64,000 nucleotides of DNA. Source: an uncultured delta proteobacterium (GTDB lineage: Bacteria > Myxococcota_A > Polyangia > Polyangiales > Polyangiaceae). Each line of letters begins with the position of its first letter. Position 1 is the stretch's first letter. Below the pieces are notes generated by a model, which made no database searches, was not told where the DNA came from, and saw only the letters and a list, made by a program, of their open reading frames with translations. Both the position numbers and the translations under genes were made by a program. The DNA is taken from the NCBI GenBank assembly GCA_963716725.1, contig CAVQUB010000002.1, forward strand, positions 160,001-224,000, in the 5' to 3' direction. Below, piece by piece: positions 1-64,000 of the stretch.

Positions 1-3000
1 CGAACTTCTTGGTGATCTCCTGGTCGAGCATCGTGTACTCGCCCTGAGCCGCCATGCTGGCCTCCGGCGATCCGATGGCGCTGTTCTTGCCATCCTTCGC
101 CGGCGCTACCTTCTTGTAGGCGTCGAAGGCGTCCATGGTGGCCTTCCACCATTTGTTGGTGTCGCCCGCATCCGAAGCCGACTTGGTCTTCGCGACGTTG
201 TAGGCGGCGTGAACCACGAACTGCGCCGCCTCGGGCTTCTTCCGATTGGCGTCGTAGTAGTTCATCATCGAGTTTTGCGCGTTCTTGCGCGCAGTGGCGT
301 TGGCCCCGGTGTCCGGGCTGTACTCGTCCCACTTCTTCAGATCGCTGGAGGCGATGATGTAGTCGACCTCCGCGGTCTCCTTGGGTGACGCACCCAGGTT
401 CTTGAAGCGGTCGCGAGCCTTCTGCATCGCCGACTGATCGCCCAGGCTCGAGTAGAGCGAGAGCGCCTGGCGTGCCGACTCGCGCCGAGCCGTGGGCTGA
501 AAGTGCTCGATGCTGCTGATCTTGTCGAAGGTCTGCGCGGCCTTCGGGTAGTCGAAGAACAGAACGTAGGAGCCTGCGAGGGCGTCGTAGGCGTCCTTCA
601 GGAACTTCACGCGCTCTTCGTACTTCTTGGGCTCCGCGAGCACTGGCGGCTTGGCCTTGGTGTCGCCGTTCTTCAGCCGCGCCAGCATGGTGTCGCTGCC
701 GTACTTCGAGATGAACAGCTCGTACATCTCGATGGCCTTGTCGTACTCACCGACCTGCTTGTAGGCGTAGGCGCCGTTCATCGCGGCTTCCGGCGCCTCG
801 TCGCGGCCGGGGGCGGCGTCGAGCGCCGTCTTGTAGGCTACGGCGGCGGCGCGCCAGGTCTTCTGCCGCTCGGGGCCGTCCGGCATGGCCCGCGCCTTGT
901 CGAACAGCTCGGCGGCGTCTTTGTAGGCGAGTCCCTGGCGAATGGGGTTGCGCTTGTCCTCTTCCGCCTTCTTGGTCTCTTCGCTGTAGGCGCAGCTCTT
1001 GCCCTCGGTCAGCTTCTTGCTGGCGGGGTTGTCGCGTTCGAGGAGCGCCATGCTCATCAGCTTGTCCCAGGATTTGTAGCCCCACTCGTTCTTGCCGCAG
1101 TGCTGGTCGTACATGGCCTGGTAGCGCGGCTTCGCTCCCGCGAAGTCGCCGTACACGAAGAAGTACTCGGCGTTCTGGAAGGCGTAGAGCAGACCGTTCT
1201 GCTTCGCATCGCGGTCGAGCGGAACCCTCGCGTTGTACTCGTCACGAGCCTTCACTGCGTCGAGCACCTGGGTCGGCAGCGGGTCTTTGATCACCGTTCG
1301 GGTGTTCGGATCCTCGCCGTTGAAGCGCACTTCGTCGCGCTTGGCCAACCCCTGAGCGCCCTTGGAGTCCTCATGCTTCCGATACTCGTCCTCGAGGACT
1401 TTCTCCGCGATGGTGACCACGTAGTAGCCGGCGGGCTGGAGGTACTTGTCGTCTTCGTTCGAGTCCCGGACGGCGACGGCGGCCTCGCGCGCTCTCTGGA
1501 CCTCGGTGGGGGACGGCGAGCGATTGATGGCGACCTGGAGGACGACCACCCAGTAGCGCGCGTCGGCCAGCCAGAACTTGCTCTCGTAAGCGTCGAGCGC
1601 GTTGGGATCTTGGTTCAGGTAGCCGCCCCACCCGGTCTCCGCCATCCGGTACTCGTCGACGGCTTTCTCGATCTGCGCCTTTTGCTCGGCGGGATTCGTG
1701 AGCTCGAGGGCGCGGTTGTAGAAGATACGGCCGGCGTTGGTGTGATCGGCCGCGGCGCGGCGCAGCCCGCCCTTGACGAGCTGCTCGGCCTGGGCGAGCG
1801 CCTCCGGATCGTCGCGGTTGGCGTCCGTCCAGGGCGTCGCGCCGACGTAAGCGGCGAGCTTGGTGCGGGCCTCGAGGGCCTTGGAGGCAGCCTCGGCCTT
1901 GGCCGGCGAACCCTCGGGCGCGAGCCGGGTGAGCTGGTCGTAGAGGTCGGCGACGCGGTTTTGCATGACCGGCGCGTCGCGATCCATCGGGAACTTCTTG
2001 AGCGTGATCTCCAGGGTCGCGATGGCGTTCCGGTTCTGGGTGATCTCGATGTATTCCTGGGCCAGCGCCTTGTAGATCTCGACGCTCCACTTTTTGTCTT
2101 GGGGGATCAGCGCCGGGTCTTGCACTCGCTGGATGCCGATCGCCATCTTCTCTTCGGCGATCAGCGGGTTCGGCTCGGTGTCGAGCACGTCGTTGCGGGG
2201 GATGTACGGGTTGTCGCCCGGGGGCCCCTCGAAATCGACGTAGGTGAGCGAGCCGGCGATGTAGGTGAACGCCTCTTGCCGGAAGTCAGCCCCCGGATCT
2301 CCGGTCTTGGCCTCGAGCTCGTCGGCGTGGTGCAGCAGCTTGACGAATTCGTCGACGGCGGTCTTGTAGCGCTGCTGCTTGAAGTAGGTCCAGGCCTGCT
2401 TGTACATCGACACGCCGTAGACCGGCGGCTTCTTGAACTGCATCGAGTGCTGGTAGGCACTGACGGCGCGATTCAAATTGTAGGGGCCGCCCTTGGGGTC
2501 GATCTGGTCGAAGTGGTTGTTGCCGATCTGCCACCAGATTTCGGCCATGTACCGCGGGTCCTCGCCGGGACGCAGATCTTGGGGCAAGGCCTTGCAGTCG
2601 AGCGGGTACGGGTCGCGGAACGTCAGCTCTTCCTCCGCGGTTCCCACGGGCGCGCCCTTGGCCTTGCCCTTGGCTACGGGCTTGGGCGCGGGCTTCTTGG
2701 CGGCTTTGCCCAGCGCGCCGCCGTCGAGGGGGACCGGATGTTTGTTCATCCAGTCGGTCCAGAACTTGTCGTCATGGTCTTGTTCGAGAGGCTGCAGCTC
2801 GATCTTGCCCGCGTCCTTCTTGTCCGGCTTGACCTGATAGCGGTTGTTGCAGACGAGCGCGCGCCAGGCCTGCTGACCTTCATCGAGTTTGGCGGAGTCG
2901 GTGTAGGCGTGCCCGAGGAAGTAGTGGACGGCCGCCATCTCTTCGTACTGCGGGTACTCGTCGATGATGCGGCGGTAGAGCGTGATGGCGGGCTCGAGCC

Positions 3001-3595
3001 CGGCCGACAGATCGCCTTCTTGCGCCTCCCTCGCGCGCTCTTCGTAGAGCGCGGCGAGTCGGAACATGCCGTCCGGCGTGGCCGACGGGTGCGCGTTTTC
3101 TCCGCTGTACAGCGCGATGAACGCCTCGAGGCGCTTGATGGCCTCGGCGCGCGCCTCTCGCAGGCCCTTCTTCTCGATGCCGATCTCGCGATCGAGGGTG
3201 TTCAGGATCCGCCGGCGGCGCTCTTCGTAGTGGTGGCGCACGATCATGGTGAGCGTGTCGCGGAACTCCTTGGCGCCCTTCTCGTACTCCTTGGCCTCTT
3301 GCTTCAGGACCTCGTAGGCCTTGAGTTGCCCCGCGCTGGGGGGAGCCGCGGGGGGCGCGCCCTTCTTGATCCGAATGTCCGGCGCCGTCGCGCCGGGGGT
3401 GGTCGGCGTCGCGGCGGCCGCGGAGGCCGCCGGCAACGCGCCGGCGCTGGGCGTGGCGGACGCAGAGGGCGCCGCCGAGCCTGCGGGAGGCGCGGCGGGC
3501 GGGGCGGCGGGCTGGGTGGCGGCCACCGAGGGAATGACCAGGGTCCCGGCCATCGCGCCGAGCAGGAGCCAGTTCCGAGGAGCGCGGCGGATCAC
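1..3595 (-). CDS. Large secreted TPR-repeat protein, GltD/AgmU-like; 3' end runs off the window
   Basis: Absent from the ORF track because it has no stop in the window. GTG at 3595 overlaps the upstream stop (GTGA). Reads MIRRAPRNWLLLGAMAGTLVIPSVAA (signal peptide), a Pro/Ala linker, then TPR-like helices (PDGMFRLAALYEE, AAVHYFLGHAY). The long + strand ORF 503-3907 is its antisense shadow. Confidence 0.8.
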   Translation of the reverse strand, partial: MIRRAPRNWLLLGAMAGTLVIPSVAATQPAAPPAAPPAGSAAPSASATPSAGALPAASAAAATPTTPGATAPDIRIKKGAPPAAPPSAGQLKAYEVLKQEAKEYEKGAKEFRDTLTMIVRHHYEERRRRILNTLDREIGIEKKGLREARAEAIKRLEAFIALYSGENAHPSATPDGMFRLAALYEERAREAQEGDLSAGLEPAITLYRRIIDEYPQYEEMAAVHYFLGHAYTDSAKLDEGQQAWRALVCNNRYQVKPDKKDAGKIELQPLEQDHDDKFWTDWMNKHPVPLDGGALGKAAKKPAPKPVAKGKAKGAPVGTAEEELTFRDPYPLDCKALPQDLRPGEDPRYMAEIWWQIGNNHFDQIDPKGGPYNLNRAVSAYQHSMQFKKPPVYGVSMYKQAWTYFKQQRYKTAVDEFVKLLHHADELEAKTGDPGADFRQEAFTYIAGSLTYVDFEGPPGDNPYIPRNDVLDTEPNPLIAEEKMAIGIQRVQDPALIPQDKKWSVEIYKALAQEYIEITQNRNAIATLEITLKKFPMDRDAPVMQNRVADLYDQLTRLAPEGSPAKAEAASKALEARTKLAAYVGATPWTDANRDDPEALAQAEQLVKGGLRRAAADHTNAGRIFYNRALELTNPAEQKAQIEKAVDEYRMAETGWGGYLNQDPNALDAYESKFWLADARYWVVVLQVAINRSPSPTEVQRAREAAVAVRDSNEDDKYLQPAGYYVVTIAEKVLEDEYRKHEDSKGAQGLAKRDEVRFNGEDPNTRTVIKDPLPTQVLDAVKARDEYNARVPLDRDAKQNGLLYAFQNAEYFFVYGDFAGAKPRYQAMYDQHCGKNEWGYKSWDKLMSMALLERDNPASKKLTEGKSCAYSEETKKAEEDKRNPIRQGLAYKDAAELFDKARAMPDGPERQKTWRAAAVAYKTALDAAPGRDEAPEAAMNGAYAYKQVGEYDKAIEMYELFISKYGSDTMLARLKNGDTKAKPPVLAEPKKYEERVKFLKDAYDALAGSYVLFFDYPKAAQTFDKISSIEHFQPTARRESARQALSLYSSLGDQSAMQKARDRFKNLGASPKETAEVDYIIASSDLKKWDEYSPDTGANATARKNAQNSMMNYYDANRKKPEAAQFVVHAAYNVAKTKSASDAGDTNKWWKATMDAFDAYKKVAPAKDGKNSAIGSPEASMAAQGEYTMLDQEITKKF

Positions 3596-6054
3596 AGCTC
3601 ACCTCCGGCGTCGTCGAGCACTTCTCTCAACTCGTCATTGAGGTTCTGCTCTTCGCGCGCGCGCTCCCGTTGCAGATTTCGGACACGCATCAGCTGCTCT
3701 TCTCGCACTTCCCAGGCATGTTGGACGATGCCGACGTCCGCTCGAAGCACGATGCTCTTGAGCCGGTCGCGCACCAGGGCGAAATTCTTCATGGCGAGCT
3801 CACCCACGAGCAGCCGAGCCTGCTCGTCGAGCTCGTCGAGGTTGGCCGCGAACTTTTCGAGGGCGGCGGCCTCTTTGTCGACCTGCTCGCGCAGGGTCTG
3901 GGCCTGAACGTCGGCCTCGCGTTCGAGCCTGGCTTTGGTCTTCTCCAGGGTGTCGTCGACGGTGTCGGCCCGACGCAGGATTGGCCTGATCTGCCGGGCG
4001 TAGTCGGCCGCCCCAGAATCGCCGCCGGCAGCGACCAGCTCCACCTCGCGATTGAAGACCTCGCGGAAGCGTCGCCGAACCCGATCGTCCTCGACATAGC
4101 GCTGATCGCCGAAGCCGACCTGCACGCGACCCATCTCCACGACCTCGCGGTACTCCGTGATTCGCTTCTTGTAGGCCGCGAGGTCTCGCTCGTTCGCGGC
4201 GATCTCGGCCTGGAAGCGCTGGCGGCTCGTGGGGTCGCTGGTGACACCGAATTTGTCGGCGTCCTTCAGCACGCGCTTGAGACCGTTCACGATGGCGTGC
4301 AGCTTGTCCGACTCGAGCTCGAGTTGCTGCAGCCGCTGGCTGACCGTGTTCCACTGCTTCTCGCCGGAGGACTCACGTCTCGCGAAGTCACCCGAGCTCA
4401 CGGGCAGCTGCTCCATGCGCCGCATCAACGCGCGGCGTTCGGCGCGCACCTTCTCGAGCTCGCCGCTGACGCTGCCGGCCTCGTCGTCCATGCCCGCCGC
4501 CAAGGTCCGCCGCGCTTGTCCGGACTTGTTGAGCAAGCCGAGCGCTTGCTCCATCGCCGCGACAAGCTCCGGAAATGCCCGCATGCGGGTGCCCGCGCCG
4601 AGCACCGCGTTGAGCTTCGTCACCAGGCGTTTGGACTTGCGGATCAGGTCGCGGGAAGCAGTGACGTCGTCGATGACGCCGAAGGCGCGATCGTTCTCCG
4701 CCTCTTCTCGCGCCCACTGGATCACGACCGGCGACAGGCCGCCCTTTTCGGTGCCGAGCTGCTCTCCCACGAGCTTGTCGTAATAAGCGGCGGGATCTTG
4801 AGTATCGGCGAGGAAGGTCGCGACCTGCTCGCGGATGGGGTCGAAGCGGCTGCGCACGCTCTTGTAGAGAGTGAGTGCCTTGTCGAACTGCCCGGAGCGA
4901 AGCATCAGGTCGGCACGCAGCAGCGAACCGTCGGCGAACCTCAGGTTCTCGGGATCGGTCACGGTCAAGACTTCGAGCGCGCGCTGCGCGCGCTGGTAGT
5001 CGCCGAGTCGAACGTAGACCCACGCGAGCTCGTAGAGCATGCCCGAGAACTCGGGGCTCTTGCGATCGACGTGGCTGTAGGCGTCGGCAGCGTCGAGGAA
5101 GTTGTCGGTCTCGTAGAACAACCGCCCCACTGCCATCCAGGCCAAGTCGATCACGTGGCGCTGCGCGTCAGTCTCGGCCTTCATGCGGGTCACGCGGCGG
5201 AACTGCTCGATGGCCGCGGCGTAGCGCGCGGTGGGCACCGCCTCCACCGTGCCCTTGGTGACGATGCTGGCCGTCTCTTTGTCGACCTTCTCGGTCGCCT
5301 CGTCGACCACGGGCGTGGCCTGTTTCACGAGGATGACGCCCAGAAGGTACTGAGCCTGCAGACCCCAGGCGCCGGTGGTGGACACGTTGCCGATGGACGC
5401 CTTCGCTCCGTCGTAGTCCTTCTTTGCAAAAAGCGCCTTGCCACGGGCGTAGGGCAGGGAACCGGTGCTGTCCGAGGTGGGGAGTGAGGACAGCTTCGCA
5501 AAGACCTCGTCCAGGATCTCGAAGTTCTGCGTGCGCAGGGACACGTCCACCAGGCGGCCGACGGCGCGCCCGGCGTAGCTGTCGAAGGGACTCACCGAGG
5601 CCTTCTCGAGGATCTCGCGGTAGGCGCGGCGAGCCGAGAGGAACTGCTTGGTCTGAAAGTAGCATTCGCCGAGATAAAAGAGCGCGTCCGCCTGAGACGC
5701 CGAGTCGGCGCGACCCTGCCGACCGAGCTCGACGACCTGGGAGAACACCTCGATGGCCCGAGCGTAGTCCTTGTTGCGGAAGAGGATGTCGCCCGCGGCG
5801 ATGCGCTGCGCCGGTGTCAGCTTCTGTTTGGTCGCTCGCGCGGCGGCCTTCTGCACGTTTCCGAGGCCGCCCTCGACGCCGGCGATGGCCGATTCGGCGT
5901 TCGCTCGGGCCTCTGCGGCGCTCACGGCATTCGCTGGCGCCGTGAACGCGAGGCCCACCAGGGCTGCTCCCAGAGCGATGAAGCGGGGCGAGCCGGCGCC
6001 CAGCAAGGAGAGCCAGCCGGCGCGCGGCGAAGCTCCGAGTCCGATCTGCATCAC
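3592..6054 (-). CDS. Secreted TPR/coiled-coil protein, GltC-like
   Basis: Signal peptide, TPR motifs (ALFYLGECYF, LAWMAVGRLFYE, MLYELAWVYV) and a coiled-coil C-terminus; translationally coupled to both neighbours. Confidence 0.8.
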   Translation of the reverse strand: MMQIGLGASPRAGWLSLLGAGSPRFIALGAALVGLAFTAPANAVSAAEARANAESAIAGVEGGLGNVQKAAARATKQKLTPAQRIAAGDILFRNKDYARAIEVFSQVVELGRQGRADSASQADALFYLGECYFQTKQFLSARRAYREILEKASVSPFDSYAGRAVGRLVDVSLRTQNFEILDEVFAKLSSLPTSDSTGSLPYARGKALFAKKDYDGAKASIGNVSTTGAWGLQAQYLLGVILVKQATPVVDEATEKVDKETASIVTKGTVEAVPTARYAAAIEQFRRVTRMKAETDAQRHVIDLAWMAVGRLFYETDNFLDAADAYSHVDRKSPEFSGMLYELAWVYVRLGDYQRAQRALEVLTVTDPENLRFADGSLLRADLMLRSGQFDKALTLYKSVRSRFDPIREQVATFLADTQDPAAYYDKLVGEQLGTEKGGLSPVVIQWAREEAENDRAFGVIDDVTASRDLIRKSKRLVTKLNAVLGAGTRMRAFPELVAAMEQALGLLNKSGQARRTLAAGMDDEAGSVSGELEKVRAERRALMRRMEQLPVSSGDFARRESSGEKQWNTVSQRLQQLELESDKLHAIVNGLKRVLKDADKFGVTSDPTSRQRFQAEIAANERDLAAYKKRITEYREVVEMGRVQVGFGDQRYVEDDRVRRRFREVFNREVELVAAGGDSGAADYARQIRPILRRADTVDDTLEKTKARLEREADVQAQTLREQVDKEAAALEKFAANLDELDEQARLLVGELAMKNFALVRDRLKSIVLRADVGIVQHAWEVREEQLMRVRNLQRERAREEQNLNDELREVLDDAGGEL

Positions 6055-6959
6055 TTCCCCCCGGAGCCGAACGAGAACGAGCCGGACAGCCCGGACTTCT
6101 GATTGCTGCCGCTACCCGACGAGCCCGAAGAACCGCCGCCCGTCCGAACCTTCTCGACGAAGCGCACCGCGGGACGCTGCTCCACTGGAGTGGTCACGCC
6201 GCCTTTCTCGTAGGAGATGGCCTCGAGCTCCATGGTCTTGCCTTCGGTGACGGTGAACGAGTGCGACGACTTCACCTCGAAGCGGTAGCCGCGCAGGTAG
6301 GAGAAAACCCCGTAGCCGTGCCCTTGGAACTGCAGCAATACCTGCAGCGTGTGGTCCCCCGGCGGGACCGAGCCGGCGAAGATCGGGATCTCTTTTTGCG
6401 CCGCCAATGCGCCAGTGTCGTCCTGCTTGTTGTACTGAACGGCGCCGTCGAGCACGAAGAGCGCGCGGTTGAGTCGGAAGACGCTACTCATGTCGTTGGA
6501 GTATTTGATCTCCGCACGGGCGCCGCCCACCCCGCCGGACAGGATCGTCTCGCTGAGCAGGCTCAGGCGAGTGTGGCTGCGTCGGATTTGCTCCTTGAGC
6601 TCGTCGACGCGCGCCTCGAGCTCGCGCAAGCGAACTTGGTAGGTCGGGCCGTCCATCTGGCCGCTGGGCGTGGTCGGAGTTGCCTTGGGGTCCGCGGCGG
6701 CGTCCGGCTTCTTCTCTGGTTCCGCCGGCTTGGCGACATCCGCGGGCTTGGCAGCCTCCGCGGGCTTGGCGACCTCCGCGGGCTTGGCAGCCTCCTTCTT
6801 GGGATCCGCCTTTCCCTCGTCCGCCTTCTTCGGATCCGCCTTGTCGGCGGGCTTCGTGTCGGCGCCAGCCGCGGGGGCGGCGGTGCCCTGAGCCGCGGCC
6901 GGGGAAGCGAACGTCAGCGCCGCGATCAGCGGCAGCGCAAATGCCTTCAAGAGTTGCAT
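6051..6959 (-). CDS. Secreted hypothetical protein (AKPA-repeat linker, coiled coil, beta-rich domain)
   Basis: Signal peptide MQLLKAFALPLIAALTFASPAAA; AKPAE repeats; RLRELEARVDELKEQI coil; RBS-like GAGGGA upstream. Confidence 0.8.
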   Translation of the reverse strand: MQLLKAFALPLIAALTFASPAAAQGTAAPAAGADTKPADKADPKKADEGKADPKKEAAKPAEVAKPAEAAKPADVAKPAEPEKKPDAAADPKATPTTPSGQMDGPTYQVRLRELEARVDELKEQIRRSHTRLSLLSETILSGGVGGARAEIKYSNDMSSVFRLNRALFVLDGAVQYNKQDDTGALAAQKEIPIFAGSVPPGDHTLQVLLQFQGHGYGVFSYLRGYRFEVKSSHSFTVTEGKTMELEAISYEKGGVTTPVEQRPAVRFVEKVRTGGGSSGSSGSGSNQKSGLSGSFSFGSGGK

Positions 6960-7362
6960 CGGTGTCCCTCTGTCGAGTGGTGAGACGGCAGGTGAGGCCT
7001 GTTCGGATCAACGTCGCTGTCCATCAGTGGACACAGTTCGGCGAGGCCCTCGAGGCTCCACCCCGGCTCGGCGGTAACGCCCTCTTATGTTCGGGATCCG
7101 GCTGGGGTGCAACAGTCCCGGCACTTCGACCGCGGGGGCCGGGGCCCCCGGGCCGCCTGGCCTTCGGCCGGACGCTGGCGCCGCGGCGCGCCCCGCGCCG
7201 GACCGGGCCTTGCGGCGGCGCGCTTCGGGGAGTTAGAGCTTCTGCGAAGTGATGCAAGAATGCCGGGCCTCCGGCGTTTCGAGCCGCCGAAGATCGAATC
7301 TCGTGCTGGCACGTCCGACAAATCCAAGGGTCCCGGAGTGTTTCCGAGAACCGTCAGGAACA

Positions 7363-7386
7363 GAACCAACAACGTGGGCGCTCGTC
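7363..7386 (+). promoter_or_regulatory. Candidate ECF-type promoter (GAAC-N16-CGTC) upstream of the ECF sigma gene
   Basis: GAAC 7363-7366, 16-nt spacer, CGTC 7383-7386, ending 27 nt before the ATG; fits the general ECF AAC/CGT pattern. Confidence 0.4.
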
Positions 7387-7413
7387 CATCACCTGCCCGG
7401 GCCGGGGTGACGG

Positions 7414-8034
7414 ATGGCGACTTTGCGGGGCGATGCAACGGACGAAATGCTCATGGTGCGCTACCAGCGAGGCGACCGTGAGGCGTTCGCGGAGCTCGTG
7501 AGGCGTCACAAGACGCCGATCTACAACTTCGTGCTGCGCCACGTTCGCCAAGGCAACACGGCCGAGGACGTCACTCAAGACGTGTTCTTGCGCGTCGTGC
7601 AGAGCGCCAGTGAATTCAAGCACGAGGCCCGGTTTTCCACCTGGCTCTACACCATCGCGCGCAACTTGTGCGTCGACCATCTACGCAAGCAGACCCACCG
7701 ACGGCACGCTTCCTTGGATCAACCCGTCACATCGAATGGAGAAGACTCACGGCCACTGGTCGATCACGTGGCGGACGCCCACCCCCGCGCCAGCGTCGAA
7801 CGCAGCGCAGTTGCAGGCGAGGTGGCGAGCCGCATCTTGGACGCAGTGGAGAAGCTCCCAGACGAACAACGCGAAGTGTTCTTGCTGCGCGAAGTGGCCA
7901 ACCTGCCCTTCAAGGAGATCGCCGAGGTCACCGGCGTCGGAGAGAACACAGTGAAGAGTCGGATGCGTTATGCGCTCGACCGACTCCAAGAAGCTCTGAG
8001 CGATTTCGAAGAGTACGCACGAGCCTTGAGATGA
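7414..8034 (+). CDS. ECF RNA polymerase sigma-70 factor
   Basis: Region 2 AEDVTQDVFLRV...FSTWLYTIARNLCVD; region 4 LPDEQREVFLLRE...EIAEVTGVGENTVKSRMRYA. Confidence 0.95.
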   Translation: MATLRGDATDEMLMVRYQRGDREAFAELVRRHKTPIYNFVLRHVRQGNTAEDVTQDVFLRVVQSASEFKHEARFSTWLYTIARNLCVDHLRKQTHRRHASLDQPVTSNGEDSRPLVDHVADAHPRASVERSAVAGEVASRILDAVEKLPDEQREVFLLREVANLPFKEIAEVTGVGENTVKSRMRYALDRLQEALSDFEEYARALR

Positions 8035-8061
8035 CCCGAGACTGAGCTGAAGGATAGACCC

Positions 8062-9180
8062 GTGGATTGCGAGAAGTTCGACCGAATCGTGCTCGACCTG
8101 CTCTACGACGAGCTGGACGAACTCACGAGCGCCGCGGCGGCGCGGCACACCGAGCACTGCGCCCGCTGCCGCAGCATCGGCTCGGGACTGCGGGCGACCC
8201 GGCAAATTGGGGAGCTTCCGCTGGTAGAACCGCCCTCGGGGCTCGAGCAGCGCATCCTCGCGGCCGAGCGCAACGCCCGGGCAGATTTCCCGTTGCGCCA
8301 GCGGCTCGGGCGCAGCATTTCGGTCATGGCCGGATACGCCATGCGACCGCAGTTGGCGATGGCGGCGCTCTTGCTCTTGATGATCGGCACGAGCCTGTTG
8401 TTCCTCCGAGCCAAGCCCGGTGCCAGAGAGAGCTTGCAGGTCACCGAACGCGGGATCCCCGAGAGCGAGAACGAGACGGTGACCCTGGTGCCCGTGCCGG
8501 CGAAGGCCCGCGCCGGAGAGCCGGCGAACGAAGGGCGCGCGAGCACCAGCGACCGCGATCTCCAACGCGAGCTGTCGCCCGGTGCGGACGAGGGCGAGCG
8601 CGGCTTCGCTGCCAGCCCACCTCCCGCCGCCGCGGCTGCCGCTCCGGAAGGCGCCGAAGAGCGGAAGGATGACCAGGCCTTTTCGTCGGGCCTCGCCGTC
8701 GACGGGGGGTCCGGCGACAACGAGTACGACCAAGCCATGGCGGACTACCGGGCCCGTCGCTACGGCGCCGCCCAGAAGAACTTCGACAACGTCGCGAACC
8801 GCGGCGGGGGCAACGCTCCCACCGCCGAGCTCTTCGCGGCCCAGTCGGTGCGCAACCAGGCGGGGTGCTCGGCAGCCACTTCGCGTTTCGAGTCCATCAA
8901 CAGCAAGCACCGCGGTACCGGCATCGGCAATGAAGCGCTCTGGCAAGCGGGCGACTGCTACCGAACGGCCGGCGATCCCGAGAACGCACGACGCGCGTAC
9001 AAGCAGCTGATCGGAGTTGCGGGCTACGACGGACGCGCCCAGCGCGCGCTGGCCTCGCTCGACGAAGAACCCGTGGCTGCGCGGCAGGAGGCCGCCAAGC
9101 CCAAGCCCGCCGCCAAGCCGGAGCCCCAAAAAGCCGCGCCCAAGGCCGGCAAGCCCCCGCCCAAACCGCCGGCCTACTGA
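8062..9180 (+). CDS. Zinc-binding (ZAS) transmembrane anti-sigma factor with periplasmic TPR domain
   Basis: N-terminal C...HTEHCARC (HxxxCxxC), one TM helix (LAMAALLLLMIGTSLLFL), C-terminal TPR-like EALWQAGDCYR; directly after the ECF gene. Confidence 0.85.
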   Translation: MDCEKFDRIVLDLLYDELDELTSAAAARHTEHCARCRSIGSGLRATRQIGELPLVEPPSGLEQRILAAERNARADFPLRQRLGRSISVMAGYAMRPQLAMAALLLLMIGTSLLFLRAKPGARESLQVTERGIPESENETVTLVPVPAKARAGEPANEGRASTSDRDLQRELSPGADEGERGFAASPPPAAAAAAPEGAEERKDDQAFSSGLAVDGGSGDNEYDQAMADYRARRYGAAQKNFDNVANRGGGNAPTAELFAAQSVRNQAGCSAATSRFESINSKHRGTGIGNEALWQAGDCYRTAGDPENARRAYKQLIGVAGYDGRAQRALASLDEEPVAARQEAAKPKPAAKPEPQKAAPKAGKPPPKPPAY

Positions 9181-9241
9181 CCGGGGCTCGGGCGCCGAGG
9201 CCGCGCCCCGGAGCAGGAGCCCCATCGGACGCCTGACTCGA

Positions 9242-9737
9242 CTAGTGCCGCCCGGCTGAAGTTCGAGTGGATTCGCCCCTGAGACCTGCGCTCATTTGGG
9301 CTCTCACAGGAAGGGCGGCAGAGCGGAAGGATTTGGGGTGGTCAGGCGTGAGCCTCCGCAGGCCATTTCTGAGCGCGGTCACGTTGAAGTTGACGAGCAG
9401 ACCGACGGGCAACCGCGAAAGGCGCAGATAGGTGATGACCTGCGCTTCGTGAATCGGGAGCAGCCGCTCGACCGCCTCGAGTTCCAGGAGGATACGATCT
9501 GGAAGCGACCAGGTCGAGGCGATAGGCGCAGTCAAGGTGTACGCCTTTGTAGCGGATTGGTAGCGGTCGCTGCCGCTCGAACTTGAGCCGTCGTTTGGAC
9601 AGCTCGGCAGATAGACAGGCCTCATATGCGGATTCCATCAGCCCTGGACCGAGATGCCGATGCACCTCGATCAGCGCACCGATCACCTCGTCCGTCCCAT
9701 CCCCAAATCTTCCGAGCTTTCGCCCTTCCTGTGCCAT
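9242..9737 (-). pseudogene. GxxExxY protein (PD-(D/E)xK-like nuclease family), frameshifted
   Basis: EVHRHLGPGLMESAYEACL...AYRLDLV in one frame; DRILLELEAVERLLPIHEAQVITYLRL...GLLVNFN in the next; one extra base near 9500-9504. Confidence 0.85.
9305..9733. repeat. Inverted repeat pair bracketing the GxxExxY gene (9305-9338 and 9701-9733)
   Basis: CACAGGAAGGGCGGCAGAGCGGAAGGATTTGGGG versus reverse complement CACAGGAAGGGCGAAAGCTCGGAAG-ATTTGGGG. Confidence 0.85.
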
Positions 9738-9789
9738 CCCCGTGTGGTCGGGCCTCACTCCGAAACAATTGCGGCTTTCTTCGCAGAAA

Positions 9790-10241
9790 GTGAGGGGATT
9801 TTTCTGGGTTCGGCCCACGACTTGGGGCGGTACGACCAGCGAAAGGGTCGGTCGGTCTGCAGATACCACGCGACGTACGCGTCGATCCTCGCCGCGAGGT
9901 CGTCGGTGCTTCTACTCGAGCCGCTACGGTGTCCGAGAGAGAGAGGGCGGCCGTCCCGAGCGCGGGGCGTCCGCCAGTCTCTCGCTAGGTGCCGCGCAGT
10001 CGAAGCGCTTGCGCCAGTCGTCCACCGTGCGCACGTGCACCCCGAGGAGCCGGGCGATGTCCGTCGCAGGCACTCCGTCCGCCATCATCAACACGGCCTG
10101 CGCCCGACGAACCAGCCGCTGCTCCGCCCTGGCGGGTCGCAACGCCTCCTCGATCCGCGCGCGCTCTTCAGCCCTCAGCGCGAGCGGAACCGTCGGACGA
10201 CCACCGTGCGCTCGACCCGCGAACGCGCTGTAGTCGATCAT
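9790..10241 (-). pseudogene. IS630 transposase remnant (HTH N-terminus and C-terminal tail; DDE core missing)
   Basis: ORF 9924-10241 has RRAQAVLMMADG...IARLLGVHVRTVDDWRKRF...DAPRSGRP; immediately after, another frame reads RSGSSRSTDDLAARIDAYVAWYLQTDRPFRWSY, typical of IS630 C-termini. Lower boundary is approximate. Confidence 0.8.
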
Positions 10242-10306
10242 GTCACCCCACTACACCGACGACACGCACACGGAAAAGAAACCAGCGAAACTTCTGCCGC
10301 GCGGCA

Positions 10307-10708
10307 CTAGTTCTTCGCGGCCTCGCGCACGTAGGCGATGGTGCGTACGAGATCGACGATCCGGTCTCGCTCGTCGAACTCGAGATCCACGAAGCTGACC
10401 CCCATGCCGGGGTTCAGGTTCTCCCCGAGCACTCTGAGCGGGTTCACCCACTGCACCACGCCTTCGATCACGAAGGAGTCGGCCGAGCCCGGGGCCGAGA
10501 AGCGCAACCTCAGCCGCGTACCGATCTGCAACGGTTCGTTGGTTCGCACGAAGATCCCGAGCTCGGAGATGTTGGTGATCGAGGCGTAGAGAAAGGTCTC
10601 GTCGGCCTCGCAGTCCACCGACCAGACCACGTCGAAGCGATCCGCAGCGCGCCGCTCCCTGAGTCGCCGCTCGGAGAAATCCGGAGGATCGTCGTCGTGG
10701 CCCACCAC
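10307..10708 (-). CDS. PilZ-domain protein (myxobacterial TIGR02266-like)
   Basis: ERRAADRF (RxxxR), NISELGIFV, PGMGVSF; start uncertain (GTG 10708 chosen; ORF is open to 10783). Confidence 0.85.
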   Translation of the reverse strand: MVGHDDDPPDFSERRLRERRAADRFDVVWSVDCEADETFLYASITNISELGIFVRTNEPLQIGTRLRLRFSAPGSADSFVIEGVVQWVNPLRVLGENLNPGMGVSFVDLEFDERDRIVDLVRTIAYVREAAKN

Positions 10709-10784
10709 TGGGGGCTTAGCCCCGAATCGGGGCGATGTCCAAGCCCCTCCCCCGCGGCCGCTGCCCCGGGTTTTTGCCCGCAAC

Positions 10785-13346
10785 TCAGCGCACCCGGAGC
10801 CGGCCCGCTTCGAGGCGGTTGTCGTTGTGGCGCCCGCGCTTCACCTCGAGCCGCCGGCTGCCGATGAACAGGCCGAAGAAGACCTCGTAGTCGCCGGGCG
10901 TGAAATTCGGCTCGAGCGAGAAAGGGTAGACGTCCACCATGTAGTCCCCGACCCGCCACAGGTGAAAGGCGTACTTGTTCTCCAGAGTCTGGTGGTCACC
11001 GTTGAACCGGCGCTGAAAGCCGTCGATGTGGATGAAGGTCTCCCAGTTGCCCGAGATCGCCGCCACGACCTTGTAGTAAGTGCGAAACTGGAACTGCTTC
11101 TGCGGCACGACGCTGTCGACGGGACGACCCTCGAGGTCGGTCACCTCCCAGCCGATCACGTCGAGCTGCCCCGCCAGGTTCGCGTCCATGCGGACCCTGG
11201 GGTTCGGAGCTTGGTCGAGCACCCACGACGAGAAGGGGTTCTCGTTCTTTTCGCCGGCCTCGAGGCGGTTGCTGAGCAACATGATCTCGCTCGAACGCGC
11301 GTCGAGCACCGGCACATTGCCGGGCGCACTCGGCAGGGCCCGGTGCAGCGAGTTGAGCTGGGGCAGATCCGCCGAGCGCAGCACGAGCCAGCGCCGCTCC
11401 GTGCCGTCCGTGAGCCAGTTGAAGGCGGCGTTTGCGTTGTCGAAGGCCGGCACGTTGCGACCGGCGTAGTAGGCCGCGGCCCCGGTGCCGACCCCGACGA
11501 TGCCCAGGGATTCACCCGGCTTGGCGTGCTTGCGGTAGGCGTCGAAGACCTCCTTGGGGGAGATCTGCGCGGCTAGCTTGGGGTAGTAGCCGAGGCTGAA
11601 CACCGCGCCGGACGCCGCCACGCTGCAGGCCGCGACCGTCGCCCGTGACAGCGGGATGCGCAGGAACAACTCGCGCAGGACGTCGCGCGCGAGCAGCCCC
11701 AGGACGGGCAGCAGCACCAGCAGGGGCAGCCCCAGGTAGCCCCAGGTCGCGACCTGACGCGCGAGCGGCCCGGCCTGTTCGAACTGCTTCCAGTGGAACT
11801 GGCTCTTGCTCAGCCAAGTGAGCGCGGCGTAACCGACCAGGGCCGCCTCGGCCACCAGCACGGTGAACCACAAGTTACCCGACCACAGTGTCCTGAGCGC
11901 CCGCGGCCAAGCCCAATACTCCTCGCGATCGAAGCGTCGGGCGAGCCGGTCGGTGCTCTCCATGAAGGCGGCGCCAAAGCCGCCGATCATGATCAGGGTG
12001 CCCACCTTCAGCAGACGGTGCGCCGACTCCTTGAAGCTCTCCGGGAAGCGCGGGTCTTCCACCACGAAGGCCGAGAGGCCCTTCTCCGGGAAGTTCTTGA
12101 AGTCGTAGTAGAGGAGGATGGCGAGGGCTGCGACTCCCATGGCCAGGGCCCTCGATCCGGGCGCACCGCGATCGAAATCACGGAGCGCGAGCGCGGCGAT
12201 CACCGCTAGCATGCACACGGCGACGTACGGGAGGAGACCCACCGTCGGCGCCACCAGCCCGTGAGCGCCGAAGGCCACCGCGGCGATCAGCATGGCCATC
12301 ACTCGCAGCGCGGTCTCCGGGGCGACTCGGCTGGGCGCGACGCCGTGCGGCGGACGCAAGAGTCGGCCCACCGCGAAGGGCACCACTGCGCTCCACGGAA
12401 ACAGCCCGTGACCCAGGTAGTGGACCACTGCGTCGTAGGTGGGCAGCATCTTGGGCGGCTTGACCGACGCCCCGAGCAGCAGCGAAAGATCGGTGGGGTG
12501 AGCGGTCGCTCGACCGAGGGCCCGAAGTCCCAGGAACACCCCGAACAGGCCCAGGGCCAAGGTGAGCGCGCCCACGACGTGGGCAAGCCGCTGGGGGCCC
12601 AAACGAGATCGCAGGAGCAACCACGTGATGCCAACGCCCAGCGACGGAGGCACGACGCCGAGCAAGACGCCGCGGGCACCGAAGCCGGCAGCCAGACCCA
12701 CCAGCCCGAGCAGGAGCCAGGCGACGCGCCTGGCGGCGGAGCTCTCCGCGTCGAAGATCGCCAGACCCAGGCCCGCCGCGGCCATCGCGATGGACGACAT
12801 CGTGACGATGTCGCCAAGCATGGTGCGCGAGTGCAGAAAGTAGAGCGGCATGGTCGCCAGCGCGAGCACCGCAAACGCGCCGGCAATCCGATCGACGAGA
12901 CGCGACACCAGCGCGTAGGTCGAGAGCGCGCCGACCATGCCCCAGATCGCCAGCGGTAGCCGCCCCGCCCATTCGTGCAAACCGAAGAGCTTGAAGCCGA
13001 GGGCGATGGACGTGAACGGGAGTTGCCCGCGCGAGAGCTCGCCGAGGGTGGGCACCGTGTTGGTGGACCCCTCGATGGAGAGGTTCGATGCGCCGAGCAG
13101 GGTCAGCGCGATGCGGCGGGACAGCTCCGCGACGCGGAGCTCGAAGGGATCCCAGATGCCGCTCTGGGCCAGTGGCCCGAACAAGCTCGCCGCCAGCAGC
13201 AGGAACGCCACGGCCGGCAGCCAGCTCGCGCCGCGGCTTCGTTCGGCCCCGGCGCTCTCGCCTCGCGTCTGGGCGCCCAGCGGAGCGACGGCGTCGTCGG
13301 GCGCGCCGAGGTCCCCGCTCGTTCGATCGATGTCCGTCGCGCTCAT
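10785..13346 (-). CDS. GT-C membrane glycosyltransferase (ArnT/PMT-like)
   Basis: GIWDPFE motif, LFGLHEWAGRLP, many TM helices, C-terminal periplasmic beta domain. Confidence 0.8.
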   Translation of the reverse strand: MSATDIDRTSGDLGAPDDAVAPLGAQTRGESAGAERSRGASWLPAVAFLLLAASLFGPLAQSGIWDPFELRVAELSRRIALTLLGASNLSIEGSTNTVPTLGELSRGQLPFTSIALGFKLFGLHEWAGRLPLAIWGMVGALSTYALVSRLVDRIAGAFAVLALATMPLYFLHSRTMLGDIVTMSSIAMAAAGLGLAIFDAESSAARRVAWLLLGLVGLAAGFGARGVLLGVVPPSLGVGITWLLLRSRLGPQRLAHVVGALTLALGLFGVFLGLRALGRATAHPTDLSLLLGASVKPPKMLPTYDAVVHYLGHGLFPWSAVVPFAVGRLLRPPHGVAPSRVAPETALRVMAMLIAAVAFGAHGLVAPTVGLLPYVAVCMLAVIAALALRDFDRGAPGSRALAMGVAALAILLYYDFKNFPEKGLSAFVVEDPRFPESFKESAHRLLKVGTLIMIGGFGAAFMESTDRLARRFDREEYWAWPRALRTLWSGNLWFTVLVAEAALVGYAALTWLSKSQFHWKQFEQAGPLARQVATWGYLGLPLLVLLPVLGLLARDVLRELFLRIPLSRATVAACSVAASGAVFSLGYYPKLAAQISPKEVFDAYRKHAKPGESLGIVGVGTGAAAYYAGRNVPAFDNANAAFNWLTDGTERRWLVLRSADLPQLNSLHRALPSAPGNVPVLDARSSEIMLLSNRLEAGEKNENPFSSWVLDQAPNPRVRMDANLAGQLDVIGWEVTDLEGRPVDSVVPQKQFQFRTYYKVVAAISGNWETFIHIDGFQRRFNGDHQTLENKYAFHLWRVGDYMVDVYPFSLEPNFTPGDYEVFFGLFIGSRRLEVKRGRHNDNRLEAGRLRVR

Positions 13347-13508
13347 GGCTGGTCGAGAAGAGGGCGGGACCTTAGCAGAAGTTTTCGGGCGGAAAGCGCG
13401 GTTCTGCGGGCCGACAATCGCCCGTGCATTTGCGTCAAAACCGGGCCGATGACGCGCAAGCGGCTTGCGAACCCCGATCCGCTCGTGAGAAGACGCCGCC
13501 GGCTCCTC

Positions 13509-14474
13509 ATGCGCTTTGGTTCCGTTGCCCTCCTGGGTCGCACCAACGTCGGTAAGTCGACGTTCCTCAACGCCGTACTCGGCGAGAGCCTGGCCGTGGT
13601 GTCACCGATCCCGCAAACTACCCGCGAGTCGCTGCTCGGAGTCGTCCACCGGCCCGACGCTCAGATCGCCTTCGTGGACACCCCGGGACTGCATCGACCC
13701 AAGAGCGAGCTGGGGCGGCGCATGAACGCCACCGCCCTCGAGGTCGCCCGGGCGGCGGACGTGTTGGTGGTGATGACCGACGTGGACCCGGCGCTGGCCA
13801 AGAACCCGAGCGAGATGGTCGAACGCGACCGCGAGGTCATCGAGCTCCTGCCCAGAGGCCCTGCGCGCCTGTTGGTATTGAACAAGGTCGATCTCGTACG
13901 CAACAAGCAGAAGCTGCTCCCGGCCCTGGTCGCCTACGAGCAGATGCACGAGTTCGCGGAGCTGGTGCCGGTCTCGTTGAAGACTCCCGCCGACGCCGAG
14001 CGCGTGCTCGATGCCATCGAGAAACTCCTGCCCGAAGGCGCCGCCGGTTACGACCCCGAGACGCTCACGGACCGAACCACGCCCTTCTTCGTCCGCGAGT
14101 ACGTCCGCGAGCAGGTGATCGTCGCCACCCAAGGTGAGGTCCCCCACGCCGTCGCGGTGAGCATCGACGTGATCGAAGAGCGCGATCGGCTCCTGTCCAT
14201 CAAGGCCACCATCCACGTGGAGAAGGACGGGCAGCGCCGGATCCTGATCGGCAAGGGCGGCGCCAACATCAAGGCCATCGGCACGGGCGCCCGACTGCGA
14301 CTCGAGGAGCTCTACGGAACCAAGATTTACCTCGAGCTGTTCGTGCGCGTGACGCCCAAGTGGAAGAGCGTGCCGCGCCAGCTGGCGGAGCTCGGCTACG
14401 AAGCCCCCGCCGAAAAGCGCTTGCTCAGCGCCCTGCCCGACGCACCAAAACGCCGCCCGCGAGGCCCGCGGTGA
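13509..14474 (+). CDS. era: GTPase Era
   Basis: GRTNVGKST, PQTTR, DTPG, NKVD, C-terminal KH domain (EVPHAVAV...IGKGG). Confidence 0.95.
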   Translation: MRFGSVALLGRTNVGKSTFLNAVLGESLAVVSPIPQTTRESLLGVVHRPDAQIAFVDTPGLHRPKSELGRRMNATALEVARAADVLVVMTDVDPALAKNPSEMVERDREVIELLPRGPARLLVLNKVDLVRNKQKLLPALVAYEQMHEFAELVPVSLKTPADAERVLDAIEKLLPEGAAGYDPETLTDRTTPFFVREYVREQVIVATQGEVPHAVAVSIDVIEERDRLLSIKATIHVEKDGQRRILIGKGGANIKAIGTGARLRLEELYGTKIYLELFVRVTPKWKSVPRQLAELGYEAPAEKRLLSALPDAPKRRPRGPR

Positions 14475-15796
14475 GGCCCGTCGTCGCCATCGTCGGCCGA
14501 CCGAACGTCGGGAAGAGCACGCTCTTCAATCGGCTCGCCGGCAAGCGACTCGCGATCGTGCACGATGCGCCGGGGGTGACGCGCGACCGAAACTACGGCG
14601 ACGTGCACCTGGCCGGGCGCGAGCTCGTGATGGTGGACACCGGCGGCTTCGACCCGACCGACGAGGACCCGCTGCGCCAGGGCATCGCGCGGCAGGTTCG
14701 GGCGGCGCTGGCGGAGGCCGACGTGGTCGTGTGTGTGCTCGACGGATCGATGTCGCCGACCTTGGCCGACCGCGAGGCGATCAAGCTGCTGCGGCGCAGC
14801 GACAAGCCCGTGATCTACGTCGCGAACAAGGCCGACGACCGGAACAAGGCCTTGGCCGCCAACGAGCTCTACGAGATGGGAGTGCCGGCGCTGTTGCCGG
14901 TATCCGCGCTTCACGGTCGCGGTACCGGGGAGCTGATCTCGGCCATTGCCGCCGCGCTGCCGAAGCACGAGGTCAGCGCAGAGCCCGAGGACGACGGGGC
15001 CATCCGGGTCGCCATCGTGGGGCGCCCCAACGCCGGCAAATCGTCGCTGGTGAACCGACTGGCCAAGTCCGAGCGATCACTGGTCGACGATCGCCCTGGG
15101 ACCACCCGGGACCCCGTCGACACGCGGGTCGAAATCGACGGGCAGGCCTTCGTGGTGGTGGACACGGCTGGCATCCGCCGGCGTGCGAAGGTCGAGAGCG
15201 GAGTCGAAGCGGCCAGCGTGTTGCGGGCGCTTCGCAGCATGGAACGAGCCCAGGTCGTGGTGCTCCTGTGCGAGGCCACCGAAGGCGTCGCCGAGCAGGA
15301 CGCACGCTTGATGGGACTGGTGTCCGAGCGCGGCCGCGCCATCGTGATCGGCCTCAACAAGACCGATTTGCTCGACAAGCTTGGGCGCAAGAAGGCCGAG
15401 GATCAGGTGAGCGACGCGCTCCGCTTCGCTCCCTGGGCGCCGCTGGTGCAGGTCTCCGCCAAGAACGGCTGGGGCGTCCAAGAGCTGATGCGCACCGTCC
15501 GACGCGCCTCCGAAGAGTTCACCCGCCGCGTGCCGACGGCGGAGCTGAACCGCTTCTTCGAGACCGTGCTCGAGCATCGCTCGCCACCCACCCACAAGGG
15601 TCGCGCGCCGCGCATCTACTACATCACGCAAGCGCAAACGGCGCCGCCGGTGTTCGTGGCCGTCAGCAGCGCGCCAGATCACATCAAAGAGAGCTACAAG
15701 CGCTACGTCATCAACCAGATCCGCAAGAAGTTCGGCTTCCAGTGCGTGCCCATCGAGCTCGTGTTCCGGGGCAAGGGTCGGAAACCAGCGAGCTGA
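14471..15796 (+). CDS. der: Ribosome biogenesis GTPase Der (EngA)
   Basis: Two G domains (GRPNVGKSTLFN; GRPNAGKSSLVN, PGTTRD, DTAGIRR) and a KH-like tail; GTG start overlaps the era stop. Confidence 0.95.
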   Translation: MRPVVAIVGRPNVGKSTLFNRLAGKRLAIVHDAPGVTRDRNYGDVHLAGRELVMVDTGGFDPTDEDPLRQGIARQVRAALAEADVVVCVLDGSMSPTLADREAIKLLRRSDKPVIYVANKADDRNKALAANELYEMGVPALLPVSALHGRGTGELISAIAAALPKHEVSAEPEDDGAIRVAIVGRPNAGKSSLVNRLAKSERSLVDDRPGTTRDPVDTRVEIDGQAFVVVDTAGIRRRAKVESGVEAASVLRALRSMERAQVVVLLCEATEGVAEQDARLMGLVSERGRAIVIGLNKTDLLDKLGRKKAEDQVSDALRFAPWAPLVQVSAKNGWGVQELMRTVRRASEEFTRRVPTAELNRFFETVLEHRSPPTHKGRAPRIYYITQAQTAPPVFVAVSSAPDHIKESYKRYVINQIRKKFGFQCVPIELVFRGKGRKPAS

Positions 15797-15797
15797 A

Positions 15798-16952
15798 TCA
15801 GCCCGGGCAGAGCAGCGTCGCTATTCCGCCCAGCGTGCTCAGATCGTGAACGTCTCCGGGGAGCGCGGGGATGTCCACGCGGATCGGCCTGGTGCCGCGG
15901 AGCCCGGGAACGAGGACTCGATCGAGGTTCGCGAGCTCGCCGGCGTCGGTCTCCGCGAGCTCGGTCTCTTCGGCCAGGGCGCGGTCGAGTCGGTCTGCGC
16001 CCGACGCCCCGAGATCGAGCCCGTGCAGCGCGATGGAGGTCTCGATTTCCTCGCGGCTGGGCCGAGCGCGGGGCCTCTTGTGCACCCGATTGACCACGAA
16101 GGCATCGCGGTGCATGCCCTGCTCTTCCAAGCGATCCGCGAAGAAGATCGCCTCGCGCACCGCGGCGGGGGCCGGGGTGGTGACCAGCACGTAACCGAAC
16201 TCGGGTCCCCGGAACGCCGCCGCGACCTCCGTCGCCCGCTGCCGAAATCCCCCGAACAGGTCGTTCAGATCGGTGATGAACGCGGCCATTTGCTCCAGGA
16301 ATCCGCCGCCGGTCAGCTTGCCGATGCCGCGCAGCACCACCGCCACGCTCTTGGCGACCAGGTTCAGACTGAAGCGCCCCGACTGCTCGAAGGCCTGCAT
16401 CATCCAGCGCACCGCCGCGCTGTCCAGCGCGTGGATCAGCCGCTCCGGCGCATCCAAGAAGTCGAGCGCGTTGCTGGTCGGTGGCGTGTCGAGCACGATC
16501 AGGTCGTAGCCACCGTCACGCTTGACGGCGAGCAGCTTCTCCATCGCCATGTACTCCTGAGTCCCTGCGAGGCTGGTCGACACGTACTGGTACAGACGAT
16601 TGTCGAGGATTCGATCCCTCGCCTCGTCGCTCGACGCGTAGCGCACCACGAGCTCGTCGAAGGTCTGCTTGGTGTCGAGCATCATCACGCTCAGATGACC
16701 CGGCACGGTCAGACCGGCACGCTCGAAGAGCTCGGGAGCCACGACCTGCTCCTGCCCGGTCATGTGCGAGAGGCCCAGGCTGTTGGCGAGGCGTTTGGCG
16801 GGATCGATGGTCAGGCAGAGCACGCGCTTGCCGCGCGCTGCGGCGGCCAGACCGAGCGCCGCGGTCACCGTCGTCTTGCCGACACCACCGCTGCCCACGC
16901 ACAGAACCACGCGGTGGCGTTCGAGCAGCGGAGCCAGGCTGGGTGCGGACAT
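15798..16952 (-). CDS. ArsA/GET3-like anion-transporting ATPase family protein
   Basis: GSGGVGKTT, TIDPAKRLA, DLIVLDTPPT. Confidence 0.88.
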   Translation of the reverse strand: MSAPSLAPLLERHRVVLCVGSGGVGKTTVTAALGLAAAARGKRVLCLTIDPAKRLANSLGLSHMTGQEQVVAPELFERAGLTVPGHLSVMMLDTKQTFDELVVRYASSDEARDRILDNRLYQYVSTSLAGTQEYMAMEKLLAVKRDGGYDLIVLDTPPTSNALDFLDAPERLIHALDSAAVRWMMQAFEQSGRFSLNLVAKSVAVVLRGIGKLTGGGFLEQMAAFITDLNDLFGGFRQRATEVAAAFRGPEFGYVLVTTPAPAAVREAIFFADRLEEQGMHRDAFVVNRVHKRPRARPSREEIETSIALHGLDLGASGADRLDRALAEETELAETDAGELANLDRVLVPGLRGTRPIRVDIPALPGDVHDLSTLGGIATLLCPG

Positions 16953-17055
16953 GCGGCGAGGCGACGGCCTTAGCAGCAATCGGCGGCTCAGTCACCGGCT
17001 CGCGCGCAGGGGAACTTGGCCCAGGCCCGCACCCTCTGGCATCGACTGGACCCCA

Positions 17056-17511
17056 ATGGACGGTCGAGGATTTCCCATGGGCGAGCGCCCGGAGCGGCGC
17101 GCAGCACGGCGGGCAAACACCCTCAGCGCCCTCGACGAGCTGCTGGACGCCGTCCGGCGCAACAGCGACTTCCGGGCCCTGGCCGTGGCGGACTCCGCGG
17201 GGGTGCTGGTGGCAGGCTCGGGAGCCTTCGCGGAGTGCGAGGAGCTGGCCGCGTGGGCCCCGTTGGCGACCCGGCAAGCCGCCAAGGACGACCCTTCGAA
17301 GTCCCAGAAGGGGGACGACCCTTCGAAGTCCCAGAAGGGGGACACCGTGCCGACGCGCCTCGAGGTCGTGGCCCGCAAGATGCTAGTCCGGCGCCTGACC
17401 ATCGACGGCATCGAGGTCCTGCTCTGCGGGCACGGCGGGCAGAGCGACGCCCTGCGCCGCGCCGCCGTCGGCTGCGCGCGGATCCTGGGCCAACGGCGCC
17501 ACCCGAGCTGA
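17056..17511 (+). CDS. Small hypothetical protein, roadblock/LC7-like, with in-frame 2x27-bp insert
   Basis: ALAVADSAGVLVAGSG...EELAA pattern; DPSKSQKGD repeated twice; start could be 17077. Confidence 0.6.
   Translation: MDGRGFPMGERPERRAARRANTLSALDELLDAVRRNSDFRALAVADSAGVLVAGSGAFAECEELAAWAPLATRQAAKDDPSKSQKGDDPSKSQKGDTVPTRLEVVARKMLVRRLTIDGIEVLLCGHGGQSDALRRAAVGCARILGQRRHPS
17290..17343 (+). repeat. Two tandem copies of 27-bp unit GACCCTTCGAAGTCCCAGAAGGGGGAC
   Basis: Exact duplication; 22/27 identical to the unit at 33797-33904. Confidence 0.9.
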
Positions 17512-17568
17512 AGCTCTCCCGAGCCGTGGGTCGCGCACCCCGGGTGGGTCGAGTAGGCTCGGCGCGAC

Positions 17569-18291
17569 ATGCGCGGCTACGTCGACCTACACTGCCACTG
17601 GATCGCCGGGATCGACGACGGCGCCAAGACCCCTGAGGACGGCGTCGCGATGCTGCGCGCGCTGGGGCAAATCGGCTTCGATCGCGTGGTCGCCACGCCA
17701 CACATGCGGCCCGGCCTCTTCGACAATACCCGCGACACCTCCCGAGCTGCATTCCAGCGAATGCTGCCCCACCTGGCGTCCGATCTGCCGCAAGTCGATC
17801 TCTCCACGGAGCACTACTTCGACGACGTCGTCTTCGGTCGAATCATGGACGGCGATGCGCTGCCTTACCCCGGAGAGCGTGCGATCCTGCTCGAGTTCTA
17901 CGAGAGCGATTTTCCCATCAGCATCGACCGTCGCCTGGCCGACATCCGGGTCAAGAAGCAACTCATCCCGGTGATTGCCCACCCGGAGCGCTATCAGCGC
18001 ATCTGGCGCGACCCCGACGTGCTCGAGCGCCTGATCGACGGCGGAGCCGCAGCCTTGCTCGACACGGCCGCGCTCGTCGGCAAGTACGGGCGGAAGCCCA
18101 AGCAGTCGGCGGAGGCCCTGCTCGAGCGCGGTCTCTATCACGCGGCGTGCAGCGACGCCCACCGGGTCTCCGACCTCGCCGAGGTCGCCGCAGGGATCCG
18201 GCGCATCGAGGAGCTCCACGGTCCGGAGGAGGTCGATTTCCTGCTCCGTTCGGGCCCGCTCGAGCTACTGAGCGGCCGGATCCCCGAATGA
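17569..18291 (+). CDS. PHP-family protein-tyrosine phosphatase (CpsB/CapC-like)
   Basis: DLHCHWIAGIDDG, ATPH, IAHPERY, SDAH. Confidence 0.9.
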   Translation: MRGYVDLHCHWIAGIDDGAKTPEDGVAMLRALGQIGFDRVVATPHMRPGLFDNTRDTSRAAFQRMLPHLASDLPQVDLSTEHYFDDVVFGRIMDGDALPYPGERAILLEFYESDFPISIDRRLADIRVKKQLIPVIAHPERYQRIWRDPDVLERLIDGGAAALLDTAALVGKYGRKPKQSAEALLERGLYHAACSDAHRVSDLAEVAAGIRRIEELHGPEEVDFLLRSGPLELLSGRIPE

Positions 18292-19373
18292 CCGACGGAC
18301 CGAGCAGCTGGCTCAAGCGCCACTGGCTCAAGCTACTGGCCTCGCTGCTCGTGGCAGGCGGATTCGTGTGGCTGCTGCGTCAAGGCGCGCTGCCCATCGT
18401 GCCGCCGGCCAGCGCCTTCTCCAAGATGCGCTGGTGGACGCTGCCCGCGTACGTGCTGATCTGGTCGGCCATCCACGTCCTGCGCGCCGTCCGCTGGCAG
18501 TTTCTGCTCGCGCCCATTCACCCGATCCCGCTACGGCGCGTGGTGTCGGTGGCCTGGATTGGATTCGCGGCGATCTTGCTCCTGCCGTTTCGCACCGGAG
18601 AGGTGGTGCGTCCGGTCTTGATTCGCAAGCAGGGACAGCTCTCGGCGTGGGCCGCCACCGGGACGGTGGGGGCCGAACGCGTGATCGACGGCTTCTGCAT
18701 GAGCGTGATGCTCCTGGTGGCGCTGCTGCTGTCCAAGCCCCTCGATCCGCTCCCGAGGTCCATCGGCGCGCTGCCCATTCCAGCGGCAGTGGTACCGGGC
18801 GCCGCCTACAGCGCGCTCGCCGTGTTTGCAGTTGCGTTCCTCGTCATGGGCGTCTTCTACTGGCGCCGCGATCTGGCCCGCTCACTCACCGAGCGCGTGG
18901 TCGGGGTCGTGTCGAAGAAGCTGGCTCTGTGGCTGGCCGAACGCGTGGAAAAAGTCGCGAGCGGGCTCTCGTTTCTGCCCAAGTGGCGCTACGCCGCGCC
19001 CTTTCTGGCTGCGACCGTCAGCTACTGGCTGCTCAACGCGGCGGCTTCGTGGCTCCTGGCCTGGGGCGCGGGCTTCGATCAGATCACTTTCGCCCAAGCC
19101 TGCGTGAGCATCGGCGTCCTGGCGCTGGGCATCTTGGTGCCGAACGCGCCGGGGTTCTTCGGCGCTTTTCAGATCTCGGTCTACGCGGGCCTGGCCATGT
19201 ACTTCCCCGCCGAGCTGGTGGTGGGGCCGGGCTCGGCCTTCGTGCTGTTGATCTACGCCTCGCAGGTCACCATCACCGCCGCCGGGGCCGGCCTCGGCCT
19301 GCTCATGGAACGGACGACGGTCGGGGAGGCGCTCGCCGCTCGAAGTGAGGATCTCGGGGACGAAGCGGGCTGA
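18288..19373 (+). CDS. Lysylphosphatidylglycerol-synthase TM/flippase-like membrane protein
   Basis: RAVRWQFLL, LPFRTGEVVR, ERVIDG, PNAPGFFGAF; ATG overlaps the upstream stop. Confidence 0.85.
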   Translation: MTDGPSSWLKRHWLKLLASLLVAGGFVWLLRQGALPIVPPASAFSKMRWWTLPAYVLIWSAIHVLRAVRWQFLLAPIHPIPLRRVVSVAWIGFAAILLLPFRTGEVVRPVLIRKQGQLSAWAATGTVGAERVIDGFCMSVMLLVALLLSKPLDPLPRSIGALPIPAAVVPGAAYSALAVFAVAFLVMGVFYWRRDLARSLTERVVGVVSKKLALWLAERVEKVASGLSFLPKWRYAAPFLAATVSYWLLNAAASWLLAWGAGFDQITFAQACVSIGVLALGILVPNAPGFFGAFQISVYAGLAMYFPAELVVGPGSAFVLLIYASQVTITAAGAGLGLLMERTTVGEALAARSEDLGDEAG

Positions 19374-19426
19374 GGGCGACCCGGAAACTTGGCCGGACCG
19401 TCGCCTGAGCGTTACCGAAGCAAACC

Positions 19427-19888
19427 ATGAAGACGGCCAGCGCCGGGTGGCTCGGGGCGGGTATGCTCGTGGCGCTGGCCGCGGTCCTTTCGAGCTCGGG
19501 CGCGGCGGCGCGGATCGAAGCCGACTCCGACTACAGCAAGGCGCAGACCTACAACGGAGCGCTGCGCTACGTTCGCGTGGATCTGGGCTTCGAGATCGTG
19601 GAGAAGGACCCCGAGGTCGGCTACTTCCTCTTCCGCTACGAACCGCCGGGGCGGAAGAACCACCCGACCAGCGGATCCATCGAGGTCATCGAGAGCCAGG
19701 AGCGCGTGAAGGTCGTAGTCCAGCTCCCGCAGATGCCCACCTACCACGAGACGACGATCCGGGACGGCTTGTTGAAGAAGCTCCGCAGCGAATACGGCGA
19801 GCCGCCGAAGAAGAAGAAGAAGAAGGACCAAGACAAGCCGCCGGAAGCTGACGGCGGTGTCGACGGCGGGTCGGTCTTCGCCCCGTGA
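19427..19888 (+). CDS. Exported hypothetical protein
   Basis: Signal peptide, globular region, lysine-rich tail; coupled to the kinase gene. Confidence 0.7.
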   Translation: MKTASAGWLGAGMLVALAAVLSSSGAAARIEADSDYSKAQTYNGALRYVRVDLGFEIVEKDPEVGYFLFRYEPPGRKNHPTSGSIEVIESQERVKVVVQLPQMPTYHETTIRDGLLKKLRSEYGEPPKKKKKKDQDKPPEADGGVDGGSVFAP

Positions 19889-21063
19889 GCGCGCCGGACG
19901 AGCCGAGTGCCGGAACGCTGCCCGAGATGGTCGGGCGCTATCGTGTGCTCGGTTCGCTGGGCCACGGCTCCATGGGCCGAGTGCTCCAGGCGCGTGATCC
20001 CAATCTCGATCGGGACGTCGCGGTCAAATTGTTGCGCGAGGATCTCAAGCTCGCGGAGCCCGAGCGTCACACGCTGCACGAGCGCATGCGTCAGGAAGCG
20101 CGAGCCAGCGCACGGCTCACGCATCCGAACATCGTGGCGCTCTACGACATCGGCGACGAGCCGGCGCTGGGCATCTACCTCGTATTCGAGTACGTCGAGG
20201 GGCCGACGCTGGAAGAACGCGCGGCCGGATCCCCGCTGGGCGCAGCGGCGGCAGCACGACTCAGCCGTGAACTCGGCAGCGCGCTCGGCGCGGCCCATCG
20301 CGCGGGCATCATCCATCGCGACATCAAACCCGCCAACGTGATCCTGGCGGCTACTGGGGGAAAGATCGCCGACTTCGGCATCGCTCGCATTCCCGGCTCG
20401 ACCTTGACCCGAGATGGTCGCGTGCTCGGCACGCCGGCCTACAGCGCGCCCGAGGCCATCGAGACGGGTGAGCTGACAGCGGCATCCGATCAGTTCTCAC
20501 TCGCGGCCACCATGTACGAAGCCGTGTCGGGTCGCCGCGCGTTTCCGGGTGACGACGCGGTCACCGTCGCAAAGCTCATCACCACCAGCGAGGCCTCGCC
20601 AATTGCCTCGGATGCAGGACTCGACCCGCACGTCGATGCCGTGCTGGCCCGCGCAATGGCGAGAGTGCCGAGCCGTCGCTTCGCCTCCGCGGAGGACTTC
20701 GGTGACGCCCTGGCCGAAGCGCTACTGCTCGCGCCCCGGGCCGCCATGCCGACGGTGCCGGATCTGCGGCGCCGCGACGCACACGACGCCCGCGCGAGCC
20801 GCCGAGACCTGCTGGTGCTCGGGCTCGGCATGGTGCTCGGTGCAGCGCTCACCGCTGCGCTCTTCTTGCTCTTGCCGGATCGCAGCCCCGGGGGTGGACT
20901 TGCGCCGGCGGTGGTGCCAGGCCCTCTCGACCTCGCCGATGGCGGGACGCCGACGGAGACTTCCCCGGGGGCGCCCCGCCGCTCGGAAGCGCCGGTGCCG
21001 CCCCGCCCGCGAGTTTCGCCGCCGTCCGCCCCGAGCCCGGCGGACCCCAGCGGCGATCTCTGA
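19885..21063 (+). CDS. Membrane Ser/Thr protein kinase
   Basis: GHGSMG, VAVK, HRDIKPAN, DFG, GTPAYSAPE, TM helix. Confidence 0.93.
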   Translation: MSAPDEPSAGTLPEMVGRYRVLGSLGHGSMGRVLQARDPNLDRDVAVKLLREDLKLAEPERHTLHERMRQEARASARLTHPNIVALYDIGDEPALGIYLVFEYVEGPTLEERAAGSPLGAAAAARLSRELGSALGAAHRAGIIHRDIKPANVILAATGGKIADFGIARIPGSTLTRDGRVLGTPAYSAPEAIETGELTAASDQFSLAATMYEAVSGRRAFPGDDAVTVAKLITTSEASPIASDAGLDPHVDAVLARAMARVPSRRFASAEDFGDALAEALLLAPRAAMPTVPDLRRRDAHDARASRRDLLVLGLGMVLGAALTAALFLLLPDRSPGGGLAPAVVPGPLDLADGGTPTETSPGAPRRSEAPVPPRPRVSPPSAPSPADPSGDL

Positions 21064-21111
21064 CGGACGGGAAGGCAGCGAGGTCCAGATCGAGCTATGG
21101 TGTGCGCCCGC

Positions 21112-21684
21112 ATGACGTCGCGACACCTCTTTGCCTGGCTGTTCGTCCTCGCTTCGACCGCTCTGATGCTGATGGCCTGTTCGTCGAGCAGCGATGCCGG
21201 CGGCGGCTCCGGCGACGGAGGCTACGCCTGCACCCAGGCGCCCAACTGCGGCGAGTGCCAGGCTTGTTTCGACAGCTGCTTGTGCAACGGCGGCGACGCG
21301 CCGAGTTGCCTGCTCCAGTGCACGGGCACTGGCTCCGGCGGGACTTCGGGGACCGGGGGAGCGCCCGGGGGCGGCGGGGCGACGGCGGGCGGGGGTGCGC
21401 CCAGTGGCGGCGGCGGTGGCGGCGGTGGCAGCTGCACGCAGCTCACGACCGGGAACCCCACCTGCGACGCCTGCGCGCATTCGACCTGCTGCGCGCAGAT
21501 CGACGCCTGTCTCACCAATTCCGCGTGCACGGGGTTCCTGAGCTGCATCAGCCAGAATTGCCAGAACGCAGGCTCCAACCTGAATGCCTGCGCGCAGCAG
21601 TACTGCTCGCAGTACAGCGCGGGGATCAACGCGTACAACACGCTGGCCCAATGCATCGGCCAGAGCTGCGCAGGCTCGTGCTGA
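21112..21684 (+). CDS. Cys/Gly-rich lipoprotein
   Basis: Lipobox LMAC; two Cys-rich modules separated by a Gly linker. Confidence 0.75.
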   Translation: MTSRHLFAWLFVLASTALMLMACSSSSDAGGGSGDGGYACTQAPNCGECQACFDSCLCNGGDAPSCLLQCTGTGSGGTSGTGGAPGGGGATAGGGAPSGGGGGGGGSCTQLTTGNPTCDACAHSTCCAQIDACLTNSACTGFLSCISQNCQNAGSNLNACAQQYCSQYSAGINAYNTLAQCIGQSCAGSC

Positions 21685-21694
21685 GCACTTCCCG

Positions 21695-22645
21695 ATGAGA
21701 GGTCGCGCGGCCCGGATGGCGCCGTGCGCATTGGTCGTGGCCCTCGGCGCGCTCATGCCCCGGGCGCACGCCGAGTCCCGCCTCGCTGGGCCGGCGTCCG
21801 ATCCCTTCGTGTCGCGACGACCGGCAGAAGCAGCCATCACCGGCGGGGTCGTGACGCTTCGGCAACCCGCCTCGCAGATGATCCGGGTCCCCGCCGGCAG
21901 CTTCGACATGGGCTCCACCCCCGAGGACGTTCTCGACGCGCTCACCGACTGCGCGCGTGAGCCCCTCGGCGGGAGGTGCCGGGAGGAGATGTTTTCCGAC
22001 GAGATGCCCCGGCACAAGGTCGAGCTGTCGTCTTTTTGGCTCGATCGGATGGAGGTCACCGTGCGCGACTACGCGCGCTGCGTCGCGCTCCGCCGCTGTC
22101 GCGCGGCCCCCTTCGAGCAGGGCGGGAAACGCTTCGACCGACCCAGCTTTCCGGTGACGTTGGTCCGGCACCCCGACGCGCGAGCCTACTGTCGCTTCAG
22201 AAGTGCGCGACTGCCCACGGAAGCAGAGTACGAACGGGCGGCACGCGGCGCGCGCGGACGCCGCTACCCTTGGGGCAATCTCTACAACTCACGCGTCGCC
22301 AACCACGGCCGACTCGGCCTCGACAGCACCGACGCGCAAGATGGTTTCGCCGAACTCGCTCCCGTGGGCTCGTTTCCCTCGGGCCGCACGCCGGCAGGGT
22401 TCCTGGATTTGGCGGGCAACGTCGCGGAGTGGACCGCGGATCGCTACGCGCCGAGCTACTCGAGCGGCGCCGCGGTCGATCCCAAGGGCCCCGCCCTCGG
22501 CGCCGGCACCAGCGGCTACGTGGTGCGGGGCGGGCACTTCTCCAGCGCCGCGCCGTGGATGCGAGGGGCATCGCGCGCCAGCGCGGAGCCAGAGGCGCGC
22601 TCCCCGTCCCTGGGCTTTCGCTGCGCGCGCACGGCCCGGCGATGA
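21695..22645 (+). CDS. Formylglycine-generating enzyme (SUMF1) family protein
   Basis: FDMGS, RLPTEAEYERAARG, YPWGN, DLAGNVAEW, GFRCA. Confidence 0.92.
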   Translation: MRGRAARMAPCALVVALGALMPRAHAESRLAGPASDPFVSRRPAEAAITGGVVTLRQPASQMIRVPAGSFDMGSTPEDVLDALTDCAREPLGGRCREEMFSDEMPRHKVELSSFWLDRMEVTVRDYARCVALRRCRAAPFEQGGKRFDRPSFPVTLVRHPDARAYCRFRSARLPTEAEYERAARGARGRRYPWGNLYNSRVANHGRLGLDSTDAQDGFAELAPVGSFPSGRTPAGFLDLAGNVAEWTADRYAPSYSSGAAVDPKGPALGAGTSGYVVRGGHFSSAAPWMRGASRASAEPEARSPSLGFRCARTARR

Positions 22646-23208
22646 GAGCCGAGGACTTCCCCGAAGACACTCCCACCCCGGAGTTGGTCCTGCCGGTACA
22701 CGGCGCCACGACCTTCGTGCTGGTGCGCCCGCACTACCCGGAGAATGTCGGGGCCACCGCGCGCGCCATCAAGACCATGGGCTTCGTGCAACTCGCGCTG
22801 GTCAAGCCCGGCCGACTTGCCACGCCACAGCACGAGATGGCATTGAAAATGGCCGTCAAGAGCAAGGACGTCCTGCTGAACGCGCCGGTACACTCCGAAC
22901 CGCACGCCGCCGTGAGCGGCGCGGATTGGGTCGTGGGCACGACGTCGCGGCGGGGGGTGTCCGGCGTGCTCTTGCCGCGGGCTCTCGCCCAGAGGGCGGT
23001 CGAGCGGGCCGCGCGCGGCGAAAAGATGGCGCTGCTCTTCGGGAACGAGAAGACCGGGCTGGGCGAGGCGGAGCGGGCCCTTTGTCATGATTTCGTCCGG
23101 ATCCCGATGGCCGCCGATCAGCCGTCGGTCAACCTTGCCCAGGCGACGCAAATCATCGCCTACGAGCTCTTCGTCGCGGGCCTCGAGGCACGAAACCGAG
23201 GGACCTGA
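22642..23208 (+). CDS. SPOUT RNA methyltransferase, TrmJ/LasT family
   Basis: VLVRPHYPENVGATARAIKTMG, LFGNEKTGL, SVNLAQA. Confidence 0.9.
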   Translation: MRAEDFPEDTPTPELVLPVHGATTFVLVRPHYPENVGATARAIKTMGFVQLALVKPGRLATPQHEMALKMAVKSKDVLLNAPVHSEPHAAVSGADWVVGTTSRRGVSGVLLPRALAQRAVERAARGEKMALLFGNEKTGLGEAERALCHDFVRIPMAADQPSVNLAQATQIIAYELFVAGLEARNRGT

Positions 23209-23235
23209 CCCCCTGGTTTGATAGTCTTCGGCCCC

Positions 23236-24267
23236 ATGCTCCCCGTCGACCTCCGCTCGGACACCGTGACCAAACCGTCGGCAGCGATGCGGCGCGCGAT
23301 GGCCGACGCCGAGGTGGGAGACGACGTCTACGGCGAGGACCCCACGGTCCAACAGCTCGAGCGCCGCGTCGCCGAACTGCTCGGAAAGGAGCGCGCCCTG
23401 TTTGTGCCCTCGGGCACCATGGCCAACCAGATCGCGCTCATGCTGCACACGCGTCCTGGCGACGAGGTCGTGATCGGCGAAGGGACACACTGTGCGGAGT
23501 TCGAGTCTGGAGCAACAGCGGCGCTGTCCGGTGTTCAGCTGGCGGTCGCGGGGCGAGGCGGCTTGTTCGACGTCGACGATCTCGAAGCGGCGATTCGCCC
23601 GAGCGCGTACTGGCTCCCCAACACCAGCGTGCTGGTGGTCGAAAACACTCACAACCGGGGCGGCGGCCGCGTATTTCCTCTCGCGACGCTACGCGCGGTG
23701 TGCGACCACGCCCGGACGCGGGGCCTCGCCATCCACCTCGACGGAGCACGCCTTTGGAACGCGAGCGCCGCCAGCGCCGTGAGCGCAGCGGACTTCGCGC
23801 GCGGGGCCGACACCGTCAGCGTCTGCTTCTCGAAGGGTCTCGGAGCGCCGGTCGGATCGGCGTTGGCCGGCCCCGCGGAGCTCATGCTGCGGGCGCTCCG
23901 GCTGCGTCGGATGCTCGGCGGCTCCATGCGTCAGAGCGGGATCTTGGCGGCGGCGGCGCTGTTTGCGCTGGACAAGAACCGCGGACGCCTCCCCGAAGAT
24001 CACGCCAATGCCCAGGTGATCGCCCGGGCGCTCGCCGGCCTCCCGGGCTGCCGAGTCGACCCCGCCACCGTCGAAACCAACATCGTGAACATCGGGCTCG
24101 ACGGACCGAGCACCGATCGGGTCATCGCCGCTGCGAAGGAGCGAGGGGTCTTGATCAGCAGCATTGCGCCGCGGACTCTGCGCGCCGTCACCCACCTCGA
24201 CGTCACTCCGGAGGGCGCCGAGCACGCCGGAGCCGTCCTGGCCGAAACCATCACGGACCTTCGCTAG
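23236..24267 (+). CDS. ltaE: Low-specificity L-threonine aldolase
   Basis: [46 protein letters not shown]. Confidence 0.93.
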
Positions 24268-24268
24268 G

Positions 24269-25354
24269 ATGAGGCCGAGAGCGCTCGCGATCGTGCTCGT
24301 TGCCGTGGCGGCCTGTGCTCCCACGCTGCCAGCAGGCTTCACCGAAGAGCGCGCCGCAGCCGAGCGCGCCTACGCCGCAGGGCGCTACGACGAAGCGGCG
24401 GAGCACTGGCAGAAGGCAGAATCGGCGGCAACGCGGCGCCGCGACCAGACCGAAGCCCGCTACCGAAGGGCCGCGTCGCTGCGCCGCGCCGGGCGGCACG
24501 AAGCGGCGGCCTCGCTGCTGGGCGGGCTGGAGAGCTCGCGTCCAAAGAGCTCCCGGGCCGCGCGCGCGGCTTTCGATGGCGCAGACATCGAAATCGAACA
24601 TGGCAACGCGGAGCGGGGCTGGGCAGAGTTGGAGCTCGCGATTCGGAAATACCCGCGCTCCGGCCTCGCTCTGGCGGCGCTCGGGCGCCTGAGCCAGCAC
24701 CGCGAGGAGCGGACCGGCGCCGCGGCGGCGCTCGAGCTCTTGGCAGACCTCGGCGAACGCGGTGGCAGCGCCGAGCTCCGAGAGCTGGCGCTCTACGACC
24801 GCGGGCGCCTGCTCGAGAAACTCGGCCGCGAAGCCGAAGCGCTGGGCGCGTTTCTCGATACCGCGCGGCGCCACCCGTACCCGAAGGGAGCGCTGTGGGA
24901 CGACGCCTTGTTTGCCGCGTCGTTGCTCGAGGAAAAGCTGGGGCGCCCCGACCGCGCCATCGCCCACCTCGAGCGGATGCTCCGCGAGAAGGAGCCCTCG
25001 TCGCTCAATCAGGGTTCCTATCAGCGGCCGCGCTATGCCGGTGCGCGCTACCGCGTTGCCGAGCTCTACCGCGATCGCATGGCTGACAGGCCGCGCGCGG
25101 TTCGAGAGTTCCGGCGGGTCTGGGACGAGCACGCGACCAGTCTCTTGCGTGATGATGCGCTGTGGCAGGCCGCGCGCCTCGAGCGCGAGCAAGGGCACGG
25201 TGAGGCGGCTTGCGAACTACTGAAGCGCCTCGTCTCCGACGCGCCCGACTCCCGCTTCTCGCGCTGCGCCGACGCGCTCTGTCCGACCCTGCGCCCAGCC
25301 GAAGGCGCGTGCCACCCTTACGTGGTCCGCGACCTCCGCGGGCCCGACGGTTGA
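24269..25354 (+). CDS. TPR lipoprotein
   Basis: Lipobox VAAC and repeated TPR helices (DDALFAAS, DDALWQAA). Confidence 0.8.
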   Translation: MRPRALAIVLVAVAACAPTLPAGFTEERAAAERAYAAGRYDEAAEHWQKAESAATRRRDQTEARYRRAASLRRAGRHEAAASLLGGLESSRPKSSRAARAAFDGADIEIEHGNAERGWAELELAIRKYPRSGLALAALGRLSQHREERTGAAAALELLADLGERGGSAELRELALYDRGRLLEKLGREAEALGAFLDTARRHPYPKGALWDDALFAASLLEEKLGRPDRAIAHLERMLREKEPSSLNQGSYQRPRYAGARYRVAELYRDRMADRPRAVREFRRVWDEHATSLLRDDALWQAARLEREQGHGEAACELLKRLVSDAPDSRFSRCADALCPTLRPAEGACHPYVVRDLRGPDG

Positions 25355-25361
25355 GCGAGAC

Positions 25362-25772
25362 TCATTCGTCTTCGAACGACTCTTCTTCCTCTTTGTCTTT
25401 GTCTTTGTCTTTGTCTTCTTCGTCGTCTTCGTCTTCGTCCTCGTCTTCGAATTCGTCGGTCGACTCCGAGTCTTCTTCGTCGTCGTCCTCACCCTTCGGC
25501 TCGGTCTTCAAGTCGATTCCGACTTCGCCAAGCTGGGTTTCGAGCAGCTCGAAGAGCTCGTCCACGTCGTCGCCGTTCCACTCGTCGAGAACGTCCGTCA
25601 GAAACTCGTAGAAGTCTCCGGTATCGAGGCGTCTCTCGATTTCCTCGACCTGCTCTTCTTTGAACGCCTCGAGCACGTCCTCGCGCAGTGACTCGGAATC
25701 GCCCTCGTCGATGGCCTCCTGGGCAGACTGTCGAATTTGGCGAACGGCACGCCTGTCGAGGTAGATATCCAT
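25362..25772 (-). CDS. Highly acidic small hypothetical protein (136 aa)
   Basis: MDIYLDRRAVRQ...; about 62 of 136 residues are D/E by manual count. Confidence 0.75.
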   Translation of the reverse strand: MDIYLDRRAVRQIRQSAQEAIDEGDSESLREDVLEAFKEEQVEEIERRLDTGDFYEFLTDVLDEWNGDDVDELFELLETQLGEVGIDLKTEPKGEDDDEEDSESTDEFEDEDEDEDDEEDKDKDKDKEEEESFEDE

Positions 25773-25899
25773 TTCAGCTCTGTTCTCCGTAAGCCAGCGA
25801 CCCCGGCAATAGACGATGCGCGCAAAGCAAGTCAAGGCCGGTCGGCGAGGTGCCTCGCCTCGGCCCCGCGACACCCCCGAACTGGGATATACGGAGTAC

Positions 25900-26553
25900 A
25901 TGGTGCGCCGCGCCGTGCCCTGCCTGATCGTGCTGGCCTGGAGTGCGTCCGCGCTTGGCGCCGAGGGCGCCGAGGGCGGCGAGCGCGCGGTGCTCCAGCC
26001 GTCCACCTTCGACTACCTGCAATACGGGGTGGCCTTTGTCGCCGAGACGGTGGCGGCCGCGGGAGACGTCTGCCCGGCCCAGGCGGTCGACCCTTGCATC
26101 TTTGGCTCCGGCGGCGGGCTGGCGGTCCGGGTCGGCTATCGATCCCGCGGAGCCTGGTACGTCGGCGGGGCCTACGAGTCCTCGCGGCACGAATCGTCGA
26201 ATCTGCTGCGACTAGCCATTTTGCAGCAGCTTCGAGCTGAGACCCGGCTCTACCTCGACGCCGGCGAGCTCTTCACGCCCTACGCGGCCGGAGGCGGAGG
26301 CGTGGCGCTCTACGGCAGCGAGTGGTCCTCCGACACCGGCGGCGTCACTGCCTTCCTCGGCGGCGGATTCGAGTTTCAGCTGAGCCGAACCGCCGTCGTG
26401 GGGCTCGCGGCGGCCTACCGGCCCTTCCTTTTCCGCGGCTGGACCGACAGGGCCAACCAGCGCCGGGCCGACCGCTATCTGGGCTTTGGCTTGGCCCATG
26501 TGCTGGCCGTTGAGGTGGTCTTGGAGATCCGCGACCCCCTCCCGCGCTGGTGA
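25900..26553 (+). CDS. Exported protein, probable small outer-membrane beta-barrel
   Basis: Signal peptide; amphipathic strands (PYAAGGGGVALY, FLGGGFEFQL). Confidence 0.6.
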   Translation: MVRRAVPCLIVLAWSASALGAEGAEGGERAVLQPSTFDYLQYGVAFVAETVAAAGDVCPAQAVDPCIFGSGGGLAVRVGYRSRGAWYVGGAYESSRHESSNLLRLAILQQLRAETRLYLDAGELFTPYAAGGGGVALYGSEWSSDTGGVTAFLGGGFEFQLSRTAVVGLAAAYRPFLFRGWTDRANQRRADRYLGFGLAHVLAVEVVLEIRDPLPRW

Positions 26554-26627
26554 AGCCCCCGACGAATATTGGGTGAGGAGCTGAGAACCCTTGACGTCTT
26601 TGCGCCAGCGGAGTTCCGTTGGCCCCC

Positions 26628-27881
26628 GTGAAGTGTGACCGGTGCGGGCGGGACAATCCCCCGAGCCTCAGGTTCTGCCAAGACTGCGGGAATCGCCTGC
26701 AAGCTGCATCTGCGCGCGCCGTGGAGCCGACCCCGCCCCGGGGCGTGCCGCTGGCGGACGTCCGCGCCAGGCCCGCCGCACCCGATTTCGACTTTGCACC
26801 GCGCGCGGCGCCGCACGAAAGCGACGCTCACTGCGGCCGCTGCGGCGCCGCGAATCCAGCGGGTTCACGCTTCTGCGCCGACTGCGGTGGGGGCATTGGC
26901 GGCGTTCCGGCGCCGGCCGAGCCCCGATCGGATCCCGCCCCCGCTGGCCGCCCATCGGCCGCCCTGCACGCCGCCCCCGTGGTTGGTCTCGCCGCGGGCG
27001 CGCTGGTCGAGCAGCCACCGGTCGTCTGCTCGAGATGTCGGGGCAGCAACGCTCCCCAGATGGCGTACTGCCAGTACTGCGGCGGGCGGCTTCAAGACGG
27101 CCCCCCCCCGCGCGAGGCGCCAGAGCCGGCACCGCCGGCACCGCCGGCCCACCAGCCGGTAGTCGCCCCGGCTGCACCCGCACCGCCGACCGCGCCCCGC
27201 GCGCCAGCGCCCGCCCCGGCCCGCCGGGCGAAGCTCATCGTCGTGGCGCAGGACGGCAGCCCCGGCCGCGAGTACCCGCTGTCGCTCCCGACCACTGACA
27301 TCGGCCGGACCGAGGGCTCGATTTTGCTCCCGAACGACCCTTACGTATCCCCACGCCATGCCCGGATTTCCCTCCGGGAGGGCCGCTATTTCATCCGCGA
27401 CCTCGAAAGTACGAACCGCGTGTTCGTGCGGCTCCGGACCCCCGCCCAGTTGCGTTCTGGGGACTTGGTGTTGATCGGGCTTGAGGTGTTAAGGTTCGAC
27501 CTGGTGAACGCCGCCGACAAAGGTCTGGGCCCTGCGATGGACGGGGAAACACAGGTCTTCGGGTCCCCGATGCTCCCTCGATACGCCCGCCTCTGTCAGC
27601 GCACCGTCGAGGGTGTCACTCGGGATATTTATCATGTGTCGAAGGACGAGGTGGTCCTCGGTCGCGAGGCGGGAGACATCGTGTTCACGACCGATCCCTT
27701 CATGAGCCGCCGCCACGCTTCGCTGACGCGGGGCCGCGACGGCGCATTCGCCCTCGCCGACCTGGGCTCTTCCAACGGAACCTACTTGGCGATCCGCGAT
27801 GAGATTGCGCTCTCGAACGGCGATCACGTCCGCGTGGGCCAGCACCTTTTCCGGCTCGAGCAGAGCGGCGGTCAGAGCTGA
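26628..27881 (+). CDS. Zinc-ribbon plus tandem FHA domain protein
   Basis: Three CxxC...CxxC ribbons; FHA motifs IGR...SPRHA...STN and LGR...SRRHA...SSNGT. Confidence 0.9.
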   Translation: MKCDRCGRDNPPSLRFCQDCGNRLQAASARAVEPTPPRGVPLADVRARPAAPDFDFAPRAAPHESDAHCGRCGAANPAGSRFCADCGGGIGGVPAPAEPRSDPAPAGRPSAALHAAPVVGLAAGALVEQPPVVCSRCRGSNAPQMAYCQYCGGRLQDGPPPREAPEPAPPAPPAHQPVVAPAAPAPPTAPRAPAPAPARRAKLIVVAQDGSPGREYPLSLPTTDIGRTEGSILLPNDPYVSPRHARISLREGRYFIRDLESTNRVFVRLRTPAQLRSGDLVLIGLEVLRFDLVNAADKGLGPAMDGETQVFGSPMLPRYARLCQRTVEGVTRDIYHVSKDEVVLGREAGDIVFTTDPFMSRRHASLTRGRDGAFALADLGSSNGTYLAIRDEIALSNGDHVRVGQHLFRLEQSGGQS

Positions 27882-27882
27882 G

Positions 27883-29085
27883 ATGGCAGACGCTTCAAAA
27901 GCCATTCGCCTGCACGTGTTCGGTCGTACGGACGTCGGACAGATTCGCGAGCACAACGAGGACAACTTCCTCGTCGCGGACCTGAGCCGAAAGAGCCGGA
28001 GCCTCCTCGAGTCGGATCGTCATCAAGTCGTCGGCGAGCGCGGCACCGTCCTCGGCGTATGCGACGGCATGGGTGGAGCCGCCGCGGGCGAGGTGGCGAG
28101 CCAACTCGCGGTGGACATCATCTACGAAAAGCTGACTCAGGGGGACACTCCCACGAGCCGCGACGACCTGGCTCGGCGCCTGGTGCAGTCCGTCGAAGAC
28201 GCCGGCATGCGGATCTTCAACGAGGCCAGGGCCGATCGTACGCGCCGAGGCATGGGCACGACTTCGACCATCGCCGCGCTGCTCGATGGCCACCTGTTTG
28301 TGGCCCAGGTCGGCGACAGTCGAGCCTACATCCTGCGCAAGGGCGAGCTGGTGCAGGTCACTCGTGACCAATCGTTGGTCAATCAGCTGATCGAAGCCGG
28401 CCAGCTCACGGAGGAAGAAGCCGAGACCTTCGAGCACAACAACATCATTTTGCAGGCCCTCGGCACCGCCGACACCGTGCAGGTCGATCTCACCCACGTG
28501 GACCTGCGCCTGGACGACGTGTTGATGATCTGTTCGGACGGGCTCTCCGGGATGATCCGCGCCGACGAGATGCGAGAAGTGCTGACGACCGTGCCGGACC
28601 CGCTCGAGGCCTGCAAGGTGTTGACGGAACGCGCGAACCTCGCCGGGGGTCACGACAACATCACGGTGATCGTCGCCAGATTCGAGGGCGACTCGTTGCC
28701 GGTCCCGACGCCCGCGGACGTAGTGAAGTATGCCAAGTACGCGCTGCCCGACGCCGGCGCGGAGCCCGACGCGCGAGTCTCCATCAAGTCGCTCGACGAG
28801 GTCGCGATCGGTCCCAAGTCGGCCGAAGCCTTGCGCGAATCGCGATCACTCAAGGTCTCCCACACCATGGTCGGGATGACGTTCTCGGAGCTCGAAGCCG
28901 AAGAGCCCGCGCTCGCCGCCGGCGCCGCCGCCGCACGTCCCCTGTCCAATCCCCCGCCCGTGTTCACCCTCGACGACGAGCCCGTGCAGATCCCGACCAC
29001 CGGGCTGGCGCCTCCCATGGTCGGCGCCCTGGTGGTCGTCGCCCTGATCGCCGTGTCGGTGTTCGGGTTCCTCCTCCTGCGCTGA
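27883..29085 (+). CDS. PP2C-type Ser/Thr phosphatase (Stp1/IreP family) with C-terminal TM
   Basis: TDVGQIREHNED, CDGMGG, VGDSRAY, CSDGL, GGHDNIT. Confidence 0.93.
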   Translation: MADASKAIRLHVFGRTDVGQIREHNEDNFLVADLSRKSRSLLESDRHQVVGERGTVLGVCDGMGGAAAGEVASQLAVDIIYEKLTQGDTPTSRDDLARRLVQSVEDAGMRIFNEARADRTRRGMGTTSTIAALLDGHLFVAQVGDSRAYILRKGELVQVTRDQSLVNQLIEAGQLTEEEAETFEHNNIILQALGTADTVQVDLTHVDLRLDDVLMICSDGLSGMIRADEMREVLTTVPDPLEACKVLTERANLAGGHDNITVIVARFEGDSLPVPTPADVVKYAKYALPDAGAEPDARVSIKSLDEVAIGPKSAEALRESRSLKVSHTMVGMTFSELEAEEPALAAGAAAARPLSNPPPVFTLDDEPVQIPTTGLAPPMVGALVVVALIAVSVFGFLLLR

Positions 29086-29098
29086 GTCGGGGGCATCG

Positions 29099-30605
29099 AT
29101 GCGCCACGCGCTCCGGCGGATCCTGTGGATCGTGCCGACGCTGTTCGTCGTCTCGCTCGGGGTGTTCTGGCTCTTGTCCGCGACGCTGCGGGCAACCCCA
29201 GCCGCGGCGCAGCAGGACGAGGCCACCAGCTTCCGACCCCGCACACCGCCTCGCTTCCTGAACACTCACCCGACGAGCGTCCGCGAGCGCGCCCAAGCCG
29301 CGATGGCCAGCATTGCGCGGGACGACGAGCACTCCGACGCTGCTCGAAGCGATCTCGCTCGCCTCGGCGGGGCCGCACTCCCCCACGTGCTCCCGGAACT
29401 CGACACGCTCGACCCGCGAGGACGAGCGCGCGTGGCTCTGGCCTTGGGACCAGTCGGCAAGCGCATGAACGTCGGGACGTCGGAGGATCGAGGCTCCCCA
29501 GAGAGCGCCGTGCTGTTTTGGACCCGGTTCTGGCAGGACAGGTCCATCGACTTTCGGCCGGCCGTGGCCAAGCGCGCCGTGACACGACTTGGCGAGAAGT
29601 CGTCGGTGGGACGGCGCGACGCCGTGCGCCAGCTCGACACCTTCGCGCTCCCGGCCCTGATCGGCGATATGCCCCCGATCAACGGGGCCGAAGACGTGAA
29701 GCGCGCGACGCGCCTCGCCGCCGAGGCGTCCCGCATTGCCGATCAGCCCTGGCGCATGCCCAAAGACGCGAGCGTCGACCAAGCGCGGAGCGTGGTCCGC
29801 ACCTGGCAAAACTGGTGGCTTCAGCACCGGACCGACTACGTCACGAACGACGGGGCGGAGCGAGTCTTGTCGATGGTGAGCGACACCGAGTACGGGCGCT
29901 GGGCTGCCGACGCTGCGCTCAACCGCCTCGGCGTGACCTCGACGGGGGAGCTAGCGCTGACCCTCCTCTTGGACAAGGCCCCGGTCACGCTGTGGCTCTT
30001 GCTCTCCGGCCTCGCCGGGGGCTGGCTGGTGGGGATCGGGCTCGGGCTCGCGGGCGCTGCCAGAGCCCACCGGCGTTTCGACCTCGTGACCACCGCCGCC
30101 GCCGTGGTGCTCTGCGCGATCCCGATGGCGCTCGCCGCCACCTGGCTCGGTCCCGCCGCTGCCACCGGCGCGGTTCGCGCCGCGGCATCGACGTTGATGG
30201 TGCTGATGGCAGCCGCCATCGTTGCTCGCCACCAACGCAGCGCGACCCGAGTGGCCTTGGATCAGGAATATACGCGCACCGCCCGTGCTTTCGGCGCCAG
30301 CCCTTGGCGACTCGCGCGCTGGAGTTTCCGGAGCTCGAGCGTGGCCGCGCTGTCACTGATCGGAACTCAGCTGCCCCCGCTCCTGACCGGAGCCTTCGTC
30401 CTCGAGCACGCCTTTGGCCTCAATGGCGTCGGTGCGTTCACGTTGCATGCGGTCACGGCGCGCGACGTGACCTGGCTGATGGCGCTGGCGCTGGTGCTCA
30501 CGGCGTCGCTCTCGCTGCTGCAGATCTTCAGCGACGCGGTGCTCAGCGCCCTCGACCCACGCGTCCCGCGTCGGCTTCCTCCGCAATCGGGGGGCGCTCC
30601 CGTGA
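29099..30605 (+). CDS. DppB/OppB-like ABC permease with large extracytoplasmic insert; fused to the next gene as read
   Basis: EAA-like loop QEYTRTARAFGAS, GAFVLEHAFGLNGVG, LDPRV. Removing one C at 30565-30567 gives DPRVRVGFLRNRGALP* ending at TGA 30603-30605. Confidence 0.7.
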
Positions 30606-31519
30606 ACCCCAATCGGTGGGCAGCGCGCCTAGCGGCCGTCACCATCGCGCTGGTGGTCTTGGTCGGGGTCTTCGCCGATCTTCTGGCGTCCGATGCGCCG
30701 GTGGTCGCGCGATATCGAGGCGCATGGTTGCTGCTCCCGGCCGTGACCGAGCCGTCGCTTTGGGCTGCGGTCGATCGAGCGGAGCTCGACCAGAGCGGGT
30801 ACGCAATCTGGCCACCCGTGAGGGCGCGGCCCGCCGCGGCGTCACGACAAGACGCGCCCACGCCATCCCGGACCGTCGTGCTCGCCATGACGATCCACGG
30901 CGCGCGCAGCATCCTGATCACGACGCTCGGCGTGCTCGCCATCGCGCTGGCGCTCGGGGTCCCGCTCGGTGCCCTGGCCGGGCGCTCGAATTTGGCCGAC
31001 GGGCTGCTCGCCCGAGCGGTGGAGGTCAGCGGCGCCCTGCCCTCGGTGGTGGTGGTGGTGGCGCTCCAGGCCGGACGCCTGGCCCCCGACTGGCTCGCGC
31101 TCGTGGTCGTGCTCGGCGCGCTGCGAGCTGTCGAAATCGCTCGCCTGGTCCGCGGCGAGGTGTTGCGCGTCAGCGGGACCGACTTCGTGCTCGCCGCCCG
31201 GGCGCTCGGCGCTTCCCCGGTGGGCCTGACCCGGCGACACGTCCTGCCCCACGTTTGGGGACCGGTGACCGTCACCGCCTCCCTCACCGCGGCCAGCGTC
31301 GTCGCGCTCGAGGCGGCACTTTCCTTCGTCGGCCTCGGCCTGCCCGCCGGCGTGCCGAGTTGGGGTCGAACGCTGGGTGAACTCGCGCAGGGTGGCGGAG
31401 CCTGGGCGGCCTTGGGTCCCGTCGGCGCCATCGTCACCACCACCGCGTGCCTGGTGATCGTGGCCGATGCCCTCGACGACCGCCTCTCGGCGCGCCGCGG
31501 CGGTCCGGCACGCGTCTAG
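30602..31519 (+). CDS. DppC/OppC-like ABC permease
   Basis: GTG 30602; ARLVRGEVL, DFVLAARALGAS, EAALSFVGLG, PSWG. Confidence 0.8.
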   Translation: MNPNRWAARLAAVTIALVVLVGVFADLLASDAPVVARYRGAWLLLPAVTEPSLWAAVDRAELDQSGYAIWPPVRARPAAASRQDAPTPSRTVVLAMTIHGARSILITTLGVLAIALALGVPLGALAGRSNLADGLLARAVEVSGALPSVVVVVALQAGRLAPDWLALVVVLGALRAVEIARLVRGEVLRVSGTDFVLAARALGASPVGLTRRHVLPHVWGPVTVTASLTAASVVALEAALSFVGLGLPAGVPSWGRTLGELAQGGGAWAALGPVGAIVTTTACLVIVADALDDRLSARRGGPARV

Positions 31520-31564
31520 GGTGCCGAGCACGAAGAGAAGCCCGAGGACGACGGGCGCCCAGGC

Positions 31565-32758
31565 TCAGGGATCGCGGGGCGGCGGCGGGCTCTCCGGTGC
31601 CTTTTCGCACGCGCGGAGCTCGTCCTCGAAGACCGCAAGGTGAGCATCTTCTCCGAGGACTAGCCAGCGCGTTCTCGGCAGTTGGATCTGCCTGAGGCGG
31701 TCTGCGCTCCGCGAGTGGCGAGGCGGCGGAGCGCCGGTGTCCTTGGCGGGATCGGGCTCCGAAGCGACGGGATCGAAACGAGTGCCGGCGCGCAAGACAC
31801 CGACCCGCGCGCGCCGCTCACCCACCTCAGCCACCAGCGAAAGGTCACGCAAACAGGTGCGCCCGCCCCTCATCGCTGGTCGTCGAGTGCGGTGACTTCC
31901 GCCGAGTCGGCCGCGGGAGCTCGAGGGGGCCGCCGGTCGAAGGTCTTGGGCACGCACCCAGCCGAAGACCAGGAGCTTGGGCGCGTCGATCAGGAGCCGA
32001 ACGCTGCCCTGTCGAGCCTCGAGCACTTCCACTCGCTGACCCCCGAGGAGCGCAGCGGCTGCGGAGCCACCGCTCGTCGTGGACAGCACCGCGCCCGAGC
32101 TCTGCACGAGCTTTTCTGGAAGCCGCTTCTGCTTCGTCAGCAGCTCCCGCGCTGGGAAGTAGGCTGGGCTCAAGTCGAAATCGGCGCACGGCACGGCGTC
32201 CTCGACGATCTCGGGAGAAGCCAGCCAACCCTTCGCATCAACCGCCACTCGAAGCTCTCCGGCTGCGCCATTCGACCAGCGCACGGGCGCGTGACCCTTG
32301 GGCACCAAGAACCCGCTCAGGACCCGCGGGCGCGCGAGGAAGATGGAGACCTCGGCCGCTGGCAAGAGCCCGCGCACGAGCACCTCGCCGTCGTCGAAGG
32401 TTCCGACGGCCGCCCGAGCAGGTCCGGGGGGCAGACTGATCGCCGTCGGCACGCTCAACACGCTGGCAAACGGCGTCATGCCGTCGTCGAGGCGGAGGGA
32501 GCCCCGGCTGCTCCAGGAGCTCGCGCTGAAGCGGCAGGCCGGTGCTTTGGGTTCGACGATCTCGGGCAGCGTGGCGGGAGGAGGAGCCTCGGGAAGCGCC
32601 GGCGAGTCCGCCCCGGAGGCGACGGGGATTTCGACCCGAGTAGGAGCCTCCGTCGCGCTCCGCTGCTCGTGCCGCGGGGCACACGCTACGGCCGCCAAGA
32701 AGAGCGCGCCGCCGACCTGCCCAATCGACCCAAGTCCCACGTCACCACCAGAGTACAT
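31565..32758 (-). CDS. Hypothetical lipoprotein
   Basis: Lipobox-like LAAVAC, Pro-rich linker, beta-rich body; fills the intergenic gap; start uncertain. Confidence 0.55.
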   Translation of the reverse strand: MYSGGDVGLGSIGQVGGALFLAAVACAPRHEQRSATEAPTRVEIPVASGADSPALPEAPPPATLPEIVEPKAPACRFSASSWSSRGSLRLDDGMTPFASVLSVPTAISLPPGPARAAVGTFDDGEVLVRGLLPAAEVSIFLARPRVLSGFLVPKGHAPVRWSNGAAGELRVAVDAKGWLASPEIVEDAVPCADFDLSPAYFPARELLTKQKRLPEKLVQSSGAVLSTTSGGSAAAALLGGQRVEVLEARQGSVRLLIDAPKLLVFGWVRAQDLRPAAPSSSRGRLGGSHRTRRPAMRGGRTCLRDLSLVAEVGERRARVGVLRAGTRFDPVASEPDPAKDTGAPPPRHSRSADRLRQIQLPRTRWLVLGEDAHLAVFEDELRACEKAPESPPPPRDP

Positions 32759-32873
32759 CGATGCGCGTCAGACCGCCGAAATGCCAATTCCCACCGGCTC
32801 CGAGGACGTCCCTGTCCGTCGCCAGCACTCGAGGCTTGCGCATCTTGCCCCCCGGATGAATATTGCCCGCCCC

Positions 32874-33515
32874 ATGGCCCTCAAAGCGGTGACCGAGCGA
32901 GATTTCGAGCAAGAGGTCCTGGCGTCCGAGCTCCCGGTGTTGCTCGAGTTCGGCGCCGAGTGGTGTGGGCCCTGCAAGGTCGTCGCGCCAGAGCTCGAGG
33001 CGCTCTCGCGCGAGCTGGAGGGCAAGGCCAAGATCGTCACGGTGGACATCGACCGCGCCCCTAACTTGGCGCGCGAAATGGGCGTGCAGTCGGTCCCAAC
33101 CTTCGTGGTCTTTCATCAGGGTCGTCCGGTGAACGGACAGGTGGGCGCGCTCAAGAAGGCGCAGCTGCTCGAGATGCTCGACCCTTTCTTGCCGCGGGCC
33201 GCCGGCGCGCTCAAGCCAGAAGAAGTGGGCGCGCTCTTGGCGAAGCGCCAGGTGAGCGCCGTGGATACCCGCGAAGCAGCTGCCTTTCGCCGGGCACACC
33301 TGCCCGGCGCGATCAACATGCCGCTCGAGGAGATCAACACCCGGCTTGCGGAGCTGCACATGCTGCCCGGCGCGCCGGTGCTCTACTGTCGCAGCGGGGA
33401 CAAGACCAAAGAGCTGGCCCAAGAGCTGGCCGGGCAGGGCGTGCCCGTCAGCTTCCTGGATGGCGGACTCCTGGCCTGGGAGGCGTCCTCGCTGCCCATC
33501 GAGCGTCCGGACTGA
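32874..33515 (+). CDS. Thioredoxin-rhodanese fusion protein
   Basis: WCGPC and cis-Pro loop SVPT, followed by rhodanese motifs VDTRE...HLPGAIN...LYCRSG...LDGGLLAW. Confidence 0.9.
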   Translation: MALKAVTERDFEQEVLASELPVLLEFGAEWCGPCKVVAPELEALSRELEGKAKIVTVDIDRAPNLAREMGVQSVPTFVVFHQGRPVNGQVGALKKAQLLEMLDPFLPRAAGALKPEEVGALLAKRQVSAVDTREAAAFRRAHLPGAINMPLEEINTRLAELHMLPGAPVLYCRSGDKTKELAQELAGQGVPVSFLDGGLLAWEASSLPIERPD

Positions 33516-33749
33516 AGACTCAGAGCCTGTGAAAGAATCCCCGCCGCCCACGAAGGAAGGAGCACCGGCAGCGCTTCGGGGTCGCCGGCATGGGGCCGAG
33601 GCGCGCGAGAGACGCTGGGTCGGGTCTGTGCGGAGCCGCGAGCAGCAGTGTCGCGGACTGGGCGCGAGCGCTTCCGACCTGGACGCCTTCCCGCCCGGAG
33701 CTCTACCGCGCTCGAAGGCGAAACGGTCCTGCCAAGCGTCAGTTCCGGA

Positions 33750-33938
33750 CCCACTGCGCTGCCGCTGACAAGGACCTGAGGGGGCGTCCCGTGCACGACC
33801 CTTGGAAGTCCCTGGCGAGGGACGACCCTTGGAAGTCCCTGGCGAGGGACGACCCTTGGAAGTCCCTGGCGAGGGACGACCCTTGGAAGTCCCTGGCGAG
33901 GGACGCCCCTTGGAGGGGGGCGTGCAAGCACCGTCCCA
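33750..33938 (+). repeat. Left arm of ~80-bp inverted repeat flanking the HNH gene, interrupted by a 108-bp tandem array
   Basis: 33750-33796 matches the reverse complement of 35486-35531 at 39/47; 33906-33938 matches the reverse complement of 35451-35483 at 26/33. Confidence 0.85.
33797..33904 (+). repeat. Four exact tandem copies of 27-bp unit GACCCTTGGAAGTCCCTGGCGAGGGAC
   Basis: Read directly; each unit holds the hairpin GTCCCT-GGCG-AGGGAC; no unique spacers. Confidence 0.95.
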
Positions 33939-34169
33939 CGCTCGGCGTCACGAGGGAAAGAGCACCGCATCCCCATTTCTTTCTTGACGCGTTTCCAGGC
34001 GACTCGGGCTCGCACTTCGCCGGGCATGTCACCGAAGGCCTCTCTGTTGCGCGACGAAGCTCGCCCATCGTGTTTCGCTCGAGCGACGACGCGCGACGCG
34101 TTTGGACGCGTGAAACGCGCTCACCGTGTCGGCCGCGAGGCCAAAAAACAGCGTGTTATGCCAGAAAGC

Positions 34170-35453
34170 ATGCACGCTCTCTCTTCGGTCTCCGATCGCG
34201 AGCTTCGCGAGCGCCTCTCCTCCGCCGTGAGCGCCGAGCAGCTGGCTTCTGCCGACGTCATCTTCCACCTGGCGGAGCTCGACCGCCGAAAGCTCTACCT
34301 CGAGGACGCCTGCTCCTCACTCTTCGCGTACTGCGTGGAGCGGCTCGGCTACTCCGAGGACGGCGCGAGCAAGCGAGTCCGTGTCGCCCGCTTGGTTCTG
34401 CGTTTTCCCCAGGCCCTCGACGAGCTCGCGAGCGGCGCCATCCACCTGACCGGACTGTTCCTGCTCTCCGGGCACCTCACGGAAGACAACGCCGATCGAC
34501 TCATCGCCGAGGCTCGCGGCAAGTCGAAGCGGCAGCTCGAGGAGCTGCTCGCTCGGTGGGCGCCCCGGTCCGACGTACCGGCGACCATCACCCCGAGCGG
34601 GCCCGAGCCAGCTCGAGCGGAGTTATCAACAATGTCCGGGACAGGTGGCTCCGAGCTGTCGGCGCCGCCGCCATCGGCGCACCGTCCTCGTGTCGAGCCG
34701 CTCTCGGCCACGAGCTTCCGCGTGGAATTCACCGCCAGTGCCACGCTCCGCGACAAGCTCGAACACGCCCGGAACCTCCTCAGCCACGCCGTGCCGAGCG
34801 GGGATCTCGCGACCCTGATCGAGCGAGCCATCGATCAGCTCATCGCCGTGGAGACGAAGCGCCGCGCGGGCGCGGGCCAGCCACGCAAGCGCCGTGAAAC
34901 TCGCGCCGGCTCGCGCCACGTGCCGGTGGAGGTCCAGCGCGCGGTGCGGGAGCGGGATGGCAACCAGTGCACCTTCGTCGATGCCGAGGGACGCCGCTGC
35001 TCCGAAAATAGACCGTCCGGCCGGGCCGGAGGAGCGCCGTCCGCTGATGCGAACAGTCGCAAGGAGCCATCTCGAGTCAGGACGCTGAACACGAGTGGTT
35101 TCCTGACCATCGAGCACGTCGACCCGTACGCGATGGGAGGACCAACGACAGTGGATAACTGCTGCCTGCTTTGTTCGGCTCACAACGCCCACCGGGCGCG
35201 ACAGGTCTACGGCGAGCAGCACGTCCGGAAGAAGGTCTCGGAGGCTCGCGCGGGCCGGGAAGCGAGCGGTGTGTCTGCGGGGACTGCGGCCGAGCTGAAG
35301 AGCGAAGTGTTCGAGAAGGTGCTGGCGGCTCTGCTTCACTCGGGGTTCAAGCGGCACGAGGCGCGGCGAGCCCTCGAACAGGTGCGCTCGCTCGGAGTCG
35401 AGCCGCAGCTCGAGCCAGTGCTGCGCGGAGCGCTGGCGGTACTCACTCCCTGA
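34170..35453 (+). CDS. HNH endonuclease with DUF222-like helical N-terminus and RuvA-C-like tail
   Basis: HLAELDRRKLY...SSLFAYCVERLGYSE N-terminus; RDGNQCTF...RRC...EHVDPYAMGGPTTVDNCCLLCSAHN; tail VLAALLHSGFKRHEARRAL; start could be 34158. Confidence 0.85.
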   Translation: MHALSSVSDRELRERLSSAVSAEQLASADVIFHLAELDRRKLYLEDACSSLFAYCVERLGYSEDGASKRVRVARLVLRFPQALDELASGAIHLTGLFLLSGHLTEDNADRLIAEARGKSKRQLEELLARWAPRSDVPATITPSGPEPARAELSTMSGTGGSELSAPPPSAHRPRVEPLSATSFRVEFTASATLRDKLEHARNLLSHAVPSGDLATLIERAIDQLIAVETKRRAGAGQPRKRRETRAGSRHVPVEVQRAVRERDGNQCTFVDAEGRRCSENRPSGRAGGAPSADANSRKEPSRVRTLNTSGFLTIEHVDPYAMGGPTTVDNCCLLCSAHNAHRARQVYGEQHVRKKVSEARAGREASGVSAGTAAELKSEVFEKVLAALLHSGFKRHEARRALEQVRSLGVEPQLEPVLRGALAVLTP

Positions 35454-35531
35454 GACGGTTCGTGCACACCCCCGACAAAGGGGGGGTGCACGGGATGCCG
35501 CCTTTGGTCCCGGCAGCGGCAGCGCCGTGGG
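35451..35531 (-). repeat. Right arm of the inverted repeat flanking the HNH gene, with hairpin CGTGCACACCCCC...GGGGGGGTGCACG
   Basis: Begins at the HNH stop codon; reverse complement aligns with 33750-33938 once the tandem array is removed. Confidence 0.85.
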
Positions 35532-35561
35532 CACGAATGCCGACGGATAGAAGTGTTCGTG

Positions 35562-36828
35562 ATGAGCTCTTCACACTCAGATCCGAAACGCGGCGCCCGA
35601 CTTCGACAGGCCCATCGTGAGCAACTCGGCTGGGGGCGCATCGATCTGGACGCGCAGGTACCTCACGACCACCCCGTGCGTGCCATCGCCGCGGTGATCG
35701 ACCGCCTGGACCTCTCGAAGCTCTACGCTCGCATCGATGCACGCGACTCGAACCCCGGAGCGCCGGCCATCGACCCCAAGCTCTTGCTCAGCCTGTGGGT
35801 GTACGCCACCAGCGACGGCGAGAACAGCGCTCGGGAGATCCAGCGCCTGACCGAGCTGCACGCCGCCTATCGGTGGCTGTGCGGCGGGGTGAGGCTCAAC
35901 CACCACACGCTCAGCGACTTTCGCAGCCACAACGCCGAGGTGTTCGACGACCTGATCACGCAGGTGCTGGCCTTGCTCATGAGCCACGACCTGGTGGACC
36001 TCATGCGTGTCGCGCAGGACGGCACGCGCGTACGGGCCAGCGCCGGAGCGTGTTCTTTTCGCAAGGGCACCACGCTGGAGGCTCTGCGCCAGGAAGCTCG
36101 TGCACATCTGGCCGCGGTCACGGCAGACACCGAGAGCGGCTCGCGGCGAGCCGCGGCGCAGAAGCGTGCGGCCCAGGATCGCCTGGACCGGCTCGACGCG
36201 GCGCTCGCGCAGTTGCCCGGGGTCACGAAGACCAAGAGCAAGAGCGGCGCCAAGGACCCGACCCCTCGAGTGTCGACGACCAATCCGCAGGCACGGGTGA
36301 TGAAGATGGGCGACGGAGGATTCCGGCCCGCCTACAACGTGCAGCTCGCCACGACCGCCGACGACGCGCGGGTCATCGTCGGTGTCGCCGTCACCCACCG
36401 CGGCAGCGACATGGGCGAATCGACTCCGATGCTCGAGCAGATCGAGAAGCGGACGGGCGTCCGGCCACTAGAGCTCCTCGTCGATGGGGGATACGCGAAG
36501 CATGAAGCCATCGACGAAGCGGCCGCGCGCAACGTCACCGTCTACGCTCCGCTGCCCAAGCCCCGCGACGACGACGGCTCTGACCCTCACCGACCGAGGG
36601 ATACCGACAGCGCAGCCGTTGCCGCCTGGAGACAGCGCATGGCCACCGACGAGGCCAAGCAGAATCTACCGGCAACGGGCCGCGACCGCCGAGTCCGTCC
36701 ACGCGGACGCCAAAACGCACCGCGGGCTCGACTCGCTGACCCTGCGGGGACTCGACAAGGCACTGGCCAGCGTGACGCTCTTCGCGCTCACCTACGACAT
36801 CCTGCGCGCCATCACACTCGGCGTCTGA
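35562..36828 (+). pseudogene. IS1182-family transposase, frameshifted near the C-terminus
   Basis: DHPVRAI...GAPAIDPKLLL...YRWLCGG...HHTLSDFR; QDGTRVRASA; YNVQ; LVDGGY. An extra A at 36663-36664 moves IYRQRAATAE...LRGLDK into another frame ending at 36828. Confidence 0.88.
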
Positions 36829-36962
36829 CCCCGCCACCGCTCTGCTTCCGCGCTCGGACCACCCGAATCGCGTCGCGCCCCACGCGCTCCCGCCCTGCGC
36901 CTGGGACTCGCCCTCGCTCGATTTCCCGGCGGCGCACGCTCAACCGATTTCTTCTCACCCTC

Positions 36963-38263
<1,301 letters not shown>

Positions 38264-38267
<4 letters not shown>

Positions 38268-39031
38268 GGCTCGCCCCGCTCCGCCGCGCTCACGATCCTC
38301 ACGACCGCCATCGCAGCGCCGAAGCCGTTGTCGATGTTCACCACGGTCACGCCGGTGGCGCAGCCGGTCAGCATCCCGAACAAAGCCGTCAGTCCCCCCA
38401 GCGCAGCGCCGTAGCCCACCGAAGTGGGCACCGCGATGATGGGCCCGCCGATCAGACCTCCAACGACGCTCGGCAGTGCCCCCTCCATGCCCGCGACGGC
38501 AATCACCGCGGGCGCCTCTCGAAGCGCTGGCAGCTCGCCCAAGAGGCGGTGGATCCCCGCGACGCCCACGTCGAACACGCGCTCGAAGGGCACACCTGCC
38601 ATGCGCAGCGTCTCAGCTGCCTCCTCCGCGACTGGAAGATCGCTGGTGCCGGCGGTCACGATGGGCACCACGCGGCTGGTACGGAGTTTCACTGGGTTGG
38701 TGTCGTGGGTCAGCACGCGGGCCATCGAAGCGTGGCAGAGCTCCGGCACGGCCGCCCGGATCTCGGGCACCTTCTCGGGATCGACGCGGGTCACGAGCAC
38801 GTTCTGCCCTGCGTCGATCAGGCGCCTAGCGATGCCGGCGATCTGTGCGGCCGTCTTGGACTGCCCGAGGACGACTTCGGGCATGCCCATGCGCAGCGCG
38901 CGGTGGTGGTCGACCCGGGCGTAGCCGAGATCGGAAAACGGAAGGTGCTCGAGCTCGCGGAGCGCGGCCGCGACGTCGGTGTCTCCACCGCGCACGCGTT
39001 CGAGGAGCTCCTTCAGACGATCCGGGTTCAT
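38264..39031 (-). CDS. larB: Nickel pincer cofactor biosynthesis protein LarB
   Basis: VDHHRALRMGMPEV, AGTSDLPVAEEA, DVGVAGIHRL, AGMEGALPSV, VVNIDNGFGAA. Confidence 0.95.
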
Positions 39032-39120
39032 TGATGCCGGTTAATAGTGCACGACCGATTCCGCGTCGACCTCGGCCGGCGGGTGACGGAGGACACGGGG
39101 CGTGCCATTCTGCGCGGGTC

Positions 39121-39675
39121 GTGCCCGCCCTCGCCGCGCCCTTCGTCGGATTTCTGCTCGGTGCCTTCTTCGCCTGGGTCGCGGCAGACGAGCTGTCGCG
39201 CGACGCATCCATCTCCGCTCGGACCCTGACCGTGGTGTCTTTGTTCGGGCTCTTGGTCTACGCGCCAGTCGCCGGCTACTTCCTCGCCTTTGCACCGGAC
39301 TGGTCCTACGCCTACTGGATCGACAGCCAACGCCTGCCAGGGAGCGTGGACACCGCGTGGGTGCTGCTGGACGCGGCGAGCGTGCCGCTGGGATTTGCTC
39401 GAACCGCGCGCCACGTCCGCGCGAAACGCACCGGGCCGCTTCTGCGGCTGCTCGCCGTGCCGGCCCTCGTCGCCTCGGCGCTCGTCCTTTCGACCCTGCC
39501 CCGGCTCGGTGTCCAGGCCAGCTACGTCCAGTTCCACGGGGACTTCGGCACCCGGCCGGTGGCGGGCAGCCCGCTCGGATACGCGCTCTTGGGCATGACT
39601 CTGATCCTGCTCGCGGGCGCGGCCATCACGGTGATCTGGCTCCGGCGTTCGGGCCAAGCCCTGCGCCGTGATTGA
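39121..39675 (+). CDS. Hypothetical integral membrane protein
   Basis: About five hydrophobic segments; PDWSYAYW motif; start uncertain. Confidence 0.7.
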   Translation: MPALAAPFVGFLLGAFFAWVAADELSRDASISARTLTVVSLFGLLVYAPVAGYFLAFAPDWSYAYWIDSQRLPGSVDTAWVLLDAASVPLGFARTARHVRAKRTGPLLRLLAVPALVASALVLSTLPRLGVQASYVQFHGDFGTRPVAGSPLGYALLGMTLILLAGAAITVIWLRRSGQALRRD

Positions 39676-39713
39676 TTTGCAGCGTGGACCTTGCGACGCT
39701 CCCGCCCGCAGCA

Positions 39714-41075
39714 ATGAACAACGACCGCGACGATCTCCTCGGCTTGGCCTCCAACCTGGTTGAACGCGCCCGCTCCCTCGGCGCCGACTCCGCAGAAGCA
39801 ACCGCCCGCGCCGGCTGGGAGCTCAGCGTCAAGGTGCGCTTGGGCGAGCCGGAGTTGGTCGAAGAGGCAGGACACCGTGGCGTGTCGTTGCGGGTCATCA
39901 GGGGCCAACGCGTGGCGGTCACGTCAACCAGCGATCTCTCGGAAGCTGGGATCGCCCGGTGCGTGAGCGACGCGCTGATGCTGGCTGAGCTCTCGGAGGC
40001 AGACGCCTGCGCCGGACCAGCGGCTCCGGAAGATCTGGCCACGGAGCCGTACCCGGATCTGCAGCTGTACGATCCGTCCGTCGAGACCATCACCGCCGAG
40101 GTGGCGCTGGAGCGCGCGCGGCGCGCAGAGCGAGCGGCAATGGAGTTCGATCCGCGCATCACGCTCAGTGAAGGCGCGACCTTCTCGCGCACCACGGGGG
40201 CTAGCGCGCGGGTGATCTCCAACGGGTTCTCGGGGTTCCAGCGCGGCTCCTACGCGTCCGTGGTCGTGACTCCCGTAGCCGAAGACGAAGGCGGCAAGCG
40301 CCGTCGTGGTTTCCATTGGAGCGCGCGGCGCCACCTCGCCGAGCTCGACCCCGATGAAGAGGTCGGACGAGAAGCAGCGCGGCGAACCCTGGCAAAGCTC
40401 GGCGCTCGCAAGGTCCCGACGGCGGAGGCCGCCGTGATCTTCGATCCCGAGATCGCACGATCCATCGTCGGAACCTTCGCCGGCTGCATTCTGGGCGGCT
40501 CCATCTGGAGGAAGTCGAGTTATCTGGTCGGTCGCGAGGGCACGCCCGTCGCGAGTCCCTTGGTCACGATGGTGGACGACCCGCTGATCGTGCGAGGTCC
40601 CGGCTCTCGCCCCTACGACGGCGAAGGCCTGGCCTCGCGACGCAACGTGGTCGTCCAGGACGGCGTCCTGAAGACCTACCTGCTCGACTCGTACAGCGCG
40701 CGAAAGCTCGGCTCGCGAAGCACCGGCAGCGCGGCCGTCTCCGGCGGATCCATCGGACCGAGCACCTCGAACTTCATCCTCTCTCCGGGCACCTCGACTC
40801 GGGAAGAAATCATCGCCAGCACCGAACGCGGTCTCTACGTGACCGAGATGATGGGCTTCGGCTTCAACGCCATCACCGGCGACTACTCGCGGGGAGCGGT
40901 CGGATTCTGGATCGAAGATGGAAAGCTAGCGTTCCCGGTGAGCGAAGTGACGGTGTCATCGAACCTGAACACCATGCTCGAGAACATCGACGTGATCGGC
41001 AACGACCTCGACCTCAAGACGAGCACCGCCGCACCCACCTTCCGCGTCTCGAAGATGACCATCGCCGGCACCTGA
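39714..41075 (+). CDS. TldD/PmbA family protein (PmbA/TldE type)
   Basis: DDPL...GSRPYDGEG, NAITGDYSRGAVGFWIEDG, PVSEVTV; no HExxH seen. Confidence 0.9.
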   Translation: MNNDRDDLLGLASNLVERARSLGADSAEATARAGWELSVKVRLGEPELVEEAGHRGVSLRVIRGQRVAVTSTSDLSEAGIARCVSDALMLAELSEADACAGPAAPEDLATEPYPDLQLYDPSVETITAEVALERARRAERAAMEFDPRITLSEGATFSRTTGASARVISNGFSGFQRGSYASVVVTPVAEDEGGKRRRGFHWSARRHLAELDPDEEVGREAARRTLAKLGARKVPTAEAAVIFDPEIARSIVGTFAGCILGGSIWRKSSYLVGREGTPVASPLVTMVDDPLIVRGPGSRPYDGEGLASRRNVVVQDGVLKTYLLDSYSARKLGSRSTGSAAVSGGSIGPSTSNFILSPGTSTREEIIASTERGLYVTEMMGFGFNAITGDYSRGAVGFWIEDGKLAFPVSEVTVSSNLNTMLENIDVIGNDLDLKTSTAAPTFRVSKMTIAGT

Positions 41076-41274
41076 GCCGCGCGCCAGGGACGCGCCTCGG
41101 AGCAAGAATCCCCAGCGCCCACCCGTCGCGGCCTGCGGCGGGCGCTTCCGGTGCGGGTTTCGCCGGGAAAATCGCCGACCGCGGCCCAACGGCCCTGGCC
41201 AACGCCGGCCCAACTGGTAAAGATACAGGCCGCCCCGCGCGCAAGGCTCAGCGGGTGGGCGCATCAAGGTGATC

Positions 41275-42253
41275 ATGACTTCATCCCTCCGACTGGCCTC
41301 CGCGTTCTTGCTCTTCTCCAGCGTCGGTATCTGCGGTTGCAGCTCCGGCGACAGCGGTGGTGGCTCCGGCGGCGGTGCGGGTGGCAGCGGCGGCACCGTC
41401 TCGACCGGCGGCTCGGGCGGTTCCGGGGGCGCAGGCGGAAGCGGCGGAAGCACTTCGTGTTCCGAAGGTCCGGGCTTCCCCTCGAGCGCCCCCCAGCAGC
41501 CGGTCGCAGAGCTCACCGCCACCATTCTGGATCTCGGAGGCGCGCCAGCCGCAAACGTCGGCGTTCAGCTCTGTGGTCTCGATCTCTGCATCAACGGCAG
41601 CACCACCGACCAGGGCGTCGTGTGTTCGGACAAGGGAACGGGCTTCTGCACGCCGGGCCTGACCTCGACGGATAGTTTCAAGCTGCCCGCGTTCAAATAC
41701 GGCGACGGCATCGGGTTCGTGAAGTTCGCGCAGCTCCTGCCTGCGGGCACCACCAAGCACAACGTCGGCACCGTGATGACCGCCAAGCTACCGGATGTCG
41801 CGCAAGGCGTCGCGCTGACGCCCGGCGGGTCCGCGACCAGCAGCGGCGTCGTGCTGACCTTGGCGGCGGGCGCCAAAGATCACTATCGACGAGCTGACCT
41901 TCGACACGCCCGAGCTCCAGAAATTCCGCGCTGCGGAGGTGCCCATCGCCAAGGCTCCGCCGGCCGTAGACAAGAGCGCCGGCTTCGAGATCATCGTGGG
42001 CACGACGCCCATCAACACCGAGCTCTGCCCGCACGGCGGGCTGAGCGTACCGAACACCGCCGGCTGGGCAGCGGACACCGAGGTCGAGTTCTGGCTCCAC
42101 GGCGTGGAGGCGAGCGAAGACAAACTGTGGGCGCCCTACGGGGGCTGGGCCAAGGTCAGCGGGGGCAAGGTGAGCTCCGACGGCAAGAGCGTCGTCACCC
42201 ACGACGGCGAGGGCGTTCCCGTCCTGGGCGTCTTCGGCATCAAGAAGAAGTGA
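41275..42253 (+). pseudogene. Gly-rich lipoprotein with beta-rich domain, split by one extra base (possibly a sequencing error)
   Basis: Reads ...LAAGAK, then continues ITIDELTFDTPELQKF...GVFGIKKK* (stop 42251-42253) if one A is removed at 41875-41877. Confidence 0.7.
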
Positions 42254-42939
42254 TGCGAGTCCGCGTTCGCCCCTGCGGGTTCGTCGCAGCGCTCGCGCTC
42301 GGCGCAGCGGCCTGCGGGACCAACCGCCCCGACATCCCCGACTACCTGCTGCAGGACGACTCGGGTTCGACGGCGGGCTATCCGAGCGGGCCCTACGCCA
42401 AAGACATCAAAAGCGACATCGGCCGGCCCATCGCCAACATCCAGTTCCAAAAGGGCTGGCTCGACCCCATGGCCGAGGGCTACGACCTGGCCAAGCTCGT
42501 GCCCGTAGCGCTCGCGGACTTCTACGACCCGGATGGCAGCAAGGGGATCGAGCTGATCCTGCTCAACACCGCGGCGGGCTGGTGCGGCGCCTGCAAGAAC
42601 GAGCACGCGGGCACCGGCAAGAGCCCTTCCCTCGGCGAGCACGCCGCGAGCCTCGCGCCTCGGGGCTTCGTGGCATTGAGCGCGCTGTTCGAAGACGGCA
42701 ACTTCAACCCCGCGCAAGACAAGCACCTGGTGGCCTGGGCCAAGACCTACGAGACCAATTTCCCCTTCGTGCTCGACCCCGAGAACCAACTCGGCGGCAC
42801 CTTCGGCGTCGATCAGACGGCGCCGCTCAACCTCGTCGTCGACGCCAAGACCATGAAGGTCCTGTTCGGCACGACCGGCGACAAGGGCGAAGTCATCTGG
42901 CCCTTCGTCGAGGGCGAGCTCGACAAGCGCGGAAAGTAG
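42253..42939 (+). CDS. Thioredoxin-fold (redoxin) lipoprotein, WCGAC
   Basis: ATG overlaps the upstream TGA; lipobox AAAC; AAGWCGAC, NFPFVLDP, APLNLVVD. Confidence 0.85.
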   Translation: MRVRVRPCGFVAALALGAAACGTNRPDIPDYLLQDDSGSTAGYPSGPYAKDIKSDIGRPIANIQFQKGWLDPMAEGYDLAKLVPVALADFYDPDGSKGIELILLNTAAGWCGACKNEHAGTGKSPSLGEHAASLAPRGFVALSALFEDGNFNPAQDKHLVAWAKTYETNFPFVLDPENQLGGTFGVDQTAPLNLVVDAKTMKVLFGTTGDKGEVIWPFVEGELDKRGK

Positions 42940-42943
42940 CCCG

Positions 42944-44833
42944 ATGCGCAGCCGGCTCGGTCACGCCGCCCTCTCGGCAGCGCTGGGGATCACGCTCTCG
43001 TCCCCGGCGCACGCCCTCGAGCCGGGCAAGATCGGCGACGACGCGGTGCACCTGGACGTGACCAACGCGACCAGCGTGCTCTACAACTTCGACAACCGCG
43101 ACACGCGCCCGCTCGACGTGCCCACCCGCGCCAACGACGAGTGGGGCATGTGGTACAATCGCCTCAACCTGCAGGCGTCTTGGGGCAAGGTCACCGCCGG
43201 GCTCCGCATCGACAACGCCTGGTTTTATCGGTCGCCCTACCCCGAGGCCATCGCCCTCGACGTGGTCGAGACACGGCCCGCGGGCGGCGGCCTCGGCGAT
43301 GCCCAGCTCTTCCGCCAAAAGTTCGACGAGGCTGGGGCCGAGCTGTCGAACCGCTACATCAACTGGGTCTACCCGTCGAAATACTACGTCGGCTACACCA
43401 CGCGCGACGTCGAGCTGACGGCCGGAGACTTCTACGCCTCCCTCGGGCGCGGCTTCGTGCTCAGCGTGCGCAAGATGGACGAGCTGGCGAGCGACACCAC
43501 GGTCCGCGGCGCCCGCGTGACCGGCCGCGTGAACGCCGGCCCGCTCAAGCTCCGGCTCACGGCCCTGGGTGGCGAGATGAACCCGCTGCGCATCGACGAG
43601 TCCAGCGGCCGATACCTGGGCGTGCACGACAGCGTGACCCCGAGCTGGCTGGTTGCCACCGAGGCCGGCATGCCCCGAGCGGTGGACACCGACTTCCTGC
43701 GGGCCTCCCCCAGCTACTCGCCCGATCGCCTGGCCGCCGCGCAAATCGAGATCGCGCCCGAGGGCCTCAAGCTCGGCACTCAGGCTTCGTTCCTGCGGCG
43801 CCAAGCTCCGCTGACCTCGGACGTGATCCGCCAGGCCGACACCGTGCTCACCGGCAGCCAGTCCATCGAGGTGGCCGACTTCGGCGGCCACGGCGACGGC
43901 TACGTCGAGGTGGCGATGCAGAGCCTGGACGACGCCGACCGGGACTCGGCGAGCTCCGGCGGCGAGCTGCTGGGCGGCAAGAAGGGCTACGCGGTCTACG
44001 CGGCGGCCACGTTGATCACGGATCCACTGAGCTTCAGCTTCGAGGGCAAGCACTACCGACGCTTCTTTGCCCTCGCCGCCAACGTGGAAACGGCGCGGGC
44101 CCGGGAGTTCTCCTTGGTTCAGTACAGCGCGCCGCCGACCACCGAGGCCTTCTGGGTCGACTCCGAGTTCGAGGGCTTCAACACCTGCGTCACCGGCGGT
44201 CGCCTCAAGGGCGACGTTCACCTCGGCAAGGACGAGAGCGTGTTCGCCTGGGTCGGGCACTATCGAACTTGGGCCGAGCGCTCCCTCAATGAGCGTTGCG
44301 ACACCGCCGACGCCAACCTGAATCGAGTCTGGGATCTGGCGACCGGGATGGAGATCACCAGTCAGAAGCGCAAGAGCCGCGCGAACCTCACGGTCGGCGC
44401 ACGCATCGACCAGGCCGAAGAAGAGATCTCCACCACCACCGGCGCCCAGACCCACCTGTACTACCAGGAGAGCTACGCGCGCTACGACGTGATCCGACAC
44501 CTCGGCGGGCCCTTCTCGCTGCAGCTCCAGGGCTGGCACCGGCGGCGGCACCAGGTCGTGGGCGGCCCCGAGCACCCGTGGTTCGAAGGCCAGCACCTGA
44601 CCGGTGTGGACTTCGCCCCCTACCTCTCGGCGGCCTTCGGGGTGGAATACAGCACCAACCCCGCCGTCCCCGACACCTACTTCAACGGCCAGGTCGCCTA
44701 CAAGATCACGCAGTCGTCGAGCGTGAGCGGCTTCGTCGGCCAGCGCCGCGGCGCGCTGCGCTGCGTGGGCGGGGTCTGCCGCATCTACCCAGCCTTCGAG
44801 GGCGCGCGCATCGATGCCACGGTGAGGTTCTGA
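42944..44833 (+). CDS. Outer-membrane beta-barrel protein, DUF6029-like
   Basis: Signal peptide; AGDFYASLGRGFVL; amphipathic strands; C-terminus RGALRCVGGVCRIYPAFEGARIDATVRF ending in F. Confidence 0.75.
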   Translation: MRSRLGHAALSAALGITLSSPAHALEPGKIGDDAVHLDVTNATSVLYNFDNRDTRPLDVPTRANDEWGMWYNRLNLQASWGKVTAGLRIDNAWFYRSPYPEAIALDVVETRPAGGGLGDAQLFRQKFDEAGAELSNRYINWVYPSKYYVGYTTRDVELTAGDFYASLGRGFVLSVRKMDELASDTTVRGARVTGRVNAGPLKLRLTALGGEMNPLRIDESSGRYLGVHDSVTPSWLVATEAGMPRAVDTDFLRASPSYSPDRLAAAQIEIAPEGLKLGTQASFLRRQAPLTSDVIRQADTVLTGSQSIEVADFGGHGDGYVEVAMQSLDDADRDSASSGGELLGGKKGYAVYAAATLITDPLSFSFEGKHYRRFFALAANVETARAREFSLVQYSAPPTTEAFWVDSEFEGFNTCVTGGRLKGDVHLGKDESVFAWVGHYRTWAERSLNERCDTADANLNRVWDLATGMEITSQKRKSRANLTVGARIDQAEEEISTTTGAQTHLYYQESYARYDVIRHLGGPFSLQLQGWHRRRHQVVGGPEHPWFEGQHLTGVDFAPYLSAAFGVEYSTNPAVPDTYFNGQVAYKITQSSSVSGFVGQRRGALRCVGGVCRIYPAFEGARIDATVRF

Positions 44834-46203
44834 TCCACAGCTTTCGTCGCGAGCTTCGCACGACTGTCTCTCTCGCGACTCCGCTGGTGCTCGGCCATTT
44901 CTCCACCGGCCTCATCAGCTTCGTAGACAGCGTGATCGCGGGTCATCACGGCACGCGCACCCTGGCCTCCGTCACCATCGGGAGCGCCCTGATGTGGCTG
45001 CCGCTCACGGTCGTGCTCGGCACCCTGATGAGCGTGCCGCCCGCGGTGTCCCAGCTCGCAGGCGCCGGGCGTCGGGACGAGATCGGCCCGCTCTTCCGCC
45101 AGGCGCTGTGGGTGGCGCTCGGCTTCGGGCCGCTGCTCTTCGCCTACCTCACCTTCGTGCCCAGCGCGCTCGGACTCATGGGCATCTCGCCGGAGATCGC
45201 CCCGGGCACCACCGGCTTCTTGCACGGCGTCCGCTGGGGCCTTCCGGGCTTCACGCTCTTTTTATGCCTTCGTTACCTGGCGGACGGGCTGCACCACACG
45301 CTGCCCTCGATGGTGCTGGCGATCGCGGGGCTGTTCTTGCTGGTGCCCACCGGCTACGCGCTGACCTTCGGCGCCTTCGGTCTGCCGGAGCTCGGGGCCA
45401 AGGGCCTCGGCATCGCCTCGGCCGTGGTCATGTGGTTCCAGGCCATCGCGCTCGCGCTGTATCTGGCGAAGGCGCGGCGCTTCCGCGAGTACGGCCTCTT
45501 CAGTCGCTTCGATCCGCCGCGCCAGGCCGAGATCCGGGAGCTGCTCGCGGTCGGAGCTCCGATCGGCTTCACGGTACTGATGGAAGGCAGCCTCTTCATC
45601 TTCGCCTCGCTGCTCATCGGCAGGCTCGGCGAGGTCCCCGCCGCGGCGCACCAAATCGCCATCAACGTGGCCAGTCTCTGTTTCATGATCCCGCTCGGGT
45701 TGGCCGAGGCCACGACGGTGCGTGTTGGACACGCCGTGGGCTCGGGCGACAGCCTCGGGATCCGACGCGCCGCCCTCGCAGGCTTCGTGGTCATGCTCGG
45801 AACGCAGGCCGTGACGGCCACGGCGCTCATCCTGGGCCGACACTCGGTGGTCACGCTCTACTCGAGGGACGTCGCCGTCGGCACCCTGGCCACCGGCCTC
45901 ATCGCCTACGCCGCGGCTTTCCAATTCCCCGACGGCGCCCAGGTGCTCTCGAACGGCGCCCTGCGCGGCCTGAAGGACACCCGCCGGCCGATGCTGCTGG
46001 CTGCCCTCGCGTACTGGGGCGTAGGCATTCCGCTCGGCGCCGGCCTCGCGCTCGGCGCCGGCCTCGGGCCCAAAGGCATGTGGATCGGGATGATCGCCGG
46101 GCTCAGCGTCGCGGCGGTGTTGCTCGCAACGCGCTTCGTGCGCGTGTCGGCGAACGCGCCCCCAAAGCGACCGCTCGTGCGGGGTGCTTCCGTGACAGAA
46201 TAG
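44830..46203 (+). CDS. MATE-family efflux transporter (NorM-like)
   Basis: FVDSVIAG, PELGAKGLGIAS, AAHQIAIN, FQFPDGAQV...GALRGLKDT; no ATG at the expected N-terminus (CTG overlapping the upstream stop, or GTG 44887). Confidence 0.9.
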   Translation: MIHSFRRELRTTVSLATPLVLGHFSTGLISFVDSVIAGHHGTRTLASVTIGSALMWLPLTVVLGTLMSVPPAVSQLAGAGRRDEIGPLFRQALWVALGFGPLLFAYLTFVPSALGLMGISPEIAPGTTGFLHGVRWGLPGFTLFLCLRYLADGLHHTLPSMVLAIAGLFLLVPTGYALTFGAFGLPELGAKGLGIASAVVMWFQAIALALYLAKARRFREYGLFSRFDPPRQAEIRELLAVGAPIGFTVLMEGSLFIFASLLIGRLGEVPAAAHQIAINVASLCFMIPLGLAEATTVRVGHAVGSGDSLGIRRAALAGFVVMLGTQAVTATALILGRHSVVTLYSRDVAVGTLATGLIAYAAAFQFPDGAQVLSNGALRGLKDTRRPMLLAALAYWGVGIPLGAGLALGAGLGPKGMWIGMIAGLSVAAVLLATRFVRVSANAPPKRPLVRGASVTE

Positions 46204-46241
46204 GGCGCATCAGCCAGCATGCTGGGTGGGAGGAGTTCCGG

Positions 46242-47489
46242 ATGACAGCCTCGAGACGAGCAGGTGGGATCTTCGTGGGGCTCGCCCTGGCGGCAGCCTG
46301 CTCCGCGAGCGGCGGCGCGGGCGACGGCGACAACGCGGGCGGCGCTCCCGGCGGCGGCAGCTCAGGGTCCGGCGGCAGCGGCGGGCTCAGCGTCGGCGGC
46401 ACGTCCGGCGACGGTGGCAGCGTCAATTTCGACTCGGGCGTTGGGGGCTCCGGCGGCGACATCGGCGACTCCGGATGTTCCACCTACACGGACGAAGCGA
46501 AGCAGACCTACGAGCCCGCGGACATCATCTGGGCCGTCGACACCTCCGGCAGCATGGTCGAAGAAGCGGCCGCCGTTCAGGCCAACATCAACGCCTTCAG
46601 TCAGCAGATCTCCGCGACCGGGATCGACGTGCACGTGGTGATGCTGGCGGCCTACCCATTTTTGATCCTGCCGGGCATCTGCGTGCCCGCGCCCCTCGGG
46701 TCGGGACTGTGCCCGTCGGCGGGCTCAGACACCAAGCTGCCCAACTTCTGGCACCACCCGACGGGCGTCGTCGAGAGCGTCGACGCCGCCTTGCGCCTGG
46801 TGCAACTCTTCCCCGACTACAAGTTCATGCTGCGGCCCGGCGTGTTCAAATACGTCGTGGTCGTCACCGACGACGACTCCAAGAACAACCCCAACAGCTC
46901 GGGCAACGCCGGAAAATACGACGACAACCCCAGCGGTTTCATCACGGATTTCACCAACCTCGACCCGATGATGAAAGACGGCGCCGGGGGCCGCATGTGG
47001 AAGCTGTCGTCGATCTACTCGTTTTCGCAGTGCTCGAACGCCGCCAACATCGGCCAGGTCTGGAAGCAGATCGTCAACACCACCGGAGGAGTGCACGGCG
47101 ACATCTGCAACTGCCCCCCGGGACAGACTCAAGCCTGCGCGCAGACCTTCCAGAAGGTCTTCGACGAGCTGGCCAAGAAGATCATCGCCGGCGCCAAGCC
47201 CCTGGCCTGCGAGTGGACGATCCCGGCGCCGGAGCCCGGCAAGACCCTCGATCCGAACAAGGTGAACGTCGAGTTCGTCGACCAGGCCAGCGGAACGCCA
47301 AAGACGATCTACCACGTCAACGACGCAGCGGCCTGCGACGGGACGCTGGGCGGCTGGTACTACAACGACAACAAGACACCGACCACGATCAAGCTCTGCC
47401 CCGCGAGCTGCGCCGAGGTGACCGGCGCCGCGCAGGGCAGCAAGATCAACGTCGTGTTCGGCTGCGCGACCCTGAACATCCCGAAGTGA
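46242..47489 (+). CDS. vWA-domain lipoprotein
   Basis: Lipobox LAAAC, Gly linker, MIDAS DTSGSM, VVVTDD, C-terminal GWYY...LCPASC module. Confidence 0.85.
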   Translation: MTASRRAGGIFVGLALAAACSASGGAGDGDNAGGAPGGGSSGSGGSGGLSVGGTSGDGGSVNFDSGVGGSGGDIGDSGCSTYTDEAKQTYEPADIIWAVDTSGSMVEEAAAVQANINAFSQQISATGIDVHVVMLAAYPFLILPGICVPAPLGSGLCPSAGSDTKLPNFWHHPTGVVESVDAALRLVQLFPDYKFMLRPGVFKYVVVVTDDDSKNNPNSSGNAGKYDDNPSGFITDFTNLDPMMKDGAGGRMWKLSSIYSFSQCSNAANIGQVWKQIVNTTGGVHGDICNCPPGQTQACAQTFQKVFDELAKKIIAGAKPLACEWTIPAPEPGKTLDPNKVNVEFVDQASGTPKTIYHVNDAAACDGTLGGWYYNDNKTPTTIKLCPASCAEVTGAAQGSKINVVFGCATLNIPK

Positions 47490-47525
47490 GCGCGGGCTGC
47501 CGGCGCGCAGGTCGAGCCCGCCGGA

Positions 47526-48065
47526 CTACTTGATCCCGAGGGCCGCTTCGACGTCGCGATCCACCGCGCTCGCGTCGCCGGTGGTGTAGCCCTCTTTCTT
47601 CGCGATGATGCCGCCATCGCGCCCGATCAGCACGCTGAAGGGCGCGCTGGTCTTGGGATTGTAGAGGGCGACCACGCGGGTCTCTTGATCGAGCAAGATC
47701 GGAAACGAAACCCCGAGCTTCGAGACGGTGCTCTTGACCCCAGCGATGGACTCCGGGCCGTCGATGGAGATGCCGAGCACCACGAAGCCCTTGTCCTTGT
47801 GCTTCTTGTAGACCTCGTCGAGGTGCGGCATCGAGGCCAGGCAGGGATCACAGAACGTGGCCCAGAAGTCGATCAAGACCACGTCTTTGCCCAGGTGATC
47901 CGAGAGCCGAACGGTCTTGCCGTCGAGGGTCGAGAGCTCGAAATCCGGGGGGCGCGCCCCGCCGCTCTGGGCGCCGGCGGCTCCGGGAGTCGAGCCGCTA
48001 CAGCTCGCGCAACCGAGCGCTCCGAGCATCACGGCGGCGCGGAGCGCGATGGCGATGGGCCTCAT
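47526..48065 (-). CDS. TlpA-family disulfide reductase lipoprotein, FCDPC
   Basis: PDFELSTLDG, DFWATFCDPC, GISID, FPILLD, APFSVLI. Confidence 0.92.
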   Translation of the reverse strand: MRPIAIALRAAVMLGALGCASCSGSTPGAAGAQSGGARPPDFELSTLDGKTVRLSDHLGKDVVLIDFWATFCDPCLASMPHLDEVYKKHKDKGFVVLGISIDGPESIAGVKSTVSKLGVSFPILLDQETRVVALYNPKTSAPFSVLIGRDGGIIAKKEGYTTGDASAVDRDVEAALGIK

Positions 48066-48781
48066 TGAGGGAGGCTGGCGAGGGCTGCGTCGATTTCCGC
48101 GAGCACGCCGTTGGGTCCGGTGACCGCGCCGCCCGAGAGCTTGGTGACGATCTTCATGGTCTTGGCGTCGACCAGGACGCCGCCAGGGATCGTCGCCTGC
48201 TCGAAGTACTGCCCCATCTTGAAGGCCGGATCGACGGCGAGCGGGAACTTCACCTTGTACTTCTCGCCCCATGCCTTGATGTTGGTCGGGCTCGCGGGCC
48301 CGGGCGGACTCGCAGCGTTCTCCATCAGCGTGCCGATCACGGCGACGCCGCGCGGCTTGAGCTCTTTCTCGTAGGTGTCCTCGTCCCGCATCTGTGCGTA
48401 CTCGGCGTTGCAGGGGCCGCACCACACCGCCGACGCGTTCACCCAGATCAGCTTCCAGGGCTTGCTGCCGTCGGGGTTGTAGAACTGGCCGATGCCCACC
48501 TCGTCCAACGCCTCGGTGTCGTAGTTGGAGTCACCGGGCGCGTTCCACCCGAGCAGCTGGAGGGGCGCGATGACCGAGTCCAATTGCGAGCCGTAGGGCG
48601 CCGCGGGGTACTCGTAGTGGGCGAAGGGTGGCTTGGTAACGTTGGAACCCCCGTCGGGTCCGACGGTCACCACCGTGCCGTGATCGAAGTCGCCCTGCTT
48701 CGGAGGGTCGCCCGCGTCGGAGCCGCAGGCCGTCAAACTGGTGAGGGTGAGAACGCCGACGCTCGCGAGTATCGTCTTCAT
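48062..48781 (-). CDS. Thioredoxin-fold lipoprotein, WCGPC; paralog of 42253-42939
   Basis: Lipobox LTAC; YPAAPY, FYNPDGSK, SAVWCGPC, KFPLAVDP, VDAKTMK shared with the paralog. Confidence 0.85.
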   Translation of the reverse strand: MKTILASVGVLTLTSLTACGSDAGDPPKQGDFDHGTVVTVGPDGGSNVTKPPFAHYEYPAAPYGSQLDSVIAPLQLLGWNAPGDSNYDTEALDEVGIGQFYNPDGSKPWKLIWVNASAVWCGPCNAEYAQMRDEDTYEKELKPRGVAVIGTLMENAASPPGPASPTNIKAWGEKYKVKFPLAVDPAFKMGQYFEQATIPGGVLVDAKTMKIVTKLSGGAVTGPNGVLAEIDAALASLPQ

Positions 48782-48935
48782 GGGTAGCCTCCCGGGAATG
48801 TGCTAGACCCGCCGGGAGCATGAGCGGGAGCGGCTATCCCGTCAAGCGACGCGCGGGCTTCCCGCGCTGGGCGCGCCGCGCTAAGGGCGAGCCCCATCCG
48901 GGGCCCTTGGGTCCGAGGCAGAGCGGAAGGTCAGC

Positions 48936-50507
48936 ATGATCACTTCGAGACTGGGGTCGGACAAGGGACTGGGCCGCCGCGTACGGCGTGCCCTCGGGAT
49001 GCTGGTCGGACTGCTCGCCGTGTCCACGCTCGGCCTCGCGGCCTGCGGCGGCGACGAAGCCACGCCCTGCGAAGGGGTGACCGTCAACGGCGAGTGCCAG
49101 CAGAAGTGCTCCGAGGCCGTCTGCGCGGCGCAAGGCATGAAGTGCGTGGGCAACTCCTGCGGCCAGACCTGCGCCGATCCGGTCAAGGACTGCCCAGCGG
49201 GCAAGTACTGCTTTGCGCTGAACACCGACGACGGCACGGCGGGTCAGTATTGCGCCTGGGCGCCCTTCACCAAGGGCGGCAAGCTGCTCGGCCAGTACGA
49301 TACCCAGTGCGCGGCCGACGATCAGTGCGACGCGCTGCGCGGCTACAAATGCCTGGCGGGGACCTGCAAGCTCACGGGCTGCACGTCGAACGCGGCCTGC
49401 GCGGAGATCCCGGGCGCTTGCGTCAAGGATCCGAGCGGCGACCCGACCAAGAACTTCTGCGAGAAGGGCGACAAGCGCCTGGGCCTCGGTGAGGCGTGCC
49501 AGAAGTCGAGCGAGTGCGACGGCGATCTGAACCTGGGCTGCGTGAGCGGCGCCTGCGCCTACGTCGGCTGCGCCACCCACTCGGACTGCGCGAGCGTGGG
49601 CGAGTGCAAGTCAGCCAAGACCGCCGAAGGACAAGACGTGCTCGCCTGCGTCAAGGGCACCACCTATCCCAAGGGGCAGTTTGGCACGTCGTGTCCGGGT
49701 GGTTCGACAGCGAAGGAATGCGACGAAGCCGCCGGCTTCGTCTGCATCGGCGCCGGCGTCGGTGACGTCGACGCCTACTGCACCGATACGGGCTGCAAGG
49801 CCGACGGCGACTGCGCCGCGGGCTACGAGTGCCAGGCCCTGCGCACCAGCAAGAAGCCCTGCGCGGACGCCTGCGGGGTCACCGGCGCCACCGGCGGGGG
49901 CTGCGTGGCAGCTGACGACATCGGTGCCGGGAAAGAATACTCGTGCGGCGCCACCAGCCTGCTGCGCAACATCTGCATGAAGCGCTCGTTCTGCTCCGAG
50001 TGCCAGAACGACGACGACTGCCGCACGCAGCCGAACCAGATCTGCGCCAGCGACGGCAAGGGCCACAAGTACTGCACGGTGCTCTGCGAGCCTGCGCAGT
50101 CCAACGCCTGCGTGTGGGGCAGCGCGGCCGAATGCGCCGTGCACGACACCGCCCTCGGCAAGCCGACCTGCGCGCACCGCTTCGGCGCCTGCAAAGGCAC
50201 CGGCAAGACCTGCGAACCTTGCGTGGACGACGCCGACTGCCCCACCGGGTTTTGCACCGGCTCGGACTACACCGGCGAGCGCTACTGCGTGGACATCACG
50301 CCGAGCTGCGACTGCACTGGCCTCCAGCTCACCCAAGACACGCTGTGCGTGGGCGGCGGCTGCCCGACCTCGCCCAGCGGCATCGCGACCAACTGCTATG
50401 GCGGGTCGAAAATGTCGACGAGCCCATATTACAAAAAGTGCATTGGCGCCGATATCCTCGAGGGCAAGAAGTCCCCGTACACCAAGCCCGGCTGCTGGCC
50501 GGAGTGA
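48936..50507 (+). CDS. Cys-rich repeat lipoprotein
   Basis: Lipobox LAAC; many CxxxxDC-type repeats (CAADDQC, CATHSDC, CKADGDC, CVDDADC); start may be 48999. Confidence 0.85.
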   Translation: MITSRLGSDKGLGRRVRRALGMLVGLLAVSTLGLAACGGDEATPCEGVTVNGECQQKCSEAVCAAQGMKCVGNSCGQTCADPVKDCPAGKYCFALNTDDGTAGQYCAWAPFTKGGKLLGQYDTQCAADDQCDALRGYKCLAGTCKLTGCTSNAACAEIPGACVKDPSGDPTKNFCEKGDKRLGLGEACQKSSECDGDLNLGCVSGACAYVGCATHSDCASVGECKSAKTAEGQDVLACVKGTTYPKGQFGTSCPGGSTAKECDEAAGFVCIGAGVGDVDAYCTDTGCKADGDCAAGYECQALRTSKKPCADACGVTGATGGGCVAADDIGAGKEYSCGATSLLRNICMKRSFCSECQNDDDCRTQPNQICASDGKGHKYCTVLCEPAQSNACVWGSAAECAVHDTALGKPTCAHRFGACKGTGKTCEPCVDDADCPTGFCTGSDYTGERYCVDITPSCDCTGLQLTQDTLCVGGGCPTSPSGIATNCYGGSKMSTSPYYKKCIGADILEGKKSPYTKPGCWPE

Positions 50508-50697
50508 GCCGTAGCCCAGGCGTGGTAGCGGGGACCTGGGCCGCGCCCGCCGTATTGCCACGCCGCTAGTTTCGTCGTACGAGCCCGCCCGTGGCGCTGC
50601 ATTGCATGCGCTTCAGGGGCCCGTCGTCCAACGGCTGGGTCCGGCCGGGGGAGCATCCGGCGGACGGCCACGACTGAATCAATAGGAGAGCTTTATC

Positions 50698-51927
50698 ATG
50701 ATGAAGACCACGGTATTTGGGGCGGCTGCCCTAGTCGGCGCGGGCCTGCTGGCCTCGATGAGCGGCTGTGACAAGATTGAAGAGGCGCAGGGCGCGGTTT
50801 GCTGCACCGAGTTCCAGGTGGGCGGCAACATCTCGGCCGACATCGGCGGGAGCGCCAGCGCGCAGGTGAGCGCCCAGGCCGTGGCAGATTTCGCCGGCAT
50901 CGCTTCAGCTGCCGTGGGCGACTTGACCGCCGCCTGCCGCTCCATCGCGCAGGATCTGGACGTGGACTCGGCCACCCAGGACGCCGCGGAAGCGACCGAA
51001 GACAAGCGCGCGAAGATGAAGGCTTGGTGCACCGCTGCGACGACCGCCATCGGCTCGTTCAAGGCGACGGCCAAGGGAACGCTCACCATCTCGGTAACGC
51101 CGCCGGTGTGTGAGGCCTCGCTCAGCGCAAAGGCCAATTGCCAGGCCAAGTGCTCGGTGGACGGCAAGTGCGATCTCAAGGCCACGCCGCCGACCTGCGA
51201 GGGCGGCAGCCTCGAAGTGGCGTGCAAGGGTGAGTGCACCGCCAAGGCGGGCGCGACGCTGAAGTGCGAAGGCACCTGCTCGGGCGAGTGCACCGGCGAG
51301 TGCACGGCCGAGGGCGGCGTCGAGTGCGAAGGCAAGTGCGAAGGCACCTGCGAGGCCTCGGGCACCGGCACCGGCACCGGAATCCAGGCCGACGGCACCT
51401 GCAAGGGCGTGTGCAAGGGCTCGTGCTCCGTCACCGCTCCCAAGGCGACCTGCTCGGGCAGCTGCAAGGGCTCTTGCAGTGCGAGCTGCACGGGCACGGC
51501 CACCGCGTCGGTCAAGTGCGACGGCACCTGCAGTGCGGACTACGAGCCGCTCAAGTGCACCGGCGGCGAGCTCAAGGGCGGCTGCTCGGTGGACGCCAAG
51601 TGCGACGCCAACTGCGACGCCAGCGTCCAGGCCAAGGCCGAGTGCCGGCCGCCTCAGATCAGCGTGACCTTCTCGGGCGCGGCTGACGCTCAAGCGGCGG
51701 GCAAGCTCCAGGCGACCCTGAAGGCGAACCTGGGCGTGATCTACGGCTTCAAGGCCCGCCTCGAGGGCATGGGCAAGATCGCCGCGAACCTCACGGCCAA
51801 CGTGGACGCAGTGGTCGACATCAAGGCCGCCTGCATCCCGGCCATCATCGCCGCGGCGGCTGACGCCGCCGACGACGTGAAGGAGTCCGTGACGGTCTCC
51901 GGCAGCATCGTCGCCTCGGTCAAGTAA
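50698..51927 (+). CDS. Cys-rich lipoprotein with CxGxC repeats
   Basis: AGGAG RBS; lipobox MSGC; CEGTCSGECTGEC-type repeats between helical ends. Confidence 0.88.
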   Translation: MMKTTVFGAAALVGAGLLASMSGCDKIEEAQGAVCCTEFQVGGNISADIGGSASAQVSAQAVADFAGIASAAVGDLTAACRSIAQDLDVDSATQDAAEATEDKRAKMKAWCTAATTAIGSFKATAKGTLTISVTPPVCEASLSAKANCQAKCSVDGKCDLKATPPTCEGGSLEVACKGECTAKAGATLKCEGTCSGECTGECTAEGGVECEGKCEGTCEASGTGTGTGIQADGTCKGVCKGSCSVTAPKATCSGSCKGSCSASCTGTATASVKCDGTCSADYEPLKCTGGELKGGCSVDAKCDANCDASVQAKAECRPPQISVTFSGAADAQAAGKLQATLKANLGVIYGFKARLEGMGKIAANLTANVDAVVDIKAACIPAIIAAAADAADDVKESVTVSGSIVASVK

Positions 51928-51950
51928 GCGACCAGCACTAGAATGCACGC

Positions 51951-51993
51951 TCCGGCGCGTGTCCCTCCGTGGGATGCGCGCCGGAAGTGTTTT
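51951..51993 (+). terminator. Probable intrinsic terminator
   Basis: Stem TCCGGCGCGTGTCCC / GGGATGCGCGCCGGA (two G-U pairs) followed by AGTGTTTT, 23 nt after the stop. Confidence 0.65.
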
Positions 51994-52043
51994 GTGGCGC
52001 GACGTTTGACGAACGCTGGCTTCCGCCCTACGGACTCGCCGTC

Positions 52044-52940
52044 ATGTCTAGCAACGAATCGCCCGGTCCCGTTTCAGGTCGCCCCATCTCCGAAGGCGAT
52101 CCCGTCCCCGGCGCGAAGAACGTCGTCTTGGTGATGAGCGGCAAGGGCGGCGTCGGCAAGAGCACCGTCGCGGCCAACCTGACCCTGGCGCTGTCTCGGC
52201 GCGGCTATCGCGTGGGGCTGCTCGACGCCGACATGTACGGCCCGAGCGTGCCGACCATGTTCGGAATCTCCGGCCAGCCCATGACCGACGGCAAACGCAT
52301 CAAGCCCCTCGAGCGCTTCGGTGTGAAGCTCATGAGCATCGGCTTTCTGCTCGACGATCCCAAGGCCGCCATCGTCTGGCGCGGCCCGATGCTGCACGGC
52401 GCCCTGCTGCAGTTCCTGAAAGACGTGGACTGGGGCGAGCTCGACTACCTGCTGCTCGATTTGCCGCCCGGCACCGGCGACGTGGCGCTCACCCTGTCGC
52501 AGCAGCTCCGCACCAACGGCGCGGTCATCGTCACCACCCCCCAAGAGGTCGCGCTGCAAGACGTCTACAAGTCCGTCAGCATGTGCCAGAAGGTCGGCAT
52601 CCCGATCACCGGAGTAGTGGAGAACGAGAGCTACTTCATCTGCGACGGGTGCGACAAACGCCACGAACCCTTCGGGTCCGGAGGGGGCGCAAAGGTCGCG
52701 GAAATGGCCGGGGCCCCCCTGCTCGGGCAGATCCCGATGCACTCCAGCGTGCGCGAGTGGGGTGACGCCGGCACGCCTCTGGTGCAAGCGTCGCCGGGAT
52801 CCGAGGTGGCCAAGGCCTTCGTGGAGCTCGCCGATCGGTTGATCGTGCAGCTCGACCGCGACAACGCCGCGGCCGCCGGAGGAGTGCAGATCGACCGCAG
52901 CGGCGGGGTCAACCGGCACTTGCCAATTTCCAGATCGTGA
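52044..52940 (+). CDS. Mrp/NBP35 (ApbC) Fe-S cluster carrier ATPase
   Basis: SGKGGVGKST, DADMYGPS, WRGPM, DLPPGTGD, TTPQ, CDGC. Confidence 0.93.
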   Translation: MSSNESPGPVSGRPISEGDPVPGAKNVVLVMSGKGGVGKSTVAANLTLALSRRGYRVGLLDADMYGPSVPTMFGISGQPMTDGKRIKPLERFGVKLMSIGFLLDDPKAAIVWRGPMLHGALLQFLKDVDWGELDYLLLDLPPGTGDVALTLSQQLRTNGAVIVTTPQEVALQDVYKSVSMCQKVGIPITGVVENESYFICDGCDKRHEPFGSGGGAKVAEMAGAPLLGQIPMHSSVREWGDAGTPLVQASPGSEVAKAFVELADRLIVQLDRDNAAAAGGVQIDRSGGVNRHLPISRS

Positions 52941-53033
52941 CCCTGCGATCGCGGCCTCGTGCTTTTCGGGGCAGGCTCTCATTGGCAGGCGCCAAAACAC
53001 GGGCTATAGGGCCGGTCCCCGATCGGGTCCCTC

Positions 53034-54848
53034 ATGTCCTCCGAGATCGAATCCCCCGCCCCCGACTCGCCGCCGAAGGGCGCTGAGTCGGACAATTCTG
53101 GCGCCGAACCAGCCCCCGCAGCGGAAACCTCGCCGGCCGAGGCCAGTGAGCCTCGCCCCGCGCCCGATGTCACGCCGGCGGACGCCGAGGCATCGGCGCC
53201 GTCCGGCGCGAGCGACGCTTCGCCCGAAGTCGAATCCGAGGCCGGTCCCGCGACGGCTGACGAAGGCGACGGCGAGACCGAAGGCGAGACCGAAGGCGAA
53301 GGCGGAGACGCAGACTCGGTCGAAGCCGGCGACGCCGCGCCCGGCGAACCCGGCAAGAAGAAGAAGCGTCGCCGCAAGAAGAAGAAGCCTGGCGCCGCGG
53401 CAGACGGATCCGGGGACGCCTCGGCGCGCGAGGACCGGAGTCGGTCCCATCGGCCCGCCACTGAACGAACTCCCTTCCACGTCGGCGAAGAGGTCTTTGG
53501 CAAGGTCACCGCGGTGCTCGACACGGCGATCATGATCGACCTGGCCGGCAAGGCCTTGGCGATCTTCGATCGCACCGAGATGGAGGCCGACGACCTGGTG
53601 CCGAGCGTCGGCGATCGCTTCGTCGCCCGCGTGCACAACGACGGCGCACGCGGCGGCCTGGTGGTACTGACTCGCAAGCCGCTGCGCGAGGAAGAAATCA
53701 AGCCGGCCGTCGAAGCGGCGTCGAAGGACGGCTCGCTGATCTCGGGCCTGGTCACCGGCGTGATCAAGGGCGGCGTCGAAGTGGACATCGCGGGGTTGCG
53801 CGCCTTCGCTCCCGCCTCCGGCCTCGATCTACACCCGCAAAACGCGAATTTTTCCGGGCTCGTGGGCCAGCACCTCGAGTTCAAGGTCGTCCAATTCAAG
53901 AGCGGCGGCCGGGACGTGGTGGTCTCACGCCGGCCAATGCTCGAGGCAGAGGCCCACGAGCGCAGGAAACACGCGCTGACCCTGCTCACCGAGGGCCAGG
54001 TCCTGAAGGGCGTCGTGCGCACGGTGGTGGAGTGGGGCGCCTTCGTCGCGCTGCCCGAGGCGGAGAATCTCGAAGGCTTGGTGCACATCTCGGAGGCGAG
54101 CCACGACGCGCGCGCCAAGATGAGCGAGCTGGTGCGACCCGGCGAAGAGCTCGAGGTCAAGATCCTCAAGATCGACGAGAAGGCGAAGATCTGGCTCAGC
54201 CGAAAGGCTCTGCTCGAAGACCCCTGGGCTGCCGCCCGCGAGAAATACGCGACAGGCTCCCGCCACAGCGGGAAGGTGCTCCGGGTCTTGGACTTCGGTG
54301 GGTTCGTCGAGCTCGAGCCGGGCGTCGAGGGTCTGATGCACATCTCGGATCTCTCACTCACGCGCATCGAACACGCGAACGAGGTGCTCAAGGAAGGGCA
54401 AGAGATCGAGGCGGTCGTCGCCAGCTTCGATCCCCGCACCAAGAAGATCGCCCTCCACCCGGCGCCGTCGCCCGAGCGCGCCAACGAGGAACCTCAGAAG
54501 GTCACCCGGGGCGCCACGGTCAAGGTCGAGATCCTCAAGCACGAGGCTTCGGGTCTGATCGTGCGCATCCTCGGCGTGACGGGTCGCGGCGCCCGCGGCT
54601 TCTTGCCGGCAGGTCAGACCGGAACGCCCCGCGGCACCGATCTGCGCAAGGGCTTCAAGACGGGCTCGGTGATCGACGTCAGGGTGCTCGAGGTCGATCC
54701 TCGTCGCGGTGAGCCCAAGCTCAGCGTCAAGGCGATGCACGAGGACGAAGAGCGCCGCGCGCACCGCGAGTACCGCCAGCAGCTCCAGCGCGAAGGCGGC
54801 TTCGGCACCCTGGGCGATTTGCTCAAGAAGAAGCTCGAAGGCGGCTGA
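53034..54848 (+). CDS. Multi-S1-domain RNA-binding protein (ribosomal protein S1-like)
   Basis: Repeated S1 motifs (WGAFV...EGLVHISE, FGGFVEL...EGLMHISDL), C-terminal GFGTLGDLL, long acidic N-terminus. Confidence 0.88.
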   Translation: MSSEIESPAPDSPPKGAESDNSGAEPAPAAETSPAEASEPRPAPDVTPADAEASAPSGASDASPEVESEAGPATADEGDGETEGETEGEGGDADSVEAGDAAPGEPGKKKKRRRKKKKPGAAADGSGDASAREDRSRSHRPATERTPFHVGEEVFGKVTAVLDTAIMIDLAGKALAIFDRTEMEADDLVPSVGDRFVARVHNDGARGGLVVLTRKPLREEEIKPAVEAASKDGSLISGLVTGVIKGGVEVDIAGLRAFAPASGLDLHPQNANFSGLVGQHLEFKVVQFKSGGRDVVVSRRPMLEAEAHERRKHALTLLTEGQVLKGVVRTVVEWGAFVALPEAENLEGLVHISEASHDARAKMSELVRPGEELEVKILKIDEKAKIWLSRKALLEDPWAAAREKYATGSRHSGKVLRVLDFGGFVELEPGVEGLMHISDLSLTRIEHANEVLKEGQEIEAVVASFDPRTKKIALHPAPSPERANEEPQKVTRGATVKVEILKHEASGLIVRILGVTGRGARGFLPAGQTGTPRGTDLRKGFKTGSVIDVRVLEVDPRRGEPKLSVKAMHEDEERRAHREYRQQLQREGGFGTLGDLLKKKLEGG

Positions 54849-54856
54849 GCCTCCCT

Positions 54857-56092
54857 TCACTCCCGCCGCAGCGCCACGATGGGATCGAGGCGCGCCGCGC
54901 GCCGTGCGGGGAAGAAGCCGAAGGTCACGCCGAGCGTCGTGCTCGTGACCAGCGCCACCACCAGCGCGTCGGTGGATACCCCCATCTCCCAGCCCAGCGC
55001 CTTGGCGATGGCTCCGACCGCGACGACCGCAAGCAACGCGCCCGCTGCGCCGCCGAGCAGTGACAGCACCACGGCCTCGACCAAGAACTGGAACAAGATG
55101 TCGATCTCGCGAGCGCCGATGGCCAGGCGGATGCCGATCTCGCGGGTGCGCTCGGTGACGCTGACCAGCATGATGTTCATCACGCCGATGCCGCCCACGA
55201 TCAGGCTGACCAAAGCGACGGACAGCAGCAGCGTGCGCAGGGTGCCCAGGATGCCCTCCTGCCGGCGCCGGAAGTCCTCCTGGCTGCGGATGCGGAAGTC
55301 GTTCTCGGCGCCCTCGGTGAGCCCATGACGCTGGCGCAAGATGGCCGTCGCCTGCCGCTCGACCTCGGCGGCCGAGTCCGGCGTCGTGCCTTGCAGCAAG
55401 ATGCGCCCCACCTGACCCGGCAGCGTGGACAGGAGCTTCGCGCGCAGCGTCGCGACCGGCATCAACACCACGTCGTCCTGATCGTTTCCAAAAGGCCCCT
55501 GACCTTTTTCCTCGAGCACGCCCAGGATGCGAAAAGGGTGACGGCCGATGCGCAGCACCTGCCCCACGGGATCTTCGGCGCCGAAGAGGTTGGTCCTCAC
55601 CGACACGCCGATCACGCAGACCTTCTCGCCCATTGTCTCGCTGCTCACGCCCCACAGGGCGCCGGTCGCGATCTTCCAGCGTCGGATGTCGAGGAACGCG
55701 CGCTTGGTCCCGACGATCATGGTGGGCGTGTTTGCATCGCGCCAGGCCACCTGCGCCGAGCTGAACAAGAGCGGCGCCGACTTCTCGACCGCCGGGGCTT
55801 CTTCCGCCAGCGCGTCGGCGTCGGCCTCGGTGAGGACCCCGACCGCTCGCTCATCGCGCACGCCGCTCTTGAGGGTGTCGGCCGGCATCACCATCAGGGC
55901 GTTCTCGCCCATGCTGTCGATGCGACCCGAGATCTGCTGGGTGGCGCCGTCCCCCAACGCCACCACGATGGTGACAGCGGCCACGCCCACGAGGATGCCG
56001 AAGGCGGTCAGGCTCGCGCGGAGCGGGCTGCGCCGGAGCGCCCCGAGGGCGAGCACCAGCGCGGTCCAGGCCGCTCCGAAGACCCTACTCAT
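54857..56092 (-). CDS. MacB-like ABC permease
   Basis: VGGIGVMNIMLVSVTERTREIGIRLAIGA, PARRAARLDPIVALR. Confidence 0.93.
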   Translation of the reverse strand: MSRVFGAAWTALVLALGALRRSPLRASLTAFGILVGVAAVTIVVALGDGATQQISGRIDSMGENALMVMPADTLKSGVRDERAVGVLTEADADALAEEAPAVEKSAPLLFSSAQVAWRDANTPTMIVGTKRAFLDIRRWKIATGALWGVSSETMGEKVCVIGVSVRTNLFGAEDPVGQVLRIGRHPFRILGVLEEKGQGPFGNDQDDVVLMPVATLRAKLLSTLPGQVGRILLQGTTPDSAAEVERQATAILRQRHGLTEGAENDFRIRSQEDFRRRQEGILGTLRTLLLSVALVSLIVGGIGVMNIMLVSVTERTREIGIRLAIGAREIDILFQFLVEAVVLSLLGGAAGALLAVVAVGAIAKALGWEMGVSTDALVVALVTSTTLGVTFGFFPARRAARLDPIVALRRE

Positions 56093-57304
56093 GGCGCAAC
56101 GCCTCGATGGGATCGAGGTGGGCGGCGCGACGCGCGGGCCAGAAGCCAAAGGTGAGCCCGATGGCGATGCTCGTCCCCAGCGCCACCGCGATGGCCGACC
56201 CGCTGAGCTGCATCGGAAAGCCTAGGTCCTTGGCGAACCCCAGCATCAGCCCGGCCGCCATCGCTATCCCGGCCAAGCCGCCGAACAGGGTCAGCGCGAT
56301 GGATTCCAGCAGGAACTGCCCTTGGATGTCGGCTGGCTTCGCCCCGATGGCCATGCGGATACCGATCTCGCGGGTGCGCTCGGTCACGCCCACCAGCATG
56401 ATGTTCATCACGCCAACGCCGCCCACCAAGAGCGAGATGGCGGCCACCGAGAGCAAGAGCACGGTGAGCACCGTGAAGATGCCCTCCTGCATCTTCTGAA
56501 ACTCCTGCTGCGAACCGATGCGAAAGTCCGGCTCCTCACCCTCGGCGATTTGGTGTCGCTGCATCAAGATTTGCCGCACCTGCCGCTCCGCTTCCGACGA
56601 ATGCTCGGCGCTCTTCGCCGACGCCATCACCAGTTGCACGCGGTCGCCCAGCGTCGGCACCACCCGCGAGCGCCAGGTCCCGATGGGGATCAGGATGCGG
56701 TCGTCCTGATCCTCGAAAGGAGACTGCCCCTTGGAGCGCAGCGTGCCGATGATCCGGAACGGGTGCTTGCCGACCCGAACGTAGCGGCCGATGGGGTCTT
56801 GATTGCCGAACAGCTTCTCCTGGGCAGTAGTGGCGATCAACGCGACTTTGGCCTTGGTCTGCGCCTCGCTCTCGTTGAAGCTCCTCCCAGACTCGACCTC
56901 GTAGCCGCGCACTTCGAAGTAGCTCTCGTCGACCCCCATCACTCCGATCTTGCCGTTGCCGAGCTCGCTGGCCACCTGGGCCTTGACCTCGGAGTAGACG
57001 GTGACCGCGGTCACGGCGGTGGCCTCGCGGCGGATCACCGCGGCGTCACGCTCGGTGAGGCCCATGCCCATGTTGGCTCGGGACTTTGCGCCGCTCTTGG
57101 TCGCCGGCTGCGAGAAGATGAAGATGACGTTGGAGCCGAGGCTCTGGATCTGCTTGTCGATCTCGCCCCGGGCGCCAGAGCCGAGGGCGGCCACGAGCAC
57201 CACCGCGGCCACTCCGATGGCAATGCCCACCGAGGTGAGGGCCGAACGAAGCCGCTGCCGCAGCATGGCGACAATCGCCATTCTCAGCGACGTCGCCAGG
57301 GCGT

Positions 57305-57308
<4 letters not shown>
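56085..57308 (-). CDS. MacB-like ABC permease
   Basis: VGGVGVMNIMLVGVTERTREIGIRMAIGA, PARRAAHLDPIEALR. Confidence 0.93.
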
Positions 57309-58030
<722 letters not shown>

Positions 58031-58035
58031 GCGCC

Positions 58036-59334
58036 TCAGAACATGCCGAAGCGTTTCGGCTTCTTCTCTTCGCGTTGCTCGATCACGACGGCCTCGCCGG
58101 CAGCGAGCCCCGCCGGATCGACCAGTTCGGTCCAGACACCGTCCGTGATACCGACACCGACCACGCGATCTTCGACCGTCTCCGCGCCGCGGGCGCCGCC
58201 GGATACGCGATAGATCCGCCCCTTGCCCGGGTCGAGGGGCGGCGGCGGCTTCACCGGCTTGGGTTTGCCTTCCGCGTCCTTCTCGGGGAGCGGCCGGAAG
58301 CGCAGCGCCGCGTTGCGCACAGCCAGGGCGCCCTTGGCTTCGCGGGTGCGCACGGTGACGGTCGCGGTCATGCCGGGCCGCAGCTTCAGCTCGGGGTTGC
58401 CGACCTCGATCACCGCCGAGTAGGTCACCACTCCCTGGACGTTGTTGGGGCTGAAGCGGACCTGGGTGACGGTGCCTTGGAATTTCTGACCCACGAAGGC
58501 GTCGACCACCACCTCGGCCTTCATCTGCTCGCGGATCTTGCCAACGTCGGCCTCGTCGATCTCGGCGAGCACCTGCATCTTCGACAGGTCTTGCGCGATC
58601 ACGAACAGCACCGGCGCTGCGAAGCTCGCCGCCACGGTCTGCCCAGGATCGATGGCTCGATTGACCACCACGCCATCGATAGGCGAGAAGATGCGAGCAT
58701 AAGCCAGCGTCGTGCGCGCTCCGGACAGCTGCGCGCGGATCTGAGAGATCTGCGCCGCGGCGGCGGCAACGTCGGCTTCCGCGACGTCGTGCTCCCCCTG
58801 CGCTTGTTCGACGTCCGCCGGGCTGGCGATGCCCTCTGCCTTCAACCCCTGCAGGCGCTTCAGCGCCGCCTTTGCAGTCACGAGGCGAGCCGCGGAGCGT
58901 TTCGCATTCGCCTGAGCGGCCTTCAGCTGGGCGCCGCTCTGGCTCACCTGCGCCCCGTAGAGTGTCGGATCGATCTCGGCCAAGAGGTCGCCCTTCTTGA
59001 CCGTGCTGTTGAAGTCCACGTGCACCTTCACGATGCGTCCGGAGACCTGTGCGCCCACCTGCACCTCGGTCAGCGGCTTCACGCTGCCGGTGGACTGGAC
59101 TTGCTCCACGACCTCACGCTGCTCCAGCACCTCACTGGCGAAGCGCGGCGCCGGTGGGGGCTCCGTCGCGCGGCGGTACGCACCGATGCCGACGACGGCC
59201 GCGACGAGCACCACCAGCACCACCACCCGGCGGAGCCAGCGCCGGGCACCTTCGGCGCGGAGCTGCTTCTCGAGATCGCGGACCGCGTCGCTCACGACCC
59301 CGGGCTGCGTACCGTTCTGGGACTCATCGCTCAT
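58036..59334 (-). CDS. Efflux periplasmic adaptor subunit (MacA-like)
   Basis: VQVGAQVSG, SPIDGVV, GQTVAASF, LRPGMTA. Confidence 0.93.
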   Translation of the reverse strand: MSDESQNGTQPGVVSDAVRDLEKQLRAEGARRWLRRVVVLVVLVAAVVGIGAYRRATEPPPAPRFASEVLEQREVVEQVQSTGSVKPLTEVQVGAQVSGRIVKVHVDFNSTVKKGDLLAEIDPTLYGAQVSQSGAQLKAAQANAKRSAARLVTAKAALKRLQGLKAEGIASPADVEQAQGEHDVAEADVAAAAAQISQIRAQLSGARTTLAYARIFSPIDGVVVNRAIDPGQTVAASFAAPVLFVIAQDLSKMQVLAEIDEADVGKIREQMKAEVVVDAFVGQKFQGTVTQVRFSPNNVQGVVTYSAVIEVGNPELKLRPGMTATVTVRTREAKGALAVRNAALRFRPLPEKDAEGKPKPVKPPPPLDPGKGRIYRVSGGARGAETVEDRVVGVGITDGVWTELVDPAGLAAGEAVVIEQREEKKPKRFGMF

Positions 59335-59568
59335 GGGCAGGGCGCCCAGGGTATAGCGCTGGAGGCGACGGGCGGGCGCCAAAGCCCAGGCGCAGGCGCG
59401 CTTCATCTGTATTTCTCTCGTGATCTCAAGGGCTTGGCAGAAGCGACGGGAGAGGCCAAGGCCACACGCCGGCGGTTTGTCCAAGCGCTTGGTGTTGAAC
59501 TATCGTGACCCGTCGTCTTCGCCTTTGCCCGACTCGTTGTTCGGCCAAGGACACCCGCCGGGATCGGC

Positions 59569-60159
59569 ATGTCTCAAAAGAGTGACCGCGAGCTGGTGGA
59601 AGCGGCCCGAAAGGGCGATAGCGAGGCGTTCGGCGTTCTGGTCCGACGCCACCAAAAGCGCATCTACCGCCTCGCCGCCCACCTGTTGCGCGACGGAGCG
59701 GAAGCTGAAGACGTGACTCAAGACACATTCGTCCGGGCGTACGCTGCGCTCGACCGCTTCGACGGCCGTAGCGAGGCGTTTACTTGGATGTATCGGATCG
59801 CCGTGAATCTTTCTTTGAACGCCATTCGCTCGCGCAAGACGAGCCGCAAAGCGACGACGCCGGACGACCCGCGCATCGAAGGCCTCTTGGCCGACAAGAA
59901 GAGCGTCGAGGCAGATCCGGCCCGTCTCGCGGCCGACCGACAGGCAGCGCGGGCCCTGGCCGAAGGCGTCGATCGGCTGAGCGAGACGCTGCGCACGACT
60001 CTGATCTTGGTGGGAGTCGACGGCCTCTCGCACGCCGAGGCCGCCGCTGTACTCGGCTGCCCCGAAGGCACCATCGCTTGGCGCGTGCACGAGGCACGCA
60101 AGAAGCTCCGGGCCCACCTCGAGCAGGCGGGCTACTCTGATGAATCGGGCGACTCATGA
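59569..60159 (+). CDS. ECF RNA polymerase sigma-70 factor
   Basis: AEDVTQDTFVRAY, FTWMYRIAVN, GCPEGTIAWRVHEARKKL. Confidence 0.93.
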   Translation: MSQKSDRELVEAARKGDSEAFGVLVRRHQKRIYRLAAHLLRDGAEAEDVTQDTFVRAYAALDRFDGRSEAFTWMYRIAVNLSLNAIRSRKTSRKATTPDDPRIEGLLADKKSVEADPARLAADRQAARALAEGVDRLSETLRTTLILVGVDGLSHAEAAAVLGCPEGTIAWRVHEARKKLRAHLEQAGYSDESGDS

Positions 60160-61310
60160 GCAAACCAGACTCAGAAGCGCGGCTGCCAGGTTCCTTCGAC
60201 GCGATGTTGAAGGACTGGCGCATCCCCGAACGCGACGCTGCGTCCTGGGACACCGGTGCCGAGAAGGTCATGGACCGGCTCGAGAACGCATCGGCCGAGG
60301 GCGGTACGGATGTCGCGCTGCTGTCGGCACCGCTGCCCGCGGAGCGCGGCGAGCCCGGATTCAGCGACGAAGCCAGGGGAGACGAGCCGCCACCTCGCAG
60401 CCTGGCCGAGCTCGCACGCATGAGCTTGGCCGCGGGCCCCGCCGATGACGGCGCCGCCGATCTCGCCAAAGAGAGCTTCTCGCTCTCGACCAGCGCGCGA
60501 GCGAGCGCACCAGCCATCGCGGAGCAGGCGCGCACGAGCGCGTCCGCCATGGACCTGTCCGCGGCCGATCGACACAGCGCCGCCCCAGCCGGCCCCGCGG
60601 CTCCCATTCACGCCCTTGCCACCCGTGGTCCGCCGCGATCGGCAGCGGGCCCCCTGGTCATGGCGGGCATCGGGCTGCTTGGTCTCGCGGCCGCCGCCAC
60701 CATCGTTTTCCGCGCCCAGCGCCACGACGCGCCAGTCTCGGTGGCCGCGGCGCCGCCGAGCGCCGCGCCGGTGGCAATGGCAGCTCCCGCGGCAACGAGC
60801 ACGCGCGCCGACGGGGTCGTCAGCATCGATGATCTCGCTCTGAAGGCTGCAGGCGAGTCGCCGGCGGCTGCCCCCGGCGGTGAGAAAGCCGCGCTCAAGG
60901 GCGGTGCCGTCGAGACGAAACCCGCCGAGCCCTCCGCCGCCGCCGGAGCAAAACCCGAGCCCGCCCCGGAGCCCGTCGCCAAGGCCGAAGACAAGAAGGA
61001 CGACGAGGCGGCGAAGCTGATGAAGCCCGCGGCCACCGCCGGTGATCTTCCTGACAAACCTTCCACCGGCGCTGTCCAAGCGGCCATCGGCTCGGTCATG
61101 GGCTCCGCCCGCGCGTGTGTCGCGGGTCACGACGAGGCGTCCCGGGCCACCATCAACTTCGGCTCCGACGGCCGCGTGCAGAGCGTTGCGGTCTCGGGCA
61201 AGGCCGCCGGCACGCCGGCCGAGTCCTGCATCCGAGCGGCGCTGAGCAAGGCCCGGGTCCAGCCCTTCGCTCGGCCGAGCTTCGGCGTCGGCGCCACGGT
61301 TCGGCCCTAG
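60156..61310 (+). CDS. Single-TM protein with C-terminal TonB-C/AgmX-like domain; candidate anti-sigma factor
   Basis: Coupled to the ECF gene (ATGA); TM helix, Pro/Ala linker, tail ARAC...FGSDGRVQSV...ESCIRAAL. Confidence 0.7.
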   Translation: MSKPDSEARLPGSFDAMLKDWRIPERDAASWDTGAEKVMDRLENASAEGGTDVALLSAPLPAERGEPGFSDEARGDEPPPRSLAELARMSLAAGPADDGAADLAKESFSLSTSARASAPAIAEQARTSASAMDLSAADRHSAAPAGPAAPIHALATRGPPRSAAGPLVMAGIGLLGLAAAATIVFRAQRHDAPVSVAAAPPSAAPVAMAAPAATSTRADGVVSIDDLALKAAGESPAAAPGGEKAALKGGAVETKPAEPSAAAGAKPEPAPEPVAKAEDKKDDEAAKLMKPAATAGDLPDKPSTGAVQAAIGSVMGSARACVAGHDEASRATINFGSDGRVQSVAVSGKAAGTPAESCIRAALSKARVQPFARPSFGVGATVRP

Positions 61311-61314
61311 TGAG

Positions 61315-61890
61315 TCAGTCCGGATCTTCGCCGAACAACAGGCCCACCCGCAGGACTGCCGCCTCGAAGGGCGGCGCGCTCACGGTTTCGCCCAGCTTGG
61401 CCTGGACCGTCACCGTGTACTCCCCGCGCTCGAGTCGATACACGGTCAGAATTCTCCGCTCGGGATCGCCGATCCAGTAGAACGGCACGGCGCTGGCCGC
61501 GTACACACGGAATTTATCGACCTGGTCGGTCGCGGCGTTGCTGCTGGAGAGGATCTCACACACCCAGTCGGGTCGAATGCGCATCGGGCGTCCGGTGGGA
61601 CGCTCCGGCAGCCGATCGCGGCGCCAACCGCAGACGTCAGGGCGATACACCTCGTGCGCTTGGAGTTCGATGTCGACCTCGGTCAGGATCCACCAGCCGC
61701 CCGGCCCGCCCTCCCCGGTTCGACGATGAAAGTGCTGGCGCAAGAACGCGCCGAGGGCGAGTTGCGCGTCGGCATGCTCGGCGGACGGCGCGGCCTTGTA
61801 CTCCAGCGTTCCTGCGACGATCTCGGCGCTGACGTCGCCGCTGGCCTCGAGGTCGGCGAAGGTCAAGAGGCGCGGCGCGGCGCTGGACAC
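61315..61890 (-). CDS. Uma2-family (DUF820) endonuclease
   Basis: EIVAG...APSAEH, PDVCGW, PDWVCEILSSS, DKFRVY...YWIGDP. Confidence 0.9.
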   Translation of the reverse strand: MSSAAPRLLTFADLEASGDVSAEIVAGTLEYKAAPSAEHADAQLALGAFLRQHFHRRTGEGGPGGWWILTEVDIELQAHEVYRPDVCGWRRDRLPERPTGRPMRIRPDWVCEILSSSNAATDQVDKFRVYAASAVPFYWIGDPERRILTVYRLERGEYTVTVQAKLGETVSAPPFEAAVLRVGLLFGEDPD

Positions 61891-62003
61891 TTCGCCAGCC
61901 TAGCACCGTCGAAGCGACGGGTCGGGAGGCCGGCGACGGCTTCCGGCCGAAGTCGCGGGCGAGATGGCGAAAAATCACCGAATTCGCCCCGCCCATCCCG
62001 ACG

Positions 62004-62032
62004 TTGACAAGGCGCCCCTCGTCCCGCATATT
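62004..62032 (+). promoter_or_regulatory. Sigma70-type promoter TTGACA-N17-CATATT
   Basis: Perfect -35 at 62004-62009, 17-nt spacer, -10-like CATATT at 62027-62032, upstream of the small ORF and rpsT. Confidence 0.7.
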
Positions 62033-62081
62033 CCCGCCCCCCTCGGCCGGTCGGCCGCGGTTCCTTCAGAGGTTTCGGAAG

Positions 62082-62246
62082 ATGGTTTCGTCCACGCAGC
62101 AGAGTGAGCGCCGTCGCGCCATCAACACCGCACGCAACGGTCGTTCGCAGAAGCGCGCCCGCGCCAAGGCGACGACGCCCGCGTTCCCCGTCCACCCCGA
62201 GGGCTACGACGCAAAAGCGCCGGACGCCAAGAAGAAGAGCGCCTGA
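62082..62246 (+). CDS. Small basic protein (54 aa) upstream of rpsT
   Basis: RBS-like AGAGGT upstream; MVSSTQQSERRRAINTARNGRSQKRARAKATTPAFPVHPEGYDAKAPDAKKKSA; 8 nt before rpsT. Confidence 0.65.
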   Translation: MVSSTQQSERRRAINTARNGRSQKRARAKATTPAFPVHPEGYDAKAPDAKKKSA

Positions 62247-62254
62247 GAGATCCC

Positions 62255-62518
62255 ATGGCGAACCATCCCTCCGCAGAAAAACGTAACCGTCAGCGTCTCG
62301 TTCGCACCGAGCGCAATCGCGCCGCGAAGAGCACCGTCCGTTCGGCCGTGAAGAAGGCCCGTGCAGCCATCGCCACCGGCGACAAGGCCGCGGCCAAGAC
62401 CAGCGTGGCCAGCGCCAGCGTCGCCTTGGCGACCGCGGCGAAGAAGGGCGTCCTGCACGCGAACTCCGCGTCGCGGGTGACCTCGCGCATCCAGACGGCG
62501 CTCGCCAAGCTCGGCTAG
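62255..62518 (+). CDS. rpsT: 30S ribosomal protein S20
   Basis: MANHPSAEKRNRQ...RNRAAKSTVRSAVKK...KKGVLHANSASR. Confidence 0.97.
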   Translation: MANHPSAEKRNRQRLVRTERNRAAKSTVRSAVKKARAAIATGDKAAAKTSVASASVALATAAKKGVLHANSASRVTSRIQTALAKLG

Positions 62519-62587
62519 CCACCGCCCGCCGCTTCGGCTGCGTGCTACCATCGCCTCGAGCCGCCCTACCGGCGGCCGGGATGACGC

Positions 62588-63967
62588 ATGAGCCGCGCCG
62601 ACGACGAACACGACGACGAGCAGCGCTGCGGCAGCGTCGTCGAGGACAAGTACCGCGTCGACCGCCTGATCGGGCGCGGAGGCATGGGCGCGGTCTACGA
62701 GGCGACCAACGTCGCCATCGGCAAGCGCGTCGCCCTGAAGTTCCTCGATCGCGGCGCCGCCAAGGACGCGGACGCGGTCACTCGCTTCCAGCGCGAAGCG
62801 GAGGCGGCGGGCGTGGTCGAGAGCGCCCACATCGTTCACATCTTCGACTCGGGCACCGCAGAAGACGGCAGTCCGTTCTTGGTGATGGAGCTGCTCAGCG
62901 GCGAAGATCTCCGTGCGCGTCTGAAGCGCGAGACGCGCATGGCCGTCGCCGACTCGATCCACGTCGTGGGTCAGGTGTTGCGGGCGCTGGCCCGGGCCCA
63001 CGCCGCCGGGATCGTCCACCGCGATCTCAAACCGGACAACGTCTTCCTCTGCCGCCACGACGACGACGCGATGTTCGTCAAGATCGTGGACTTCGGCATC
63101 TCGAAGATCACGCGACGCAACGCCACAGCCGACACCTTCACGCGACGCGGCGTAGTGCTGGGCACGGCTTTCTACATGTCACCGGAGCAGGCCCAGGCCT
63201 TCCGCGACATCGACGGGCGCTCCGATCTGTTCAGCGTCGGGGCGATCTTGTTCGAAATGCTCAGCGGTCGTCCGCCCCACAACGGTACGGTCTACGAAGC
63301 CGTACTCATCGATATCTGCACCAAGGACGCGCCCGACATTCGCAGCCTCGTCCCCGAAATCCCCGAGGGCTTGGCCGCGGTCATCGCGCGAGCGCTGGAG
63401 CGTGAGCGCGGCGCGCGGTATCAGGACGCCAACGACTTCTACGACGCCCTCTCCCTGGCCGCTCCCGGACTCCTGCGCACCGGGGGGCTGGGTGCGCCCC
63501 GCGCGCGCCTGTCGAGCGGCTCCGACTCGAGCGCTGCGGGCTCGCGGGTGATCACCGCCGAGGGCACCGCAGTTCATCCCAGCGCTCCGGCGGAAGGCCG
63601 AGCTCAGACCCGGCGCACGCTGGTGGCCGTGGTGGTGGCGGCCCTGGCCGCCTTCGCGCTGACGGCGCTGCTCATGACACGACCCGCCGGGTCGACGGAC
63701 GGCGACGCCGCAGCGACCAGCATCCGGGCGGCGCCGGCGGTTTCTTCGCTGCCCTCCCCGACCCCACCTCTCGCGGAGCCGCCGGCTCCCTCCGCGTCGG
63801 CACCGACCCTCGCAGACGCAGGCGGGAACGTGCCCAAACCCCTCCGCCCGGTCAGTCCGGGAACGAAGCCCACCGCGTCCGCCCCGACCGCCGGGAGCGC
63901 GCCACCGGTCAAACCCGGGCCCGCAGGCGTCGCGACGGGGCTCACCTTGGACACCAAGGGGCCGTGA
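62588..63967 (+). CDS. Membrane Ser/Thr protein kinase
   Basis: GRGGMG, VALK, HRDLKPDN, DFGISK, GTAFYMSPEQ, TM helix, Pro-rich tail. Confidence 0.95.
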   Translation: MSRADDEHDDEQRCGSVVEDKYRVDRLIGRGGMGAVYEATNVAIGKRVALKFLDRGAAKDADAVTRFQREAEAAGVVESAHIVHIFDSGTAEDGSPFLVMELLSGEDLRARLKRETRMAVADSIHVVGQVLRALARAHAAGIVHRDLKPDNVFLCRHDDDAMFVKIVDFGISKITRRNATADTFTRRGVVLGTAFYMSPEQAQAFRDIDGRSDLFSVGAILFEMLSGRPPHNGTVYEAVLIDICTKDAPDIRSLVPEIPEGLAAVIARALERERGARYQDANDFYDALSLAAPGLLRTGGLGAPRARLSSGSDSSAAGSRVITAEGTAVHPSAPAEGRAQTRRTLVAVVVAALAAFALTALLMTRPAGSTDGDAAATSIRAAPAVSSLPSPTPPLAEPPAPSASAPTLADAGGNVPKPLRPVSPGTKPTASAPTAGSAPPVKPGPAGVATGLTLDTKGP

Positions 63968-64000
63968 CGGGCACATAGCGCGTGACCCCGCCGGAGTGAT

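Follow-up and report, generated by a model that had tools for sequence, protein, structure and literature searches.

The window, by which we mean the whole 64-kb stretch of DNA analysed here, contains an HNH nuclease gene between two inverted copies of a hairpin-bearing arm. This cassette is followed by an IS1182-family DDE transposase gene, and both genes lie between a pair of terminal inverted repeats, with a thioredoxin-rhodanese gene and a larC-like gene as outer neighbours. Exact boundaries for annotating the cassette and the insertion sequence (IS) are now given in Table 1.

Table 1. Features of the HNH cassette and of the surrounding IS, in window coordinates.
Feature	Position	Strand	Remarks
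Left terminal inverted repeat of IS, CTCAGAGCCTGTGAAAGAATCC	33519..33540	+	Matches left ends of JACPVJ copies
Non-coding left IS segment, terminal repeat to cassette	33541..33741		Partly alignable with L002-L005
Left arm of HNH cassette	33742..33938	+	Outer conserved 45 nt, then hairpin with tandem array in loop
Tandem array, 27 bp x 4.4	33795..33914		Sits in loop of left-arm hairpin; missing from every other copy
Conserved leader / promoter region	33939..34169	+	Invariant TTGACG (33984-33989) and CGTGTTATG (34152-34160), the latter ~10 nt ahead of the likely start codon
HNH nuclease gene, 427 aa	34170..35453	+	N-terminal all-alpha, middle, HNH and C-terminal RuvA_C-like domains
Mini-element, net +87 nt / +29 aa	35009..35099	+	In frame between first Cys pair and catalytic His
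Right arm, inverted copy of left arm	35451..35541	-	Hairpin halves CGTGCACACCCCC (35461-35473) and GGGGGGGTGCACG (35480-35492), one A.G mismatch; opens with HNH stop codon
IS1182-family DDE transposase gene, apparent frameshift	35553..36828	+	HMM positions 3-423 in frame of 35553, 436-487 in frame of ORF 36484-36828
Right terminal inverted repeat of IS, CGATTTCTTCTCACCCTCTCAC	36945..36966	-	Matches right ends of L002-L005

The HNH gene and its arms

The original prediction placed the HNH gene between inverted repeats, each with an internal hairpin, and let the right repeat start at the HNH stop codon. All of this was confirmed, with both hairpins as first described. A repeat search paired 33772-33801 with 35481-35510 (30 nt, 80%) and 33750-33767 with 35514-35531 (18 nt, 94%), and 65 of 82 columns matched once the 27-bp array was spliced out. 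The local alignment score of the arms was 36.5 with the array removed and 25.5 with it kept, compared with 11.3 ± 1.2 for dinucleotide shuffles (n=200) and 11.8 ± 1.1 for window pairs of the same geometry (n=130), the maximum being 15.5 in both controls, and with 10.5 in direct orientation. A chance match between the two arms is ruled out. The right arm opens with the HNH stop codon TGA (35451-35453). In the left arm the hairpin is formed by ACGCCCC / GGGGCGT at 33903-33923, and GTGCA extends the stem across the array. Alignment of relatives pushed the arm limits outward by about 8-10 nt (GTTCC..CCCAC on the left, GTGGG.ACG.ATG on the right).

Across relatives, 95.2% of hairpin cells were paired, and changes on both sides were seen in 3 of 10 hairpin pairs (10 cells). 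The covariation score was 0.262 against 0.098 ± 0.026, a value reached in none of 500 shuffles, which indicates that the 10-bp hairpin stem is preserved through compensatory changes. The stems are GC-rich (9-11 bp, with loops of 6-10 nt), and 45 nt of the arm outside the hairpin are also kept, inverted, across genomes. In the within-element comparison, the similarity of an arm to its own partner was no greater than to the partner of another copy. A sigma-70 scan found no promoter, an intrinsic-terminator scan returned nothing at the arms, and the leader gave no consensus fold for a structured RNA of the omega-RNA-like guide type (-1.72 kcal/mol). A CGTC that hardly varies stands a few bases away from the stem in the arms, as in the CGTC-tagged REPs, which the consulted portion of Di Nocera et al. 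2013 (PMC3733652) describes as palindromic repeats apparently without a dedicated transposase, having stems of 8-9 bp that open with A/T pairs, loops of 4-5 nt and, at the opposite end, a CCA tail. That portion of the paper contains no report from Myxococcota and no mention of HNH. Judged by their stems and loops, the arms do not belong to the same family.

The ATG at 34170 is the likelier start codon of the HNH gene and is preferred over an in-frame ATG at 34158 because it agrees with the alignment of homologues and with P0002, an identical protein in the database. PF01844 (HNH) and RuvA_C each matched 21 of 21 family members, with the window protein at 21.1-21.4 bits for PF01844 (cut-off 21.4). 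Residues C271, C281, H320, N334, C339, H342 and N343 show little or no variation in the family alignment; with its Cys/His zinc ligands and its catalytic His and Asn, the window protein is assigned by these residues to the HNH endonuclease family. The label "DUF222-like" given to the gene at the outset did not hold. Pfam DUF222 (PF02720) failed to match the window protein, matched one of 21 members (E 0.032) and was absent from the 120 best relatives found with the N-terminal domain, and membership in the DUF222 / 13E12 group was rejected on these grounds.

The N-terminal domain was modelled with a pLDDT of 93, and its best fold matches were ParB/Noc DNA-binding domains (probability 0.99 and 0.89, TM 0.49-0.54), although these were not significant (E 0.2-1.4). 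A whole-protein fold search against the PDB gave nothing with E below 0.2. The sole matches in a profile search of PDB sequences were the C-terminal domain of RuvA (E 0.006) and McrA (E 0.04), the latter being the name given to relatives by some database sources. The protein is predicted to form a homodimer: the model scored 0.83 (0.00 for the best of three controls), and the runs agreed in at least 80% of contacts with a partner pLDDT of at least 66. Among proteins solved as one-chain pairs, 20 of 30 attained this mark, compared with 1 of 23 among those solved as single chains; the counts are only rough because a custom alignment was used. Pfam and NCBIfam gave nothing beyond HNH and RuvA_C-like matches and no HUH/Y1 tyrosine transposase, and PHROGs gave generic HNH matches only. 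PADLOC had a real match in none of four proteins, its lone match (E 0.003) lying across the HNH motif, and a tblastn search of a plasmid collection did not match the HNH protein. A profile of the N-terminal domain found 18,067 cluster representatives at E <= 0.001, and the protein atlas returned in-family clusters only, from Myxococcota, Eiseniibacteriota and Bdellovibrionota.

The mini-element adds 29 residues between C281 and H320 of the window protein. It is missing in 20 of 20 aligned homologues, including the otherwise nearly identical P0003. The same mini-element is present at the same site in locus L023 and absent in L007 and L008, which are 98% identical to L023. Its resemblance to the arms or to the IS ends was at chance level, and a shared CCGTCC motif was discarded.

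The enclosing insertion sequence

The cassette is not free-standing in the window. Comparison with paralogues showed that the 1.8-kb cassette (~33742-35541) is nested in a 3.45-kb IS1182-family insertion sequence (33519-36966). The window IS ends match each other at 14 of 22 positions, a pair that is weak alone (score 8) and not significant by self-alignment of the window; they were recognised only via the JACPVJ paralogues. There the homology spans the IS from left to right repeat (in L005, 3396-3417 and 6351-6372, 18/22 matching), and between paralogues L002-L005 it begins exactly at the left-repeat motif and stops at the right repeat. The IS units of JACPVJ enclose the cassette together with decayed pieces of transposase. 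In the window, the left repeat begins 4 nt past the stop codon of the thioredoxin-rhodanese gene, and the convergent larC-like gene (36963-38267 on the minus strand; Pfam Ni_insertion, E 1e-122) has a stop codon that overlaps the right repeat. No direct repeats that might represent a target-site duplication were visible at the junctions of the window copy, L002, L003 and L005. The arms scored 10-12 at best against the ends of the enclosing IS, which is chance level, and the idea that the cassette is a mobile insertion cassette of this IS, with matching ends, was discarded.

The transposase matched the IS1182 model NCBIfam NF033551 with 280.5 bits (cut-off 270, E 2.7e-83). Its reading frame is apparently broken, and an assembly error may be the reason. 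The window copy is probably inactive at both levels, because the HNH core carries the mini-element and the transposase gene the frameshift.

Relatives and portability of the cassette

We sampled 78 loci, a set biased towards HNH surroundings, of which 64 were tested for arms and 14 were excluded for a partial gene match. An inverted-repeat score of at least 19 was found in 11 of the 64, and the direct-orientation control gave 9-18 in 60. Within the window clade, the left arm was present in all 10 aligned members, and the right arm was complete in seven, partial in two and absent in one. Their geometry was always the same: the left arm ends about 220-250 nt before the ATG and the right arm starts 1-4 nt past the stop codon. 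In other Myxococcota genomes, related arms of this geometry stand on either side of homologous HNH genes. For this clade, the expectation that arms go with the HNH lineage was supported, the hairpin covarying as described above.

Beyond this clade the expectation held in part. The CBDCTZ sister clade has different repeats of its own, but inverted arms were absent in DATDJP (8 rows), CBINHN (4 rows) and Acidobacteriota (18 rows), so homologous HNH genes without arms, the finding named in advance as speaking against the prediction, do occur in some lineages. These other clades had direct repeats, unlike hairpins or no repeats. For example, flanks are common to the DATDJP copies between -420 and +285, the hairpins on their two sides are unlike each other, and no terminal inverted repeat was found out to +2.5 kb. 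DASWG copies carry the palindrome CCGCCCCGGGGCGG on both sides. What is kept most widely across clades is not a shared sequence but the presence of two hairpins, one some 245 nt upstream and one just past the stop codon.

In CBDCTZ we found at least eight stand-alone units of 2.25 kb which lie between ordinary genes without a transposase. Their terminal inverted repeats are 218-265 bp long with 78-80% identity, and within the sampled loci every copy of these repeats adjoins an HNH gene. Target-site duplications were looked for at the unit ends and none could be resolved. A tRNA scan of nine CBDCTZ loci found one tRNA-Ser, in L015. Rfam had no family in the window, and its lone match across eight loci was in L005, to a tRNA just ahead of the IS end.

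The gene that comes after the cassette in JAXLYN encodes an ISAs1-family transposase; it is complete in L007 (E 2.2e-25), whereas L008 and L023 have remnants of it. Homology between the IS1182 and ISAs1 contexts is confined to the cassette, and the non-coding left IS segment of the window is not common to the ISAs1-context copies. Because the outer arm ends are the limits of this homology, the arm-bounded unit is taken as a discrete module. The cassette was shown in these alignments to be portable, the same arms and gene standing directly 5' of the transposase genes of two IS families. Copies L004 and L008 have lost the transposase and kept the IS ends. Among 17 loci from other genomes (16 outside the window clade; 76 ORFs scanned), a transposase was found in two. 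Genomes contain at least 8-13 copies at unrelated intergenic sites without a transposase.

Paralogues grouped by genome in a quick tree, which indicates that the HNH family expanded lineage by lineage. All 45 paralogue pairs had intact ORFs with dN/dS of 0.15-0.32, while the IS1182 transposase genes beside them show deletions. With dS of 0.2-0.7 the stand-alone copies are old, and they evolve under purifying selection, a pattern that suits a retained cargo or host gene no less than it does an active selfish element. A single recent duplication was seen, between L008 and L023, and because it includes the IS-level flanks the DDE transposase can be credited with it.

How the cassette may spread

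We regard the chances as about evenly balanced that the cassette is a portable, probably selfish HNH nuclease module which rides on insertion sequences, its nuclease, as we infer, acting on the arms. The protein would act as a symmetric dimer whose ParB-like N-terminal domains read the palindromic arms and whose HNH domain makes a nick or a cut in or close to them. The cassette would then be copied to new places by host recombination, in a homing-like manner and not by DDE cut-and-paste, and the RuvA-domain-III-like tail may engage RuvB in this copying step. A cassette landing in the non-coding 5' part of an IS would leave the IS functional and would then be carried by it; such carriage is the likely route by which the window cassette reached its present site. 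We know of no transposase that is HNH-only, which counts against a self-mobile cassette.

The HNH protein may instead be a useful passenger, such as a type IV restriction-like or damage-induced nuclease, with hairpins that terminate or stabilise the mRNA and isolate its expression but have no role in mobility, and with movement left to the enclosing IS or to ordinary duplication. We consider this unlikely. It agrees with the wide conservation of upstream and downstream hairpins and not of their sequence (as in DASWG and DATDJP), with the right arm starting at the stop codon, with covariation as expected of RNA or DNA structure, with old paralogues under purifying selection beside decaying transposase genes, and with the name McrA of some relatives. 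However, it is harder to reconcile with the inverted conservation of 45 nt beyond the hairpin, with CBDCTZ terminal repeats of 220-265 bp, with the number of copies at unrelated sites away from any transposase and with portability between IS families. Besides, no T-run follows the arm hairpins, the terminator scan was empty there, and no known defence family matched except weakly over the HNH motif. The gene could also be a passenger in a non-autonomous cassette, of the mobile insertion cassette or MITE-like kind, whose ends a DDE transposase encoded at another locus recognises in trans. DDE elements usually end in terminal inverted repeats, and the window clade is physically tied to DDE transposase genes; the CBDCTZ outer ends (GGCTGATAGGG) and IS1182-type ends (AGAGGCTGTGAAAG) share an AGGCTG core, a weak resemblance. 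Nevertheless, the arms are unlike the ends of the enclosing IS, with which alone they were compared, no target-site duplications were seen, and DATDJP copies are entirely without terminal repeats. The passenger, moreover, belongs to this one HNH family in every case, in Myxococcota as in Acidobacteriota, although the structures at the ends vary. On balance mobilisation in trans is distinctly unlikely.

The locus had been likened to a REPtron, and in layout the analogy holds: one nuclease gene stands between inverted hairpin-bearing repeats which differ by gene lineage, much as the consulted part of the literature places a RAYT gene between inverted REPs. Besides, the distant relative L033 lies in a cluster of four hairpin repeats (ACCTGTCCNGGGACAGGT), three upstream and one downstream. 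A true analogue, in which the HNH enzyme disperses palindromes genome-wide as many solo copies, is nevertheless very improbable. No solo arm was seen in the 64-kb window, the arm motif occurred only beside HNH genes or their remnants in the 78 loci (a sample biased to HNH neighbourhoods), and the CBDCTZ repeats showed the same association; the analogy is limited to layout because of this absence of solo arms. The enzyme also differs, being HNH (beta-beta-alpha-metal) where RAYT is an HUH/Y1 tyrosine transposase, as do the repeats (~80-260 bp here, 20-40 bp for REPs) and the copy number, since the HNH genes are multi-copy whereas RAYTs are single-copy in the RAREFAN abstract.

Other known systems resemble the nested module in part. 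Transporter IS (an IS with a passenger gene) and mobile insertion cassette are terms of the ISfinder literature. The window element is like the former in being an IS1182-family element with an extra gene between left end and transposase gene, and derivatives L004 and L008 are like the latter, but the passenger here has inverted boundaries of its own, recurs in a second IS family and has relatives that stand alone. Free-standing HNH homing endonuclease genes are likewise solitary, with their own promoter and a selfish behaviour that raises copy number. Homing genes spread into one cognate site and to our knowledge are not bounded by inverted repeats, whereas the cassettes have inverted boundaries and occupy unrelated intergenic regions, for which no empty cognate site is known. 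The REP13E12 / 13E12-repeat (DUF222-HNH) genes of Mycobacterium share multiple HNH copies, an all-helical N-terminal domain and a repetitive element of unknown mobility. The consulted portions of two papers (PMC13157036, PMC10589994) report 19 copies in M. tuberculosis, induction by DNA damage/LexA and an inversion hot spot, and in those portions neither a RuvA_C-like tail nor inverted arms are mentioned. The phyla differ, as does the DUF222 match. We found no earlier description in the literature of HNH genes flanked by inverted repeats or of an HNH passenger in IS1182.

If the cassette does move by its own nuclease, it would represent a new kind of selfish DNA driven by an enzyme class not known to drive transposition, and a case of a mobile element that travels on another. 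Such movement would also offer a testable model for the persistence of multi-copy HNH genes, including the mycobacterial 13E12 repeats, and for the genome reshaping they cause. A bolder version, which we hold to be quite improbable, sees the dimeric HNH protein as the recombinase in prokaryotic mobile elements of a new class, which lack a DDE, HUH, serine or tyrosine enzyme; the protein would read the hairpin-bearing terminal repeats via its ParB-like domain, cut by HNH and hand a branched intermediate to RuvB via its RuvA-domain-III-like tail. This would imply a large overlooked transposon-like family that also colonises insertion sequences. Even conservatively, the data define a large protein family, so far unannotated, that combines ParB-like, HNH and RuvA_C-like domains and whose gene-plus-hairpin architecture is conserved. 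Many relatives were found on contigs of 1-5 kb, and the cassette family accounts for many assembly breaks in Myxococcota metagenome bins.

The two-layer element in the window

We found a two-layer element in the window, in which an HNH cassette lies within an insertion sequence (IS). The original observation that the HNH gene stands between inverted arm copies was confirmed: both repeat blocks were recovered (see table), and the arms matched at 65 positions over 82 columns when the array interrupting the left arm was spliced out by script. In this window (G+C 68%), the local score of the arm pair was 36.5 without the array and 25.5 with it, compared with 11.3 ± 1.2 (maximum 15.5) in 200 dinucleotide shuffles, 11.8 ± 1.1 (maximum 15.5) for 130 pairs with equal spacing from other parts of the window, and 10.5 for the arms in direct orientation. 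The right copy had also been noted to start at the HNH stop codon, and the TGA at 35451-35453 indeed forms the first bases of the right arm. A related 27-bp array lies 16 kb from that of the left-arm loop (87% identity across 47 nt, E = 2e-7) and would encode a repeat of 9 residues.

The ORF that begins downstream of the HNH gene encodes a transposase of the IS1182 family (280.5 bits; threshold 270), which is split into two reading frames near 36640-36660, either by a frameshift mutation or by an assembly error. Three homologous loci of genome JACPVJ, L002, L003 and L005, have pieces of the same transposase 3' of their HNH genes. Homology among these paralogues starts at CTCAGAGGCTGTGAAAG, some 600 nt 5' of the HNH gene, and ends at an inverted CTCAGAGGCTGTGAAAG copy past the transposase remnants. 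Because ends of this type recur in the window, its transposable unit is a 3.45-kb IS, with the HNH cassette between the left end and the transposase gene. The IS ends in the window directly abut the stop codons of a thioredoxin-rhodanese gene and a convergent larC-like gene. In L004 the transposase was lost and the right IS end kept. No target-site duplications were seen at the IS1182-type junctions of the window, L002, L003 and L005, and no empty sites were encountered in the sampled loci.

The HNH gene of the window carries an inserted mini-element of ~87 bp, which opens with TAGACCGTCCGGCCGGGCCGGAGGA and holds the palindrome TCCGGCC.GGCCGGA. L023, a locus of genome JAXLYN, has one copy at the same site as in the window gene and a second at another site, in opposite orientation and breaking the frame. 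Since L007 and L008, which are 98% identical to L023, have neither copy, the shared site was hit independently in L023. The window protein has 29 extra residues after the first Cys pair and before the catalytic His; they are absent from 20 of 20 aligned homologues, including the otherwise near-identical database protein P0003, which looks like the window's allele minus the mini-element. The two-frame transposase and the insertion in the HNH core suggest that the window copy is decaying.

Coordinates of features in the window and in homologous HNH loci (L numbers)
Feature	Location	Coordinates	Remarks
Repeat block 1	window	33772-33801, 35481-35510	inverted; repeat search of window
Repeat block 2	window	33750-33767, 35514-35531	inverted; repeat search of window
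27-bp x 4.4 tandem array	window	33795-33914	ACGACCCTTGGAAGTCCCTGGCGAGGG; in loop of left-arm hairpin
Related 27-bp x 2.1 array	window	17286-17343	inside long open reading frames
Upstream motif	window	34152-34160	CGTGTTATG or close variant
Mini-element	window	35009-35099	in frame
Mini-element copies	L023	4158-4252, 4933-5024	
Transposase gene	window	35553-36828	IS1182 family
IS ends	window	33519-33540, 36945-36966	same as JACPVJ ends
IS ends	L005	3396-3417, 6351-6372	inverted; 18/22 matching
tRNA gene	L005	3302-3384	ends 12 nt before left end of IS1182-type element
18-bp x 5.8 tandem repeat	window	38155-38262	TGCCCGTGCTCGTGCGTG; 5' end of larC-like gene (minus strand)
Inserted small hairpins	L002	about 3700-3760, 5258-5338	in arm loops
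Hairpin-bearing direct repeats	L049	3784-3821, 5032-5069	
Hairpin-bearing direct repeats	L052	3727-3773, 4990-5036	
Palindrome, four copies	L033	2567-2584, 3506-3523, 3689-3706, 5253-5270	
Perfect 35-nt direct repeat	L033	3496-3530, 5243-5277	
IS4-family element	L025	2166-3590	in left terminal repeat
~85-nt block	L010	5840-5945	
~85-nt block	L011	5985-6062	
~85-nt block	L012	5895-5973	
~85-nt block	L013	6049-6139	

Arms and modules in related loci

One scan of species-representative genomes yielded 78 homologous loci, which came from metagenome bins of Myxococcota and Acidobacteriota, in many cases with more than one locus per genome. After exclusion of 14 loci with partial gene matches, the arm survey scored, in the remaining 64, the best inverted match of the 700 nt preceding the gene to the 500 nt following it. 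Scores of at least 19 were found in 11 of these, and the direct-orientation control gave 9-18 in 60 of 64. In a quick maximum-likelihood tree (60 rows; L023, L042 and L043 excluded for stop codons), such scores were confined to three clades, and none occurred in the DATDJP (8 rows), CBINHN (4 rows) or Acidobacteriota (18 rows) clades. The expectation that homologous HNH genes have flanking inverted arms was borne out in the window's clade (window copy, L001-L008 and L023; n = 10) but not in the latter three. Within the window's clade, the left arm was present in 10/10 copies and always ended about 220-250 nt before the ATG; the right arm was complete in 7/10, whereas L002 and L004 had only part of it and L001 lacked it, and where present it always started at the stop codon. 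Arms were no closer to their own partners than to partners from other copies.

The arm hairpins are under structural selection. Among 12 arms with simple loops (11 distinct), 95.2% of cells in the 10-bp stem were paired and three pairs had changed on both sides; stem covariation was 0.262 versus 0.098 ± 0.026, and none of 500 shuffles scored as high. Pairing in slid controls was 30-68%. The hairpin loops are insertion places for small hairpins or arrays, in the window as well as in L001, L002, L003 and L005. Hairpins inserted there include CACCCCGTCGGGTG and TCCCCCGTCGGGGA, and the hot spots of these four loci parallel the array in the window's left arm. A deletion in L038 and L058 extends from the hairpin loop into the middle of the HNH gene.

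Other clades had different flanks. Those of the DATDJP copies are alike between positions -420 and +285 and have unlike hairpins at the corresponding places, with no inverted repeat. The DASWG clade had only a short palindrome on both sides, and the Acidobacteriota loci L049 and L052 had 38-47-nt direct repeats with an internal hairpin. L033, also a distant relative with direct instead of inverted repeats, lies amid four copies of one hairpin-forming palindrome, and its 3' gene end is tandemly duplicated.

The arm-bounded HNH module is discrete, occurs in at least two IS families, and has relatives that stand alone in many copies. In JAXLYN (L007, L008 and L023), the transposase gene that comes after these arms and the HNH gene belongs to the ISAs1 family. 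It is complete in L007 (E = 2.2e-25) and present as remnants in L008 and L023, and the unit has a different left end, common to JAKLKA copies. Between the IS1182 and ISAs1 contexts, similarity extends from GTTCC..CCCAC to GTGGG.ACG.ATG, which are the outer arm ends. The 98% identity of L008 and L023 includes the IS-level flanks, and this was the only recent duplication seen. A sister clade in genome CBDCTZ consists of ~2.25-kb stand-alone units, each bounded by 218-265-bp terminal inverted repeats (78-80% identity) that are unrelated in sequence to the window's arms; every copy of this repeat in the sampled loci adjoins an HNH gene. An IS4-family element interrupts the left repeat of two such units, L025 and, at the same place, L029, both of which lack the right repeat. 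Just upstream in L025 is a gene for a reverse transcriptase (Pfam RVT_1 match) that may belong to a group II intron. Four CBDCTZ units share a conserved ~85-nt block 110-170 nt past the right terminal repeat, part of which, inverted, resembles the left end (CATCCCCGCCCGGAAGTCGGGCCGG) of JAXLYN and JAKLKA units.

The HNH protein and its family

The HNH ORF most likely starts at ATG 34170, since the homologue alignment and an identical 427-aa database protein agree with that start. In most Myxococcota copies, CGTGTTATG or a similar motif precedes the start codon by about 10-14 nt (at the corresponding position in L001-L046), and an invariant TTGACG lies ~170 nt upstream. The spacing between motif and start codon suggests a promoter yielding a leaderless or nearly leaderless mRNA.

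Pfam matches in the window protein were limited to a borderline HNH domain and a RuvA_C-like C-terminus, both of which were found in 21/21 family members. The gene had been labeled DUF222-like; this label was not supported by Pfam, as DUF222 matched only 1/21 members (E = 0.032) and not the window protein. In the AlphaFold model (pLDDT 83.8), residues 1-135 form an all-helical N-terminal domain; the other parts are a small middle domain, an HNH fold and a three-helix tail. Modeled by itself, the N-terminal domain reached pLDDT 93, and its top structural matches were ParB and Noc DNA-binding domains (probability 0.99 and 0.89, TM 0.49-0.54), although E values of 0.2-1.4 were not significant. 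A homodimer model scored 0.83 (best of three controls, 0.00), with at least 80% of contacts agreeing between runs, partner pLDDT of at least 66, and a predicted interface formed by the long N-terminal helix and the middle domain. The homodimer mark was reached by 20/30 proteins solved as same-chain pairs and 1/23 solved as single chains, counts that are only rough because our own alignment was used.

The family is large: 565 of the 8000 candidates scored had E ≤ 0.001. Among clusters at 50% identity, the N-terminal domain profile matched 18,067 representatives at E ≤ 0.001, of which 3,486 had E ≤ 1e-30. Paralogues grouped by genome in the tree, and this clustering indicates lineage-specific expansion.

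Possible mechanism, alternatives and known systems

ParB binds palindromic parS sites, and RuvA domain III binds RuvB. The HNH protein, predicted to be a dimer, may read the palindromic arms via its ParB-like domain and cut there, and host recombination would copy the module, with a possible role for the RuvA-domain-III-like tail. Only in its non-coding 5' part would an IS take up the module without being killed, which would explain why the module occupies that spot in two IS families.

The main rival explanation is that the hairpins are terminators only, around a useful cargo gene. The nuclease is kept by selection while transposases decay: ORFs were intact in all 45 paralogue pairs compared (dN/dS 0.15-0.32, dS 0.2-0.8). 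A second rival, trans-mobilization of the cassette by a DDE transposase, would fit the IS contexts of the window's clade. When we scanned the neighborhoods of 17 loci from other genomes (16 outside the window's clade; 76 ORFs), a transposase was found in only two, L007 and the IS4 of L025, and the other neighbors were ordinary genes, e.g., LysR, sigma-70, ThiD, AcrB, RF3 and RecA. Copying of the module through its own nuclease remains our preferred reading. We rate the cassette as a variant of a selfish or multi-copy HNH nuclease gene and consider a new class of transposon quite unlikely.

Literature searches turned up neither HNH genes flanked by inverted repeats nor an HNH gene carried as a passenger by IS1182. 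The proposed REPtron analogy, assessed from abstract-level descriptions of REPtron/RAYT, held for layout only; solo arms, which would correspond to its dispersed palindromes, were found neither in the 64-kb window nor in the 78 loci. CGTC-tagged REPs, said to be without a dedicated transposase, differ from the window arms in stem, loop and tail and are not reported from Myxococcota (PMC3733652). Among described systems, the mycobacterial 13E12 repeats (DUF222-HNH) come closest, although the DUF222 model does not match the window protein; that family has 19 copies in M. tuberculosis, is described as DNA damage- and LexA-induced, and is an inversion hot spot (PMC13157036, PMC10589994).
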